64,000 bases of DNA from Patescibacteria group bacterium. GTDB taxonomy: Bacteria > Patescibacteriota > Minisyncoccia > Phycocordibacterales > SBAW01. The first letter of the stretch is position 1; every line of letters starts with the position of its first letter. A program made the translations under genes and the position numbers. The notes under the pieces were generated by a model. It was not told the DNA's origin. It saw nothing but the letters and a program-made list of their open reading frames with translations, and searched no databases. The stretch is from contig JAGWIT010000001.1 of NCBI GenBank assembly GCA_028866155.1, positions 165 through 64,164 on the forward strand. The letters are read 5' to 3'. Shown here piece after piece: positions 1 through 64,000 of this stretch.

Positions 1-130
1 ATCCCGCTTCCGTACGGATGAGCGTGATGCCAGGGGATATCGACCGCTCCCAGGTGAGCCGCACTTTTTAGGTACAGCTCACAGCAACACCCACTTCTGT
101 GGGCATTGCTATGAGCTCTACCGTTGTCTT

Positions 131-174
131 GTTTTTCAAAAAACAAAAAAGGCGAAACGCTTCAGCGTTTCGCT
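131..174 (-). terminator. Intrinsic terminator-like hairpin with T-tract on the minus strand
   Basis: Perfect inverted repeat GCGAAACGCT-TCA-AGCGTTTCGC at 152-174. The reverse complement of 131-151 reads CTTTTTTGTTTTTTG directly 3' of the stem on the minus strand. Confidence 0.4.
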
Positions 175-447
175 TAATTCAGACCAGTTCGAGTTGTACA
201 GAGATAACAACAGCAGACATATAGTCGCCGCTGGTTCCCTGTACTTCATCCCGCCGAGCGGGACGTGTACACAACCATTATCGAGGATGCAGTGCCAGTG
301 TCAACGACTTTGTTGCACAACAGCGCACTGTGATATACTTCGAAGAACACTGTCAACTGCATGTACGGATCCGAGATGGGCCCAAAACCCTGGGAACCAG
401 CGGAAGCTGGAGTTGTTTGGGCCCTTCTCGAACCCCTACGGCAGTTG

Positions 448-1230
448 CTAGGGCAACGCCGGTGCCGGTGCAGCCAACGTCTCGCACATAATGCTGTTTA
501 TCCGGTGCAAGGTCGTTTTGTACACATAACCGGTCGCGCTGTGGTCGCTCGGCAAACCGTAGGAGACCCACGGCGAGAGCACCTCCTGCCACTCTTTGGT
601 TTGAAATTGCTTCACCGCCGCCAATGTCATCGGGCCAAAGTAGCCGGTGACGGGCAGATTGGCGCTGATATTTTGATTGAGAAACGCCTGCAGTTTTTTA
701 ACTTGGTTGGGATTGTTCTTGCGGCCCATACGCAAATAATCGGTGAGATATGCGCCACAGGTCGAGCTTGCGTCGAGGGTGTCCGCAGTCGAGGTGCCGA
801 GCACGAGGCCGTTTACAAAGCCGGGCGACAAAGGTCCGGAGATGGTGCCGCCTCCCCCACCGCCGCCGGTTGAGTTGTTTGTGTTCGCGGTTGTACCGCC
901 GGTATCGCCTGAACCGCTCTCTCCCCCGCCGCCAGCGGGTGGCGGAGTATCACCCGTGCCGCCGCTTGGTGGTGGGGTAGAGCCGCCGCTGTTACCGTCC
1001 CCGCCAGCAGGTGGAGGAGATGGCGGTGGCGGCGGTGGAGGAGTCTGCCCGCATCCATCGCTTGATAAAGCCGGGAGCGGCGCGCCGATGCGGTTGCTGT
1101 CGCTAAAAACACGGCAAACAATGCGCGTGCCGAGATCCTGCGTGCTTGCTTGTGCAAACGGCGCTGCAACGAATAGAGAAGCGCTCAACGCGAGCAAAAC
1201 AATGCCGTTGTAAAAAAAAGTAGTGCGCAT
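448..1230 (-). CDS. Secreted protein: signal peptide, Pro/Gly/Ser-rich linker, C-terminal peptidoglycan-binding (PG_binding_1-like) domain
   Basis: N-terminal hydrophobic signal (MRTTFFYNGIVLLALSASLFVAAPFAQA), a PPPPPPPSPPP/GGGG low-complexity stretch, and a C-terminal motif LQAFLNQ...GYFGPMTLAAVKQFQ typical of PG-binding domains. SD AAGGGG lies upstream. Confidence 0.6.
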   Translation of the reverse strand: MRTTFFYNGIVLLALSASLFVAAPFAQASTQDLGTRIVCRVFSDSNRIGAPLPALSSDGCGQTPPPPPPPSPPPAGGDGNSGGSTPPPSGGTGDTPPPAGGGGESGSGDTGGTTANTNNSTGGGGGGGTISGPLSPGFVNGLVLGTSTADTLDASSTCGAYLTDYLRMGRKNNPNQVKKLQAFLNQNISANLPVTGYFGPMTLAAVKQFQTKEWQEVLSPWVSYGLPSDHSATGYVYKTTLHRINSIMCETLAAPAPALP

Positions 1231-1265
1231 AGTATTTCCCCTTACATGCTAATTTTTGCCACTAC

Positions 1266-1293
1266 AACATAGTTCGCGCACCTGCCCTGTCAA
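1266..1293 (-). promoter_or_regulatory. Sigma70-like promoter (TTGACA-16-TATGTT) for the 448-1230 gene
   Basis: Minus strand: TTGACA is the reverse complement of 1288-1293, TATGTT is the reverse complement of 1266-1271. The SD AAGGGG follows before the ATG at 1230. Confidence 0.35.
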
Positions 1294-1357
1294 TCAAAAC
1301 GTGAGGAGGAAAATTTTTATTGACGGGTGTCAAAGAATATATCCATGACGGATTTTT

Positions 1358-1573
1358 TTATTTTTCAACCCTAACGAGATTCCACAAAAAGAACGACAGT
1401 GCGGAGGTTATAAAACAGATGACGCCGAACGTGTCTTCGCGCGGGTAGGGCAAAAAATGCGTCAGCGGCAGAGAGAGCGTCTGCATATGTACCTCAGCAT
1501 TTAGCACGATATAGAGCCAGCCCAAGAGCCCGAAGACGAACAGGGTTAAAAATAGCGCGCGCAAAAGTTTCAT
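1358..1573 (-). CDS. Small membrane protein (two predicted TM helices), hypothetical
   Basis: 71-aa hydrophobic ORF. Its start overlaps the stop of the upstream GH5 gene (ATGA overlap at 1570-1573), which suggests coupling. Confidence 0.4.
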   Translation of the reverse strand: MKLLRALFLTLFVFGLLGWLYIVLNAEVHMQTLSLPLTHFLPYPREDTFGVICFITSALSFFLWNLVRVEK

Positions 1574-2925
1574 AGTTTAATTGCCTTCCCCAAAGCCTGC
1601 ATGAGCGCATCAAAAGCCGGCTTCTTGCTCCCATCATACCGCAAAAGGCCGTAAAAATTTTCGGTAGTGCCGGGGTCGGTGCCCAAGTCGATGTAGGTGT
1701 ACCAAAACAGCGGCCCGGCAAAACTAAGTTCTCGCACCTGGGTTACTGCATCGGTAAGTATGAGCGCCTGCAGGGCCTCGGATACGTGGTCGGGATTATC
1801 TGCGAGGTTATAGTCACCCACATCGGCGCCCGCGCCCGGGCCGCCCGTTGGCGCGCCAAACTCGGTTATCCATATTTTTTTGGCGCTATCGCCGTGGGCA
1901 ACCATGACACTCCTGAGCGACGGGTTGGTGGCCGCCATCTCCTGCCAAGCGTTCCACTGCGCCGGATAGCTCGGCAACGCCGGGAACGAGTATGGATGAA
2001 AGCCGACGGCATCAAACGAGGGTCCGGCGCCGTCGGTATAGAGTGCCTGCAAAAAATCGACCGGCGCGATGTTGCCGTCCGACGTTTCTGCAGACGCGAG
2101 CCCGCCGGATATGACTTGTGCCGAAGGGTCGGCCTTTTTTATCGCGGCGCTCGCATCCTCAAGCAGTCGCGCGTAGGCGGCCGGGTCGGGCGCGGGCTGC
2201 CAAAACCGCACGATGTTGGGCTCGTTCCATATCTCCCAATCATGCACGCCCTGCGGGGCAAAGTGTACCGCCGCGGCGCCCGCAAACGCCGCGAACTGCA
2301 TGGGGTCGCTCGGCTGGCAGCGACTTGAGCCGCATTCGGGGTCGTGCGCCCACCAAGGCGAAAAGTCGAGGATTGGCAACACCTGTAAGCCTCTTGTATG
2401 TGCCGCCACCACTATCCGGTCGATGACGCGCCAATTGTATGCGCCACCTTGCTCGCGCTGAATGTAACTCCAATCGGCATCAAAACGCAGCCACGTGATG
2501 CCGAGCGCGACAATGGCATCGAGTCGCGCGCCAAGCTGGGCCTCGCTGAGCCCCGAGAAATCATCCCCCACCGATATGCCAAATCCGCTGGTGTTTGCTG
2601 TCATGGCAGGAGGCGGCGCTGTTGGGTTTGTGGCGGTACTTTTGCTTTGAGGCTGTGCGATTGGTGCCGGCGCGGCAAAAGTCGAGCTTGCCGGTCCAGG
2701 CCCCGGGATCGCCGGCACAGAAGGCTCCGGGGCAGTGTCATGCGACGCTATAGGTCTAAACTGAGCCCCGATGCGCTCAGTCGAAAGCCCGAGCAGTATC
2801 GCAAGGCCCGCGATGCCGAGCATAAGAAGAACCCGCTGCGAGAGCGGCTTCAAGGGCTTTTGGGGTTCGTGCTGGGTATCGTGCTTGAAATCTCGCATTT
2901 CGCCGTGCAGTGCAGTATAGTGCAT
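1570..2925 (-). CDS. Membrane-anchored glycoside hydrolase family 5 (cellulase-like)
   Basis: N-terminal TM anchor. GH5 catalytic motifs EIWNEPN (acid/base NEP) and ITEFG (nucleophile) are present. It has a Pro/Ala-rich linker. Confidence 0.7.
   Translation of the reverse strand: MHYTALHGEMRDFKHDTQHEPQKPLKPLSQRVLLMLGIAGLAILLGLSTERIGAQFRPIASHDTAPEPSVPAIPGPGPASSTFAAPAPIAQPQSKSTATNPTAPPPAMTANTSGFGISVGDDFSGLSEAQLGARLDAIVALGITWLRFDADWSYIQREQGGAYNWRVIDRIVVAAHTRGLQVLPILDFSPWWAHDPECGSSRCQPSDPMQFAAFAGAAAVHFAPQGVHDWEIWNEPNIVRFWQPAPDPAAYARLLEDASAAIKKADPSAQVISGGLASAETSDGNIAPVDFLQALYTDGAGPSFDAVGFHPYSFPALPSYPAQWNAWQEMAATNPSLRSVMVAHGDSAKKIWITEFGAPTGGPGAGADVGDYNLADNPDHVSEALQALILTDAVTQVRELSFAGPLFWYTYIDLGTDPGTTENFYGLLRYDGSKKPAFDALMQALGKAIKL
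2916..2921 (+). promoter_or_regulatory. -10 hexamer TATAGT 7 nt upstream of ATG 2929 (leaderless-type)
   Basis: TATAGT at 2916-2921. No SD lies between the hexamer and the ATG. Confidence 0.3.
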
Positions 2926-2928
2926 CCG

Positions 2929-5073
2929 ATGTTATTGCGAAACATGCCCCTATATATAAAATACTGTATCGCTTATTTCCGTAAAGACAGCCTTTTGCGA
3001 AACTCGGTCTACCTCATGCTCGCGACCGGCGTACTGGCGGGGTTCGGGTTCTTTTTTTGGCTTATTGTGGCAAAAACATTTTCTACCGCAGATATTGGTG
3101 TTGCTACCGCGCTCGTCTCTGCAATGAATTTAATTGCCTACCTATCGCTCATGGGTTTCAATGTCGCATTCGTGCGCTTCACCCCGAGCGCTCAGGACAA
3201 AAACGGCAACCTCAATACGGGCCTGTTAGTTGCCACAGCCGCGGCGATCGTATTTTCAATCGCATTCATACTCATAGCGCCGCACATCTCCATGCATTTA
3301 AGTCTGATAGGATATCCGCTTTTTGCCGCGGGCTTCGTGCTTTTTTGTATCGCAACCACGCTCAATTTGCTCACCGATTCTGTGTTTATAGCCAATCGCG
3401 AAGCAAGATATATTTTGTTTATCAACACAGCCTATAGCGCAGCGAAAATTGGACTGCCGCTCCTGTTCTTAAGCGCGGGAGCCTTTGGCATCGTCACCGC
3501 CGCGGCGCTCGCGCAGGCGCTGGGTCTGGGCTTAAGCATCCTCGCAATGATGCATTTGTTTGCATATCGCCCGCACCTTACCTTGAAGTCATCGGTTCTC
3601 GGGCAGGTATGGCGCTACTGCGCCAGCAACTACGTCGCGAGTATTTTTAGCCTTCTGCCTGCCACGGTGATGCCGCTCATGGTCATTGGGGCGCTCGGGC
3701 CTGAACCAGCAGCATACTTTTATATAGCAATGATGATCGGTAATCTCCTATATGTTATCCCGTGGTCGATCACGCGTGCGCTGTTTGCCGAAGGCTCTCA
3801 CGACGAAGTCACTCTATTACAAAACGCCAAAAAGGCGATGTTCATTATTGGAGCGCTCCTCACACCTGCGATATTGTTCTTAGCGCTCTTCGGCAGCTTT
3901 ATTTTGAGCATTTTTGGCCGCGGCTATGCGCAAGGCAACAGTTTGTTGCTGCTCCTTGCGCTTGCAGGCTTCGCGGTTGCGGTGATGGCCATAGCAAACG
4001 CCATATTTTTGGTAACTAAACAATCCCGAGAGGTTGTGGTACTCAATGTTACCTTTGCGATCGCCACTATCGCGTTGGTGTATGCGCTGCTCCCGCTCGG
4101 GCTTTACGGCGTGGGAGTTGGTTGGCTCGTGGGCAATGCGATCGCCGCGCTGGCGGGATACCTACTCTTTCGTCGAGAGTCGATCATGACTAGCTGGTGG
4201 AAAAATTTTAACATCCCTATAACGATTATAGTGGCTAAGTGGCGCTATCTGCGCGCGAGCTTCGCGCGCGGCGATAAACGTACGATTTTGTTCTATCCTC
4301 ACAAGCCGCAGCATTTTCATATCCTCTACGCGATAGTGCATGAGCTAGGCTATGCGGTTACTACCAACCCTTCGAAGTGCCATGAACTTGCTATTGCTTT
4401 TGAAGATCAAACGATCCGTTCGAACGAGCACCATGCAGTGCTCCAAGAACTCGCGCGCACGCAGCCGGTAGCGAACCTCAACTGCGCCGACATATCCAAA
4501 GAAAACATCGAAAAAATATTTAGAGAAACTTACGGCTACAACACCTTTGTGAACCCCGAACAGTATAGCGGCCGGTGTGTGCGCAAATCAAATAACAATT
4601 CCACCCACGACGGAGTGTTCATCGCCTGCCCTGCTGCGAAAGAGCCCGGCTATGTGTATCAAAAATTCATCGAGTGCGAACACGAGGGCCGTATTGCAGA
4701 TCTGCGCGGCATTATCATGGGCGGGAAGCTCAGGCATATCACACTTAAATACAAAGCTCCCGAAGCGCGGTTTGACATCACGAGCGACATATCGATGCGG
4801 CGCCCCGACACGTTGCTGAGTGCGCAAGAAATTGAAGGCGTTGAATCGTTTTGCAAGAGCTTGGGTCTTGATTGCGGCGAGATGGATATACTGCGCGACA
4901 AAACGGATGGCAAAATTTATATAATTGATGTCAGCAACACCTCCGGCGGCCCGGTACGCAACCTGCACCTGCCGGCTCAGGAATATGATGCGTACGTGCA
5001 AATGCTAAGCGAGAGTTTTGCCCGCGCCTACGGCCTAGCGATAGACGCGCGCCTCACCGTTGTCGTACAGTAG
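2929..5073 (+). CDS. Wzx-like polysaccharide flippase (polysaccharide biosynthesis protein family) fused to a C-terminal ATP-grasp-like cytoplasmic domain
   Basis: About 12-14 TM helices with the O-antigen/teichoic-acid exporter-like pattern. The C-terminal ~290 aa (from about 4200) carry an ATP-grasp-like signature DGKIYIIDVSNTSGG (compare NEVNTxPG). The first 177 codons of the listed 891-aa ORF (2398-2928) are an Arg-rich antisense artefact of the GH5 gene. The start may be 2929 or 2944. Confidence 0.55.
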   Translation: MLLRNMPLYIKYCIAYFRKDSLLRNSVYLMLATGVLAGFGFFFWLIVAKTFSTADIGVATALVSAMNLIAYLSLMGFNVAFVRFTPSAQDKNGNLNTGLLVATAAAIVFSIAFILIAPHISMHLSLIGYPLFAAGFVLFCIATTLNLLTDSVFIANREARYILFINTAYSAAKIGLPLLFLSAGAFGIVTAAALAQALGLGLSILAMMHLFAYRPHLTLKSSVLGQVWRYCASNYVASIFSLLPATVMPLMVIGALGPEPAAYFYIAMMIGNLLYVIPWSITRALFAEGSHDEVTLLQNAKKAMFIIGALLTPAILFLALFGSFILSIFGRGYAQGNSLLLLLALAGFAVAVMAIANAIFLVTKQSREVVVLNVTFAIATIALVYALLPLGLYGVGVGWLVGNAIAALAGYLLFRRESIMTSWWKNFNIPITIIVAKWRYLRASFARGDKRTILFYPHKPQHFHILYAIVHELGYAVTTNPSKCHELAIAFEDQTIRSNEHHAVLQELARTQPVANLNCADISKENIEKIFRETYGYNTFVNPEQYSGRCVRKSNNNSTHDGVFIACPAAKEPGYVYQKFIECEHEGRIADLRGIIMGGKLRHITLKYKAPEARFDITSDISMRRPDTLLSAQEIEGVESFCKSLGLDCGEMDILRDKTDGKIYIIDVSNTSGGPVRNLHLPAQEYDAYVQMLSESFARAYGLAIDARLTVVVQ

Positions 5074-7383
5074 ATCTTTGTTTGTATCGAGAAACCCAAT
5101 CGGATAAACATAGGAAATAGGCGTCTCGTTGTAGGAGAGGTTATCTACTCCCCTGCGCACTACCGGAGATCCGACCAGCACATAGGAGCTCTTGCGGATC
5201 AGCCATGGATATACGCCTACCGATACATCAAGGTTATACAGAGCCGTCGAGCTCTGGATCGTTAATTCGCTGCTTTGGAGCTCCGGATGCAAGCCGTCTG
5301 CGATGTCCTTTTGCAGCTGACCGGTAACCCAAGACGTCGCTCGTTCGTCGCTGTGGTCCACGTAGTAGCGGTCGTAATACGAGCCGGAGTTGTTGAGGTA
5401 GAGCGGCGCATCGTAGCCGCCGGTAAGCTGAGCAATCGTGCCTGTGGATAAGAGGAAAAATAAGATTGCGACGATAGTTGCAAAAAGGGTTGCTTTTTTC
5501 TGCTCGGTAAAAAGCACGGCGCTCCCGATCGCCACAAAGAGCGACAGAAACAGGAGCGACTGCTGAAATGCACGCAGTAGTCCGTATTCGACCGAAAGCA
5601 CGGGCAAAACGACAATACCCGCGACCATCACTATACTGCCGCATGCGGCGAGCCAAAACTCCGAATGAATATTCGAGAGGACGCGCCGACTGCCCCGCAG
5701 CGCCGCGCAAAAACCGACGACGACCAAGAGTTGAAGTGCCTTTGCTGAGGATTGCTTCAGAATATAGTTCATTGACGAAACATCAAAACCAAGCGCGCTG
5801 AGCCCTGACCCGAGCGCCGTGAGCGGCATGACTTCCTGCGGCGCAAGGACGATGGGATAACTCTTATAGGCGCTTTGGGCAAAGTAATCGCCGGGGTCGG
5901 CTGCGCGCTGCGGAGCAACGACTTTTTGCTGATACCCGGCAAGGAGCTGCTGTGAGTTGAGCGGATGCCACGAAAAGAGCGCGTAGAGCACGTCGCTGGA
6001 TTGCGCATCCTCCTTACTGTTGCTGGCCATGGTCGCAAGGGTTTCTTTAACGACGCGGACAATGCTGTTTTGAGAGGTGTCGGTCAAGACGCTGCTCCAC
6101 AAAAAGCTCGCTAACATGAGCGAGACTACCATCAGCCCCGTGATGCGCGGCACGGCCGGCACCGCTGAAAGATTAAAGTCGGCAAAGGAGGTGCGTGCGA
6201 ACGGGGAGTAACTGCGCCGCTCAAAAAACCCGCGTACTGCGGAGAGTGCTTTTTGCATCAGGTAGACGAACACGAGAATCGCAATAACGGTATAGGTCGT
6301 CGAGTAATGCGAAAGCACCATGCCGATGCCAAAGAACATAAAGAGTCCGCGACGCAGGCGCATAGAGAGAGACTCTTCGAAGAGCACCAGGAACATGCAG
6401 GCAAGAAAAATAAACGCGATTTCTTGTCGATTGAGATACGGCATATCCATAAAAAATGTCGGAAACGCGACAAAATATACTGCCGATAAAAGCGCGAACG
6501 CCGGTGAGAGATAGCGGCGCACGGTGAGGTAGAGTGCGGGCGGCACGAACGCAAAAAATATTTGGTAAAGAACCTTATAGAGGTATGGGTCGGCCATCGA
6601 AAAGAACCTGGAGAGCGTGGCCGGTAAAATAGTGATGCTCATGCAGGCGTTGTAGGCATCCTGCAGATAGCCGACCGCCCAAAAACCGTGTTCTTTCGCC
6701 AGTTGAAAGACAAGATACTCGCGCTGTATGTCGTGGCCGCTGACATACCACCCGCGCAGACTGGTCATGAACAGGAGCGAAAGCGAAATAAAAAAAAGGG
6801 CAGTCGGTATCACCCACTCCTCGAGGGTTGCGCTGGCGCGCGCCAGCATCCACAGGTATAGTGCAATGCCCAAAAAGCACGCCAAGGTTATGAAGCCGCT
6901 ACCGCCGTTGTTGAGCGCGATGGCACCGGCAACGCTGCATGCCACAAACAATGCCGGACTGAACGCAAAGAGGCACTCTCGCCATGGAAGCGCGGTAAAC
7001 TCTATGCATATGGCGGCATCACCGCTGCGGATCCACGCGGCAAAGGCCAGCGCCACGACGCCAGCCGATACCTCTCCCAGCAGAAACGAAGCTTGAAGAG
7101 GCGTTGCAATACCGAGCGTCGACAGCAGTGTGTTGCCGGCAAGCCCTATGAACATCAACTCGAGTAGCGAGCAGGCGACCATGCATGCCAGCGCGCTCCA
7201 TACCGGCAATCGCACCCGAAGCGCCATGAGGGTAAGAAACCCCGGCAGGATGATGAGAGATATAAATGCCGCTATGTTTTGGATTTGAAAAGCATTGAAA
7301 TGAGTGTTCACCAGCAGGATAAAAAACGTCCACCATATGTCAAACAGCAGCAAAAAATAATCCTTTTTAAGCGTAAGCGTCAT
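5035..7383 (-). CDS. Large polytopic membrane protein (at least 14 TM helices plus a C-terminal extracytoplasmic domain); putative GT-C-type glycosyltransferase or polymerase
   Basis: 782-aa ORF: an N-terminal cluster of TM helices, a soluble loop, further TM helices, and a C-terminal soluble domain. Its start overlaps the stop of the GT4-GT4 gene (7380-7383). It sits in glycan-cluster context. Confidence 0.35.
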   Translation of the reverse strand: MTLTLKKDYFLLLFDIWWTFFILLVNTHFNAFQIQNIAAFISLIILPGFLTLMALRVRLPVWSALACMVACSLLELMFIGLAGNTLLSTLGIATPLQASFLLGEVSAGVVALAFAAWIRSGDAAICIEFTALPWRECLFAFSPALFVACSVAGAIALNNGGSGFITLACFLGIALYLWMLARASATLEEWVIPTALFFISLSLLFMTSLRGWYVSGHDIQREYLVFQLAKEHGFWAVGYLQDAYNACMSITILPATLSRFFSMADPYLYKVLYQIFFAFVPPALYLTVRRYLSPAFALLSAVYFVAFPTFFMDMPYLNRQEIAFIFLACMFLVLFEESLSMRLRRGLFMFFGIGMVLSHYSTTYTVIAILVFVYLMQKALSAVRGFFERRSYSPFARTSFADFNLSAVPAVPRITGLMVVSLMLASFLWSSVLTDTSQNSIVRVVKETLATMASNSKEDAQSSDVLYALFSWHPLNSQQLLAGYQQKVVAPQRAADPGDYFAQSAYKSYPIVLAPQEVMPLTALGSGLSALGFDVSSMNYILKQSSAKALQLLVVVGFCAALRGSRRVLSNIHSEFWLAACGSIVMVAGIVVLPVLSVEYGLLRAFQQSLLFLSLFVAIGSAVLFTEQKKATLFATIVAILFFLLSTGTIAQLTGGYDAPLYLNNSGSYYDRYYVDHSDERATSWVTGQLQKDIADGLHPELQSSELTIQSSTALYNLDVSVGVYPWLIRKSSYVLVGSPVVRRGVDNLSYNETPISYVYPIGFLDTNKDLLYDNGEARVYR

Positions 7384-9605
7384 ATGATGGTTTCGTAGGT
7401 TTGAAGCGTTGTCTTAAGAATGGCGCCCCAATCGTAGTTGCGCACATCCTCAATATTGTGGGCGCTTATCTGGGGATAGAGGCCTTTTTCGGTGACAAGC
7501 CGCATGATCGCCTTGCACATCGCACCAACGGAGAGAGGCGCGAGGAGACCGTTGCGCCCGTCTTGAATGACGTTGCGCGTGCCAACCACATTTGACGCCA
7601 CGATAGGCAATCCTTTAGCCATTGCCTCAAGCAAAACAGTGCTAAAGCCTTCCATGAGCGAAGCCAAGACGCATACGTCCGATTCTTCGTATATGGTTTC
7701 CAGATCTTTTCCGAGTTTTACGCCGACCAATCGAACCTGCGACTCAAGATTTTTCTTTCGGACAAGAGTCTCAAGCGCCTCGCGGTCGCCGCCGCCCACG
7801 ATAGTGAGGGTGAACGCTAGATTGTGAGTATGCTTTAACGCTTCTGCAACATCTATGAGGAACGGATAATTTTTTTGTACGGATATCCTGCCGACGGCGA
7901 GCAGGCGCAATGGCGCATGGCATGTGGAACACGGCTTTTCAAGGACAGCAAACGACGTCGCGTTCGGAATAACGACGATTTTTTCTTCAGAAATTCCAAA
8001 TTGGCCCACGAGGATATTTTTATAATCCGGTGTAAGTACAATTATTTTTGCTGCGCCGCCAAATACCCACCTCAACACAAAATGCGTATACAAAGGCAGC
8101 AATAGCTTCCCTATTCGTCCCGAGGGGATGATTAACATCCGCACGTGGGCAATATAGGGTATCCCTCGAATGCGCGCGACAGCGGCTGTGATTTCCGCAA
8201 AAAAAGCATGGGCGACATGCAGATGGATGAGGCTGTTTTTATTTAATCGGAACAGCTGCCATACGAGCCCCAAAGCAAGGGGGGTATGAAGAAACTCCAA
8301 GGCACGCAGATAGAAGACCTTTACGCCGTCTTGCAGATATAGACCGGCAGGAGTGCCGACGTTCGACGTTAAAACACTTATATCCAGGCCTGCTCTGACT
8401 TGCAATATTGCTAACTCTCGGATGCGTTGTTCCATCCCGCCTAGATGGGGCGGGTAATAGGCGCTCACATGTACGATGGCCATATAATTTCTTGAGAGAA
8501 CTGCGTCATAGCATTGCGCACGCTCCTCCCAAGAAAAATCTTTTAGAACCCGGGTACGCGCCGATGTGCCAAACGCCGCCGCGAGCCCTTGGTCTCTCAA
8601 AAGGAGGAGCAGCTTTTGCGCCAGCGCACGCTCATCGCCGGGCTCAATCAAAAAACCGGTCTCTCCTTCTTCAACCAAGTCGGGGATGCTCCCCACCCGC
8701 GTTGACACCACGGGCAAACTACAGCTCATCGCTTCAAGAATGGTGAGCGGGAAGTTGTCGTTGCCGGTCGGCAGGGCGAACACGTGCGCCTGATTGTAGC
8801 GTTTAACGAGCGCGCTGCCCGAAAGCCTCCCGGCAAACTCGGCGCGCCCGCCCAGCCCGAGATCCTGTGCTTCCCTTTCGTATTGTTCTCGCATATCGCC
8901 GTCTCCGACGATTATCACGCGCACGGTTGGAAGCAGGTTTGAAACTTCTTTGCACGCGCGCAAAAGAGTGCTCAAGCCCTTATACCGCTCGCCGCGGCCG
9001 AGCCCGCCCACAAACAAAATGGTCGGGTCTTTAGCTTTTGACGCTCCGTCCGGCATAAAGACGCTCGCGACCGCGGGCGTGATGATAGTGCTTTTGTGCT
9101 GATAGCGGTGCAGAAAATCGCGCCATATATACGCAGAGGTGCAAATAATCCGGTCGGCCCGGCGCAAAAGCAGGCGCAGAGGCCCGTGTTCATAGAGCCA
9201 TGCGATGATATCAGCTGCGAGAGCGCCCTTGCGCATGCTGCCGGCGTGGTAGGTGATGATGATATTGCGCGAGCCGGCGGCCAAAGCGGCGATGTCGCCA
9301 ATGCCCGGCACCGGCATGTGGATGTTGATGACATCCGGGTTCTCTTTTTCGAGTAATTTTCGGATCGCGCCAAACCATGCAAGCGAGACGGGCGTGTTGG
9401 ATATTTTAATCTGATACTTCAGCCGGTATATGCGCAAGCCGTCCCGCTCTTCTACCTCATCTTTCTCACCCGAGGTGAGAACCACCGCTCGCCAGCCGTG
9501 CTGTTTTGCGAGCCTCGTCGCAATTTCGGAGGCATAGCGCTCAAGGCCGCCGCCCTGCGGCGGCCAGTAGGGCGCGACGACGAGTATGGTGCGCCGGTCT
9601 TTCAT
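7380..9605 (-). CDS. Tandem glycosyltransferase family 4 (GT4-GT4) fusion protein
   Basis: Two complete GT-B/GT4 modules in one 741-aa ORF, each with the EX7E-type C-terminal motif (first module: ILEAMSCSLPVVST...GETGFLIE; second module: LLEAMAKGLPIVAS...GRNGLL). Confidence 0.7.
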   Translation of the reverse strand: MKDRRTILVVAPYWPPQGGGLERYASEIATRLAKQHGWRAVVLTSGEKDEVEERDGLRIYRLKYQIKISNTPVSLAWFGAIRKLLEKENPDVINIHMPVPGIGDIAALAAGSRNIIITYHAGSMRKGALAADIIAWLYEHGPLRLLLRRADRIICTSAYIWRDFLHRYQHKSTIITPAVASVFMPDGASKAKDPTILFVGGLGRGERYKGLSTLLRACKEVSNLLPTVRVIIVGDGDMREQYEREAQDLGLGGRAEFAGRLSGSALVKRYNQAHVFALPTGNDNFPLTILEAMSCSLPVVSTRVGSIPDLVEEGETGFLIEPGDERALAQKLLLLLRDQGLAAAFGTSARTRVLKDFSWEERAQCYDAVLSRNYMAIVHVSAYYPPHLGGMEQRIRELAILQVRAGLDISVLTSNVGTPAGLYLQDGVKVFYLRALEFLHTPLALGLVWQLFRLNKNSLIHLHVAHAFFAEITAAVARIRGIPYIAHVRMLIIPSGRIGKLLLPLYTHFVLRWVFGGAAKIIVLTPDYKNILVGQFGISEEKIVVIPNATSFAVLEKPCSTCHAPLRLLAVGRISVQKNYPFLIDVAEALKHTHNLAFTLTIVGGGDREALETLVRKKNLESQVRLVGVKLGKDLETIYEESDVCVLASLMEGFSTVLLEAMAKGLPIVASNVVGTRNVIQDGRNGLLAPLSVGAMCKAIMRLVTEKGLYPQISAHNIEDVRNYDWGAILKTTLQTYETII

Positions 9606-10288
9606 ACGAGTGCGCAGTTCTGCACATACGCAACCTCTTTACGCTTGCCTATATGCGCAAGCACGCGCTCGAGGCGCTCCCAATCGCTGTTTTTTTCTAT
9701 CTCCCACGAATGCCCCCACAGGTGGAAGACGCCGCCGTCTTGTGCAATTTCATCGAACAGTGTCGTGGCGAGCTCATCCCAATTGAGGTATCCGCTCAAA
9801 AATCTTTTGCCCATGTGCCGCGCTACCCCGAGCGCGTCGCTGTAATGCCGGTAGGCATGGATGGTCGTGGGCGCGGCAAACGGGTCGCCGATGCCGCCCT
9901 CGAAGCGCTCAACGGTGCGCGCGAACGTAAATCCGGCATCCTTGACCATTGCCTTGTGCGCTCCGATAAAGGCGCCGCCCGGGTAGCAAAAACTGCTCAC
10001 CGGAGATCCCAGTACATCCTCCAAAAACTTTTTAGAATCGACAATTTCCTGCCGCGCAACCTCGCTCGATACCTCGGTCAAGCGCGGGTGCGTCATGGTG
10101 TGCGCGCCTATCTCAAACGCGTGCGCCAACTCGCGCACTTGAGCGCCGGTGAGCCGCTCATCTGCAGGGATCTCCCGGCATTGCGGCGATATATAAAAGG
10201 TACCGCTCACTGCGTGCTTGCGCAGGAGCTCGGCAACGCGCATATCGAGGGCGTGTCCGTCATCCCAGCTGGTCGTTACGGTCGTCAT
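9602..10288 (-). CDS. Polysaccharide deacetylase (NodB homology, CE4 family)
   Basis: TSWDDG motif (the TFDDG equivalent), His motifs HTMTHP and HLWGHSWE. The stop overlaps the downstream ATG (ATGA at 9602-9605). There is a 1-nt gap to the upstream gene's stop. Confidence 0.7.
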   Translation of the reverse strand: MTTVTTSWDDGHALDMRVAELLRKHAVSGTFYISPQCREIPADERLTGAQVRELAHAFEIGAHTMTHPRLTEVSSEVARQEIVDSKKFLEDVLGSPVSSFCYPGGAFIGAHKAMVKDAGFTFARTVERFEGGIGDPFAAPTTIHAYRHYSDALGVARHMGKRFLSGYLNWDELATTLFDEIAQDGGVFHLWGHSWEIEKNSDWERLERVLAHIGKRKEVAYVQNCALV

Positions 10289-10289
10289 A

Positions 10290-12137
10290 TCAGGCTAATG
10301 CACCCTCGAGGTTCTTGGCGACGGAGCCCCAGTCATACTGCTCGAGCGCGAGATTGGGCGTGAGGATATATTTCCCGCTTTTAATCTGGAGGATCTTTTG
10401 GGCGATGCTGTGTTCGTTCGGCTCGGCAAGAAAACCGTTGACCCCTTCGATAATAAGATCTTGGGCCGCATTGTCCGGATGCGATGTCGTGATAACCGGC
10501 AGGCCCGCGGCAAAGGCCTCTATCGCGACCAGCCCGAACCCTTCGCGTACCGAAGGCAGCACGAGCATGGTCGATGCCTTCATAAGGCTCCAAAGCTCGC
10601 GGTGGGTGCCCGCGCGCGCAAAAGAAACGTGCCGCTCCAAGCCGAGCGAGGATATGAGCTTTTCTATGCTCTGCTTTTGCGGCCCATCGCCCACTATCGT
10701 GCAGGTGATATCCGGCAGGGATTCTTTGACGACGGCAATCGCCTTTACCAACAGGTCGGCATGCTTATGCTCGAGCAGCCTCCCCACAAAAATAACGTCA
10801 CTGCGCTCCTCTCCTGCCTGTGCCGTGTATATATCGTCGAGATCAACGCCGAGCGGCACCGTGTGTATCTCTTTGGTCACGCCGGCGTTGAGGAGGCGGC
10901 GGGTCGTGTGCGCGGAGTTCGATACGATAACATCGGGCGTGCGCAGAGCCAGCCACTCAACAAGCGCGCCGCACCGGCCGACGAGCCCCGGCGCGTACTG
11001 TGCCCAATACTCGCCGCCCCACACCTCGTGCCACGTGCCGTAGAGCTTCTTCCTTTTAATCCACGTCACGATGCGCGCGCTAAAGAGCGGAAAAAACGGC
11101 ATGTGGTCGACATCAAGCACATCGAAGCTCACAAACAGGAGCTTCAGCGTCGCTGCGCCGAACATCAGCGCTTGCCTCAGCGAACGGCGCTCGCCGCTAT
11201 AAAGCGGATAATATCTGCACAGCGCGTGCAACATGACTCCGTCTCGCACAATCGTCTTGGGCCCGTCCCACCACCGCATCGTATAGATGTGCACCTCGCG
11301 TGCGGGGCCGGCCAGCCTTTTTGAAATCTCATAGAGCCTTTTTTCCTTCCCGCCGTTGAAGTACGGCATGACTGAGTCCGACACAAACGCCACGCGCCGC
11401 GGCGCTGCGGGTGCCTCTAACGGCTTCCACCGAATATTGCGCGCGAACATCAGCAGAATGCGGCCGCCGTCGTACAACGGCCGCAGAGACGAGCTCCCCT
11501 TACGCGGCGCGTAGCTTATCGGCACCGAGCAGATATCTTCGCCGAGGCGCGCCATCTTGGTTATCATCTCCATCTCGATGGCAAACCCTTCTGAGGTAAG
11601 GTGCGGACGCAATCGCAGAGCCGCCTCGCGACTCCAGGCAAAGTAACCGGTGAGCACGTCGGTGACGTTGACGCGATAAAAATAGCGCACGAGGTGCGAG
11701 TATATCCAGTTGCCGAGGCGGTTGAGCCACGCCATCGAGCCTTCTTGTATCTTGCCGCCGAGGCGCGAGCCGACCACCACGCTGCTGAACCCGGAGGAAA
11801 GCGGCTCGACCATCCGCACGATCTCGCGCGAGGCATACGTGTCATCGCCGTCGAGCATCACGATATAGTCGCACTCCGGCGGTATCGAGCTCATCGCCCG
11901 CCGTATCGCGTGGCCTTTGCCTTGCCGCGGCTCGTGCACCACCTGCGCGCCGCATTCGCGGGCGATTTGCGCCGTCTTGTCGGTGCTGTTGTTGTCAATC
12001 ACCATAACCGAGAGCTCATACCCGTATTGCTGCAGCTTCTCGCGCGGGAAAGAGCGGATAACGTCGGCGATGCCTTTTTCTTCGTTATAACAAGGGATGA
12101 AGGCGACTATCTTCTCGGTTTTTGGTTTGGAGGCCAT
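10290..12137 (-). CDS. GT2 (Dpm1-like family 2 glycosyltransferase) fused to GT4 glycosyltransferase
   Basis: N-terminal FIPCYNEE...MLDGDD (GT2 DXD) and C-terminal EGFGLVAIEAFAAGLPVI...EGVNGFL (GT4). The true start is taken as ATG 12137 (MASKPKTEK). The upstream 84 codons of the listed ORF are a probable artefact. Confidence 0.65.
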   Translation of the reverse strand: MASKPKTEKIVAFIPCYNEEKGIADVIRSFPREKLQQYGYELSVMVIDNNSTDKTAQIARECGAQVVHEPRQGKGHAIRRAMSSIPPECDYIVMLDGDDTYASREIVRMVEPLSSGFSSVVVGSRLGGKIQEGSMAWLNRLGNWIYSHLVRYFYRVNVTDVLTGYFAWSREAALRLRPHLTSEGFAIEMEMITKMARLGEDICSVPISYAPRKGSSSLRPLYDGGRILLMFARNIRWKPLEAPAAPRRVAFVSDSVMPYFNGGKEKRLYEISKRLAGPAREVHIYTMRWWDGPKTIVRDGVMLHALCRYYPLYSGERRSLRQALMFGAATLKLLFVSFDVLDVDHMPFFPLFSARIVTWIKRKKLYGTWHEVWGGEYWAQYAPGLVGRCGALVEWLALRTPDVIVSNSAHTTRRLLNAGVTKEIHTVPLGVDLDDIYTAQAGEERSDVIFVGRLLEHKHADLLVKAIAVVKESLPDITCTIVGDGPQKQSIEKLISSLGLERHVSFARAGTHRELWSLMKASTMLVLPSVREGFGLVAIEAFAAGLPVITTSHPDNAAQDLIIEGVNGFLAEPNEHSIAQKILQIKSGKYILTPNLALEQYDWGSVAKNLEGALA

Positions 12138-12144
12138 ATCAGAT

Positions 12145-12612
12145 TTAAGACCCGGCGGAAAAATGGATGGAAAGGCCCTGCTCCGGCAGGCCCACGACAA
12201 CCACAGATGCGGCGCGCACGACGGGGAGCGTCTCTTGCATCGAAGCGGAGCCGTTGTCCTCAAGCGAGACTGTGCCCGAGTCGATGATGCGCGAGCCGCC
12301 CTGCGACTCCAGAAGCACCGTATATGGATAATCGACGCGGCGGCCCTCCAGATTGTGTATCGTAAATGAAAACGGCGCCGCACTTTCAAGCGAAGCCTTC
12401 GGCAGTATCCCGGTAAAATACAGCTCGGTGAGCGGCTCGTTTTGCGGGGTCAGGTTGAGCTCTGCGAGCACGCGCTCAACCGGCTGATAGATAAAAAAAA
12501 CCAATGCCGCGGCAAGGCACAGCGCGAGCACTGCAGCGAAAAAAGCATATTGGCGGAGGATAGCCATAGCAGTGAAGCACCAACATCTTACCGAAATGCG
12601 CCGCTCTTTCAA
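12145..12612 (-). CDS. Membrane-anchored hypothetical protein (first gene of the glycan operon)
   Basis: ORF with an N-terminal TM helix. It ends 7 nt before the GT2-GT4 start. The start may be the internal ATG (MAILRQ) at about 12567. Confidence 0.35.
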   Translation of the reverse strand: MKERRISVRCWCFTAMAILRQYAFFAAVLALCLAAALVFFIYQPVERVLAELNLTPQNEPLTELYFTGILPKASLESAAPFSFTIHNLEGRRVDYPYTVLLESQGGSRIIDSGTVSLEDNGSASMQETLPVVRAASVVVVGLPEQGLSIHFSAGS

Positions 12613-12635
12613 GCCTGCGGCTGACAGGACAAAAA

Positions 12636-12644
12636 TGCTATACT
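12636..12644 (+). promoter_or_regulatory. Extended -10 promoter TGcTATACT 6 nt upstream of ATG 12651 (leaderless)
   Basis: TGCTATACT at 12636-12644. Six nt follow, then the ATG. There is no SD. Confidence 0.5.
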
Positions 12645-12650
12645 CACGCT

Positions 12651-13121
12651 ATGAAATCCCGCTGGATCATACTTGCGCTTTTGCTCGCCGTTATCGTCGC
12701 CGGCGCGGCGGCGCTCGTCCTCATCCCCCGCCCGCAAACCGCCGTGGCACCGACGGGGGAAGGAGCCACAACAACTCCTGCCGCAAGCGGCTCATCGCTT
12801 GATGATTTAATAAAGGTCACAACGCCTGCACCTAACGCCTCAGTCGCTTCACCGCTTATGGTCGAAGGACAAGCCCGCGGCAACTGGTTCTTTGAGGCGA
12901 CCGCCCCCATGGCTTTGCTCGACGCAAACGGCAGCGTTATCGCGCAAGGCGCCATTACCGACAGCGGCGACTGGACCAGCGGCGACTTCGGAGCATTTAC
13001 CGGGTCTCTTACCTTTCCCGATCAACCGGCCGGCTCTCAAGGCACGTTGGTGCTCAGCAATGACAACCCCTCGGGCAATCCTGCCACTCAAAAGACACTT
13101 GATATACCGGTAACGTTTTAA
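12651..13121 (+). CDS. Secreted Gmad2-type immunoglobulin-like domain protein
   Basis: Signal peptide, Thr/Ala-rich linker, and a domain with MVEGQARGNWFFEA...ITDSGDWTSGDF that resembles Gmad2 Ig-like domains. Confidence 0.45.
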   Translation: MKSRWIILALLLAVIVAGAAALVLIPRPQTAVAPTGEGATTTPAASGSSLDDLIKVTTPAPNASVASPLMVEGQARGNWFFEATAPMALLDANGSVIAQGAITDSGDWTSGDFGAFTGSLTFPDQPAGSQGTLVLSNDNPSGNPATQKTLDIPVTF

Positions 13122-13130
13122 TTTCTGCGG

Positions 13131-13679
13131 TTAGAGCCCCGAGTGATCGCTGCGGGCTCCGCGGGATTCGCGTTCGAAGGAGTCTAACTTTAGGTTTTCG
13201 GCCTTCCAGCCCACGCCGTTGGCCCAAATTTGGATAAGCGAGCCGGCTCCCGCCAGGGCCAAAAAGAAGATAATAGACCACGCCCACGGATATATAAAGT
13301 AGAAGAACACCACCGCTAAGGCCGACCAGATGCCGATGCACCATGGGCACTGGAGCAGGTCGTAGATGGTATGACGAAAGCCGCTGCCAAAGGGCTGTAT
13401 CTCAACATACGTTGCGCCGCCTTCGGTAAACTCGCGGCTGTAGGCAAACAGCTCGCGAAACCAGCGGGTTATTTTGTCGTACACTATCAAGCGCGTGATG
13501 CGAAAGGTCGCCAGCGCCATGAGCAGCGCGTCAAACGGCGGCACCGACACCAAAAACCCGCCACGCATGAGGTTCATGACGTATAAAGCGGCTACTAATA
13601 CGCACATGAAGAACACGCTAAAAATAAAATTCCATAAATTTTGGTCCTCTTTGTGGCGCTTGTGTATCATAGCCTTCAC
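13131..13679 (-). CDS. DUF1360-family integral membrane protein
   Basis: RITRLIVYDKITRWFR motif and four TM segments, typical of DUF1360. Confidence 0.45.
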   Translation of the reverse strand: MKAMIHKRHKEDQNLWNFIFSVFFMCVLVAALYVMNLMRGGFLVSVPPFDALLMALATFRITRLIVYDKITRWFRELFAYSREFTEGGATYVEIQPFGSGFRHTIYDLLQCPWCIGIWSALAVVFFYFIYPWAWSIIFFLALAGAGSLIQIWANGVGWKAENLKLDSFERESRGARSDHSGL

Positions 13680-13902
13680 TATACCGCAGGTTTTTTCGGT
13701 GGGATGAGATACTCATTTAAGGCTCAAAATCGCTTCTAAAAAAACGCCTTATTTGCAGACTTTTATGAGAAATTGATTGCTAAGTGGCGAAAAACATTTC
13801 CGGCTAACCGTTTGGGGACAAGGTTTTAGAAAAAATGCCCTTAAAGAGGAGTATAATAAAAATTCCGGCTATAAACTATTTTTTATTAGCTAAGAAGCGG
13901 CC

Positions 13903-16968
<3,066 letters not shown>

Positions 16969-17104
16969 TTGGCTTATGGCAAAGAAAAAAGAACCCTCCT
17001 CGGATGATATTGCACGAATTTAAAAAAAATGAATGAGCAACTTAAAACTCTATCTAAAGAATTGAAGCTGTTGGAAAAAAATTTAAAAGAACTAAGGGCA
17101 ATAT

Positions 17105-18109
17105 TTGCTAACTAATATGGGAATCATCAATGGAGGCTCCAATACCGACCCCAACAAAATTTTGCCGATGAAGTATCCTTGGGCCCGCACCCACTACAAA
17201 AAAGGCGTGGCCAACAACTGGGTACCCGAGGAAGTTTCGATGCAGCAGGATGTCGAGTTGTGGAAGAAGCCCGGCGCTTTAAGCGAAGACGAGCGCCGTA
17301 TGATTTTGTGGAACCTCGGGTTCTTCTCGACCGCCGAGTCTTTGACCGCCAACAATTTGGTGCTCGCGATTTACCGCCATATCACCAACCCCGAGGCGCG
17401 CCAATACATTTTGCGCCAGTCATACGAAGAGGCGGTACACACCGACACGTTCATCTACTGCTGTGACACGCTGGGACTCAATCCCGACGAGATTTACAAC
17501 ATGTACCAAACCATCCCCTCGATTAAGGAGAAGGACGAATTCGTCGTAGAGATGACCAGGAGCGTGTTCGACCCCAACTTCAACACCCAGGGCACCGAGA
17601 ACATCCAGCGCTTCGTGCACGACCTCGTGGGCTACTACGTCATCATGGAGGGCATCTTCTTTTATGCCGGCTTCGCGATGACGCTTTCGATGCTGCGCAA
17701 AAACCGGATGGTCGGCGTTGGCGAGCAGTTCCAGTTTATTTTGCGCGACGAGTCGGTGCACCTGGCCTTCGGCGCCGACCTCATCAACACTATCGTGCAG
17801 GAGAACCCGGCAATATGGACGCCGGAGTTCAAGCAGACGCTGACCAAAAACATCATGCGCGGCGTTGAACTCGAGAAAAAATATGCCGATGACGCGCTCC
17901 CGCGCGGGATAGTGGGGCTAACCCCCTCAACGGTGAAGCAGTATGTCGAGCATGTCGCCGACCGTCGCCTCGAGCGCATAGGCCTTGAGCGCCAATATCA
18001 CAAAGACAACCCGTTCCCCTGGCTCTCGGAGGTGATGGACATGCCGAAGGAAAAGAACTTTTTTGAAACCCGCGTGACCGAATACAAAACCGGCGAGCTG
18101 GATTGGTAA
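17105..18109 (+). CDS. nrdB: Ribonucleoside-diphosphate reductase beta subunit, class I
   Basis: Ferritin-like R2 fold with di-iron ligand motifs (EEAVHTD..., ESVHLAF). Confidence 0.8.
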   Translation: MLTNMGIINGGSNTDPNKILPMKYPWARTHYKKGVANNWVPEEVSMQQDVELWKKPGALSEDERRMILWNLGFFSTAESLTANNLVLAIYRHITNPEARQYILRQSYEEAVHTDTFIYCCDTLGLNPDEIYNMYQTIPSIKEKDEFVVEMTRSVFDPNFNTQGTENIQRFVHDLVGYYVIMEGIFFYAGFAMTLSMLRKNRMVGVGEQFQFILRDESVHLAFGADLINTIVQENPAIWTPEFKQTLTKNIMRGVELEKKYADDALPRGIVGLTPSTVKQYVEHVADRRLERIGLERQYHKDNPFPWLSEVMDMPKEKNFFETRVTEYKTGELDW

Positions 18110-18125
18110 AAAAAGAAAGCGCGGT

Positions 18126-18344
18126 TTAAGAAGCCGCGCCAGTAAACAACTGGTCAAGTGCGGCTCGGGCATCTTCGCCCTCTGCCCTGATCGTGATTTT
18201 GAGCACCTGATTAGCATAGAGCAGCCGCTTTTTCATCCCCGAGTCGAACGGGGCTTTGGCGACCGCCACTTCAGTGATCATCTCCCAATAGTCTTTGTTG
18301 CCGTGGTCATCGCTGAGCCCCGGCACGATATAACGCGTGGCCAT
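18126..18344 (-). CDS. Small hypothetical protein (72 aa)
   Basis: ORF only. No recognisable motif. Confidence 0.25.
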   Translation of the reverse strand: MATRYIVPGLSDDHGNKDYWEMITEVAVAKAPFDSGMKKRLLYANQVLKITIRAEGEDARAALDQLFTGAAS

Positions 18345-18414
18345 GGGTTGCTACTCCTTCGAACGAAGACCGTATATCCGCACCATAGCGTATAACCCCG
18401 GTAGTTGCAAGAAA

Positions 18415-19209
18415 TTATCTAAGAGACTTATCAATCTCATACTCCCCCACTTTGGTGCGCAGGATATGGAGCGCGAGCGCGGGGACGCCGAGCTCTTGAC
18501 CCAGTTTGTGGGCTATTGAACGCGCGTAGGTGCCGGAGGAGCACTCTATTTTTATTGTCGCACAGGGAAACTCGCGCTCGCCGCTTTGTTGCAGATTGCG
18601 CTTCCAGAGCCGCGTTATTTCTTCCTGCCGGAAGTCGCCGTTGACCTTCTCGATGCTCGTTTCGATATAGGAGAGCAGCGCCGGCTCTTTGACCTTGTAG
18701 ATCCCGACCAGGTCGATGTGGTAGATATTGACCATGCGGCTGGGCAATATGATAGAGCTCAGCGCATTGCCGCGCGCCCACTCAAACAGCGATTTGCCTT
18801 CGACCGTTTTACTCGAGTACGGCGGATACTCCTGAGCTACCGCTCCGCGAAATTCATTCAAACCTTTTTCAATTTCCCTGCGAGTGAGGCCGCTGCAATC
18901 GCCCGTCTCTATGACGCGCCCGAGGATGTCATAGGTGTCGGTGGCAAAGCCGAACAGCACGTCGAGCGTATACTCCTTGCCGAGATCCAAATACTGCTCG
19001 CGGCGGCGGTTGGCCGAGCCCACGAGGCACAGCATGACCCCCTCGGCCATGGGGTCCAGCCGGCCCGCGTAGGAGAGCACCTCGTGGGCATAGTGGGGCT
19101 TCTGCGCACGCAGGCGCTCGAGGCGCTCGCGGGGGGTTTCGCCCAGGTTTTTGTATACATTGAGGACCGCTCCAGCCTTGTTCAGATCAGCATTATTCAT
19201 CTGCGGCAT
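18415..19209 (-). CDS. truB: tRNA pseudouridine(55) synthase
   Basis: GRLDPMAEGV catalytic Asp motif and the TruB family pattern. The start is taken at ATG 19209 (MPQMNN). The listed longer ORF would overlap the hisS start. Confidence 0.75.
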   Translation of the reverse strand: MPQMNNADLNKAGAVLNVYKNLGETPRERLERLRAQKPHYAHEVLSYAGRLDPMAEGVMLCLVGSANRRREQYLDLGKEYTLDVLFGFATDTYDILGRVIETGDCSGLTRREIEKGLNEFRGAVAQEYPPYSSKTVEGKSLFEWARGNALSSIILPSRMVNIYHIDLVGIYKVKEPALLSYIETSIEKVNGDFRQEEITRLWKRNLQQSGEREFPCATIKIECSSGTYARSIAHKLGQELGVPALALHILRTKVGEYEIDKSLR

Positions 19210-19231
19210 TTCTGCTACACTGTACACTACA

Positions 19232-20482
19232 ATGACAAAAAAGGATAAATTATCGGTCGAGCCGTACAAAGGCGTGCGCGATTTCTATCCCGAGGAGCAG
19301 GCATTTCTCAACTACTTCATTGCCACGTGCCGCGAATTCGTCGAGAAGGTCGGTTATGTCGAATATGATGCTTCGCCGCTTGAACCCTCGGAGCTCTATA
19401 AAGCCAAGGGCGCCGAAAATGAGGAGATGGTCAATGAGCAAACCTACACCTTTGTCGACCGCGGCGGGCGCGAGGTGACGCTCCGGCCCGAAATGACGCC
19501 GACGGTGGCGCGCATGGTGGCGGGCAAGCGCCGCGAGCTTGGCTTCCCTTTGCGGTGGTATTCACTGCCCAATTGTTTTAGATACGAGCGGCCCCAGCGC
19601 GGTCGTCTGCGCGAATTTTGGCAACTCAACGTCGATCTCTTCGGCTCGCATTCCCCGTATGCCGATGCTGAAATTATCGCCATGGCGTATGGTCTGATGA
19701 AGGCATTTGGGGCGGAGGATGACGACTTTGTAATAAAAGTGAATAGCCGCGCATATCTTAATAAGTTGACAGAAAAACTTTCTGATGAAGCCCGTAAAAA
19801 ACTTTTTAATTTACTTGACCGCAAAACCAAGATGCCAAGCGACGAGTTTGAAGCGGGTTTGCGTGAACTTGCTATTTCTCCAGAAAGATTTATGAGCGCT
19901 GAAGGACCAGCTGAGATTGAAAAAATGATTAGAGAATTTAGTGACGCTGGTATTAAAAATATTATCTACGATCCCTCAATCGTGCGGGGCTTTGCCTATT
20001 ACACCGGCATGGTGTTCGAGGTGTTCGACACCCACCCCGACAACAATCGCGCGCTCTTCGGCGGCGGGCGCTACGACAATTTAACCGCGATGTTCGACGA
20101 CGAGCCGGTGGCGGGTGTGGGGTTTGGCATGGGCGACGTCACCATCCGCGACTTCTTGGCAGTGCGCAATTTGTTGCCCGTCTACGCGCCGCCCACGCAC
20201 GTTTATATAGCTATACCGTCGTCCGAATTGGCCCTCCAGGCGCAAACCTTCGCGGGGAGCCTGCGCCAGCAAGGCGTCAACGTCGCGGTGGACTTTGGCG
20301 AGAAGAAGCTCGGCGACCAGATCAAGACGGCTGCCAAGCACAACATACCGTTCGTTATCGTGCTCGGGCAAGACGAGCTCGCCTCGGGACAATACACCGT
20401 TCGAGATCTTGAAACCGGCAGTGAAAAAAAGCTGGATAAGGGTCAGTTGTCCGAATTCTTCTTAAATATTGAACGCAAATAA
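19232..20482 (+). CDS. hisS: Histidyl-tRNA synthetase
   Basis: Class II aaRS motifs (FRYERPQRGRLREF, GGGRYD) and a C-terminal anticodon-binding domain. The start is ATG 19232 (MTKKDKLS). Confidence 0.85.
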   Translation: MTKKDKLSVEPYKGVRDFYPEEQAFLNYFIATCREFVEKVGYVEYDASPLEPSELYKAKGAENEEMVNEQTYTFVDRGGREVTLRPEMTPTVARMVAGKRRELGFPLRWYSLPNCFRYERPQRGRLREFWQLNVDLFGSHSPYADAEIIAMAYGLMKAFGAEDDDFVIKVNSRAYLNKLTEKLSDEARKKLFNLLDRKTKMPSDEFEAGLRELAISPERFMSAEGPAEIEKMIREFSDAGIKNIIYDPSIVRGFAYYTGMVFEVFDTHPDNNRALFGGGRYDNLTAMFDDEPVAGVGFGMGDVTIRDFLAVRNLLPVYAPPTHVYIAIPSSELALQAQTFAGSLRQQGVNVAVDFGEKKLGDQIKTAAKHNIPFVIVLGQDELASGQYTVRDLETGSEKKLDKGQLSEFFLNIERK

Positions 20483-20488
20483 ATCGGT

Positions 20489-21064
20489 ATGAAAGTACTT
20501 ACCTTCGACATCGAAACGACGGGCGAATTTTTAGGCAACGGCGACTTTTCAAATCAAGAGGTCACGGTTGTCGGCGTACACGACTCTGAGACCAGCGAAT
20601 TTTCATCATATCTCAAAGAAGAGTTGCACAAGATGTGGCCCCTGTTCGAGCGGGCCGACATCATCGTCGGGTACAACAGCGACCACTTCGATATCCCCAT
20701 CCTCAACAAATACTATGCGGGCGACCTCGGCAAAATTAAAAGCGTCGACTTGCTCAAAGAGATTAAGAACGTGCTCGGCAGGCGGCTGAAGCTCGATAAC
20801 CTGGCCGAAGCGACGCTCGGCAAAAAAAAGAGCGGCAACGGCCTCGAGGCCGTCAAATGGTGGGCCGAGGGCAAAGTTGAGCAGGTGCGCGCCTACTGCA
20901 TAGACGACGTGCGAATCACGCGGGAACTATATGACTACGCCAAAAAGCACGGCAGTCTCAAATATAAAGACTATGACGGTAAGCGAGAAATAAAGCTCGA
21001 CACCAGCCAGTGGGAGATTCTTCCGGCCAATGGCGGAGCTCTTACACACACCTTGCCCTTTTAA
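20489..21064 (+). CDS. Predicted DEDD-type 3'-5' exonuclease (RNase H-like, PolB-exonuclease-related)
   Basis: Exo I FDIETTG, Exo II YNSDHFDIPIL and Exo III YCIDDV motifs. Confidence 0.55.
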   Translation: MKVLTFDIETTGEFLGNGDFSNQEVTVVGVHDSETSEFSSYLKEELHKMWPLFERADIIVGYNSDHFDIPILNKYYAGDLGKIKSVDLLKEIKNVLGRRLKLDNLAEATLGKKKSGNGLEAVKWWAEGKVEQVRAYCIDDVRITRELYDYAKKHGSLKYKDYDGKREIKLDTSQWEILPANGGALTHTLPF

Positions 21065-21075
21065 TAGTAGCTTTG

Positions 21076-21081
21076 TAGAAT
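21076..21081 (+). promoter_or_regulatory. -10 hexamer TAGAAT 6 nt upstream of ATG 21088 (leaderless)
   Basis: TAGAAT at 21076-21081. No SD. Confidence 0.4.
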
Positions 21082-21087
21082 TAGCTT

Positions 21088-21849
21088 ATGAAATCACAAT
21101 ATATTTTGCCTATTACTATTGTTGTCGCGGGTTTGCTCATTGCCGGTGCGGTTTTTTGGGTCGGTAAAAGCGGGACTATAGCGCCCAATACCACCAACGG
21201 CCAGCAACAAAATATCACCTTCCCTCCGGTGACCTCGGCCGACCACATCCTTGGCAACCCCAATGCACCGGTTAAAGTTATAGAGTACGCCGACCTTGAG
21301 TGCCCATACTGCAAGGTATTCGAAACGACGATGCATCAGGTGATGGACTACTACGGCCAGTCGGGGCGGGTGGCATGGGTGTACCGTCCGTTCCCGCTCG
21401 CGCAAATCCACTCCAAAGCTCCGCAGGAAGCCGAGGCGGCCGAGTGTGCGGCCGACCAGGGCGGCAGTACGGCGTTCTTCAACTACATCGACAAGCTGTA
21501 TGCGATCACGCCGTCGGAGAACGGGCTTGATTTGGCGCAGCTGCCAGTCATTGCCGGGGACGTCGGGCTCAATGTCACCCAGTTCAACACGTGCCTTAGC
21601 TCAGGCAAATATGCCTCGAAGGTCCAGCAAAGCTACAATGACGCCATCGCCGCAGGCGGCACCGGCACACCGTACATCCTCATCACGGTGCAGGGCTCAA
21701 AAGACGCGGTGCCGCTCGAGGGCGCCCAGCCCTACGACAGCATGCGTGCGGCAATAGACGCGGTGCTCTCGACCATTCCCGGCGGCTCGGCCACCACCGC
21801 AAGCAGCACACCGGCGGCTACTCCAACCGCCCCCGCAGCCACTCAGTAA
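21088..21849 (+). CDS. DsbA-family thiol:disulfide oxidoreductase (membrane-anchored, extracytoplasmic)
   Basis: N-terminal TM helix, thioredoxin-fold CPYC active site (EYADLECPYCKVF), and a Thr/Ala/Pro-rich C-terminal tail. Confidence 0.75.
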   Translation: MKSQYILPITIVVAGLLIAGAVFWVGKSGTIAPNTTNGQQQNITFPPVTSADHILGNPNAPVKVIEYADLECPYCKVFETTMHQVMDYYGQSGRVAWVYRPFPLAQIHSKAPQEAEAAECAADQGGSTAFFNYIDKLYAITPSENGLDLAQLPVIAGDVGLNVTQFNTCLSSGKYASKVQQSYNDAIAAGGTGTPYILITVQGSKDAVPLEGAQPYDSMRAAIDAVLSTIPGGSATTASSTPAATPTAPAATQ

Positions 21850-21854
21850 AAATC

Positions 21855-22700
21855 CTACAAATCGGGCCTGAAGTGTGCATCGTATTCTTCGGGGAGGAGG
21901 TTAATATTATAGATATCAAGCGAGTTCTCGCCTTCGAAAAGATCCGACGGGTTGGGCAGAAATACTTTGGTGTGCGCTATGACTTCTGTCGCATCGCGGA
22001 TGAGCCGGTTAAAAATGATGAACTCGCGCCGAAAGGCGCGAAAGTCTATAACATACCGCCGCAGCTGCGGGCTGCCGTCGGCGTTGCGGGTTATTTTACA
22101 TTCATGCACGATAAAGCGCCGCACCGGTTTGCCGTAGAGTTTTTTTACCGTGTAGTAATTGAATATCGCCTGAAAGACAAAAAGAGATTTATCGGCCCGC
22201 AACGGGCTGAATGCGGCGACGAACTTATGGTCGACAATATCAACTCCGCGCGGATCGACTTTTGATTGAACGACCAGGTCGGAGACGGCTTTTATCGGGA
22301 GCGGCAAGCCCTCTACTTCAGCCACCGCTTTAACTTCAACACCAAGCACCTTGTATGTGGGCGGCCGCGCGAGGTAAAAGCCTATAGCCTGCAGATACTC
22401 GTGCTCCATTGCGGCGCGCTTTTTCTTTTTTGCCAAGCGGCTCCTTGCCTTGCCGAAGTTTATCTCAAAGTCCGGCACCTCCCGCAGATACTCAAGCCCC
22501 AATTCAGTGGCGCCCTCCTTCCCTAATCCGCCATAAAAATGCTGGAGAGCCACGTGCCCTGCGCGCCCGACAATGCCGGACGGGCTCGAGGGCGTGTCAT
22601 ACACCTCTTCGACATAGCGCTTATACCAGGCCAGCGGATTGCGCAAAAAAGCCATCAACGAAGAGTGGCTCCAGTGTTTGATGGGAAGTTCTTTGCCCAT
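21855..22700 (-). CDS. PD-(D/E)XK nuclease superfamily protein
   Basis: N-terminal WSHSSLMAFLRNPLAWYKRY and a D...DxK-like core (VDIVDHKF), typical of RecB/Cas4-like PD-(D/E)XK_1 nucleases. No Cys cluster. Confidence 0.4.
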   Translation of the reverse strand: MGKELPIKHWSHSSLMAFLRNPLAWYKRYVEEVYDTPSSPSGIVGRAGHVALQHFYGGLGKEGATELGLEYLREVPDFEINFGKARSRLAKKKKRAAMEHEYLQAIGFYLARPPTYKVLGVEVKAVAEVEGLPLPIKAVSDLVVQSKVDPRGVDIVDHKFVAAFSPLRADKSLFVFQAIFNYYTVKKLYGKPVRRFIVHECKITRNADGSPQLRRYVIDFRAFRREFIIFNRLIRDATEVIAHTKVFLPNPSDLFEGENSLDIYNINLLPEEYDAHFRPDL

Positions 22701-22706
22701 ATCTCT

Positions 22707-22712
22707 ATTCTA
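22707..22712 (-). promoter_or_regulatory. -10 hexamer TAGAAT 6 nt upstream of ATG 22700 (leaderless, minus strand)
   Basis: The reverse complement of 22707-22712 is TAGAAT. Then AGAGAT, then the ATG. Confidence 0.4.
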
Positions 22713-22713
22713 C

Positions 22714-22742
22714 TTGCCTTCTTCCTGCATATCGAGTATAAA
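22714..22742 (+). promoter_or_regulatory. Sigma70-like promoter TTGCCT-17-TATAAA for a small peptide gene
   Basis: TTGCCT at 22714-22719 and TATAAA at 22737-22742. Confidence 0.4.
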
Positions 22743-22771
22743 AAGAAAAGTATTGCAGTAGGAGTGCTGAG

Positions 22772-22897
22772 ATGGAAGCTTTAAAAACCTTCGCGGAATG
22801 GTGGGGTTTGATGGCCATTATCCTGGTCATCATGTTCCCCCTGCTCCCGTGGCTCCGCAAATACTACCGCAAAATCACCAAACGCCTGATTCGCTGA
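22772..22897 (+). CDS. Small hydrophobic peptide (41 aa, one TM helix), not in the ORF track
   Basis: ATG 22772 is preceded by the SD AGGAG (22760-22764). The product is MEALKTFAEWWGLMAIILVIMFPLLPWLRKYYRKITKRLIR. The stop lies in the loop of a terminator hairpin. Confidence 0.4.
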   Translation: MEALKTFAEWWGLMAIILVIMFPLLPWLRKYYRKITKRLIR

Positions 22898-22923
22898 AAA
22901 GCGAGTCAGGCGTTCTTGTATTT
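22881..22923 (+). terminator. Intrinsic terminator (15-bp stem, GAAA loop, U-rich tail)
   Basis: AACGCCTGATTCGCT-GAAA-AGCGAGTCAGGCGTT followed by CTTGTATTT. Confidence 0.5.
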
Positions 22924-22928
22924 ATCCT

Positions 22929-24221
22929 TTAATAACTCCGTAGTCTTTTTGCCTTTTCGTGCGTGCGGATGCGCTCGAGAGCTTTAGCCTCTATTTGGCG
23001 GATACGCTCGCGCGTGACGCCAAACTTTTTGCCCACCTCCTCAAGCGTGTGGTAGATGCCGTCCTCAAGACCGTGGCGCAGTTTGAGTATCTCGCGTTCT
23101 TTTGGCGAGAGTTCGTCGAGGATCTCCCGCAACTGGTCGGCCAAAATGCGGCGCGCCACCTCCTGGTCGGGCGAGAGAATTTTGTCGTCTTTGATGAAGT
23201 CGCCGAGCGTCGACTTGCCGTCGCCGTCATCGTCGCCGACCGGACTCTCGAGCGAGACCGTATCCTGATCTATCTTTTCTATCTGGTAGACCTTCTCGAC
23301 ATCGATGCCCATCTCAAGCGCTATCTCCTCGGCCAGAGGGTCGCGGCCGAGATCCTGGCTGAGACGCCGCGAGACCTGCTTGTACTTGGCAATGGTCTCG
23401 ACCATGTGTACGGGGATGCGGATGGTGCGGCTTTGGTCCGCCAAAGCGCGCGTAATGGCCTGGCGGATCCACCACGTCGCATAGGTAGAAAACTTGTAGC
23501 CTTTGGTGTAGTCAAACTTATCGACCGCCTTAAAGAGGCCGAGGTTGCCTTCCTGTATGAGGTCAAGCAAGGTGAGGTCGGGCGAGCGACCGACATATTT
23601 TTTGGCAATAGACACGACGAGGCGCAGATTGGCGCGCGCCAAGAGGTTCCTCGCCTCGCTGTCGCCCTCGGTGATGCGCTTGGCGAGATCGCGCTCGGAC
23701 TGCGCGTTGAGGAGCGGGTACTTGCCTATCTCACGCAGGTACATTTGTATCGAGTCGTACTGCGAGTCCGAGCGGGAGTAACCCTTCTCGGCTACCGCTT
23801 CATTTATTTCGAGCATGCCGCCGCCTTCGAGCACGTCGATGCCGGCGGTCGCGAACTTTTCATACAGCTCTTCAAGAAAGACCACGTCGCTCTCTATCGT
23901 CGGGAAGCTCTTGAGTATCTCGTCATAGGTGACGAAGCCGCGCTGGCGGCCGCTGGCCATCAGCGCCTCGGCCTTCTTGTCCTGCTCCTGCGCTTTTTTG
24001 AGGAGCTTGGGGCTCAGGGGCGAGACTATTTTCCCCGACGCTTTGGTGGTCCCGACCTTGCGTCGGGACTTAGACGCAAGCTTTGCCTGCCCGCGGATGC
24101 GGGACGCGGCCAGGGAGCGCCGCTTCGCGGCGCTAAGTCTAAATTTGCGCGCCTTAGCGCTCGCGGTTTTGCCCTTCCGCGATTTTTTGCCTGCCGCCTT
24201 CTTTTTCGCCATTTTCACCAT
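22929..24221 (-). CDS. rpoD: RNA polymerase sigma factor RpoD (sigma-70)
   Basis: Region 2 ([40 protein letters not shown]), region 4 HTH, and a Lys/Ala-rich N-terminus. The start is taken at ATG 24221 (MVKMAKKK). Confidence 0.85.
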
Positions 24222-24249
24222 TATATCACACAAGCCCCGCAGAGGGAAG

Positions 24250-25968
24250 CTATTTGCGCAGTTCCTGCTGGCGACGCTTGAGGAAAGAAAGCTTATGGAG
24301 CAGACTCTTCTGGTCGCTCCCTGTTTCATGCAGTTGATGCTGGACGAGGTTCATTTCTTCTTCAAGCTGGGAGCGCTCTATCGTATCGAATAATGATTGT
24401 TTAGCGGCTGCCGTTTCTTCCCCTAATGACTCAAATAGGAAGCGCAGCGCCTCGGCCTCGGGCTCCAATTGTTTTTGTATGGAGGCGTACCGCTCTTCGC
24501 CGAGCAAACCGGAGAGCTTCTTTTGCAATTCCGCGTCATGTGGAAAATAAAAGATGAGCATGCCGGCGGCTTTTTCGAGATTGGTGCGCTCCGCCGTTTG
24601 CAAGGGAGCGGGTTCTGTTTCTTCAATATGCAGCGCGGGTTTTTTTGCTACTTCTGCGCGGACCGCCGCCTCAGACACCTCTAGCCGCGAAGCAGTAATG
24701 CGGACAAAATGCTCCTGCTCTATCGCGCTCTGGAGCGCGGCAATAAGTGGGAGCACCCGGGACTCGGCCAATTTTTTATATGCGCGTTCGTCTTTGGCCT
24801 GCGGGCGCAGTACATCCAAAAAGAACTCTATCGCCGTTTTAGAGGTCCGCACCGCGGCCTTAAGAAGCTCGGGGTTCTCTTTGGCGACATCGGCCGGATC
24901 CTTGCCCTCGGGGAGGGCTGGCACTTTGACATCAAAGCCGTGCGAGTATGCCATCAGCGTGCTTTTGAGCCCTGCGCGTATTCCCGCCGAGTCGGCATCG
25001 AGCGCCAGCACCAAACGCTTGCTAAGCCTGCCGAGGAGCGAGAGATGCTCGTCGGTGAGCGCCGTGCCGGAAATCGCGACCGTAAATGGCAAACCCGATT
25101 GGTGAGACATCACGACGTCGAACTGCCCCTCGACGAGCAGGATGCAGTCAGCCTTGCGGATAAAATTTTTGGCGATGTGGAGCCCATAGAGCATGCGCGA
25201 TTTTTTAAACAGCGCGGTCTCGGGGCTGTTGACGTATTTTGCGGGTTCAGCCCGCGGCTCGGCATCAGTTTTGCGCGCATCGCCAGGCATATCTTCAAAA
25301 AATCTGCCTGAGAACGCGATGACCTTGCCGTTCATGTCAAACAGCGGGAACATGATGCGCCCGCGAAACCGGTCGTAGATATTCCCCGGGGTTGAACCTC
25401 TATCCGCGAGGTTCGACCTCGCGGGATCAATTGCCAGCCCAGCATCAACTATCTCGTCCTTTTTAAATTCGAGTGACGCCAAATGTTCCGTCAATTCGCG
25501 CCAGCTTGCCGGCGCATAACCGAGACGCCACGTCTTAGTAGTATCATCATGCACGCCGCGCGCGCGGATATAGTCGGCGACATCTTTGCGCCCTGCCAAC
25601 TTGGACTCAAAAAAAACCGTGGCGGCCTCAAGCACATCTTTCAATCTTTCGTCATGCTCTTTGTGCTCGGGTGCCGGAGCGAAGTTCTTTTTCAACTTCA
25701 CGCCCGCTTTTTCGGCAAGCTGCTTTAAAGCGGTCGGGAAGTCAACACCGTCCATTTTTTGGACAAAAGAAAAAATATCGCCCTTTTCGCCGCATCCAAA
25801 ACACATGTAGGTGCCCCTCTCGGGGCTTACCATGAACGATGGCGTGCGCTCTTTGTGGAAGGGGCACTTGGCGCGAAAATTCCTCCCCGCGCGCTGGAGT
25901 TGTACGTACTGCCCCACCACATCATTGATGCTGAGCTTATTCTTAATTTCCTGAACTTGGGAGTCCAT
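24250..25968 (-). CDS. dnaG: DNA primase
   Basis: CHC2 zinc finger ([11 protein letters not shown]...CFGCGEKGD) and TOPRIM domain. Classic dnaG-rpoD arrangement. Confidence 0.85.
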
Positions 25969-26104
25969 AGACTTATAGTCTACTCTTTTTGGTCCTTTCG
26001 CTTGTACTTGACATTAGTGAAAAGTAAATGTTAAAACAAAGCCGGAGTTCGTCTGGGGCGCTGTAATCTCTACAGCGTGAGAGGCAAATCCAATAGCAGG
26101 AGCA

Positions 26105-26806
26105 TTGAAAATGTCAAAGAAGAGAACTTCCTCTATCGTGAGCGGAGCAGGTTTCGCCGCTGCATTTTGGCAAACCCTAGATCTGGCTGTCCGACAACGA
26201 GACGGCACCGACGAAGATATCTATCACATAGGAACCGACGGCGGTTCTCGATTGATTAACCAGTTTGCCGACCTGATTATGGGAGCGAGATTGGTGACCG
26301 TCCGGGAGTGGCAAACGTGGCGAAAAGTAACCATCGGGACTCACTCGGGCTTAGCTGCGTTGGCGTGGGAAGCTCAAGGAACTTTCCAAGTCAAAAAGGG
26401 GTCGCATACGCAAATCCTCCTCGAATATCTTGCTGAAAAGGAACCCTTTGCTGTCGCTTCCTCTTCGCAAGAATTGGAGCTAATTGTGGTGACCGTGCGA
26501 GGGCTCGATTTATGCAATCCATATAGCTCCTATGCGTCCATCTGCATCCGGGCTCAAGAATTTGGATTGTCCCTTTGCCCGCCAGAAGTGGCTCTTCAGC
26601 TCTGTTTACAACACAATTGGGAGCCGTGGCTGAATTATGTGCTGATTGGCTCCGAATTGTTCCGTCTCAACCACGGTTACCCTAAGTACCTCTTTCAGCT
26701 CCGCAAATCAAAAGAAGAATCGCGGGAAATTGAATTTCGGGAAATAAGTTATGACTCGAATGAATTCCCCGGACATACACCTTTCGTATTTGTACGCAAC
26801 AAATAG
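26105..26806 (+). CDS. Orphan hypothetical protein (233 aa), compositionally atypical (lower GC)
   Basis: SD AGGAG 9 nt upstream, its own terminator, and no recognisable motifs. Codon usage differs from neighbours (TTA, ATA, AGA codons are used). Confidence 0.45.
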   Translation: MKMSKKRTSSIVSGAGFAAAFWQTLDLAVRQRDGTDEDIYHIGTDGGSRLINQFADLIMGARLVTVREWQTWRKVTIGTHSGLAALAWEAQGTFQVKKGSHTQILLEYLAEKEPFAVASSSQELELIVVTVRGLDLCNPYSSYASICIRAQEFGLSLCPPEVALQLCLQHNWEPWLNYVLIGSELFRLNHGYPKYLFQLRKSKEESREIEFREISYDSNEFPGHTPFVFVRNK

Positions 26807-26827
26807 ACCAAGCGTCATAATGTCAAA

Positions 26828-26860
26828 ACGCCGCCCGGGTAGTCCGGACGGCGTCTTTTT
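26828..26860 (+). terminator. Intrinsic terminator (bidirectional position between the orphan gene and the rpoBC end)
   Basis: ACGCCGCCCGG-GTAGT-CCGGACGGCGT stem (10 of 11 bp) followed by TTTTT. Confidence 0.6.
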
Positions 26861-26871
26861 CATAATAATTT

Positions 26872-33750
<6,879 letters not shown>

Positions 33751-33755
33751 AGAGT

Positions 33756-33761
33756 TTTATA
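33756..33761 (-). promoter_or_regulatory. -10 hexamer TATAAA 5 nt upstream of the rpoBC ATG (leaderless)
   Basis: The reverse complement of 33756-33761 is TATAAA, followed by ACTCT and then the ATG at 33750. Confidence 0.4.
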
Positions 33762-34003
33762 CTAGGGGCCTTAGTAATTCGAACTTCTACTTTTTAAAAA
33801 GAATCAAGACTGTTATGCACAGTGTCAAAACACGAAAAGTCGGGGCGCATATAAAGCTCCCCTGCTCGATTCCTCAAGCGTGTGGTTTTATCCTCCCACC
33901 TCTATTGATTTGTATCGAAACCCCGCTCTCGATACTCAGTCGTTACCCTGCCCTGGTTTCGCTCTCTAGTATAGCAAACAGGGTTTGGCTGTCAAATAGG
34001 CAA

Positions 34004-34651
34004 TTATCCCCTGCTTTTATGGCCTTTCCTTAATTTCCACTGGTCTATTTTTGCCCGGTGACCGGAGAGGAGGATTTTGGGGACCTTATATGACTTGCCT
34101 TTGTGTTTGAGAACCTCGGGGCGGGTGTAGACTTCATGACTGACCACGCGCGACTCTTCAAGCGACTCAAATTTGCCGAGCACTCCCTTAATTTGCCGCG
34201 CGGTGGCGTCGATGATGGCGAGCGCGGGCACTTCGCCGCCAGTCAAGATATAGGGGCCGATTGACACCTCCTCGGCCTTTAAAATTTTTTTGGCGCGGGC
34301 GTCGATGCCCTCATACCGGCCGCAAATAATAATAACGTCTTTTTCTTTGGCGAGTTTTTTGGCATAGGCGTTGGTCAGCGGCTTGCCATTGGGCGAAGTT
34401 ATCAACACTTTCATCTTCTTCCCTTTTCGAATCTTCTCAACCGCTTTGATGACCGGCTCGGCCTGCAACACCATCCCCGGGCCGCCGCCATAAGGCCGCT
34501 CGTCAGCCTTGCCCCATTTGTTGCTAACAAAATCCCGCAGTTGGTAGATCTTCACTGCTAGCAGTTTATCTTTTTGTGCACGCCCCAAAATCGACGCCGT
34601 GACATAGGAGTCGATAACCTCAGGAAAAAGGGTTATTACATGAAATTTCAT
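34004..34651 (-). CDS. trmD: tRNA (guanine37-N1)-methyltransferase
   Basis: SPOUT motifs: RPYGGGPGMV and ICGRYEGIDAR. Confidence 0.85.
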   Translation of the reverse strand: MKFHVITLFPEVIDSYVTASILGRAQKDKLLAVKIYQLRDFVSNKWGKADERPYGGGPGMVLQAEPVIKAVEKIRKGKKMKVLITSPNGKPLTNAYAKKLAKEKDVIIICGRYEGIDARAKKILKAEEVSIGPYILTGGEVPALAIIDATARQIKGVLGKFESLEESRVVSHEVYTRPEVLKHKGKSYKVPKILLSGHRAKIDQWKLRKGHKSRG

Positions 34652-34663
34652 GCGCCTACAGTA

Positions 34664-35299
34664 CTACGCTTCGTAAAAAACGCTACGCTCGACCATGTCT
34701 TTGGTGAGCACATCTACAAACCGCATCATTATGGGGTAATTTTTTGCCGCTTTAACTTTATTCCCTAGATGCATCTCAAGAGTAACTTTAAGGCGCTTTA
34801 TCGATTGCTCATTAACCGGGTCGAGCAACTCAAAGAGCGGTTCAATTTTATCAAGCGCATTTGCGAATAGCGCTTCGGGGCTCAGGTGTTCTTCATATTC
34901 ATGCCACGCGTCAAAACCGACTCTTTGCAAAGACGGCGGGAGTAAAGCAAAAATTTCTTTTGCGGCTTCTTTCTCCCTTTCTTCATGTTCTTTTGTCTTA
35001 TGGTAGGTTACGGCGTCGCCGTATTTTATCTCTCCAAAATCATGAAAAAGGAGTATGCGGGACAACTTCCCTGCGTCGAGCGTCGGGCCAATGGGCTCAT
35101 GGAGCAGAAAATATTGAGCAAGAAATATGAGGCCGAACACGTGCTCGGCGACCGACTCATTGTGGGCAGCCAGGTCCCGCTTTGAGGCATAGCGGATGGT
35201 CCGCTTAAGTCCAAAAGCCACCCGCAGTTGATGAGCCTCTTTTAGAATCTCTTCATCTGACATATCCAGTACTTTTTTCATACAAAAAATCCGCACCAC
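34664..35299 (-). CDS. HD-domain phosphohydrolase (YfbR-like 5'-deoxynucleotidase family)
   Basis: H...HD...D motif set: ESVAEHVFG and LFHDFGEIKYGD. Confidence 0.65.
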   Translation of the reverse strand: MVRIFCMKKVLDMSDEEILKEAHQLRVAFGLKRTIRYASKRDLAAHNESVAEHVFGLIFLAQYFLLHEPIGPTLDAGKLSRILLFHDFGEIKYGDAVTYHKTKEHEEREKEAAKEIFALLPPSLQRVGFDAWHEYEEHLSPEALFANALDKIEPLFELLDPVNEQSIKRLKVTLEMHLGNKVKAAKNYPIMMRFVDVLTKDMVERSVFYEA

Positions 35300-35343
35300 T
35301 ACTGTAGCGCGGATTTTATTTTCTGTCAGTTTTTAAAAAGAAA

Positions 35344-35706
35344 CTAGAACTTCGAGAGGTCTTCCATTGCCTCGTCGACCGACTTCATCGCCGGAGTCGC
35401 GGGCGCTTCGTGGCTGCCGTCCCAGCCCTGCTCGGCACTACCCATGCCGCGGGTCGAACCTGCCGGCTCGTTTATTTTGAGATTCACGCGGGCATTGTGC
35501 TTCATCCCCACGACGCGAAGCAGGGTGCGGATAGCCTTGGCGGTATTGCCCGAGCGGCCGATGACCTTGCCCATATCGTCGGCATTGAGGTCGAGCGTAA
35601 GCAAAACGCCCATCTCGTCGACTGTGCGACCTATCTTGACGTCCTCCGGATGCTCGACCAACCCTTTGACCACAAACTCCAAAAAATCCTGATCTTTCTC
35701 TGCCAT
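35344..35706 (-). CDS. KH-domain RNA-binding protein (YlqC/UPF0109 family) with a C-terminal extension
   Basis: GKVIGRSGNTAKAIRTL KH motif. It sits downstream of rpsP, as in the rpsP-ylqC operon. Confidence 0.65.
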   Translation of the reverse strand: MAEKDQDFLEFVVKGLVEHPEDVKIGRTVDEMGVLLTLDLNADDMGKVIGRSGNTAKAIRTLLRVVGMKHNARVNLKINEPAGSTRGMGSAEQGWDGSHEAPATPAMKSVDEAMEDLSKF

Positions 35707-35745
35707 CGCTGTATATTTAATTGAGTAAGCAACCCAACGGTAATT

Positions 35746-36081
35746 TTATTCTTTCGGGACCTCTTCCACAACGTCGTTACTCACAGGGGCTTCATCCGTC
35801 GCAGGTGCCGCTTTGAACTTCGGTAAAATATTTATCTTTTTGGCGTCGATTATTTTGTTTGACACAAGCAAATTGTGTACGGTGTCGCTCACCTGCGCGC
35901 CCTGGCTCATCCAGTGTTTAATGCGCTCGGCCTTGAACTCGACGCGGTCGGCCCGGGGGTCATAGGAGCCGAGCATCTCGAGATAGTTGCCGGCCTTAAC
36001 CTTGCGCTTTGAATCAATGACAATAACCCTAAAAGAAGGGTCGTTCTTGCGGCCAACGCGGGTGAGGCGGATAGTAAGCAT
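35746..36081 (-). CDS. rpsP: 30S ribosomal protein S16
   Basis: MLTIRLTRVGRKNDPSFRVIV... matches the S16 N-terminus. The start is ATG 36081. The listed longer ORF begins with a TTG. Confidence 0.85.
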   Translation of the reverse strand: MLTIRLTRVGRKNDPSFRVIVIDSKRKVKAGNYLEMLGSYDPRADRVEFKAERIKHWMSQGAQVSDTVHNLLVSNKIIDAKKINILPKFKAAPATDEAPVSNDVVEEVPKE

Positions 36082-36147
36082 ATGTGGGCAACACTCTATC
36101 AAATAGACACGCTAAGGTCAATAAGCCTTTTTATTTTAAAGGATTCG

Positions 36148-36156
36148 TGGTATACT
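36148..36156 (+). promoter_or_regulatory. Extended -10 promoter TGgTATACT 10 nt upstream of the rnr ATG
   Basis: TGGTATACT at 36148-36156. No SD. Confidence 0.45.
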
Positions 36157-36166
36157 GTTTTTAATA

Positions 36167-38146
36167 ATGTCTCGCAGAAGCAACCGCAAAGAAGCAGGCC
36201 CAAACGGCGATGCTCCCAAGAAACATATCTCCGGCGTCATACAAATCACCCGCAGCGGACGGGCTTTTTTGCCGTGGCCCGAGGAGCCAGAGAAAGAAGA
36301 TATTGAGATACAAAAAGAGCACCTGTGCGGCGCTTTAAACGGCGATACGGTCGAAGTTGCATTAACCAGTTTATTCCCAAGACCAAAAGGCAAAGTCGCC
36401 AAAGTGCTCGAGCGCGCCAAAGAAGAATTTGTCGCGACCCTTCGACAGGCTCAGGGCAAGCTTGTTGCGATTCCCGACGATGTTAAATTTTACCGGCCCA
36501 TCCGTCTCTCCGCCGAGAGCCGCTATGCAGAAGGAGAGAAAGTGCTCGTCCGTTTACTTTCGTTTACCGGCACCGAAGACCCCACAGGCACGATTATTGA
36601 ACACCTCGGCCGCGCGGGCGAGCATCGGGTGGAGATGAACGCCATCGTGCTTGAGCACGGGTTTCGCGTCGAGTTCTCCGAGGCCGTGCTCAATGAAGCG
36701 CGCGAGATAGAGAAGAATCACGCGGCAACCATCGCCAAAGAGGCTCCTCATCGCGCGGACTTTCGCGACGCGGTGACCTTCACCATCGACCCCGTCGACG
36801 CCAAAGACTTCGACGACGCGCTGTCGGTGCTCGAGCTCCCCAACGGGGAAATAGAAATAGGCGTGCATATCGCCGACGCCACCTACTTTTGCGTACCCGG
36901 CACCGCGATAGACGATGAGGCAAAAAAACGCGGCACGAGCGTCTACCTCGTCGATGCGACCATCCCGATGCTCCCGCATGAACTGAGCGGCAACGTCTGC
37001 TCGCTTAAAGCCGGCGAAGACCGGCTCGCTTTCTCGGCCGTCTTCCGGATGAACGCCAAAGGCGAGGTGCTTTCGCGCAAGTTCGAGAAATCCATCATCC
37101 GCTCCAACAAACGCTTTACTTACGAAGAAGCGCAAGAAATTTTAAACAAAGAGAAGGGAGAATACGTGCGCGAACTTCTTATATTGCGTTCACTTGCTCG
37201 CGTATTACGCTCACGGCGCGAACGCGACGGCGCGATAGACTTCGGCGACAATGAGGTGCGGTTTATTTTGGACGAACAGGGCAAACCGCTCAAAGTGGTG
37301 CGCAAGGAGCGCATAGAGACCAACCTCCTTATCGAGGAGTTCATGCTGCTGTGCAACCGCGAGGTGTCGGAGTTTGTCTCAAAGCTCGCCGAGAACGTGC
37401 CCGAAAAAAATTATATATTCCTGTATCGCATCCACGATGAGCCCAAAGCAGACCGCATCGAGGAGCTTGCAACCTTTGTCCGCGCGGTCGGCTACGACTT
37501 TGCCCACCCTGGCCGGGCAGGCAAAAAAAAGAAGCCCAGCGCCAAGGACATCCAAAAACTGCTCAGGGAGATCGCCGGTAAGCCCGAGGAGCATCTTATC
37601 CGCACGGCAACGCTCAGAAGCATGGCCAAGGCCATTTACTCGACCAAAAATATCGGGCACTTCGGCCTGTCATTCAAATATTACACGCAGTTCACCTCAC
37701 CCATACGCCGCTACCCCGACATGCTCGCGCACCGGATATTAGAGAGCCACTTAAACGGCAAGCCAATCACGCGCAGCGAATATACGCACCTCGAGAAGAT
37801 GTGCCTGACTGCGAGCGAGCAGGAGGCAAAGGCGGTCGACGCCGAGCGCGAGTCCATCCGCTACAAACAGGTCGAGTATATGCTCGGCAAAGTGGGCCAG
37901 ACGTTCGACGCCACGATAAGCGGCGTCACCGACTGGGGCTTGTATGTCGAGGACAAAGAGAGCGCCGCCGAGGGTTTGGTGCGCGTGCGCAGTTTGGGCG
38001 ATGATTTTTACAACTATTCGCAAAAAGAATACGCGCTGATAGGCCAGCGCAGCAAAAAAAAGTACGCGCTGGGGGATTCCCTGCACGTAAAGTTGGTTGC
38101 CGCCGATTTAGCGACGCGCCAATTGGATTTTGAACTGGCACACTAG
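36167..38146 (+). CDS. rnr: Ribonuclease R (RNB-family 3'-5' exoribonuclease with C-terminal S1 domain)
   Basis: RNB catalytic region (HIADATYF...VDATIPMLP) and a C-terminal S1-like domain. Confidence 0.8.
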   Translation: MSRRSNRKEAGPNGDAPKKHISGVIQITRSGRAFLPWPEEPEKEDIEIQKEHLCGALNGDTVEVALTSLFPRPKGKVAKVLERAKEEFVATLRQAQGKLVAIPDDVKFYRPIRLSAESRYAEGEKVLVRLLSFTGTEDPTGTIIEHLGRAGEHRVEMNAIVLEHGFRVEFSEAVLNEAREIEKNHAATIAKEAPHRADFRDAVTFTIDPVDAKDFDDALSVLELPNGEIEIGVHIADATYFCVPGTAIDDEAKKRGTSVYLVDATIPMLPHELSGNVCSLKAGEDRLAFSAVFRMNAKGEVLSRKFEKSIIRSNKRFTYEEAQEILNKEKGEYVRELLILRSLARVLRSRRERDGAIDFGDNEVRFILDEQGKPLKVVRKERIETNLLIEEFMLLCNREVSEFVSKLAENVPEKNYIFLYRIHDEPKADRIEELATFVRAVGYDFAHPGRAGKKKKPSAKDIQKLLREIAGKPEEHLIRTATLRSMAKAIYSTKNIGHFGLSFKYYTQFTSPIRRYPDMLAHRILESHLNGKPITRSEYTHLEKMCLTASEQEAKAVDAERESIRYKQVEYMLGKVGQTFDATISGVTDWGLYVEDKESAAEGLVRVRSLGDDFYNYSQKEYALIGQRSKKKYALGDSLHVKLVAADLATRQLDFELAH

Positions 38147-38317
38147 TCGTCCTTAGCTTCCCGCACATCAGGGGGCGGGTCTCCCTCATCTCTCAAAACA
38201 CGATTGCGAAGCTCGCGTTCGTCTATCCTTTCTTCCCGTTCGTCCTTATCCACCAAGCCCTCCTATCGAGTGGATACGCACCTACAATGAACCTCACCCA
38301 TTAAATCATTTTTTATT

Positions 38318-40573
38318 TTACTTCGCGACTGCCAGCGCCTCGTCAAATTTGACTGATAACAGTTTTGAGACGCCGTCTTGGCCCATCGTGACGCCGTAGA
38401 GGATGCCCGCGCGGCTCATCGTCTCGCGGTTGTGCGTGATAACAATAAGCTGGCTGTGCTGTGCGAGCGTCTCAACCATGTCGCCGTAGCGGCGCGAGTT
38501 GGCTTCGTCGAGCGCCGCGTCGGTCTCGTCAAGAATAAGAAACGGCGGCGGGTTGACCTGCGACATCGCGAAGATGAGCGCTATTGAGGTGAGCGCACGC
38601 TCGCCGCCCGAGAGCATGTGGAGCCCTTTAACACGCTTGTGCGGGAGCGAGATAGTGATATCGACGCCTTCTTCAACTTCGATATCTTCTTCATCCGCTT
38701 CTTCATCTTTGAGCTCCGCTGCGTCCGCCGAAACCTTGGAGTAGGAGGAACGCAGTTTTTTTTCTTTGACGGTCTGCAGCATTGCCGAGCCGCCACCGAA
38801 CATAAGCTTGAAGAATTTGTCGAACTCGCCGTTTATTTTGCCTATCCCGTCGACAAAGCGCAGTTCGAGCGTCTTGGTGAGTTCGGCTATAAGCGCGCGC
38901 AACTGCTCGGCCGAGTCGTTGAGGTCGGCAAGCTCGCAGCTCAGAAACTGGTCGCGCTCGCTCGTTTCTTTAAACTCTTTGAGCACCTCGGTGTGATTGC
39001 CGGTGCCTACCTCCTCGAGCTTGATGATAAGCCGCTGCAATTTGCGGCGGCGCTCTTCCTGCACTTGGCGGTCTTCGTCGGCGATGTCCGCATCAGACAC
39101 CGCTTCCCCGCTGTTGTTGCGAACGACAGGCGAGTCATAGTCTATTGCCGCGCCGGCGAGCGCGCTTGCCTCACCGAGTTCGCGCTTAAAGTTCTCCTCC
39201 TCGCGGCTCAGAAGCTCCTCGCGGCCCTTCAGCGACGCGAGCACCGCCTCAAGTTCGCTGCGCCGGCTCATTGCGGCAAACAACTCGCGCTCGGCGTCGC
39301 GCGAGGCGTCCTTCTCGCTCTCGATGCTACGGCGCAGAGCTTCGGTAGCTTTGCGCACGCGCTCTTCCTGTGCCCCAAGTTCGTGCATTTCTTTTTCAAG
39401 CGCGGATTTTTTGGCGGCTAGAGCGCCTTTGTTATTTTCAGCCCTATCTTCCGGGCGGCTCTGGATCCGGCGCATGAACTCCTTCGCCAAAATCACGAGC
39501 GCGTTCAGCTTGGTTTTGAGCCGCTCTATTTCGCTCAAGGCAAGAGTCTGCTCCAGTTCACTTAATACTCGTTCGGCAAACGTGCGCGCCTCTTCCGCAG
39601 GGATGCTTTCCTCAACCGCGCCGCTCAAGCGCTCAAGCGCCCTCAGCTCGCCTTCGATACGGCCCAATTCGCGCGATATCTCATCGCGCCGCATGCGCAG
39701 GTTGCGGCCCTCTTCCTCAAGCCGCATAAGCTCCTGCGTGCCGGCGTCCTTGCCGTGCGTTTTGGCAAGCTCGTCGCGCAAGTGCTTTATTTTGTGCTCG
39801 AGTTCTTGATGGAGGCGTGCGGGCTCGTCGCGCTCATCGACGAGCAATGCGGCCGTGATGCGCAGATACACGCTCTCGCGTTTTAAATATTCGGCGTATT
39901 TTTGGGCCACGTCATCGCGCAGAGCGTGCGACTCCTCTATCTTTTTGACCTGCGCCTGCAAGAATTTTAGATGGGGAGTAAGCTCACGGCGAGAGACCTC
40001 GACCTCGCGCATATTCTCCCCCGTCTTCTCGAGCTTTCGCTCGGCCTCTTCTCTTTTATACAAATAGGCGGTCAGTCCGAGCGCGTCTTCTATCATCTCG
40101 CGGCGCTCGATGAGCGTCGCGGTCAAAACGCGGTCGGCCTCGCCCTGCGAGATGATGTGGTGCCCGCTTGCTCCGATATTTGCCTGGCTCAAAAGCTCGG
40201 CGATATCGCGCAGGCGCACCACCGAGCCGTTGAGCATATATTCATTGATGCCGCTGCGGTGCACCACGCGCTCGAGCGACACTTCGTCAAAGTCCAAGTT
40301 CAATGCGCGATCGCTGTTGTCAAACACAAGCTTCACCGAAGCGCGGCCCGCCCGTGGCGAGGCGGCCGAACCATTCCAAATCAAATCCTCGCCACGCTTG
40401 CCGCGCATAGACTTCATCGACTGCTCGCCGAGCACAAAGCGGAAGCTCTCGGCAATATTTGATTTGCCCGAGCCGTTGGGCCCCACCACCGAGGTAATAG
40501 CCGAGCCAAACTCCAACTGAGTCTTTTTGGCAAAGGATTTAAACCCCGCAAGTTCGATGCTTTTGAGCCGCAT
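38318..40573 (-). CDS. smc: SMC-family chromosome segregation ATPase, short form (751 aa)
   Basis: N-terminal Walker A (GPNGSGKSNI), a long coiled coil, and the C-terminal signature LSGGERALTSIALIFAM...LILDETDAALD. Confidence 0.65.
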   Translation of the reverse strand: MRLKSIELAGFKSFAKKTQLEFGSAITSVVGPNGSGKSNIAESFRFVLGEQSMKSMRGKRGEDLIWNGSAASPRAGRASVKLVFDNSDRALNLDFDEVSLERVVHRSGINEYMLNGSVVRLRDIAELLSQANIGASGHHIISQGEADRVLTATLIERREMIEDALGLTAYLYKREEAERKLEKTGENMREVEVSRRELTPHLKFLQAQVKKIEESHALRDDVAQKYAEYLKRESVYLRITAALLVDERDEPARLHQELEHKIKHLRDELAKTHGKDAGTQELMRLEEEGRNLRMRRDEISRELGRIEGELRALERLSGAVEESIPAEEARTFAERVLSELEQTLALSEIERLKTKLNALVILAKEFMRRIQSRPEDRAENNKGALAAKKSALEKEMHELGAQEERVRKATEALRRSIESEKDASRDAERELFAAMSRRSELEAVLASLKGREELLSREEENFKRELGEASALAGAAIDYDSPVVRNNSGEAVSDADIADEDRQVQEERRRKLQRLIIKLEEVGTGNHTEVLKEFKETSERDQFLSCELADLNDSAEQLRALIAELTKTLELRFVDGIGKINGEFDKFFKLMFGGGSAMLQTVKEKKLRSSYSKVSADAAELKDEEADEEDIEVEEGVDITISLPHKRVKGLHMLSGGERALTSIALIFAMSQVNPPPFLILDETDAALDEANSRRYGDMVETLAQHSQLIVITHNRETMSRAGILYGVTMGQDGVSKLLSVKFDEALAVAK

Positions 40574-40583
40574 TTAAACTATT

Positions 40584-41279
40584 TTACCACCCGTTTTTCT
40601 CAAGGGCGGCTTGGGCTGCCGCTTGTTCGGCTTCCTGCTTGGCTTTGCCGGAGCCTTCGGCGATGAGCTTGTCTTTGACGTATACGCCGACGACAAAACG
40701 CTTGTCATGGTCGGGGCCGGCCTCTTTGAGGACCGAGTAATAGGGGGTAACGCCCTCCACCTCCTGCACCTTTTCCTGCAAGGCCGATTTGGAGTCCTGC
40801 CACAGCTTCTTTTTTATTATCTCGTCGATCTTGGGGAAGAGATGTTCCGAGATGAATGCGCGCGCGGCGTCATAGCCCTGGTCGAGGTAGATGGCGCCGA
40901 CCACCGCCTCAAACGCATTGGCGAGCAAAACGCCGCGCGCACGGCCCGTGTCCTTTGCCTCCCCGCGGCTAAGCAGAAGGTAATCGTTCATCCCCAATTT
41001 TTGAGCGACCTCCGAAAGCGTCACCGCGTTGACCAGCGCCGCGCGATACGCGGTTAAATCGCCCTCGGGTTTGTCGGGGAATTTTTCATACAAAAAGTGC
41101 GTCGATATGAGCTCGAGCACGGCGTCGCCCAAAAACTCGAGCCGCTCGTTGTGGCCGCCCTTCTCCCCGCGGTGCTCGTTAAGGTAGGAGCGGTGGGTAA
41201 ACGCCTGCCGCAAAAGCGAAAGATCATTGAACGAAACGCCGAGCGTCTCTTCGAACGATTGAAAATCTCTGCCTGGCAT
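40584..41279 (-). CDS. rnc: Ribonuclease III
   Basis: ERLEFLGDAVLEL signature and a C-terminal dsRBD. Confidence 0.85.
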   Translation of the reverse strand: MPGRDFQSFEETLGVSFNDLSLLRQAFTHRSYLNEHRGEKGGHNERLEFLGDAVLELISTHFLYEKFPDKPEGDLTAYRAALVNAVTLSEVAQKLGMNDYLLLSRGEAKDTGRARGVLLANAFEAVVGAIYLDQGYDAARAFISEHLFPKIDEIIKKKLWQDSKSALQEKVQEVEGVTPYYSVLKEAGPDHDKRFVVGVYVKDKLIAEGSGKAKQEAEQAAAQAALEKNGW

Positions 41280-41285
41280 GCTTGT

Positions 41286-42203
41286 TTATTTTTTCTGGTT
41301 TTTAATCTGTATTTTTTGCAGTGCTTTCGTCACGATGGGCAGCACGTCGTCATAGAAGTTGAGTTCCAAAGCGTCCTGCAAACGAAACCACTTTGCGTCA
41401 TCGAGCCCCCCGGTCTGCTTCAGCGTAATCTCGGCGTACGGTGACTCGGCCAAAAAATACGTCACCTGCTTGCGCTTCTTCCCCACCTCCGGGTCCGAAG
41501 CGATATATTCGTTGTCACCGACCTTTTCCTTAAGCGTGATATCAAGATTCATCTCCTCTTTTATCTCGCGGATAGTGCCTTCCTCGACGGTTTCATTGGC
41601 AATCTCGGGCTTGTCGCCTATCTTGCCCTTGCTTAGCGTCCAATGGCCAAAAATGTCGTGGACGACCGCGAGATATATGTCGCCTTGATGCCTGGCGTAC
41701 ACCACCGCGCCGCCGAGCTTCTCAACGGGCATCTGCGCGTAAGGCACGTCCTTCTTCTTTTTTGAGACTTCGTCCTTGCCGGGCTCGCCCAGCTCTTTGT
41801 AGACCGCGCCTAAGACGCCGTTGACAAAGCGGCCGCTGTTCTCGCCGCCGAAGCTTTTGGCAAGCTCTATCGCTTCGTTGATAGCGACTTTTGCCGGCAC
41901 CTTTTGCCGGTCGGAGAATAATAGTTCATATAACCCGAGACGCAAAACATTGCGGTCAACCGGCGCTATGCGCGAAAGAGGCCACTCGGGCGCGGCCTTT
42001 TCTATCACCAAATCCAAGTCAGAGCGGCGCGCGACCACCCCTTTAAGCAACTCTTCCATAAACGGCAAGTCGCCCGCCTGGGGGGCAAACTCGGCCGCGT
42101 TTCTTTCAAGTGCAAATTTCGCATCACCAGCAGTGATACTGCGAAAGTCCCACTCGAAGAGCGTCTGGAGGACGACCGATCGTGACAGGTGCCGGTTTGC
42201 CAT
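41286..42203 (-). CDS. nusB: NusB transcription antitermination factor fused to a C-terminal NUDIX-like hydrolase domain
   Basis: The N-terminal ~140 aa are classic NusB (VDRNVLRLGLYEL, VAINEAIELAKSFGGENSGRFVNGVL). The C-terminal ~150 aa carry a Nudix-box-like REIKEEMNL preceded by GKIGDKPE. Confidence 0.7.
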   Translation of the reverse strand: MANRHLSRSVVLQTLFEWDFRSITAGDAKFALERNAAEFAPQAGDLPFMEELLKGVVARRSDLDLVIEKAAPEWPLSRIAPVDRNVLRLGLYELLFSDRQKVPAKVAINEAIELAKSFGGENSGRFVNGVLGAVYKELGEPGKDEVSKKKKDVPYAQMPVEKLGGAVVYARHQGDIYLAVVHDIFGHWTLSKGKIGDKPEIANETVEEGTIREIKEEMNLDITLKEKVGDNEYIASDPEVGKKRKQVTYFLAESPYAEITLKQTGGLDDAKWFRLQDALELNFYDDVLPIVTKALQKIQIKNQKK

Positions 42204-42251
42204 ATGTTAAAGAAGAACTTCCCTGAGCGCCCGTAACCAAAGAGCTGTGTC

Positions 42252-42476
42252 TTATTTTTCGGCCTTGACCTTCGCCTCCTTGCGGGCGGCGCGGGCCCTC
42301 GCCTTGGCTGCGAAGTCGATGACCACCTTCCCATTATACCGCCCGCATGCCGGGCATGCGCGATGAGACACGCGCATGTTCCCGCACTCGCACTTGACGA
42401 GCGAGTGGGCCTTGAGCGCGTGGTGCGACCGGCGGTTAGCCGTGTGCGCACGGGTATGTCGCATTCGTACAACCAT
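42252..42476 (-). CDS. rpmF: 50S ribosomal protein L32
   Basis: RRSHHAL and C..CG....HRACPACGRYNGK zinc-ribbon pattern of L32. Confidence 0.75.
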   Translation of the reverse strand: MVVRMRHTRAHTANRRSHHALKAHSLVKCECGNMRVSHRACPACGRYNGKVVIDFAAKARARAARKEAKVKAEK

Positions 42477-42589
42477 GCCAGCACTATATCATCTTCTTAT
42501 ATTTGACGCCAGCTAAAGCCGGCTATGAGCTAAAAAAGACAAACCGGGCGCTGTGAGCGTCCGGTTCTTATTTTTTGCTGAACGAAATC

Positions 42590-42880
42590 TTATGCCGCTT
42601 TAACTTGGTACCCGCTATCGGCCATATCCTGCATGACCATTTGGTTGACCTCTTCAACCGTGGTCGCATTCACATGAAAAGCATTGCAATAGCCGGTCGT
42701 AGGCGGACTTCCCTTATGAGGACACTCGCCTGTGCCATGATGCTTGCAAAACTTACCGCATACCGAAGGATTTTCTCGCCGATACCCTTGTACGATCTCG
42801 GACATCGTCTTGCCGTCGTATTCTTGCTCGATCGGCCTGGACTTGCTTCGGCGGGTAATTAACCTCTCCCCTTCATTCAC
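42590..42880 (-). CDS. Small Cys/His-containing hypothetical protein (96 aa)
   Basis: CGKFCKHHGTGECPHKG cluster. Lower GC. It lies upstream of rpmF on the same strand. Confidence 0.35.
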   Translation of the reverse strand: MNEGERLITRRSKSRPIEQEYDGKTMSEIVQGYRRENPSVCGKFCKHHGTGECPHKGSPPTTGYCNAFHVNATTVEEVNQMVMQDMADSGYQVKAA

Positions 42881-42946
42881 GGCATTTCCCCTATTTCCTT
42901 TGAGTGGCCCTTTTACGCGATGAATTACAGAACAACCAGCTACAAA

Positions 42947-43543
42947 CTATATCGCGGACTCGTACCATTTGCAATAACTGCGGCGGTGGATTTCGCTCAA
43001 GCCAAATTGCCGTATTGCGTCATAATGCATCTTTGTTCCGTATCCCTTGTGCGACTCAAAGCCGTAGTTAGGAAACTTTTTAGCCATGCGCTTCATCAAG
43101 CGGTCGCGCTCGACCTTGGCGGCTATCGAGGCGAGCGAAATTATAGGCTGTGATTCGTCGCCATTGATTATTGTTTCCTGAACATATTGAGATGGCGCGT
43201 ATAAAAGCCCGTCGAGTTTGATTGAAACGACCGCGGGCTCGGGCGCGAGCGCTCGCACGCCGCTGATGATGGCTTTTTTAACCGCTTTGGTGATGCCAAG
43301 CTCGTCGATTGTCAAATGATCTGAAAATCTCACGACAAACTCAATGTCGCCCGTTTTCTTGCGCCCGAGCAGCTGTTCATAAATTTCCTCGCGCGCACTT
43401 GCGGTCAATTGTTTTGAATCCTTAGTGCCCGGGAATTCTTTTAAAACATCAAAATTGAGCGGCACCCGGACAAACCCCACCGAAACCGGACCTGCCAAAG
43501 GCGCCCGTCCCGCCTCATCCACGCCAATGAGAAACTGGTGCAT
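42947..43543 (-). CDS. rnhB: Ribonuclease HII
   Basis: GVDEAGRAPLAGPV N-terminal catalytic motif. Confidence 0.85.
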   Translation of the reverse strand: MHQFLIGVDEAGRAPLAGPVSVGFVRVPLNFDVLKEFPGTKDSKQLTASAREEIYEQLLGRKKTGDIEFVVRFSDHLTIDELGITKAVKKAIISGVRALAPEPAVVSIKLDGLLYAPSQYVQETIINGDESQPIISLASIAAKVERDRLMKRMAKKFPNYGFESHKGYGTKMHYDAIRQFGLSEIHRRSYCKWYESAI

Positions 43544-43586
43544 TAGGACATTCTATCAGAACTGGCTCAAGAGAGGAGCGCGGGGG

Positions 43587-43592
43587 TATACT
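43587..43592 (+). promoter_or_regulatory. -10 hexamer TATACT 6 nt upstream of the dnaE ATG (leaderless)
   Basis: TATACT at 43587-43592, then CAAGCC, then ATG 43599. Confidence 0.45.
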
Positions 43593-43598
43593 CAAGCC

Positions 43599-46592
43599 AT
43601 GTCTGCGAAGTTCGTACACTTGCATGTCCATTCGCACTACACTCTGCTCGGCGCTCTGCCTAAAATCCCCGACTTGGTGAAGAAAGCGCAGGAGTTCGGA
43701 TGCACGGCGCTCGCTTTGACCGACAAGGACAACCTCTACGGCGCCATCGAATTTTATAAAGAGTGCAAAGCGGCGGGCCTCAAGCCCATTATCGGCCTTG
43801 ACGCGAGCGTCGATGGCAATAAACGACTCCTCTTATATGCGCAAAATCTCGAAGGGTACAAAAATCTGCTCGCGCTGGTGACCAAGTCGCACATGCAGGC
43901 GGACGAAAAGCCGCTGGTGACCAAAGAGATGCTCGCCGAGCACCGTGACGGGCTCATTATGCTCGATCCAGGCACCCGCGAGGCGGCATTAAGCGAAATT
44001 TATTATCTTCGCCCCGACGACCGCCGCGCGTGGGAGACGATGCGGGCTATCGAGCATGGAGCGGCCGGTGACAACGGCGACATCGACGCGGCCGGCGAAA
44101 ACTTCTACTTCCCTTCCGACAAAGAGATGGAGGAGCGCTTCACCCCCAAGCAGTTAGAAAAGACGCTCGCCATCGCCGACGAGTGCAATCTTGAGCTCAC
44201 CATCGGAAAATTCATCTTCCCCGAGTTCCCTTTGCCAAAAGGAGTCGGCGCCGACGAGTATTTGCGCGACCTGTGCATGAAAGGTTTGAAGGCGCGGGGG
44301 TTTGAGGACCGTGCCGACGTTCTCCTGCGCCTCAACTATGAACTCGACATCATTAAGTTTAAAGGATACGCGGCGTACTTTTTGGTCGTCGAGGATCTCA
44401 TCCGCTTCGCACACGAGCACGGCATCTACTCGACCATCCGCGGCTCGGTCGCGGGTTCGATGACCACCTACGTGCTTAATATCACGACCATCGACCCGCT
44501 CGCATACAAAATCCCGTTCGAGCGGTTCCTCAACCCCGAGCGGCCCTCCGCGCCCGACATCGACATGGACTTCGCCGACGACCGGCGCGACGAAGTGATA
44601 GGGTACGCGCGCAAAAAATACGGCGAGGACAAGGTCGCGCAGATAGGCACCTTCGGCACGATGCTTGCGCGCGGCGTCGTCCGCGACGTCGCGCGCGCTT
44701 TGGGCCACCCCTACGGCACCGGCGACCGTATAGCCAAAGAGATCCCCTTCGGCTCGCAGGGCTTCCCGATGACGCTCGAGCGCGCTCTTGAGGAAAATCC
44801 CGAACTGGCAAAAATATATAAAAGCGAAAAGGATGCAAAAGAGATCATCGACCTCGGCAAAAAAATAGAAGGATGCGCGCGGCATATCTCGGTGCACGCC
44901 GCCGGCGTCGTCATCGCTCCGCACCCGCTCATCGAGTATGCGCCGCTCCAGCTCGACCCTAAGGGCGGCAAAATAATCACTCAGTACGACATGTACTCGG
45001 TCGGCGAGGATGGCGTCGGTCTCACCAAGTTCGACTTTTTAGGCATCCGAAACCTCTCCATCCTCGCCTCAGCAGTCGAGCTGGTCAAAACAACGCGCGG
45101 CAAAAATATCGATATCGAGAACATACCCATCGACGACAAAAAAACATACGAGATGCTCACCGTGGGCCATACCGAGGGCACCTTTCAGCTCAACGGCGCG
45201 GGGATGACGCGGTTTCTCAAAGAGCTGAGGCCGACAACGATACATGACATCAACGCGATGGTAGCGCTGTTTCGCCCGGGCCCGATGCAATTCATCCCGC
45301 AGTACATCGAGCGCAAGCACAACCCCGCGCTCATCCGCTACATGGACCCCGCCATGGAGCCTATCCTCAAACAAACCTATGGCATCTTGGTATATCAGGA
45401 CGACTTGCTCATCATGGCACATGACCTTGCCGGCTACAGCTGGGGCGACGTCGACAAGTTCCGCAAGGCGGTCGGCAAAAAGATCCCCGCCGAGATGGAG
45501 GCGCAGAAAGAAAAGTTCATCAAGGGCTGCGTCGAACACTCACAATGGCCGCGCGCCAAAGCCGAGCTAGTGTGGGCGTGGATTGAGCCCTTTGCCGCGT
45601 ATGGGTTCAACAAAGCCCACGCGGCAAGCTATGGCAAAGTCGCCTATCAAACCGCATACCTGAAGGCCAACTTCCCCGTCGAATATATGGCGGCCGTGCT
45701 CACCGCGGAGGCGGGCGATGTCGACACGGTCTCTATCATGGTCGCGGAGTGCAAGCGCATGGGCATCCCCGTCTTGCCGCCCGATGTCAACGAAAGCTTT
45801 GGCGACTTTACCGTATTGCTGGGGCCCGGCGCCGGGCGCAGTAAAAAGGCCGCAGCGCTCGCGGGAGACATTGACCGTGACTCTATCCGCTTCGGCCTCT
45901 ACTCTATTAAGAACTTCGGCCGCGGCATCGCCGATGCCATCATCAGCGAACGCAAAGCGAGCGGCAAATTCAAAACGCTCTCCGACTTTTTGCGGCGCGT
46001 CAAAGATCAAAATTTAAATAAGAAGGCACTCGAGAGTTTAATCGAGTGCGGCGCGCTGGACAGTCTTGGCGAGCGCGGCGCCATGCTCGCCAACATCGAG
46101 CGCCTGCTGGAGTATCACCGCGAAGCGACCAGAGAGCACTCGCAGGACTCGCTCTTTTTGGGTTTGGGCAATGCGGTGAGCGACGTCACTCTCTCGCCCG
46201 CCGCCGAGGCGACGCTGGCCGACCGCTTGAAGTGGGAAAAAGAACTGCTCGGCCTGTATGTTTCGGGACATCCGCTCGATAAGTTCCGCGACAAACTTTT
46301 GAAGCGCCCGATGACGCTCAACGAGGTCAAAATAAAGATCCCGCCCGGCACCACTGCCGTTATCGCCGGTATGATAGAGGATATTCGCACCATCCTCACC
46401 AAAGGCGGCGACCAGATGGCGTTCGTGAAGCTCGCCGACTTCGACGGCTCTATCGAGGCCGTCGTCTTCCCCAAAAACTTCGCCGAATATAAAAATATCC
46501 TAAAGCCCGAGTCCTGCGTCGCCATGAAAGGGCGGCTTTCAAACCGCAACGGTGAGCTGTCGTTGGTTGCTGAACAACTCAAGAGCCTATAA
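43599..46592 (+). CDS. dnaE: DNA polymerase III alpha subunit (DnaE-type, compact ~997 aa)
   Basis: N-terminal PHP domain (VHLHVHSHYTLLGA), the polymerase core, and a C-terminal OB fold. The start is ATG 43599 (MSAKFVHL). Confidence 0.85.
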   Translation: MSAKFVHLHVHSHYTLLGALPKIPDLVKKAQEFGCTALALTDKDNLYGAIEFYKECKAAGLKPIIGLDASVDGNKRLLLYAQNLEGYKNLLALVTKSHMQADEKPLVTKEMLAEHRDGLIMLDPGTREAALSEIYYLRPDDRRAWETMRAIEHGAAGDNGDIDAAGENFYFPSDKEMEERFTPKQLEKTLAIADECNLELTIGKFIFPEFPLPKGVGADEYLRDLCMKGLKARGFEDRADVLLRLNYELDIIKFKGYAAYFLVVEDLIRFAHEHGIYSTIRGSVAGSMTTYVLNITTIDPLAYKIPFERFLNPERPSAPDIDMDFADDRRDEVIGYARKKYGEDKVAQIGTFGTMLARGVVRDVARALGHPYGTGDRIAKEIPFGSQGFPMTLERALEENPELAKIYKSEKDAKEIIDLGKKIEGCARHISVHAAGVVIAPHPLIEYAPLQLDPKGGKIITQYDMYSVGEDGVGLTKFDFLGIRNLSILASAVELVKTTRGKNIDIENIPIDDKKTYEMLTVGHTEGTFQLNGAGMTRFLKELRPTTIHDINAMVALFRPGPMQFIPQYIERKHNPALIRYMDPAMEPILKQTYGILVYQDDLLIMAHDLAGYSWGDVDKFRKAVGKKIPAEMEAQKEKFIKGCVEHSQWPRAKAELVWAWIEPFAAYGFNKAHAASYGKVAYQTAYLKANFPVEYMAAVLTAEAGDVDTVSIMVAECKRMGIPVLPPDVNESFGDFTVLLGPGAGRSKKAAALAGDIDRDSIRFGLYSIKNFGRGIADAIISERKASGKFKTLSDFLRRVKDQNLNKKALESLIECGALDSLGERGAMLANIERLLEYHREATREHSQDSLFLGLGNAVSDVTLSPAAEATLADRLKWEKELLGLYVSGHPLDKFRDKLLKRPMTLNEVKIKIPPGTTAVIAGMIEDIRTILTKGGDQMAFVKLADFDGSIEAVVFPKNFAEYKNILKPESCVAMKGRLSNRNGELSLVAEQLKSL

Positions 46593-46663
46593 TCATTGAC
46601 AATTCATGAGTTTTAAGCTACCATTTCAACTGGACTTATTCACCGTTCAAGGGAGAAAATCAG

Positions 46664-46858
46664 ATGATCTTTGGATCTTGGCAAAAGTGCCGGTGCGGCA
46701 CTCAGTTTAGAACCGAAAGATGTCCGACCTGTTTTCCGAGCACGCGACCTTTGTCGTCGCGGACAGGAAGCGCCAACCCCCCAGCAAGTTCCGAACCGTT
46801 CCCAATAAACAAGGAACGTGGAGAATCCGAAGAAAACTTTTTCAAAAACCAGCAGTGA
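46664..46858 (+). CDS. Small protein (64 aa) with an N-terminal Cys cluster (C-x-C-x8-C-x2-C) and a disordered tail
   Basis: SD GGGAG lies 8 nt upstream of ATG 46664. A candidate promoter TTGACA(46596)-17-TACCAT lies further upstream. A strong terminator follows the stop. Confidence 0.35.
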   Translation: MIFGSWQKCRCGTQFRTERCPTCFPSTRPLSSRTGSANPPASSEPFPINKERGESEENFFKNQQ

Positions 46859-46863
46859 CCCAA

Positions 46864-46907
46864 CGCCTGACTAAACAGCACCCGCTGTCGTCAGGCGATT
46901 TCTTTTG
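46864..46907 (+). terminator. Intrinsic terminator (nested GC-rich hairpin plus ATTTCTTTTG)
   Basis: CGCCTGAC...GTCAGGCG 8-bp outer stem with an inner CAGC-ACCC-GCTG hairpin, followed by a U-rich tract. Confidence 0.55.
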
Positions 46908-46946
46908 CCAAAAAAATAAACCGCGGTAGTATAAGAAACAATCATC

Positions 46947-48173
46947 ATGGAGGAGCGCGACCACAAGAAGCTGGGCCCCGAACTTGAGCTTTTTTATATT
47001 GATCAGACAGTCGGTAAAGGGCTGCCTATGTTTTTACCTAAGGGCGCAACGCTCAAGCGCGAGCTCGAACGGTTTGTGATAGAAGAAGAGCTCAAGCGCG
47101 GCTATCTCCATGTGCATACGCCCGACCTGGCAAAGCTCGAACTATACGAAAAAAGCGGTCACTACCCTCACTACAAAGATTCGATGTACGCGCCTATTGA
47201 AATAGACGACGAGAAGTACATGCTGCGCCCGATGACCTGTCCGCATCATTTTCAGCTTTATCTCTCCAAACCACACAGCTATCGCGAACTTCCCATGCGT
47301 ATCGCAGAGCTCGCGCAACTCTACCGTTATGAGCAATCGGGCGAGCTTATGGGCCTGCAGCGGGTACGCACCTTTTGCCTTGCGGACGCCCATATTATCT
47401 GTGCCGACGAAGAGCAAGCGGCCGACGAGGTAAGCAATGCGCTCGATCTTATCGAACACATGGCCGGCGTCTTTGGTCTCAAGCTAGAAGCAGACTACCG
47501 TTTCCGCCTCTCACTCGGCGACCGCGCCAATACCGAAAAATATTATAAAAATGACGCAGCGTGGGAAAAGAGCGAGGGACTGTTGCGCGAGGTTATGCAA
47601 AAGCGCGGCGAAAAGTTTGAAGAAGCAAAGGATGAAGCCGCATTTTATGGGCCCAAGATTGACGTGCAGATGAAGAATGTTAACGGCAAAGAAGACACGG
47701 CCTTTACCGTTCAATATGACTTTTGCATGCCCGACCGCTTCAATCTCACCTACGTGGGCGAAGACGGCAAAGATCATCGCGCCTTTGTCGTGCATCGCTC
47801 TTCAATAGGCGCCATCGAACGCATCATGGCTTTTCTTATCGAGAAGTATGCGGGCGCGTTCCCTCTTTGGCTCTCGCCAGTGCAGGCGCGCATACTCCCG
47901 ATTGCCGGCACGCATAAAGATTTTGCTCAAAATGTTTTAAGTCAATTCAAACAGGCCGGCATCCGAGCCGAGCTCGACGAGAGCAACGAGACGCTCGGCA
48001 AAAAGATACGCGAGGCCAAAACGCAAAAGATCCCCTATATGCTGGTCATTGGCGACCAAGAAGTGGCCTACAAAACCGCGACACTCGAGAGCCGCGATAA
48101 AGGCAAAATCGGGACGCTTTCAATAGACGAAATCGTTTCAAAGTTGAATGAAGAAATAAAGGCACGGGTATAA
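46947..48173 (+). CDS. thrS: Threonyl-tRNA synthetase, catalytic core plus anticodon-binding domain only (N-terminal TGS/editing domains absent)
   Basis: The protein starts at the ThrRS core motif (RDHKKLG, class II motifs) and runs through the anticodon-binding domain. At 408 aa it is about 230 aa shorter than canonical ThrRS at the N-terminus. Confidence 0.75.
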   Translation: MEERDHKKLGPELELFYIDQTVGKGLPMFLPKGATLKRELERFVIEEELKRGYLHVHTPDLAKLELYEKSGHYPHYKDSMYAPIEIDDEKYMLRPMTCPHHFQLYLSKPHSYRELPMRIAELAQLYRYEQSGELMGLQRVRTFCLADAHIICADEEQAADEVSNALDLIEHMAGVFGLKLEADYRFRLSLGDRANTEKYYKNDAAWEKSEGLLREVMQKRGEKFEEAKDEAAFYGPKIDVQMKNVNGKEDTAFTVQYDFCMPDRFNLTYVGEDGKDHRAFVVHRSSIGAIERIMAFLIEKYAGAFPLWLSPVQARILPIAGTHKDFAQNVLSQFKQAGIRAELDESNETLGKKIREAKTQKIPYMLVIGDQEVAYKTATLESRDKGKIGTLSIDEIVSKLNEEIKARV

Positions 48174-48258
48174 ACAAAAAAATCCCCCAACTGAATATCA
48201 GAAGTGGGATTTTTTTTATAAACGGGGCACTTACATTAGGAATGCATACTTCTTATAT

Positions 48259-49254
48259 TTAAGCCGTTCGGCTTCTAGGGCGGTTTATCTGCGAGAGAAT
48301 AAAATCATCTATCACATCCTCCTGTGTCGATTGAATCGGTGCGCTTACTTGCACCGCAGACGGGTTAAGGATGGCCGCTATCTGTTGGGCGAGCGCGTTA
48401 ATGTCGAGTGCGGCTTGCGAAGGCGAACCTTGCTGGACGCGAACGCCGACGGAGTCTGCGACGGAGGGTGAGCGGGAAGCAAGGTTCGCCGAAGCATTGC
48501 CGAAAAGAAAGTTCTTCATCGCGCGGAAGATGCGATTTTGCACGCGCTTGACGACGATGAGGTAGGCTGCGGCGAGGCACCAGAGGATAAGGAATCCCCA
48601 GTACGCTATCGTGCCCCAAAAGCCGAGGTCAAGACCGGTGTACGGCACCGCCGAGAGCGAGACATACGGAGTGCTGTTGTAAGCAATGGGCTGAGGGCAC
48701 ACCGGATAGCCGATACAGCCGCACGTGTTGCAGACCGGGGTCGGATTATTATAAACGACCGGCGGATTATTGTAGATGACAGGCTGGGGTGCCGGGTTGG
48801 TGACAGTAGTAACCGTCGTCGGCGAGCTCACCGTCGTGTTGCAGCTGTTGATCGCAGTGCACGAGTTGCCGTTGTCGATGACATTGGTGTTGACGTTGGT
48901 ATTTGAAGGAAGGTAAGAAGAACCGAGATATCCGCCGCCCATGAGATATCCGCCGCCGAGATACGAGCTGGTCATGTAGCCTGAGGAGCCCAAGTAATCG
49001 GAGGAGTATGAAGAGGGGTAATAATCCATGGAGCCGTAGTTGGCGGGATAATAATCCATGGAGCCATAGCTGGTTGGATAGTAATCCATGGAGCCATAGT
49101 CGGTGGTAGTGGGATAATAATCCATGGAGCCATAGTTACCGAAATCGTCCGCATGAGCAGGAGCGGCAGCGAAGGCGAGCGGGAGTATCATCAAAATTGC
49201 CGCCATAGAAGCGATACCGAGATTGCGAGACATAATTTTACTAAGCGTATTCAT
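48259..49254 (-). CDS. Surface protein with four YGSMDYYP tandem repeats, a Ser/Thr/Asn-rich region, a Cys-rich segment, a VPYTG motif before a TM helix, and a 94-aa cytoplasmic tail
   Basis: Signal peptide. Repeats at aa 41-80. The stretch AVPYTGLDLGFWGTIAYWGFLILWCLAAAYLIVVKR resembles a sortase sorting signal. SD GGAG and a TTGACA-17-TACAAG promoter lie upstream. Confidence 0.55.
   Translation of the reverse strand: MNTLSKIMSRNLGIASMAAILMILPLAFAAAPAHADDFGNYGSMDYYPTTTDYGSMDYYPTSYGSMDYYPANYGSMDYYPSSYSSDYLGSSGYMTSSYLGGGYLMGGGYLGSSYLPSNTNVNTNVIDNGNSCTAINSCNTTVSSPTTVTTVTNPAPQPVIYNNPPVVYNNPTPVCNTCGCIGYPVCPQPIAYNSTPYVSLSAVPYTGLDLGFWGTIAYWGFLILWCLAAAYLIVVKRVQNRIFRAMKNFLFGNASANLASRSPSVADSVGVRVQQGSPSQAALDINALAQQIAAILNPSAVQVSAPIQSTQEDVIDDFILSQINRPRSRTA
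49015..49134 (-). repeat. Four ~30-bp in-frame tandem repeats encoding YGSMDYYP
   Basis: Repeated CCATGGAGCCATAG(T/C)... units are visible on the plus strand at 49020-49140. Confidence 0.7.
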
Positions 49255-49428
49255 ATATTTTTTTTATTTTCTCCGGCCCTGCTGAGGTCCAGACCAAAGC
49301 CTTGTACCAAAACTTAATAATTGTGTCAATACCCCACGCCCCAGGCTCAATCTTAAAATTAAGCTCAGAGAATGAGGGCTCTCCGAAGAGAGCCCAGAGG
49401 AACATCAAGCGGATATCCCTCCAAAGTG

Positions 49429-50082
49429 TCACCGGCAGTCGGATGCGCAACGGACGCCACCGTTGCCTATCGGCCAGCACTTGTTGGTGCGGACCAGTTG
49501 CCGGGGTGGCAGACACTCGGCTGCCCTGTTCACCCGGACGAGATCATAATCTCGCCCGTGGCTGCGAACTTGGAGCGAACCGGCCGACACGTTATCGAAC
49601 GTGTCGGAACGGGGCGGCACGCCCTTGCCGTATGCCGGAGGCGGACGATAGTATGCCTGCTGTCTGCCTTCAACTGGCGCGGCTGATGGCGCAACTGCCA
49701 CCTTCGGGCAGGTTTCCATCTGCTTTTGGAAACCCTCGGCGGTCATGCCGTCGAGCTTCCTTGCTGCTTCATCCGCCAACTGTGGCGACCAGGAACCCCT
49801 ACAAACGGAGGTGAATTCTCTCCACCTCTGTGACCCCACCGCATATTCTCCCGACTTGGGCTCGGCTGCGGAGCGGGCTTGAGGCGCCGACTGAGCCGCG
49901 AGCTGTTCTTTCAGCTCCTTTATTTGCTGCTCAAGCGCCGCGATTTTTGGGGCGACTCTGGCGTCGACACGCTTGTCGACGCCAGACTGTATCGCATGAC
50001 CCTCTTTAATAGGGTCATGCGTCTGCGCCATAGCCGCCGAAGCGGACATGCCACAAACGAGGAGAGCGGCGAACTTCCACAT
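49429..50082 (-). CDS. Secreted hypothetical protein with coiled-coil segment
   Basis: The start is taken at the internal ATG 50082 (MWKFAALLVCGMSASAAMA signal peptide), preceded by the SD AGAGGA. The island promoter motif lies upstream. Confidence 0.4.
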   Translation of the reverse strand: MWKFAALLVCGMSASAAMAQTHDPIKEGHAIQSGVDKRVDARVAPKIAALEQQIKELKEQLAAQSAPQARSAAEPKSGEYAVGSQRWREFTSVCRGSWSPQLADEAARKLDGMTAEGFQKQMETCPKVAVAPSAAPVEGRQQAYYRPPPAYGKGVPPRSDTFDNVSAGSLQVRSHGRDYDLVRVNRAAECLPPRQLVRTNKCWPIGNGGVRCASDCR

Positions 50083-50312
50083 TGTTTTTATCCTCTGTGT
50101 ATTTGTGAAGACCTGCCCCTTAGTCAGTCCGCCAAGGGGCGGCAAAGGGTTTGTGATTCAATCTTACACTACCTAGGGCATTTTGTCAATACCCTTTCGT
50201 GAAAACCCGATTTTGGCCTTATGCAAAGCCCTAATCGGGAAATAACGAATACGAACAAAAAAAATATGGAGGGCAGGCGATGTTTAGCACATCGCCTGCC
50301 GACCATGGAACC

Positions 50313-51359
50313 CTACTTGTCGCCAGCGATGGCGTCGCGGAGATCTGCATAGTAGGAATCCGGCACGGGGGTGTTGACCTTCTTGTCCACGGCATCGGCT
50401 CTGTCGTTGAGACTGCGGATGTCAGACTTCAGGCCATCAACCGACTGAGTGATGCTATCGACGCTCCCCTTCAACTCTTTCGTCGACTCCTGTATTACCT
50501 CAGCAAGCTTGCTGATGTCATCGGGAGTAACCGAGGGAGTCGTAGTCTCGACTTTTGTCATTTGTTGCTGCTGCTTGCCGTCCTGCGTTTTTGGTGAAAT
50601 GCTGTACCACTGAAGCCCCAGTGCCACAACCAAGATTACACAGGCCACAACAGCAATACGCCCAGAGCCAACCTTGGGACTTTGAATCCGCGGGGCAGCC
50701 GAAGCGCGCCTGCGCGCGCGCCAGCTTTGAAGGCGTTCGCGCATACTTCGAAACAGCCACGAAACGCCGCGGCCGAGCTTGACCGCACCGTTTCGAAAGC
50801 GCTCGAACCAGCTCGGTTTAATGGCAATCTCGTCGGGCTTTTTCGGCCGAATCGTCCCGATATCCTCCATTTTCAACTTTTGGATTTCATCCTTGACCGA
50901 ACGCATTTCGGCAATTACGCCTTTAAATTGGTCGGCCAACAAGATAAGCACCCCGTTGAGATGTTTGTTCTCGTCGGAAAAAAGCGCCGCAATCCGCACA
51001 TCGAGCTTGCGGAAAAGTTGTTCGTGAAGTTCTTCTTCGTACTTGAGGATGTCCTTCCAATGCGTGGTTGGATCCTCCAGATAGATCTTGAGCGCGTCAA
51101 TGATGCTGGCGAGCCTTTCGACTTCACCTCTGAGTTCACTGATCGTCTTTTCGACCCTCTGAGTTTGGGCCTGTCGCTCATAAATCTCGACCTGGTTTAT
51201 AGCCTTAGAGATGTCAGCCTTGATCTCGGGGACGTGGTTTTTAAATGGCGACTCGGCGTATGGGCCTTTCGGCTCGCCCGCTTTATTCACCTGCCGCCAC
51301 GAACCATTTTTATCTTGCGCGACGCGCTGACCATGGGCGTTGATATGAATCTTAGCCAT
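50313..51359 (-). CDS. Coiled-coil membrane protein (single mid-protein TM helix), hypothetical
   Basis: N-terminal ~230 aa are coiled-coil-rich, then a TM helix (RIAVVACVILVVALGL), then a ~100-aa C-terminal domain. SD AAGGAAG. Confidence 0.4.
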   Translation of the reverse strand: MAKIHINAHGQRVAQDKNGSWRQVNKAGEPKGPYAESPFKNHVPEIKADISKAINQVEIYERQAQTQRVEKTISELRGEVERLASIIDALKIYLEDPTTHWKDILKYEEELHEQLFRKLDVRIAALFSDENKHLNGVLILLADQFKGVIAEMRSVKDEIQKLKMEDIGTIRPKKPDEIAIKPSWFERFRNGAVKLGRGVSWLFRSMRERLQSWRARRRASAAPRIQSPKVGSGRIAVVACVILVVALGLQWYSISPKTQDGKQQQQMTKVETTTPSVTPDDISKLAEVIQESTKELKGSVDSITQSVDGLKSDIRSLNDRADAVDKKVNTPVPDSYYADLRDAIAGDK

Positions 51360-51510
51360 TTTGCTTCCTTTCTATCCCGCAATGCGGGAGTTGTGATGAA
51401 CTTCATCCGGCGATTAACCTGCCCCCACCGGTGTTGGGGGTTCCTCTAAACCACAAGTGGTTTACAGGAACATATGCGACCACCTACAAAATAGATGAGC
51501 GAATATGAAC

Positions 51511-51563
51511 CAATAAAGAATTAAAAAGAAATTCCTGCGAGGCGCCGAGCTTTGGCGCCTCGC
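51511..51563 (-). terminator. Intrinsic terminator for the 51571-52125 gene
   Basis: GCGAGGCGCC-GAGCTTT-GGCGCCTCGC perfect 10-bp stem at 51537-51563. AGGAATTTCTTTTTAATTC follows on the minus strand. Confidence 0.55.
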
Positions 51564-51570
51564 GAGAAAG

Positions 51571-52125
51571 TTAGTGACCTTTGATGGGAAGATCGCCCCA
51601 ACGTGCCCCGAAGCTCACGCCTGTCTTAACGATAACCGTTTGGTTGAGTGCTCCCTCGGTGAACTGCTCTTGCTCGGTCGGCCAACGTTGTGCCTCCGGC
51701 CACTCAAGCGCTTTGAGAGCTAGTTGTGGATCGGGCCAGGCAGTATGTTTGGGCGCTTCTTTCTTTGTCTCCTCTTTTGGGGGCATTGGCAAAGCCGCCG
51801 TCTGTTTTACCGCTTGAGGAGGCTGAGTCTTTTGCATTTGCTGCGACTTTTCTGCAGCCTCGTTGACCGCCACACAGTGCTCGGCCACGCCCGAAATCAC
51901 ATGGTCGAGCGTTCCCCAAGAACTCGCAAGGAATGCGTAGATGAGAGAGTCGGGATACTGTTTGTCTGGCTGGCAGCGGTGTATGGCTGCATACCGTTTG
52001 CCATACGCAAACGACCAGTCATGTTTTTGCTGGATGGTCAACGTCTCCCAGGTCTGTTGATCCATCGCCGACGCAGTTGCCGCCGCCGCAAAAAACAGTA
52101 GTACAACAAGCATGAGATTTTTCAT
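51571..52125 (-). CDS. Secreted hypothetical protein
   Basis: The start is taken at the internal ATG (MKNLMLVVLLFFAAAATASA signal peptide). The upstream 57 codons of the listed ORF are a probable artefact. Confidence 0.4.
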   Translation of the reverse strand: MKNLMLVVLLFFAAAATASAMDQQTWETLTIQQKHDWSFAYGKRYAAIHRCQPDKQYPDSLIYAFLASSWGTLDHVISGVAEHCVAVNEAAEKSQQMQKTQPPQAVKQTAALPMPPKEETKKEAPKHTAWPDPQLALKALEWPEAQRWPTEQEQFTEGALNQTVIVKTGVSFGARWGDLPIKGH

Positions 52126-52214
52126 CTCGTACTCCTCCTTTCTGCTTCCTGTGTTGTGAAGAACTACCTCTTTTTGCAGAGGCATAGCCGCGCGCCCCTC
52201 GAAGTAAATAGGAT

Positions 52215-52856
52215 TTACCTCGGGACGAGCGAGTATGCCCCTACAAAGTCGGCTGAGACGACGAACCGGTTGGTCTTGTCGGCGAACGAGTCGCACGTCG
52301 AGAGCACGAGGTGTCTGCCATCCGTCGGAAGTTCTACCACATCCTCGGTGGCATCGGCAACCCTCACGCCAACGACGCTGTAGCGATACTCGGTGGTGTC
52401 CGAGTAAACGCTCACGATGTCGCCGGTCTTGAGATTCTGGATGCCGTCGAAGGTTTTGTAGTACTGGTGATAGACAATAGGCAGGTAGGACGAATGGCCG
52501 AAGAGATACACCGTGCCGTCAACGCCAAGAAGCGATGAAGTCGGGTAGCGCACCGCTCCCTGCGTGAGCGCATCGTCCAAAATGCCGGCATCGGTCGACA
52601 CCGGATTTTGTACCGCGACATCCAGACCGATCGACTTGGCAACCACGCGGACAGGGTTCTCGGGTTGGTCGGCTGCGGCAGGCGTGTTGGTGGTTTGCGG
52701 CGCGTTCGCCGAGTCCGTAGAGTTAAGCGGGTTTGGAGTTGCACCCACCGCCGCCAGAAACGCGGATGTGCCGACGAACATGAGTAAAAACACCGCCGCA
52801 AAGGCAAACGGGTGTTCAGAAATGTGGAAGATGGCTCCTTGGCCGGGGCGCTCCAT
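52215..52856 (-). CDS. Sortase-family transpeptidase (membrane-anchored)
   Basis: N-terminal TM anchor. The His region is LFGHSS. The catalytic TLxTC-type motif is HLVLSTCDSF. A conserved Arg is present (NRFVVSADFVG). Confidence 0.7.
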   Translation of the reverse strand: MERPGQGAIFHISEHPFAFAAVFLLMFVGTSAFLAAVGATPNPLNSTDSANAPQTTNTPAAADQPENPVRVVAKSIGLDVAVQNPVSTDAGILDDALTQGAVRYPTSSLLGVDGTVYLFGHSSYLPIVYHQYYKTFDGIQNLKTGDIVSVYSDTTEYRYSVVGVRVADATEDVVELPTDGRHLVLSTCDSFADKTNRFVVSADFVGAYSLVPR

Positions 52857-52944
52857 AGCGGTGAATAGCCTACACTATTTAACCATATTTGTCAATGCCC
52901 TCTACTAGGCAATAATTGCGAGAACTTGACAAGCAAACGGCGCT

Positions 52945-54030
52945 ATGGTAGCTTTGCGCCGTATGGAAACACAAGAGAAGCCCTCCGTGTGGGACATATT
53001 TCTCCGGACTATTGCGGTCTTGGGGCTCATCGCCGTCTTATTGCTCGGCGCATGGGGCATTATCCAACTTGCAGTCTCGCTCCCCTCTGTTTTCGGCGGC
53101 ATCGGCAACAGCGTTTCGTCGCTCTTCAGCGGCGGCGCTCACAAAGAGACGCTCGCGGTCTCGGCGCCTTCGAGCGCCGCCTCAAGCCAGCAGATTACCG
53201 TGTCATGGACGCACCAAAACGGCAACGGTGATTATGCATACTCTCTCTCTTACGCCTGCCAAAACGGACTCTCGCTTAAGGCGCCCCTCCCCACCGGCAG
53301 CTACCAAACTATCGCCTGCAACACGCCGTTTAATTTCGTGAATGCAAGCGCACACATGATTGTCATCCCGGTGGCGAGCGTCTCGCAACCTGTCCCGCTC
53401 ACGCTCACCGTTACGGCAACACAGCTCTCGACCGGAGCAATCACTACGACCGGTTCGGCGACGACCAACATCACCGGCACCGCGACGCAGCCGAAGACCA
53501 GCGCCTACACCTCGCCCGCTCCGACCATGTCATACCAGCCGGCTCCGGTGCGCGCGACGCTCTACGGCTACCCCGACCTCGCGGTCCGCTATGTCGGCGT
53601 CGTGCCGCAAGGCGGTCTCACCGCGCTTCAGTTTAGCGTCGAGAACAACGGCACCAACGTGACGCCCGCGGGCTGGACATTTAACGCACAGCTGCCGGTT
53701 AACGGCGGATACACGTTCGTGAGCCAGCCGCAGCAGGCGCTCTATCCGGGCGACAAGATCCTCTACACATTGAGCTTCCAAACGCCGAGCCAATATCAAA
53801 CCGGCTATCCGTACGGGTACACCTCAAACGGATATGGCTATACGGGACAAGGCAGCTATGCCTGCAGCGGCTATATCCCCTGCATACCGCCGACGCAGTA
53901 CGGATATCCGTATCAAAATTATGGATACGGCTACACCGGCAGCGTAACGATAATGGTTGACCCGTACAACTACATCCCAGAGCTCAACAAAATAAACAAC
54001 CGACTCACGGTCCCCCTCTCGGTGTACTAA
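52945..54030 (+). CDS. Membrane-anchored surface protein with a Thr-rich region and a C-terminal CARDB-like domain
   Basis: N-terminal TM helix, TGTATQ/TTTG low complexity, and a C-terminal GSVTIMVDPYNYIPELNKINN motif resembling CARDB domains. Confidence 0.4.
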   Translation: MVALRRMETQEKPSVWDIFLRTIAVLGLIAVLLLGAWGIIQLAVSLPSVFGGIGNSVSSLFSGGAHKETLAVSAPSSAASSQQITVSWTHQNGNGDYAYSLSYACQNGLSLKAPLPTGSYQTIACNTPFNFVNASAHMIVIPVASVSQPVPLTLTVTATQLSTGAITTTGSATTNITGTATQPKTSAYTSPAPTMSYQPAPVRATLYGYPDLAVRYVGVVPQGGLTALQFSVENNGTNVTPAGWTFNAQLPVNGGYTFVSQPQQALYPGDKILYTLSFQTPSQYQTGYPYGYTSNGYGYTGQGSYACSGYIPCIPPTQYGYPYQNYGYGYTGSVTIMVDPYNYIPELNKINNRLTVPLSVY

Positions 54031-54068
54031 TCGAAACTTATATCCTCTGCTTATATTTAAACTTGGAC

Positions 54069-56177
54069 TTAGATGTCCAAGTTTGCGAGCTTGGCGTTGC
54101 CTTGGATAAAGCTTTTGCGCGAGGAGACGTCCTCGCCCATGAGTATGTCAAAGACGCGATCGGCGTCGGCGGCATCGTCGATGTTGACCTGCTTTAAGAC
54201 GCGGCGCGCCGGGTCCATGGTTGTCTCCCACAGCTCCTCGGGGTTCATTTCGCCCAAGCCTTTGTAGCGCTGGATGGAGATTTTAGGTGATTTTTTAGCA
54301 GTCGTTTCTTCTTCTGTTTCCTCATCGCCCTCACCCTCCACAGTTTCAGCGCCGGAGGGGCCTTCTATCGGCTCGACTTCCTGCACTTTGTCGGCGTCTT
54401 TGCCCAAGAGCACGTTTTTCTCCGCGTCCGAGTAGACATAATGTATTTCTTTGCCGCGCTTAATTTTGTAGAGCGGCGGTTGGGCGATATAGACAAAGCC
54501 ACCTTCGATGACCGGCTTGAAGTGGCGGAAGAAGAGCGTGAGCAGGAGCGTGCGGATGTGCGCGCCGTCGACGTCGGCGTCGGTCGCGATGATTATTTTG
54601 TGATAGCGGAGCTTTGAAATATCAAAAATGTCGCCGATGGCTGTGCCAAGCGCGAGTATCAGATGCTTGATTTCTTGCGAAGCGAGCATTTTGTCGAGGC
54701 GCGCACGCTCGACATTGAGGATTTTGCCGCGAAGCGGGAGGATAGCCTGCGTCCTGCGGTCGCGGCCCTGCTTGCTTGAGCCGCCGGCCGAGTCTCCCTC
54801 GACTATGAACAGCTCCGACTCGCTCGCCTCTTTGCTCTGGCAGTCGGCAAGCTTGCCTGGCAGGCCAAAGCCCTCCAAAGCACCCTTGCGTAGGACCGAA
54901 TCTTTGGCGGCTTTGGCGGCTTTGCGCGCTTTGAGCGCGAGGATGGATTTGGAGATGATGGCGCGCGCGTCTTCGGGATTTTCCTCCAAAAACATATTGA
55001 ACGCTTCGCTAAAGACTGTCGCGACCGCGCTCTGCGCCTCGACCGAGCCCAGCTTGCTTTTGGTCTGGCCCTCGAACTGTATTTCGCGCAGTTTTACCGA
55101 GACGACGGCGGTCAAACCCTCGAGCACGTCGTCGCCGGTGAAGTTCTCCTCGGATTCTTTGAGCACATTTGCTTTGCGCGCGTAAGCATTGAGCGTGCGC
55201 GTGAGCGAGGTGCGGAAGCCCGTGATATGCGTGCCGCCTTCGCTGTTGTAGATGTTGTTGGCAAAGGGGAACACGCGCGACGAAATGTCATCGACATATT
55301 GGAGCGCTATTTCGACATCCACGCCGTCCTGCTCCTTCTCTATATAAAAGATATTTTTGTGGATCGGCTTTTGGTAGCGGTTATAAAACGAGATGAGCGA
55401 GCGCAGGCCGCCTTCGAAGTAAAAGGTCTGCGAAGGCGAGTTGCTCAGATAGCCGCGGATATAAAGCTCTTTGCCAACCTCGGTGAATTTTATGCCCGAC
55501 TCGCGCGCGTCGATGATGGTGATGCGCAAGCCTTTGACCAAATAGGCCTGCTCGCGCAGATGTGCCACGACCTTGTCGAAGTCGTACTCTATTTTGTTGA
55601 AGATACCCGGATCGGCCGAGTAGGTGATGACGGTGCCGTGGAGCTTCGAGCTCCCCACTTTTTTGACCGCTGATTTCTTTTTGCCGAGCGCATATTCCTG
55701 CACATAGGCGCCGCCGTCGCGATGCACCTCGGCGCGCAGCCAGCTTGAGAGCGCGTTGACGACCGAAACGCCCACACCGTGGAGGCCTCCCGATACTTTG
55801 TAGCCCTCGCCGCCGAACTTGCCGCCGGCGTGGAGCGTCGTCATCACCGTCTCGAGCGCCGAGACTTTGGTCTGCTTGTGGATGTCTACCGGGATGCCGC
55901 GGCCGTTGTCGGCAACGCGGATAAGTGCTCCTTGCCCTGAGGGATTCGAAGGGTCTGGCAGGAGCACGACTTCGATGTCGTTGGCAAAGCCGCCCATCGC
56001 CTCGTCGCGCGAATTGTCGAAGACCTCCCAGATGAGGTGGTGGAGGCCGTCAGGGCCGGTCGTGCCGATGTACATGCCGGGCCGGCGGCGCACGGCCTCG
56101 AGTCCTTCAAGGACGGTGATGGCCGATGCGTCATAACTGCCTTTTTTTTCTTTATTTTTTAGATCTTTTTCTGCCAC
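54069..56177 (-). CDS. gyrB: DNA gyrase subunit B
   Basis: GHKL ATPase N-terminus (GLHHLIWEVFDNSRDEA), a TOPRIM domain, and a GyrB-type C-terminal tail (LMGEDVSSRKSFIQGNAKLANLDI). Confidence 0.8.
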   Translation of the reverse strand: MAEKDLKNKEKKGSYDASAITVLEGLEAVRRRPGMYIGTTGPDGLHHLIWEVFDNSRDEAMGGFANDIEVVLLPDPSNPSGQGALIRVADNGRGIPVDIHKQTKVSALETVMTTLHAGGKFGGEGYKVSGGLHGVGVSVVNALSSWLRAEVHRDGGAYVQEYALGKKKSAVKKVGSSKLHGTVITYSADPGIFNKIEYDFDKVVAHLREQAYLVKGLRITIIDARESGIKFTEVGKELYIRGYLSNSPSQTFYFEGGLRSLISFYNRYQKPIHKNIFYIEKEQDGVDVEIALQYVDDISSRVFPFANNIYNSEGGTHITGFRTSLTRTLNAYARKANVLKESEENFTGDDVLEGLTAVVSVKLREIQFEGQTKSKLGSVEAQSAVATVFSEAFNMFLEENPEDARAIISKSILALKARKAAKAAKDSVLRKGALEGFGLPGKLADCQSKEASESELFIVEGDSAGGSSKQGRDRRTQAILPLRGKILNVERARLDKMLASQEIKHLILALGTAIGDIFDISKLRYHKIIIATDADVDGAHIRTLLLTLFFRHFKPVIEGGFVYIAQPPLYKIKRGKEIHYVYSDAEKNVLLGKDADKVQEVEPIEGPSGAETVEGEGDEETEEETTAKKSPKISIQRYKGLGEMNPEELWETTMDPARRVLKQVNIDDAADADRVFDILMGEDVSSRKSFIQGNAKLANLDI

Positions 56178-56306
56178 AAAAGTAAAAATCCTCAGGGCAG
56201 GATTTGCCTTTTATTCTATCAGAAATAGAAAGGTTTGGGAAGCTCGCGAGTGGATAAAAAGTATTGCAAAATAAGGATAAAATAGTGCTTTGCGGCCGGG
56301 TGCTTT

Positions 56307-58145
56307 TTACCTGATTTCGAAGCCCTTTTCTTTGAGCGCGGCGGAGATTTTGTCCATAATCGCGTTCACTTCAATTTCGGTGAGCGTGCGGTCGAAGGAT
56401 TGAAAGATGAGGCGGTATGCAACCGACATCCTCCCCTCTTTTTCAAATTTATCAAAATATGTTCCTCCAGATATAAATATTCGAAGCCCAAGTGACTGCG
56501 GCCCAGTAAGCACATCAGTAATTATTGAACCAACACCGTGTTCGTCATAACCTTCTGGCTTCCATAAAGCAATATCACGTACGATATACGGATATTTTGA
56601 GAACGGTTGGTAACGCGTTGCTTGGGAGAGCGGGAGCTCGTCGTAGTATGACCGCTGGTCAAGCGGCTTTTGATAGGAGCTCAGCGGGATTTCTTTTGCC
56701 TCTTCTTTTTCGCCGACGGTGCCGACCATTATCTCTTCTTTGCCGCCCTGCCATACGGCACCTATCTCGAACAGTTTTATTTCCGGCAGATTCAGCAGAT
56801 ATTTATTGGGGATGTTTTTTTGGAGCGCTTCTTTGAGATTCTCGACGAGCGTTGAGCGCAGGTAGGGCTTGGTGCCGTCGACCTTGTTGAGCACGATGCG
56901 CTCGCCTTTGTCAGCAAAAACCGACGTATACACCTCGCTGTACCCTTGCGTCATCAAATCCTCACGGACCTTTTCGCTCCAATAAAAAGCCGGGTTGAGC
57001 TCGGGCTCCATGTCGGCAGGCGGCAATTCTTTGGCGGGAATTTTGTCATATCCGATGATGCGCGCCGCTTCTTCTATAAGATCCTCTTCTATCAAAAGAT
57101 CGAGCCGCTGGAACGGGATCTCAACGGTGACCGTGTCGTCCTGCTTTTGATACTTAAAACCCAGCCGCTCGAACGCGCGGATGATATCGCTCTGTGCGAT
57201 TGAGCTGCCGAGCAGGCGCCGCGCATGCGCGATTGAGAGCGCCACGGCGGAGGGCTTTTGCGGGATATTATACTTATCGACAAAACCTATCAGCTCCCCG
57301 TCGGCGAGTTTTTGTATCAGCTCGGCCACAGCCTGCATGCCAAAGCCCGCCAACTCGGGCGAGAGACCTTGCTCGAAGCGAGCGCTCGCGTCGGTGCGCA
57401 GCTTCAGCGCCTGTGCGGAACGGCGCACCGCAGAGCCGTCAAAATTGGCCGACTCAATGATGATGTCTTTGGTGGTCTCATCAATTGCGGCCGGCATACC
57501 TCCCTTGACTCCCGCTATGCCGACCGGCGCGCCCCCGGCGGTAATAACAGGCATGGAGTCTTTGAGCACGTAGCTTTTCTTGTCGAGCGCCACCACCACC
57601 ACCTCGCCGTCTTTGGCCGCGCGCACGCCGATATCGAGGCTGCCGAGCTTGCCCGCGTCGAACGCATGCAGCGGCTGGCCCAGGTTGAACATCACAAAGT
57701 TGGTCGCATCAACAATGTTATTAATTGAACGCTGACCCACTGCCGTCAGTCTGTCCTGCAGCCACTGCGGCGAAGGCTCGACTTTTACATTTTTAATGTA
57801 GCCGGCAATGTAACGCGGGCACAATTCTGCAGTCTCTATCGAAACAGACACCACATCGGTTTTTGGCAGCAGCGCGGGCTTTTGGGCAAGCGGGTCATGC
57901 GCGAGCGGGATATTGAGTATCGCCGAAAGCTCTCCCGCGACCCCGCGGTGCGAGAGCGCATCGTGCCCGCGGTTGGGGGTTATTTTGACATCAAGCACTT
58001 GATCTTCTATGTTAGACCCACGAGGTCGAACAGTTTCGATACCCTCAATTTCGAATGCATGGAACGTGAGCGCTTCGGCAAGAGCCTCAGCATTTGGCAA
58101 CGCTGTGTCGAAAAATTTAGTGAGCCAGAGGCGCGAGACTTTCAT
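56307..58145 (-). CDS. pheT: Phenylalanyl-tRNA synthetase beta subunit (compact, 612 aa)
   Basis: MKVSRLWLTKFFD N-terminus, a B3/B4 domain, and the class II-like core. It is co-oriented with pheS, adjacent with a 1-nt gap. Confidence 0.8.
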   Translation of the reverse strand: MKVSRLWLTKFFDTALPNAEALAEALTFHAFEIEGIETVRPRGSNIEDQVLDVKITPNRGHDALSHRGVAGELSAILNIPLAHDPLAQKPALLPKTDVVSVSIETAELCPRYIAGYIKNVKVEPSPQWLQDRLTAVGQRSINNIVDATNFVMFNLGQPLHAFDAGKLGSLDIGVRAAKDGEVVVVALDKKSYVLKDSMPVITAGGAPVGIAGVKGGMPAAIDETTKDIIIESANFDGSAVRRSAQALKLRTDASARFEQGLSPELAGFGMQAVAELIQKLADGELIGFVDKYNIPQKPSAVALSIAHARRLLGSSIAQSDIIRAFERLGFKYQKQDDTVTVEIPFQRLDLLIEEDLIEEAARIIGYDKIPAKELPPADMEPELNPAFYWSEKVREDLMTQGYSEVYTSVFADKGERIVLNKVDGTKPYLRSTLVENLKEALQKNIPNKYLLNLPEIKLFEIGAVWQGGKEEIMVGTVGEKEEAKEIPLSSYQKPLDQRSYYDELPLSQATRYQPFSKYPYIVRDIALWKPEGYDEHGVGSIITDVLTGPQSLGLRIFISGGTYFDKFEKEGRMSVAYRLIFQSFDRTLTEIEVNAIMDKISAALKEKGFEIR

Positions 58146-58146
58146 A

Positions 58147-58941
58147 TTAAAATTGGTCGATGAAGCGCAGGTCGGCCGAGTGCATCAGGCGCACGTCGTC
58201 TATGCCCCAGCGCAAGAGCGCCAAGCGGTCGAGTCCCATGCCGAAGGCAAACCCGCGGTAGAGGCTCGGGTCGAGTCCGGAGTTCTCTAACACGTTCGGA
58301 TGCACCATGCCGGCGCCCATCATCTCTATCCATTTGTCGCGCAGCTTCTCCGGCACCTGCTCGCCCACCAAACGCATATCTACCTCGACGCTCGGCTCGG
58401 TGAACGGAAAGAAGCTGGGGCGAAAGCGTATCTCGACCTGCGCAGTTTTGAACAGATCCTTAAAAAAATGTTCGAGCGTACCCTTAAGATGTTCAAGCGT
58501 GATATCTTTGCCGACCGCCAAACCCTCAATTTGAAAAAACTCCGCCTCATGCGTCATGTCAGTCGCCTCGTTGCGGAACACTTTGCCGGGGACGATGACG
58601 CGGTAAGGCGGCGCTATCCCCTTTTTTATCTGCAACTCCATGTAGCGCACCTGCACCGGCGAGGTGTGCGTGCGCAAAACCATCCCCGGCTCATCCTTGA
58701 TAAAGAACGTGTCCTGCATGTCGCGTGCAGGGTGGTCTTTGGGGACATTGAGCGCGTCAAAGTTGTACCACTCGGTCTCAACGAGCGGGCCTTCGGCAAA
58801 CGTGAAGCCCATTTGAAAGAATATCCGGTTGGCCTCGCGGATAAGCGAGGATATGGGGTGGATGTGGCCCAGCTTTTCGGCAGAAAGACCATTAGAAGCA
58901 GTGCGGCGTTCCATCATCGCAGTATAGCCATATTTTAGCAA
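58147..58941 (-). CDS. pheS: Phenylalanyl-tRNA synthetase alpha subunit (compact, no N-terminal coiled coil)
   Basis: Class II motifs (FQMGFTFAEGP, HPARDMQDTFF, GFAFGMGLDRLA). The listed start is a TTG at 58941. ATGs at 58917/58914 are alternatives. Confidence 0.8.
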   Translation of the reverse strand: MLKYGYTAMMERRTASNGLSAEKLGHIHPISSLIREANRIFFQMGFTFAEGPLVETEWYNFDALNVPKDHPARDMQDTFFIKDEPGMVLRTHTSPVQVRYMELQIKKGIAPPYRVIVPGKVFRNEATDMTHEAEFFQIEGLAVGKDITLEHLKGTLEHFFKDLFKTAQVEIRFRPSFFPFTEPSVEVDMRLVGEQVPEKLRDKWIEMMGAGMVHPNVLENSGLDPSLYRGFAFGMGLDRLALLRWGIDDVRLMHSADLRFIDQF

Positions 58942-58944
58942 AAA

Positions 58945-58953
58945 TGGTATAGT
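58945..58953 (+). promoter_or_regulatory. Extended -10 TGgTATAGT 6 nt upstream of ATG 58960 (leaderless)
   Basis: TGGTATAGT at 58945-58953. It lies in an 18-bp divergent spacer shared with pheS. Confidence 0.45.
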
Positions 58954-58959
58954 TCACCC

Positions 58960-60195
58960 ATGGACATCTGGGCTCTGGGCATTTATGCGTCCCTCTTTTT
59001 GAGCCTTTATTTTGAGGTATTTTTGTTCATTTCTTTCTTTGAAAGAAGGCCTTACAAGAAGACACTCTTGAAGCCGCACCGCTACCCCACCGTATCAATG
59101 CTTGTGCCGTGCTTTAACGAAGAGCGAACTCTCGCGCAGACGGTCGACTCTTTGCTCGCGCTCGACTATCCGCAAGAAAAACTCGAGGTCGTCATCGTCG
59201 ATGACGGGTCAACCGACCGGACGCGCGCCATCGGCGAGGAGCTTGCGCGTAAAAATCCGCGGATAACTTTCATCCACAAAGAGAACGGCGGCAAATACAC
59301 GGCGCTCAACCTCGGGATAGAGCGCTCGACGGCGGAGTTGGTCGGATGCCTCGACGCCGACTCGTTCGTAGCACCGGACGCTCTTATCGAGGTGGTGAAG
59401 AGCCTTGAGGCCGACCCCGCCATTATGGCTGTCACGCCCGCGATGAAGGTCTATCGCCCGCGCACGATTTTAGAGGCTATGCAGGCGGTCGAATACACCT
59501 TTGGTATTTTTTATAAAAAAATGTTCGATAATCTGGCCGCGCTCAATGTTTTGCCGGGGCCGTTCTCAATCTACCGCCGCGATGTGTTTAAAAAAATAGG
59601 CCTCTTCCGCCATGCGCACAACACCGAGGACATGGAGATAGCGTTTCGCATGCATGCCAACGGGCTCAAAATAGTCAATGCGCATACGGCGTTCGTCTAC
59701 ACCACGGTGCCCAAAACAGTGCGCGGGCTTATCAAACAGCGCACGCGCTGGTCGCAGGGCTTTTTGCAGAACTCGCGCGACTACAAATATATGTACTTCA
59801 ACCCTCGCTACGGCAACTTCGGGATGCTGGTCCTGCCGCTCGGGCTCTCGGCGTTCGTGGGCGGGATATACACGGCCGGTTATACGCTCTACCGGAGCGC
59901 CAGCTTTGCCTGGATGCGCGTGAGCGACTTGTGGGCGACCGGCATCCCGCCGCACCTGCCGGTCGCGGCAAACTTTACGTGGTACTACATCAACACTAGC
60001 ATGATGGTGTTCCTTATCGTGGCGGTGTTTTGCATGACGATTGCCTCGATAGCGCTCGGACATCGGATAGCCCAGACCGAGCTTAGGGCCAGGTCGTTCG
60101 TATATTATTTTGCGTTGTTCGGATTTATAGCGCCCGTGTGGCTCGCGCGCGCCGCGGTGGGCGCGATGCTCTCGCGGGACGCCTCGTGGCGCTAG
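58960..60195 (+). CDS. Processive family-2 glycosyltransferase (membrane-embedded, QxxRW motif)
   Basis: DDGSTD and DAD(S) motifs, and QRTRWSQG (QxxRW) typical of cellulose/chitin/PNAG-synthase-like processive GT2. N- and C-terminal TM helices. Confidence 0.7.
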   Translation: MDIWALGIYASLFLSLYFEVFLFISFFERRPYKKTLLKPHRYPTVSMLVPCFNEERTLAQTVDSLLALDYPQEKLEVVIVDDGSTDRTRAIGEELARKNPRITFIHKENGGKYTALNLGIERSTAELVGCLDADSFVAPDALIEVVKSLEADPAIMAVTPAMKVYRPRTILEAMQAVEYTFGIFYKKMFDNLAALNVLPGPFSIYRRDVFKKIGLFRHAHNTEDMEIAFRMHANGLKIVNAHTAFVYTTVPKTVRGLIKQRTRWSQGFLQNSRDYKYMYFNPRYGNFGMLVLPLGLSAFVGGIYTAGYTLYRSASFAWMRVSDLWATGIPPHLPVAANFTWYYINTSMMVFLIVAVFCMTIASIALGHRIAQTELRARSFVYYFALFGFIAPVWLARAAVGAMLSRDASWR

Positions 60196-60208
60196 CCTAT
60201 TTTGCTTT

Positions 60209-60895
60209 ATGACTTGGCAGAGATACTTTATTGCGTTCGTGATTACCGCGGCAATCTTTGGCACCGCTTTTTATATCGCCTCTAGGATAGACTCTGCGCG
60301 CATCGCCGACATCCGCTCGACCGAAGAAAATATTTCTATCGATATTCTCTCGTCTGAAACGCAATTCGAATTGCTCGGCAACCTCGACTGCCAGACGCTC
60401 TCCCAAAACTCGGGGCTTTCCGACGAGCTTAACTCTATAGCAAGTCAGCTCTCGGTGGCCGAGAGCAACTTAGGGAGCGACAACCCCGAAGTGCTCCAGC
60501 TTAAAGAACAATACTCGCTGTTTGAGATAAAAGATTATCTCCTGCTCCAAAGCATCTCGCAAAAGTGCGGCATCAAGCCGGTGTATATCCTCTATTTTTA
60601 TTCAAATGAGGGCAACTGTCCCGACTGCTCGCGCGCGGGCGACGTGCTCACCTATCTGCGGGAGACCTACCCGGGTCTGCGCGTCTATTCGTTCGACTAT
60701 AACCTCGACCTCTCGGCCTTAAAGACGCTCGAGTCATTGCGCAAAGTGCAGGTCAATGCTCAGAACCAACTGCCTGCGTTCGTTATCAACAACCGAGCGC
60801 CGGCCTATGGCTTTAAAGACCTCGCGGGCATGCAAACCCTCATTCCCGAACTAAAAACGCTCGCCACCTCGACGGCAACGAGCACGAGACAATAA
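60209..60895 (+). CDS. Membrane-anchored hypothetical protein with a thioredoxin-like CPDC motif
   Basis: N-terminal TM helix. ILYFYSNEGNCPDCSRAG resembles a Trx-fold active-site strand plus CxxC. Confidence 0.35.
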   Translation: MTWQRYFIAFVITAAIFGTAFYIASRIDSARIADIRSTEENISIDILSSETQFELLGNLDCQTLSQNSGLSDELNSIASQLSVAESNLGSDNPEVLQLKEQYSLFEIKDYLLLQSISQKCGIKPVYILYFYSNEGNCPDCSRAGDVLTYLRETYPGLRVYSFDYNLDLSALKTLESLRKVQVNAQNQLPAFVINNRAPAYGFKDLAGMQTLIPELKTLATSTATSTRQ

Positions 60896-60906
60896 CAAAA
60901 AATCGG

Positions 60907-60979
60907 AGCCACCGCGAGGAATCGAACCCCGGACCAACGCTTTACAAAAGCGCCGCTCTACCAACTGAGCTACGGTGGC
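60907..60979 (-). tRNA. tRNA-Thr (anticodon UGU)
   Basis: Reverse complement: GCCACCG-TA-GCTC-AGTTGGTA-GAGC-G-GCGCT-TTTGTAA-AGCGT-TGGTC-CGGGG-TTCGATT-CCTCG-CGGTGGC-T. This gives a 7-bp acceptor stem, a D arm, an anticodon stem-loop with TGT, and a T arm with GTTCGATTCC. CCA is not encoded. Confidence 0.85.
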
Positions 60980-61387
60980 CTATTCTTCAACTATAGTGTT
61001 GCGGGAGCGATGAATCAACTTCTTTTTGTGGTCGGCAACCTCGCGCAAAAATGCGGACGCTTCGCCGGGCTCCCGCGGCGGCCCGGTCTTCTCGCGCACG
61101 GTGTGGAGTACCTTCTCAAGGGTGCGCTCGAACCACAGCACGCTCTGCGCCACAAAACGGTGAGCTAAAACGCGCAAGGTCTGTCCGGCGCGTGCAAGCT
61201 GCTCGCGCACGAGCGCGGGGATGATCTTCCCGGCCCACAGGAGCGTCCGCGAAACAAACGTCCCGACCAGGGGGCGCACCCCCGACAGCACCACGCGGCC
61301 GGTCGCGAGCTCGTAGCGCTTGAGCCAGAGCATGGCGACCATGCCGGCTATTGAGAGCGCGAGCAGAACGGTGAAGAAAAGCACCAT
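60980..61387 (-). CDS. Membrane-anchored hypothetical protein (135 aa)
   Basis: N-terminal TM helix. It lies between tsf and tRNA-Thr. Confidence 0.3.
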   Translation of the reverse strand: MVLFFTVLLALSIAGMVAMLWLKRYELATGRVVLSGVRPLVGTFVSRTLLWAGKIIPALVREQLARAGQTLRVLAHRFVAQSVLWFERTLEKVLHTVREKTGPPREPGEASAFLREVADHKKKLIHRSRNTIVEE

Positions 61388-61401
61388 AGCGCAAGTATAT
61401 C

Positions 61402-61854
61402 TTATTTGACGGCAAAAACGGAGAAGTCGGTTACTTCGATGCGTTCGCCGAACTTTTGCACCGCGCCGGAGAGAAGATCGCCTATGGTTTTGCCGGGGTC
61501 TTTGATGAACTGCTGCTGCATCAACTCTTCTTTATTTGCCGGGCGCATGGCCGAGGCATGCATCGCAATGTCGCGCGCCAGGCTCGCAAACTCCTCATTT
61601 TTTGAGACGAAATCGGTCTCGCACATAAGCAGCAGCATGGCGCCCACTTGCGCGCCCGCATGCACGTATGCCGCGACCGTGCCGGCGCCCAACTCGCGGC
61701 CGGCTTTTTTAGCGGCAGAGACCAAAGAGCGTTCTTTTAATATCTCAAGCGCGCGGGTCTCATCGCCCTCGGCCTCGGTCAGCGCTTTTTTGCACTCCAT
61801 GACGGAGACGCCCGTCTTGTCCCTTAATTGTTTAACTTGTTCACTCGTTATCAT
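61402..61854 (-). CDS. tsf: Elongation factor Ts (short form)
   Basis: N-terminal UBA-like motif ITSEQVKQLRDKTGVSVMECKKAL. It sits downstream of rpsB. The start is ATG 61854. Confidence 0.8.
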   Translation of the reverse strand: MITSEQVKQLRDKTGVSVMECKKALTEAEGDETRALEILKERSLVSAAKKAGRELGAGTVAAYVHAGAQVGAMLLLMCETDFVSKNEEFASLARDIAMHASAMRPANKEELMQQQFIKDPGKTIGDLLSGAVQKFGERIEVTDFSVFAVK

Positions 61855-61855
61855 T

Positions 61856-62605
61856 TTAATGAACCGGTGCTGCCTCCGGCGCGGCGGCTGCGGTTGCCGG
61901 CACAGCGCCAAGATTGTCGGCATAGCTTCTCGCCGCTTCGTCGAGCACATAGGTGATGACCTGGACTGAGGCGTCATTGGCGGGGATGGGGTAGGTCACG
62001 AGCGAGCGGTCGCAATCGGAGTTCATGAGCGCGACCACGGGAATGTTGAGCTGGCGCGCTTCGGCAACGGCGCCGCTCTCCTGCCGCGGATCGACGATGA
62101 ACAAAACGTCGGGCACGCGCGCCATGCCTTTGAGGCCGCCGAACATGCGCTCAAGTTCCTGCGCCTCTCGGTCGATGAGCAGACGCTCGTGCTTGGTGAA
62201 CTTGGCTATCTCGCCCGAGGCGTGCATGTCGGATATTTCGCTGAGGCGGTTGAGGCGCTTTTTAATTTCGCTAAAATTAGTGAGCGAGCCGCCTATCCAG
62301 CGCGACGCGACATAGGGCTGACCTATGCGCTCGGCGGCGCGCTTGATTGCCTCGCGGGCCTCGGCCTTGCCGCCGATGAATAATATGACCTTGCGCTCTG
62401 CGGCCATCTTTTTAATAAACTCGAGTGCGGCCTCCAGGCACCCGGCGGTTTGCTCCAGGTCAAAAAGCTCGGTGCCGCCTTTGGCGCCGAAGATAAAAGC
62501 CGATGTGGATGGATGTCGGCGGCTCTGCGCATAGCCGAAGTGCGCGCCGACAGAAAACAGCTTGTCTATGACGGTTTTATTGTTGGTTTTAGAATCCATA
62601 TTCAA
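61856..62605 (-). CDS. rpsB: 30S ribosomal protein S2
   Basis: LFSVGAHFGYAQSRRHP and VDPRQESGAVAEARQLNIPVVAL S2 motifs. Confidence 0.85.
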   Translation of the reverse strand: MNMDSKTNNKTVIDKLFSVGAHFGYAQSRRHPSTSAFIFGAKGGTELFDLEQTAGCLEAALEFIKKMAAERKVILFIGGKAEAREAIKRAAERIGQPYVASRWIGGSLTNFSEIKKRLNRLSEISDMHASGEIAKFTKHERLLIDREAQELERMFGGLKGMARVPDVLFIVDPRQESGAVAEARQLNIPVVALMNSDCDRSLVTYPIPANDASVQVITYVLDEAARSYADNLGAVPATAAAAPEAAPVH

Positions 62606-62651
62606 GAAAAAATGCCCCTCTGGGGACGCTTAGAATGTAGCATGGCGGGGC

Positions 62652-63542
62652 TCACGACGCAACCTCCTCTTGTGCCGCTTCAAGCGCATCTAAAACCGGC
62701 CCGAGGTTGCCGGCCAAAATGCCCGGCAAATTGTGCCAGCTCTCTTTGAGCCGGTGGTCGGTCAGGCGGTCTTGCAGGCTGTTGTAGGTGCGGATCTTCT
62801 CGCTACGGTCGCCGGTGCCAATTTGACCTTTGCGCAGTTCGGCGTGTTTTTTTGCCTCCTCTTCTTCCTGCAGGGCCTCGAGCTTGGCCATGAGCACGGC
62901 CATCGCGCGCTCGCGGTTGGCGTTCTGCGAGCGCTCCTCCTGCGAGCGCGCCTCAAGGCCGGTCGGGCGGTGGACCAAACGCACGGCCGTCTCGACCTTG
63001 TTGACGTTTTGGCCGCCGGCGCCGCCCGCGCGCGAAAACTCCATGTCGATGTCGGCCGGATTTAAATCAAATTTGTGTTTTTTGCGGATGGGCAAAATAG
63101 CGACCGATGCGGTCGAGGTGTGGATGCGGCCGGATTTCTCGGTCGCGGGTACGCGCTGTATCCGGTGCACGCCGGTCTCAAAGCGCAGGCGCTTGTAGAC
63201 GCCGAGGCCCTTTATCTCGAACGCGGCCTCTTTGTAGCCGCCGAGGTCGGTCTTGCTCTCATACAGCGTGCGGACATGCCATACCTGCTGTGCCGCATAG
63301 GCGCGATACATCGTGGCCAATTGCTCGGCAAACAAAGCCGCCTCTTCGCCGCCGGCGCCCGCGCGCACCTCGAGCACCGCCTCGTTGGGGAATTCTTCGC
63401 TCCCCTCTTCTTCTTTCAGAATGGCATCCATTTGGGTAATGAGCTCCTGCCTATCCGACTCGTTGCTCAAATATTGCAACGTGGCCGCCATGTAGGCGGT
63501 CTTGGGGTTGCTTTTGTAGCGGGAGAGGTCCGCCTCGTTCAT
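62652..63542 (-). CDS. prfA: Peptide chain release factor 1 (short N-terminal domain)
   Basis: PAT tripeptide ([14 protein letters not shown]) and GGQ motif ([20 protein letters not shown]). Confidence 0.8.
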
Positions 63543-63764
63543 CTACTTTGATTTCTTCTTAGTCGCGGCGGCGCGGCGCGCCTTAAACTTCTCAACACGT
63601 CCGGCGGTGTCGAGGATCTTGTCGTTGCCGGTGTAGAACGGATGGCAGTTGGAGCAGATTTCAACCTCCAATTTTTCTTTAGTAGAGCCAACGGTAAAGA
63701 CACGCCCGCATGCGCAGGTGACCTTGGCCTCAGGGAAGTAGGTCGGGTGCATATCCGTTTTCAT
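63543..63764 (-). CDS. rpmE: 50S ribosomal protein L31
   Basis: [23 protein letters not shown]...[10 protein letters not shown] zinc-ribbon L31 signature. The start is ATG 63764. Confidence 0.8.
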
Positions 63765-63802
63765 GGCTGCATTATAGCATCGAAAATTGCGGCGTGCAAC
63801 TA

Positions 63803-64000
63803 ACACTGTCCGTAGTAGAGCGTGTTGGCCTTCATCGCGGCTGCATCATTGCTGCCCGTTATCGTGTCGATATTCTCCTGAATTTGGAGTTCATAACAGA
63901 GCACCGCATTGCCGTAGAACTGGAGCGACCGGTTGCCCGAGTTGCCGCAGCCCGCGAGGTAGCACATCGCCGCTTTAAACTCGGCCGCCGGAGTTTTGGC
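63803..64000 (-). CDS. C-terminal fragment of a Cys-containing hypothetical protein (gene continues beyond the window)
   Basis: An open frame on the minus strand ends with ...TLYYGQC and a TAG at 63803-63805. No stop occurs up to the window edge. Confidence 0.3.

Follow-up and report, generated by a model that had tools for sequence, protein, structure and literature searches.

A conserved PYTG module encoded beside a sortase in Patescibacteria: a candidate sorting signal with a long cytoplasmic tail

The window analysed here, a stretch of 64,000 nucleotides from a Patescibacteria group bacterium, encodes a tandem-repeat protein in which the pentapeptide VPYTG lies in front of a hydrophobic helix and a basic pair, and in which a long tail follows. 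The question raised by this locus is whether the pentapeptide belongs to a genuine sorting signal, cleaved by a sortase, or whether the protein simply remains in the membrane. The features named in the original prediction, namely the repeats, a Cys motif, VPYTG, the hydrophobic helix, KR and a tail of 94 residues, are all present where they had been placed (Table 1). The open reading frame begins with ATG. An identical protein has been deposited as a hypothetical protein from a Patescibacteria metagenome-assembled genome (MAG), and a protein homology search returned more than 200 homologues besides. Among Pfam and NCBIfam families no match was obtained at E values up to 10, a chance match to TraW_N aside, and the curated sorting-signal and LPXTG-type models of NCBIfam and Pfam recognised neither this protein nor the short-tailed paralogues described below. 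A scan for promoters and terminators was set aside, its counts differing little from those of shuffled sequence. The window also encodes a short threonyl-tRNA synthetase (ThrRS) of 408 aa, DnaE, GyrB and a fused RpoB-RpoC, and resembles a small CPR genome.

On balance, we lean towards reading the protein as a dedicated sortase substrate, with a new type of signal and, in membrane and cytoplasm, a remnant whose degree of conservation is unusual. The gene product would probably be the secreted precursor of a cell-envelope protein of a Paceibacteria-type (Adlerbacteria/Kaiserbacteria-like) Patescibacterium.

Table 1. Coordinates of the PYTG protein, its parts and the two neighbouring genes of the cluster
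Feature	Position in window	Strand	Description	Basis
Whole gene	48259..49254	-	ORF for a precursor of 331 aa, with signal peptide, disordered ectodomain, PYTG module and a tail in the cytoplasm	
Signal peptide	49150..49254	-	Sec-type, residues 1-35, AHA end before DD	Kyte-Doolittle, AlphaFold2
YGSMDYYP repeats	49015..49134	-	Four exact repeats, residues 41-80, within Tyr/Gly/Ser-rich segment	Tandem Repeats Finder and sequence inspection
Remainder of ectodomain	48685..49014	-	Residues 81-190: GGYL-type Tyr/Gly/Ser-rich, Asn/Thr-rich and Pro-rich segments	Alignment, AlphaFold2
Sorting-type module	48544..48684	-	Residues 191-237: AYNSTPYVSLSAVPYTGLDLG, membrane helix FWGTIAYWGFLILWCLAAAYLIVV, KR	Conservation, AlphaFold2
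VPYTG pentapeptide	48634..48648	-	Residues 203-207, proposed T206/G207 sortase cleavage site	Sequence; putative cleavage
Cytoplasmic tail	48262..48543	-	Residues 238-331: VQNRIFRAMKNFLFG helix extension, variable linker, C-terminal DVIDDFILSQINR	Alignment, AlphaFold2
Cluster sortase	52215..52856	-	213 aa, N-terminal membrane anchor, proposed processing enzyme	Pfam Sortase, E = 2e-17
CARDB-like membrane protein	52945..54030	+	Divergently transcribed, conserved N-terminal helix, Tyr/Gly-rich insert	Weak CARDB match, stronger in orthologues

A Sec signal peptide, the first element expected of a sortase substrate, is found at the N-terminus of the precursor. Kyte-Doolittle windows exceed 1.6 at residues 10-35, AlphaFold2 places the signal-peptide helix at residues 4-27, and in alignments of 26 and 109 sequences the signal peptide is conserved, with A35 almost invariant. 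The mature ectodomain (residues 36-206) contains 25 Tyr, 23 Ser, 19 Thr, 18 Pro, 17 Gly, 17 Asn, 9 Asp and 6 Cys, and not a single Lys, Arg, Glu or His. A similar bias was observed family-wide, the passengers containing 12.7% Tyr and less than 1% each of Lys (0.9%), Arg and Glu. Two Cys-containing elements were located: the motif CNTCGCIGYPVCP (residues 175-187) in the Pro-rich segment, and a second pair, CTAINSC (residues 132-138), in the Asn/Thr-rich segment; an NTCT..NSCNT element is semi-conserved in the family alignments. The AlphaFold2 model, based on 109 sequences, has a mean pLDDT of 55.8, with values below 50 over most of residues 29-193, and the protein is accordingly modelled with one membrane helix that carries a disordered ectodomain. 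Such a composition (Asp/Tyr-rich, free of Lys and Arg, disordered) would be in keeping with a polymer that is embedded in the wall or binds a ligand.

The four YGSMDYYP copies occupy residues 41-48, 53-60, 63-70 and 73-80, and were reported by Tandem Repeats Finder at 49015-49136 (period 30, 3.8 copies, score 152). At the DNA level the four 24-nt units are identical at 20 to 24 of 24 positions and differ only by synonymous, third-position changes, which indicates that the YGSMDYYP peptide itself is maintained. This peptide was unique to the present genome among 222 relatives inspected; 142 of 209 relatives carry exact tandem repeats of their own on an Asp/Tyr/Ser/Thr/Gly/Pro theme (e.g., SYDYSYPD, DYGYGDYY and NYYPDT), and repeat type and number vary widely between them. 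Judged from these sequences, the repeats are the variable part of the protein and not the signature of the family.

The original prediction had also proposed that variation in repeat number could give phase-variable adhesins, expression being switched by gain or loss of units. A near-perfect tandem repeat is indeed present, and the differences in repeat sequence and number between relatives indicate that the region evolves quickly. However, the units measure 30-36 nt and lie in frame inside the ORF, so that slippage would alter the length of the protein but neither its reading frame nor its expression, and the synonymous differences between units would lower the slippage rate. With units that are in frame and non-identical in DNA, and no frame-shifting unit, phase variation by repeat number is not supported, and an expression-switched adhesin appears very improbable.

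Part of the evidence for a sorting signal comes from the region that follows the repeats. After VPYTG the sequence continues with LDLG, a hydrophobic segment of 24 residues (212-235) and K236-R237, beyond which lie exactly 94 residues more; the pentapeptide, of xPxTG type, is thus separated from the hydrophobic segment by a gap of four residues. The net charge changes from -1 in front of the helix to +5 over the 15 residues that follow it. The membrane helix has a pLDDT of about 90, and the confident AlphaFold2 helix spans residues 212-251. The conserved core combines PYvsLSxVPYTGL[D/E]LG with the helix, with K[K/R]VQN behind it and, at the C-terminus, with DxFIxSQINR; it is shared by more than 200 hypothetical proteins from Paceibacteria-type Patescibacteria. 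Ten positions are invariant in 109 sequences (P196, L200, P204, Y205, T206, G207, L210, Y218, A230 and Y231), and in 119 of 120 proteins K[K/R] follows PYTG at a spacing of 28 residues. The mean frequency of the commonest residue is 0.41 in the repeat region, rises to 0.96 in PYTGLDLG and amounts to 0.76 in the membrane helix; further on it is 0.64 for KRVQN..FLFG, 0.15 for the tail linker and 0.75 for the last 13 residues, which hold DxFIxSQINR. Variation within the pentapeptide is confined to its first position, which accepts hydrophobic or small residues (Val in 180 proteins, Ala in 20, Thr in 12, Ile in 5, Leu in 4 and Met in 1), P-Y-T-G being invariant; that P, T and G are fixed, and that LPYTG is among the variants, is as in sortase motifs and argues for a sortase substrate.

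The module is also portable, as would be expected of a sorting signal. According to HMM and hhalign comparisons (99.6%), the same module ends proteins whose passengers are very dissimilar, among them repeats of the D/Y, CPxGTxGTYPNC and Ig-like kinds. When 1.84 billion representative proteins were searched with a profile built from the last 140 residues, 761 were retrieved at E < 1e-3 and 113 at E < 1e-30. Among the more than 200 homologues, those with a named source come exclusively from MAGs of Patescibacteria, Paceibacteria, Adlerbacteria or Kaiserbacteria.

An enzyme that could act on such a signal is encoded 3 kb upstream on the same strand. H121, C188 and R197 of this sortase are invariant in an alignment of 35 homologues, so the catalytic residues are intact. 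Its nearest sequence in the PDB is 2kw8 (E = 3e-8), and its scores against the NCBIfam class models were 32-33 bits for class D (cut-offs 140-165), 29 for class E (160) and 18 for class C (160); by sequence it is a sortase-fold enzyme that fits none of the curated class models. The 120 homologues listed are 57-100% identical to it, and all those with a named source derive from Patescibacteria/Paceibacteria-type MAGs.

To place the pair in its genomic context, 81 distinct module-bearing loci were examined, with about 10 kb read on either side of each. A same-strand sortase was found 7 bp to 6.8 kb from the PYTG gene in 67 of these; in the remaining 14 the available upstream DNA was 1,951 bp or less, so that a sortase is present in all 67 loci with enough upstream DNA. 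It lies upstream of the long-tail gene in 61 loci and 7-83 bp downstream in six rearranged loci, which may go back to one single event. Homologues of the CARDB-like protein were found in 61 loci, and its helix, LR.IAv.GLIA.LLLGAWGIIQLAF, is conserved in 63 sequences. No family recurs in the island apart from the PYTG proteins, the sortase and the CARDB-like protein; the small secreted or coiled-coil proteins encoded between the PYTG and sortase genes of the window (49429..50145, 50313..51359 and 51571..52296) are not conserved. The order gyrB, CARDB-like gene, sortase gene, PYTG gene, thrS and dnaE was syntenic in every locus seen, and the more divergent loci reached through a sister family (see below) retain the same gyrB to dnaE block. 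Since the whole block is syntenic, and linkage to thrS is equally strong, linkage to the sortase is by itself weak evidence. A scan of 3050 locus ORFs for xPx[T/S][G/A/N/S] followed by a hydrophobic and a basic stretch adds to the argument: PYTG was the sole recurrent pattern (94 cases), all others occurring once or twice. An intact sortase linked to the PYTG gene, with no other candidate substrate motif nearby, points to the PYTG proteins as its substrates.

Clustering of a sortase with its candidate substrates, here one to three PYTG proteins per cluster, is also a trait of pilus sortases, and a polymerising enzyme might in that case link the ectodomains head to tail as a fibre instead of fixing them to the wall. 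The pilin chemistry based on Lys isopeptide bonds is unavailable to an ectodomain devoid of lysine, and the scarcity of this residue extends to the passengers of the family. In addition, no Ig-like pilin fold is predicted for the 331-aa protein, whose ectodomain is mostly modelled with very low confidence, and the class C model scored far below its cut-off. A pilus-type assembly is therefore considered improbable.

The main difficulty for a sorting signal is the tail. Where such a signal should end the protein with a short, positively charged tail, 94 residues follow KR, and the caveat in the original prediction, that the protein may be bitopic, was well placed: the C-terminal motif, DVIDDFILSQINR (residues 313-325, nt 48280-48318), is as conserved as the membrane helix. 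D316, F318 and Q322 are invariant in the alignments, and two short helices are modelled in the tail by AlphaFold2. In a sister family occupying the same locus position, the cytoplasmic tail runs to about 270 residues and closes with a helical domain that is well folded in the model (pLDDT above 90); for the proteins of this family, Pfam and NCBIfam yielded nothing usable. Passenger-less members of this family (290-340 aa) proved to be gene-caller truncations, the full ORFs encoding 712-743 aa with Ig-like repeats. The resemblance by eye between DVIDDFILSQINR and TIDDIVKGLSR of the sister family is not taken as homology, as an HMM of the motif gave no such match and shuffled controls scored equally.

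Paralogues with a short tail provide a counterpart to this architecture. In 15 of the 81 loci the same cluster encodes a PYTG protein that ends about 10-30 residues past the basic pair, as at L066 3-1142 (...IPYTGVDLG-helix-KRGFSPRA) and L004 11695-12633; their passengers consist of Gly-rich or CPxGTxGTYPNC repeats. The layout of these paralogues is that of the textbook sorting signal (PMC4617865), which argues for the sortase-substrate reading. Taken with the position of VPYTG outside the hydrophobic segment, the sortase in the cluster and the LPYTG variants, they support the sortase-like signal that had been predicted; VPYTG is placed outside the membrane and not within it, and the homologues do show the features of sortase substrates. 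Stand-alone ORFs made up of helix and tail were also encountered, two of them apparently real (L064 6759-7052, which begins 17 bp past the sortase gene, and L061 399-782). A third (L039 2340-2633) was discarded as an artefact or pseudogene, having a frameshift inside PYTG.

These observations have to be weighed against a second reading, in which the protein is an uncleaved type I single-pass membrane protein. It would serve as a permanent tether or receptor with a disordered ectodomain, PYTGLDLG being a juxtamembrane structural element, the helix packing with that of the CARDB-like protein, with the sortase or with both, and the cytoplasmic motif binding an intracellular partner; the sortase would be a neighbour through synteny only, or its substrates would be limited to the short-tailed paralogues. 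The strong conservation of both helix and C-terminal motif fits such a protein, as do the folded tail domain of the sister family, the stand-alone helix-plus-tail ORFs and the synteny of the block with housekeeping genes. The membrane helix of the CARDB-like partner is unusually conserved too, suggesting helix-helix packing in a complex. Left unexplained, however, are the xPxTG pentapeptide at the position of a sortase motif, with its LPYTG variants, the paralogues that end just past the basic residues, and the lack of any other candidate substrate near a catalytically intact sortase; moreover, in the window and in most loci the long-tail protein is the sole PYTG protein beside the sortase. 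We regard permanent retention in the membrane as plausible, though less likely than cleavage.

Under the preferred reading as a sortase substrate, the signal peptide would be removed after AHA35, and an ectodomain of 171 residues, acidic, without Lys or Arg, rich in Tyr, Ser, Thr, Gly, Asn and Pro, and predicted to be disordered, would come to lie outside the cell. The helix 212-235 would anchor the precursor in the membrane, with K236-R237 and the tail inside. The conserved SLSAVPYTGLDLG, together with the helix and K[K/R], would mark the protein, as a sorting signal particular to this lineage, for the membrane-anchored sortase of the cluster, a role to which the order of signal peptide, xPxTG, hydrophobic segment and KR, with its charge asymmetry, lends weight. 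This enzyme would cut between T206 and G207, hand the ectodomain on to an acceptor in the cell wall (a peptidoglycan precursor is the likeliest candidate) and leave behind a membrane and cytoplasmic remnant of 125 residues (G207-A331). The remnant probably has a role of its own, because both the helix and the C-terminal DxFIxSQINR motif are conserved; it may, for instance, dock to the sortase or to the CARDB-like partner, or report on processing. What the sequences themselves display is the gene with its topology features and conservation, a sortase with intact catalytic residues, the linkage of the two genes and the existence of short-tailed paralogues; cleavage, the acceptor and any function of the remnant we infer.

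Sorting signals are normally discarded. Against a sortase substrate stand the 94-residue tail, whose last 13 residues are conserved to the level of the helix, the folded cytoplasmic domain of the sister family, and the stand-alone helix-plus-tail ORFs, which could not be substrates. The conservation of GL[D/E]LG, of a YW pair and of much of the helix also goes far beyond that of known sortase signals and suggests specific packing of the helix. The substrate and membrane-protein views would agree if the remnant left by cleavage were functional, for which the C-peptide of Streptococcus gordonii and the protein SafA (see below) are precedents. A more speculative proposal, and an unlikely one in its full form, extends this idea: the PYTG module, instead of being a disposable signal, would make up half of an ancient envelope device that Paceibacteria build from three genes (for the CARDB-like protein, the sortase and the PYTG protein). 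Cleavage would then both furnish the wall with a disordered Tyr-rich polymer and leave a conserved cytoplasmic peptide, anchored in the membrane, to act inside the cell. In this device the remnant could, e.g., report surface assembly or couple it to a cytoplasmic process, and that of the sister family could be the tail of about 270 residues with a clamp-loader-collar-like helical domain at its end.

The sorting signal of Gram-positive sortase substrates consists of the LPXTG motif, a stretch of hydrophobic residues and a small number of positive ones (PMC4617865). The PYTG proteins share with these substrates the signal peptide, an xPxTG motif outside the hydrophobic segment, the basic residues, a nearby sortase with His, Cys and Arg, and varied passengers. 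In contrast to LPXTG, the pentapeptide reads [V/A/T/I/L/M]-P-Y-T-G, its Tyr and the GL[D/E]LG extension being invariant; sequence conservation extends to the membrane helix, the long tail ends in a conserved motif, and cleavage is putative. The locus can also be compared with dedicated systems. Specialised sortases are encoded beside their substrates in class B, C and D systems, and the PYTG cluster resembles these in having one sortase next to one to three proteins that share a distinctive motif, a motif not found on other proteins among the locus ORFs. It departs from them in the scores of its sortase (18-33 bits against class-model cut-offs of 140-165) and in being embedded in a housekeeping block (gyrB, thrS and dnaE). 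We know of no counterpart of the conserved CARDB-like membrane protein in sortase operons.

A precedent for a remnant with a biological role has been described in Streptococcus gordonii, where the membrane-retained C-peptide of sortase A substrates is sensed by the SGO_1180 two-component system (summarised in PMC11326707). A role of this kind could explain the conservation of G207-A331, although the S. gordonii remnant is a short generic peptide, whereas that of the PYTG protein would comprise 125 residues, a conserved cytoplasmic motif among them, and the PYTG cluster lacks a sensor kinase. The stand-alone helix-plus-tail ORFs, such as the one at L064, recall SafA, a small single-pass membrane protein that binds sortase and is encoded beside the sortase gene (PMC9282373), in that they too are small single-pass proteins adjoining such a gene. 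They differ from it in that no FPW motif of the SafA type was noted by eye, and the PYTG module as a rule forms part of a protein with a secreted passenger. Finally, tripartite C-terminal sorting domains with a dedicated enzyme are known from GlyGly-CTERM and rhombosortase (PMC3237569) and from MYXO-CTERM and myxosortase (PMC11980579). The PYTG module has in common with both a signature motif, a membrane helix and a basic cluster, restriction to a lineage, recognition by an HMM and a single paired enzyme. The enzyme is in this case a sortase-fold cysteine transpeptidase, in contrast to the intramembrane proteases of the other two systems, and the substrates, with their long tail, number one to three per genome instead of many.

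Searches of the literature with VPYTG, with PYTG and sortase, and with Patescibacteria, CPR or Parcubacteria and sortase retrieved no prior description of a substrate motif, and a preprint on CPR pili mentions sortase only in passing. Neither the [V/A/T/I/L/M]PYTGL[D/E]LG signal with its conserved helix and K[K/R]VQN, nor its long conserved tail, nor the unclassified sortase, nor the three-gene cluster has a description in Pfam, in NCBIfam or in the literature that could be searched.

How the CPR envelope is formed, and what structure it has, is still unclear according to one paper (PMC5220378), and a sortase is encoded in more than half of CPR genomes (PMC6744442). For this large uncultured clade, the locus offers a candidate enzyme-substrate pair, made up of a 213-aa sortase and a 13-residue peptide, SLSAVPYTGLDLG. 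The PYTG signal can be recognised by an HMM and could serve to annotate about 760 representative proteins that are now labelled hypothetical. The three-gene device, if true, would be a case of a sortase used for the regulated separation of an ectodomain from an endodomain, which has not been described before. If cleavage does take place, the conserved remnant raises the question of whether the remnants of sorting signals may carry a function of their own.

The PYTG module (conserved PYTG, membrane helix and basic pair) is also found at the end of proteins built of many tandem CPxGTxGTYPNC units, encoded at three related loci, with about 30 units, counted by eye, in L054. These units appear to be small repeats resembling disulfide loops, for which no family match was found in Pfam or NCBIfam. 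At two further loci, small ORFs comprise only the conserved helix and tail with its C-terminal motif and lack a passenger, the variable extracellular part; one of the two starts 17 bp past the sortase stop codon. These ORFs recall sortase-associated small membrane proteins.

In the sister family, which occupies the same locus position, the public gene calls at the more divergent loci L083 and L085 are too short (290-340 aa); the full ORFs encode 743 and 712 aa, respectively, and the low-complexity passenger region is overlaid by gene calls on the opposite strand.

Coordinates of the features discussed (positions refer to the window or to the locus indicated)
Feature	Sequence	Coordinates	Strand	Remark
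GT4+GT4 fusion	window	7380..9605	-	
GT2+GT4 fusion	window	10290..12389	-	
Fused RNA polymerase beta-beta' subunit	window	26872..33750	-	one 2292-aa ORF
SMC_N protein	window	38318..40573	-	
Threonyl-tRNA synthetase	window	46947..48173	+	408 aa
Intervening gene	window	49429..50145	-	
Intervening gene	window	50313..51359	-	
Intervening gene	window	51571..52296	-	
CARDB-like membrane protein	window	52945..54030	+	divergent from sortase gene
CPxGTxGTYPNC-repeat protein	L054	11894-14224		PYTG module
CPxGTxGTYPNC-repeat protein	L066	2594-4846		PYTG module
CPxGTxGTYPNC-repeat protein	L037	12012-12995		PYTG module
Helix-plus-tail ORF	L064	6759-7052		97 aa
Helix-plus-tail ORF	L061	399-782		127 aa
Sister-family gene call	L083	8001-8873		
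Sister-family gene call	L085	8001-9023		
Threonyl-tRNA synthetase	L084	9583-11385		600 aa

In the window, a single ORF runs through the complete set of RpoB domains (residues 19-1047) and then through that of RpoC (residues 1066-2170), encoding a fused beta-beta' RNA polymerase subunit. The threonyl-tRNA synthetase of the window consists of catalytic and anticodon-binding domains only, without editing or N-terminal domains; the enzyme at the orthologous position in L084, a more divergent relative, has a tRNA_SAD match. The window also encodes an unusually short SMC_N protein (only 751 aa) and two multi-domain glycosyltransferase fusions.

The membrane helix at the N-terminus of the CARDB-like protein (LR.IAv.GLIA.LLLGAWGIIQLAF) is conserved in 63 genomes, and in the window the CARDB-like domain of this protein contains a Tyr/Gly-rich insert of its own. 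The protein may partner either the PYTG protein or the sortase in the membrane. Between the sortase and PYTG genes lie three genes, two of which likely encode secreted proteins and one a coiled-coil protein that has a membrane helix in its middle. Because their homologues are almost absent from the other 80 loci, this slot of the cluster turns over fast.
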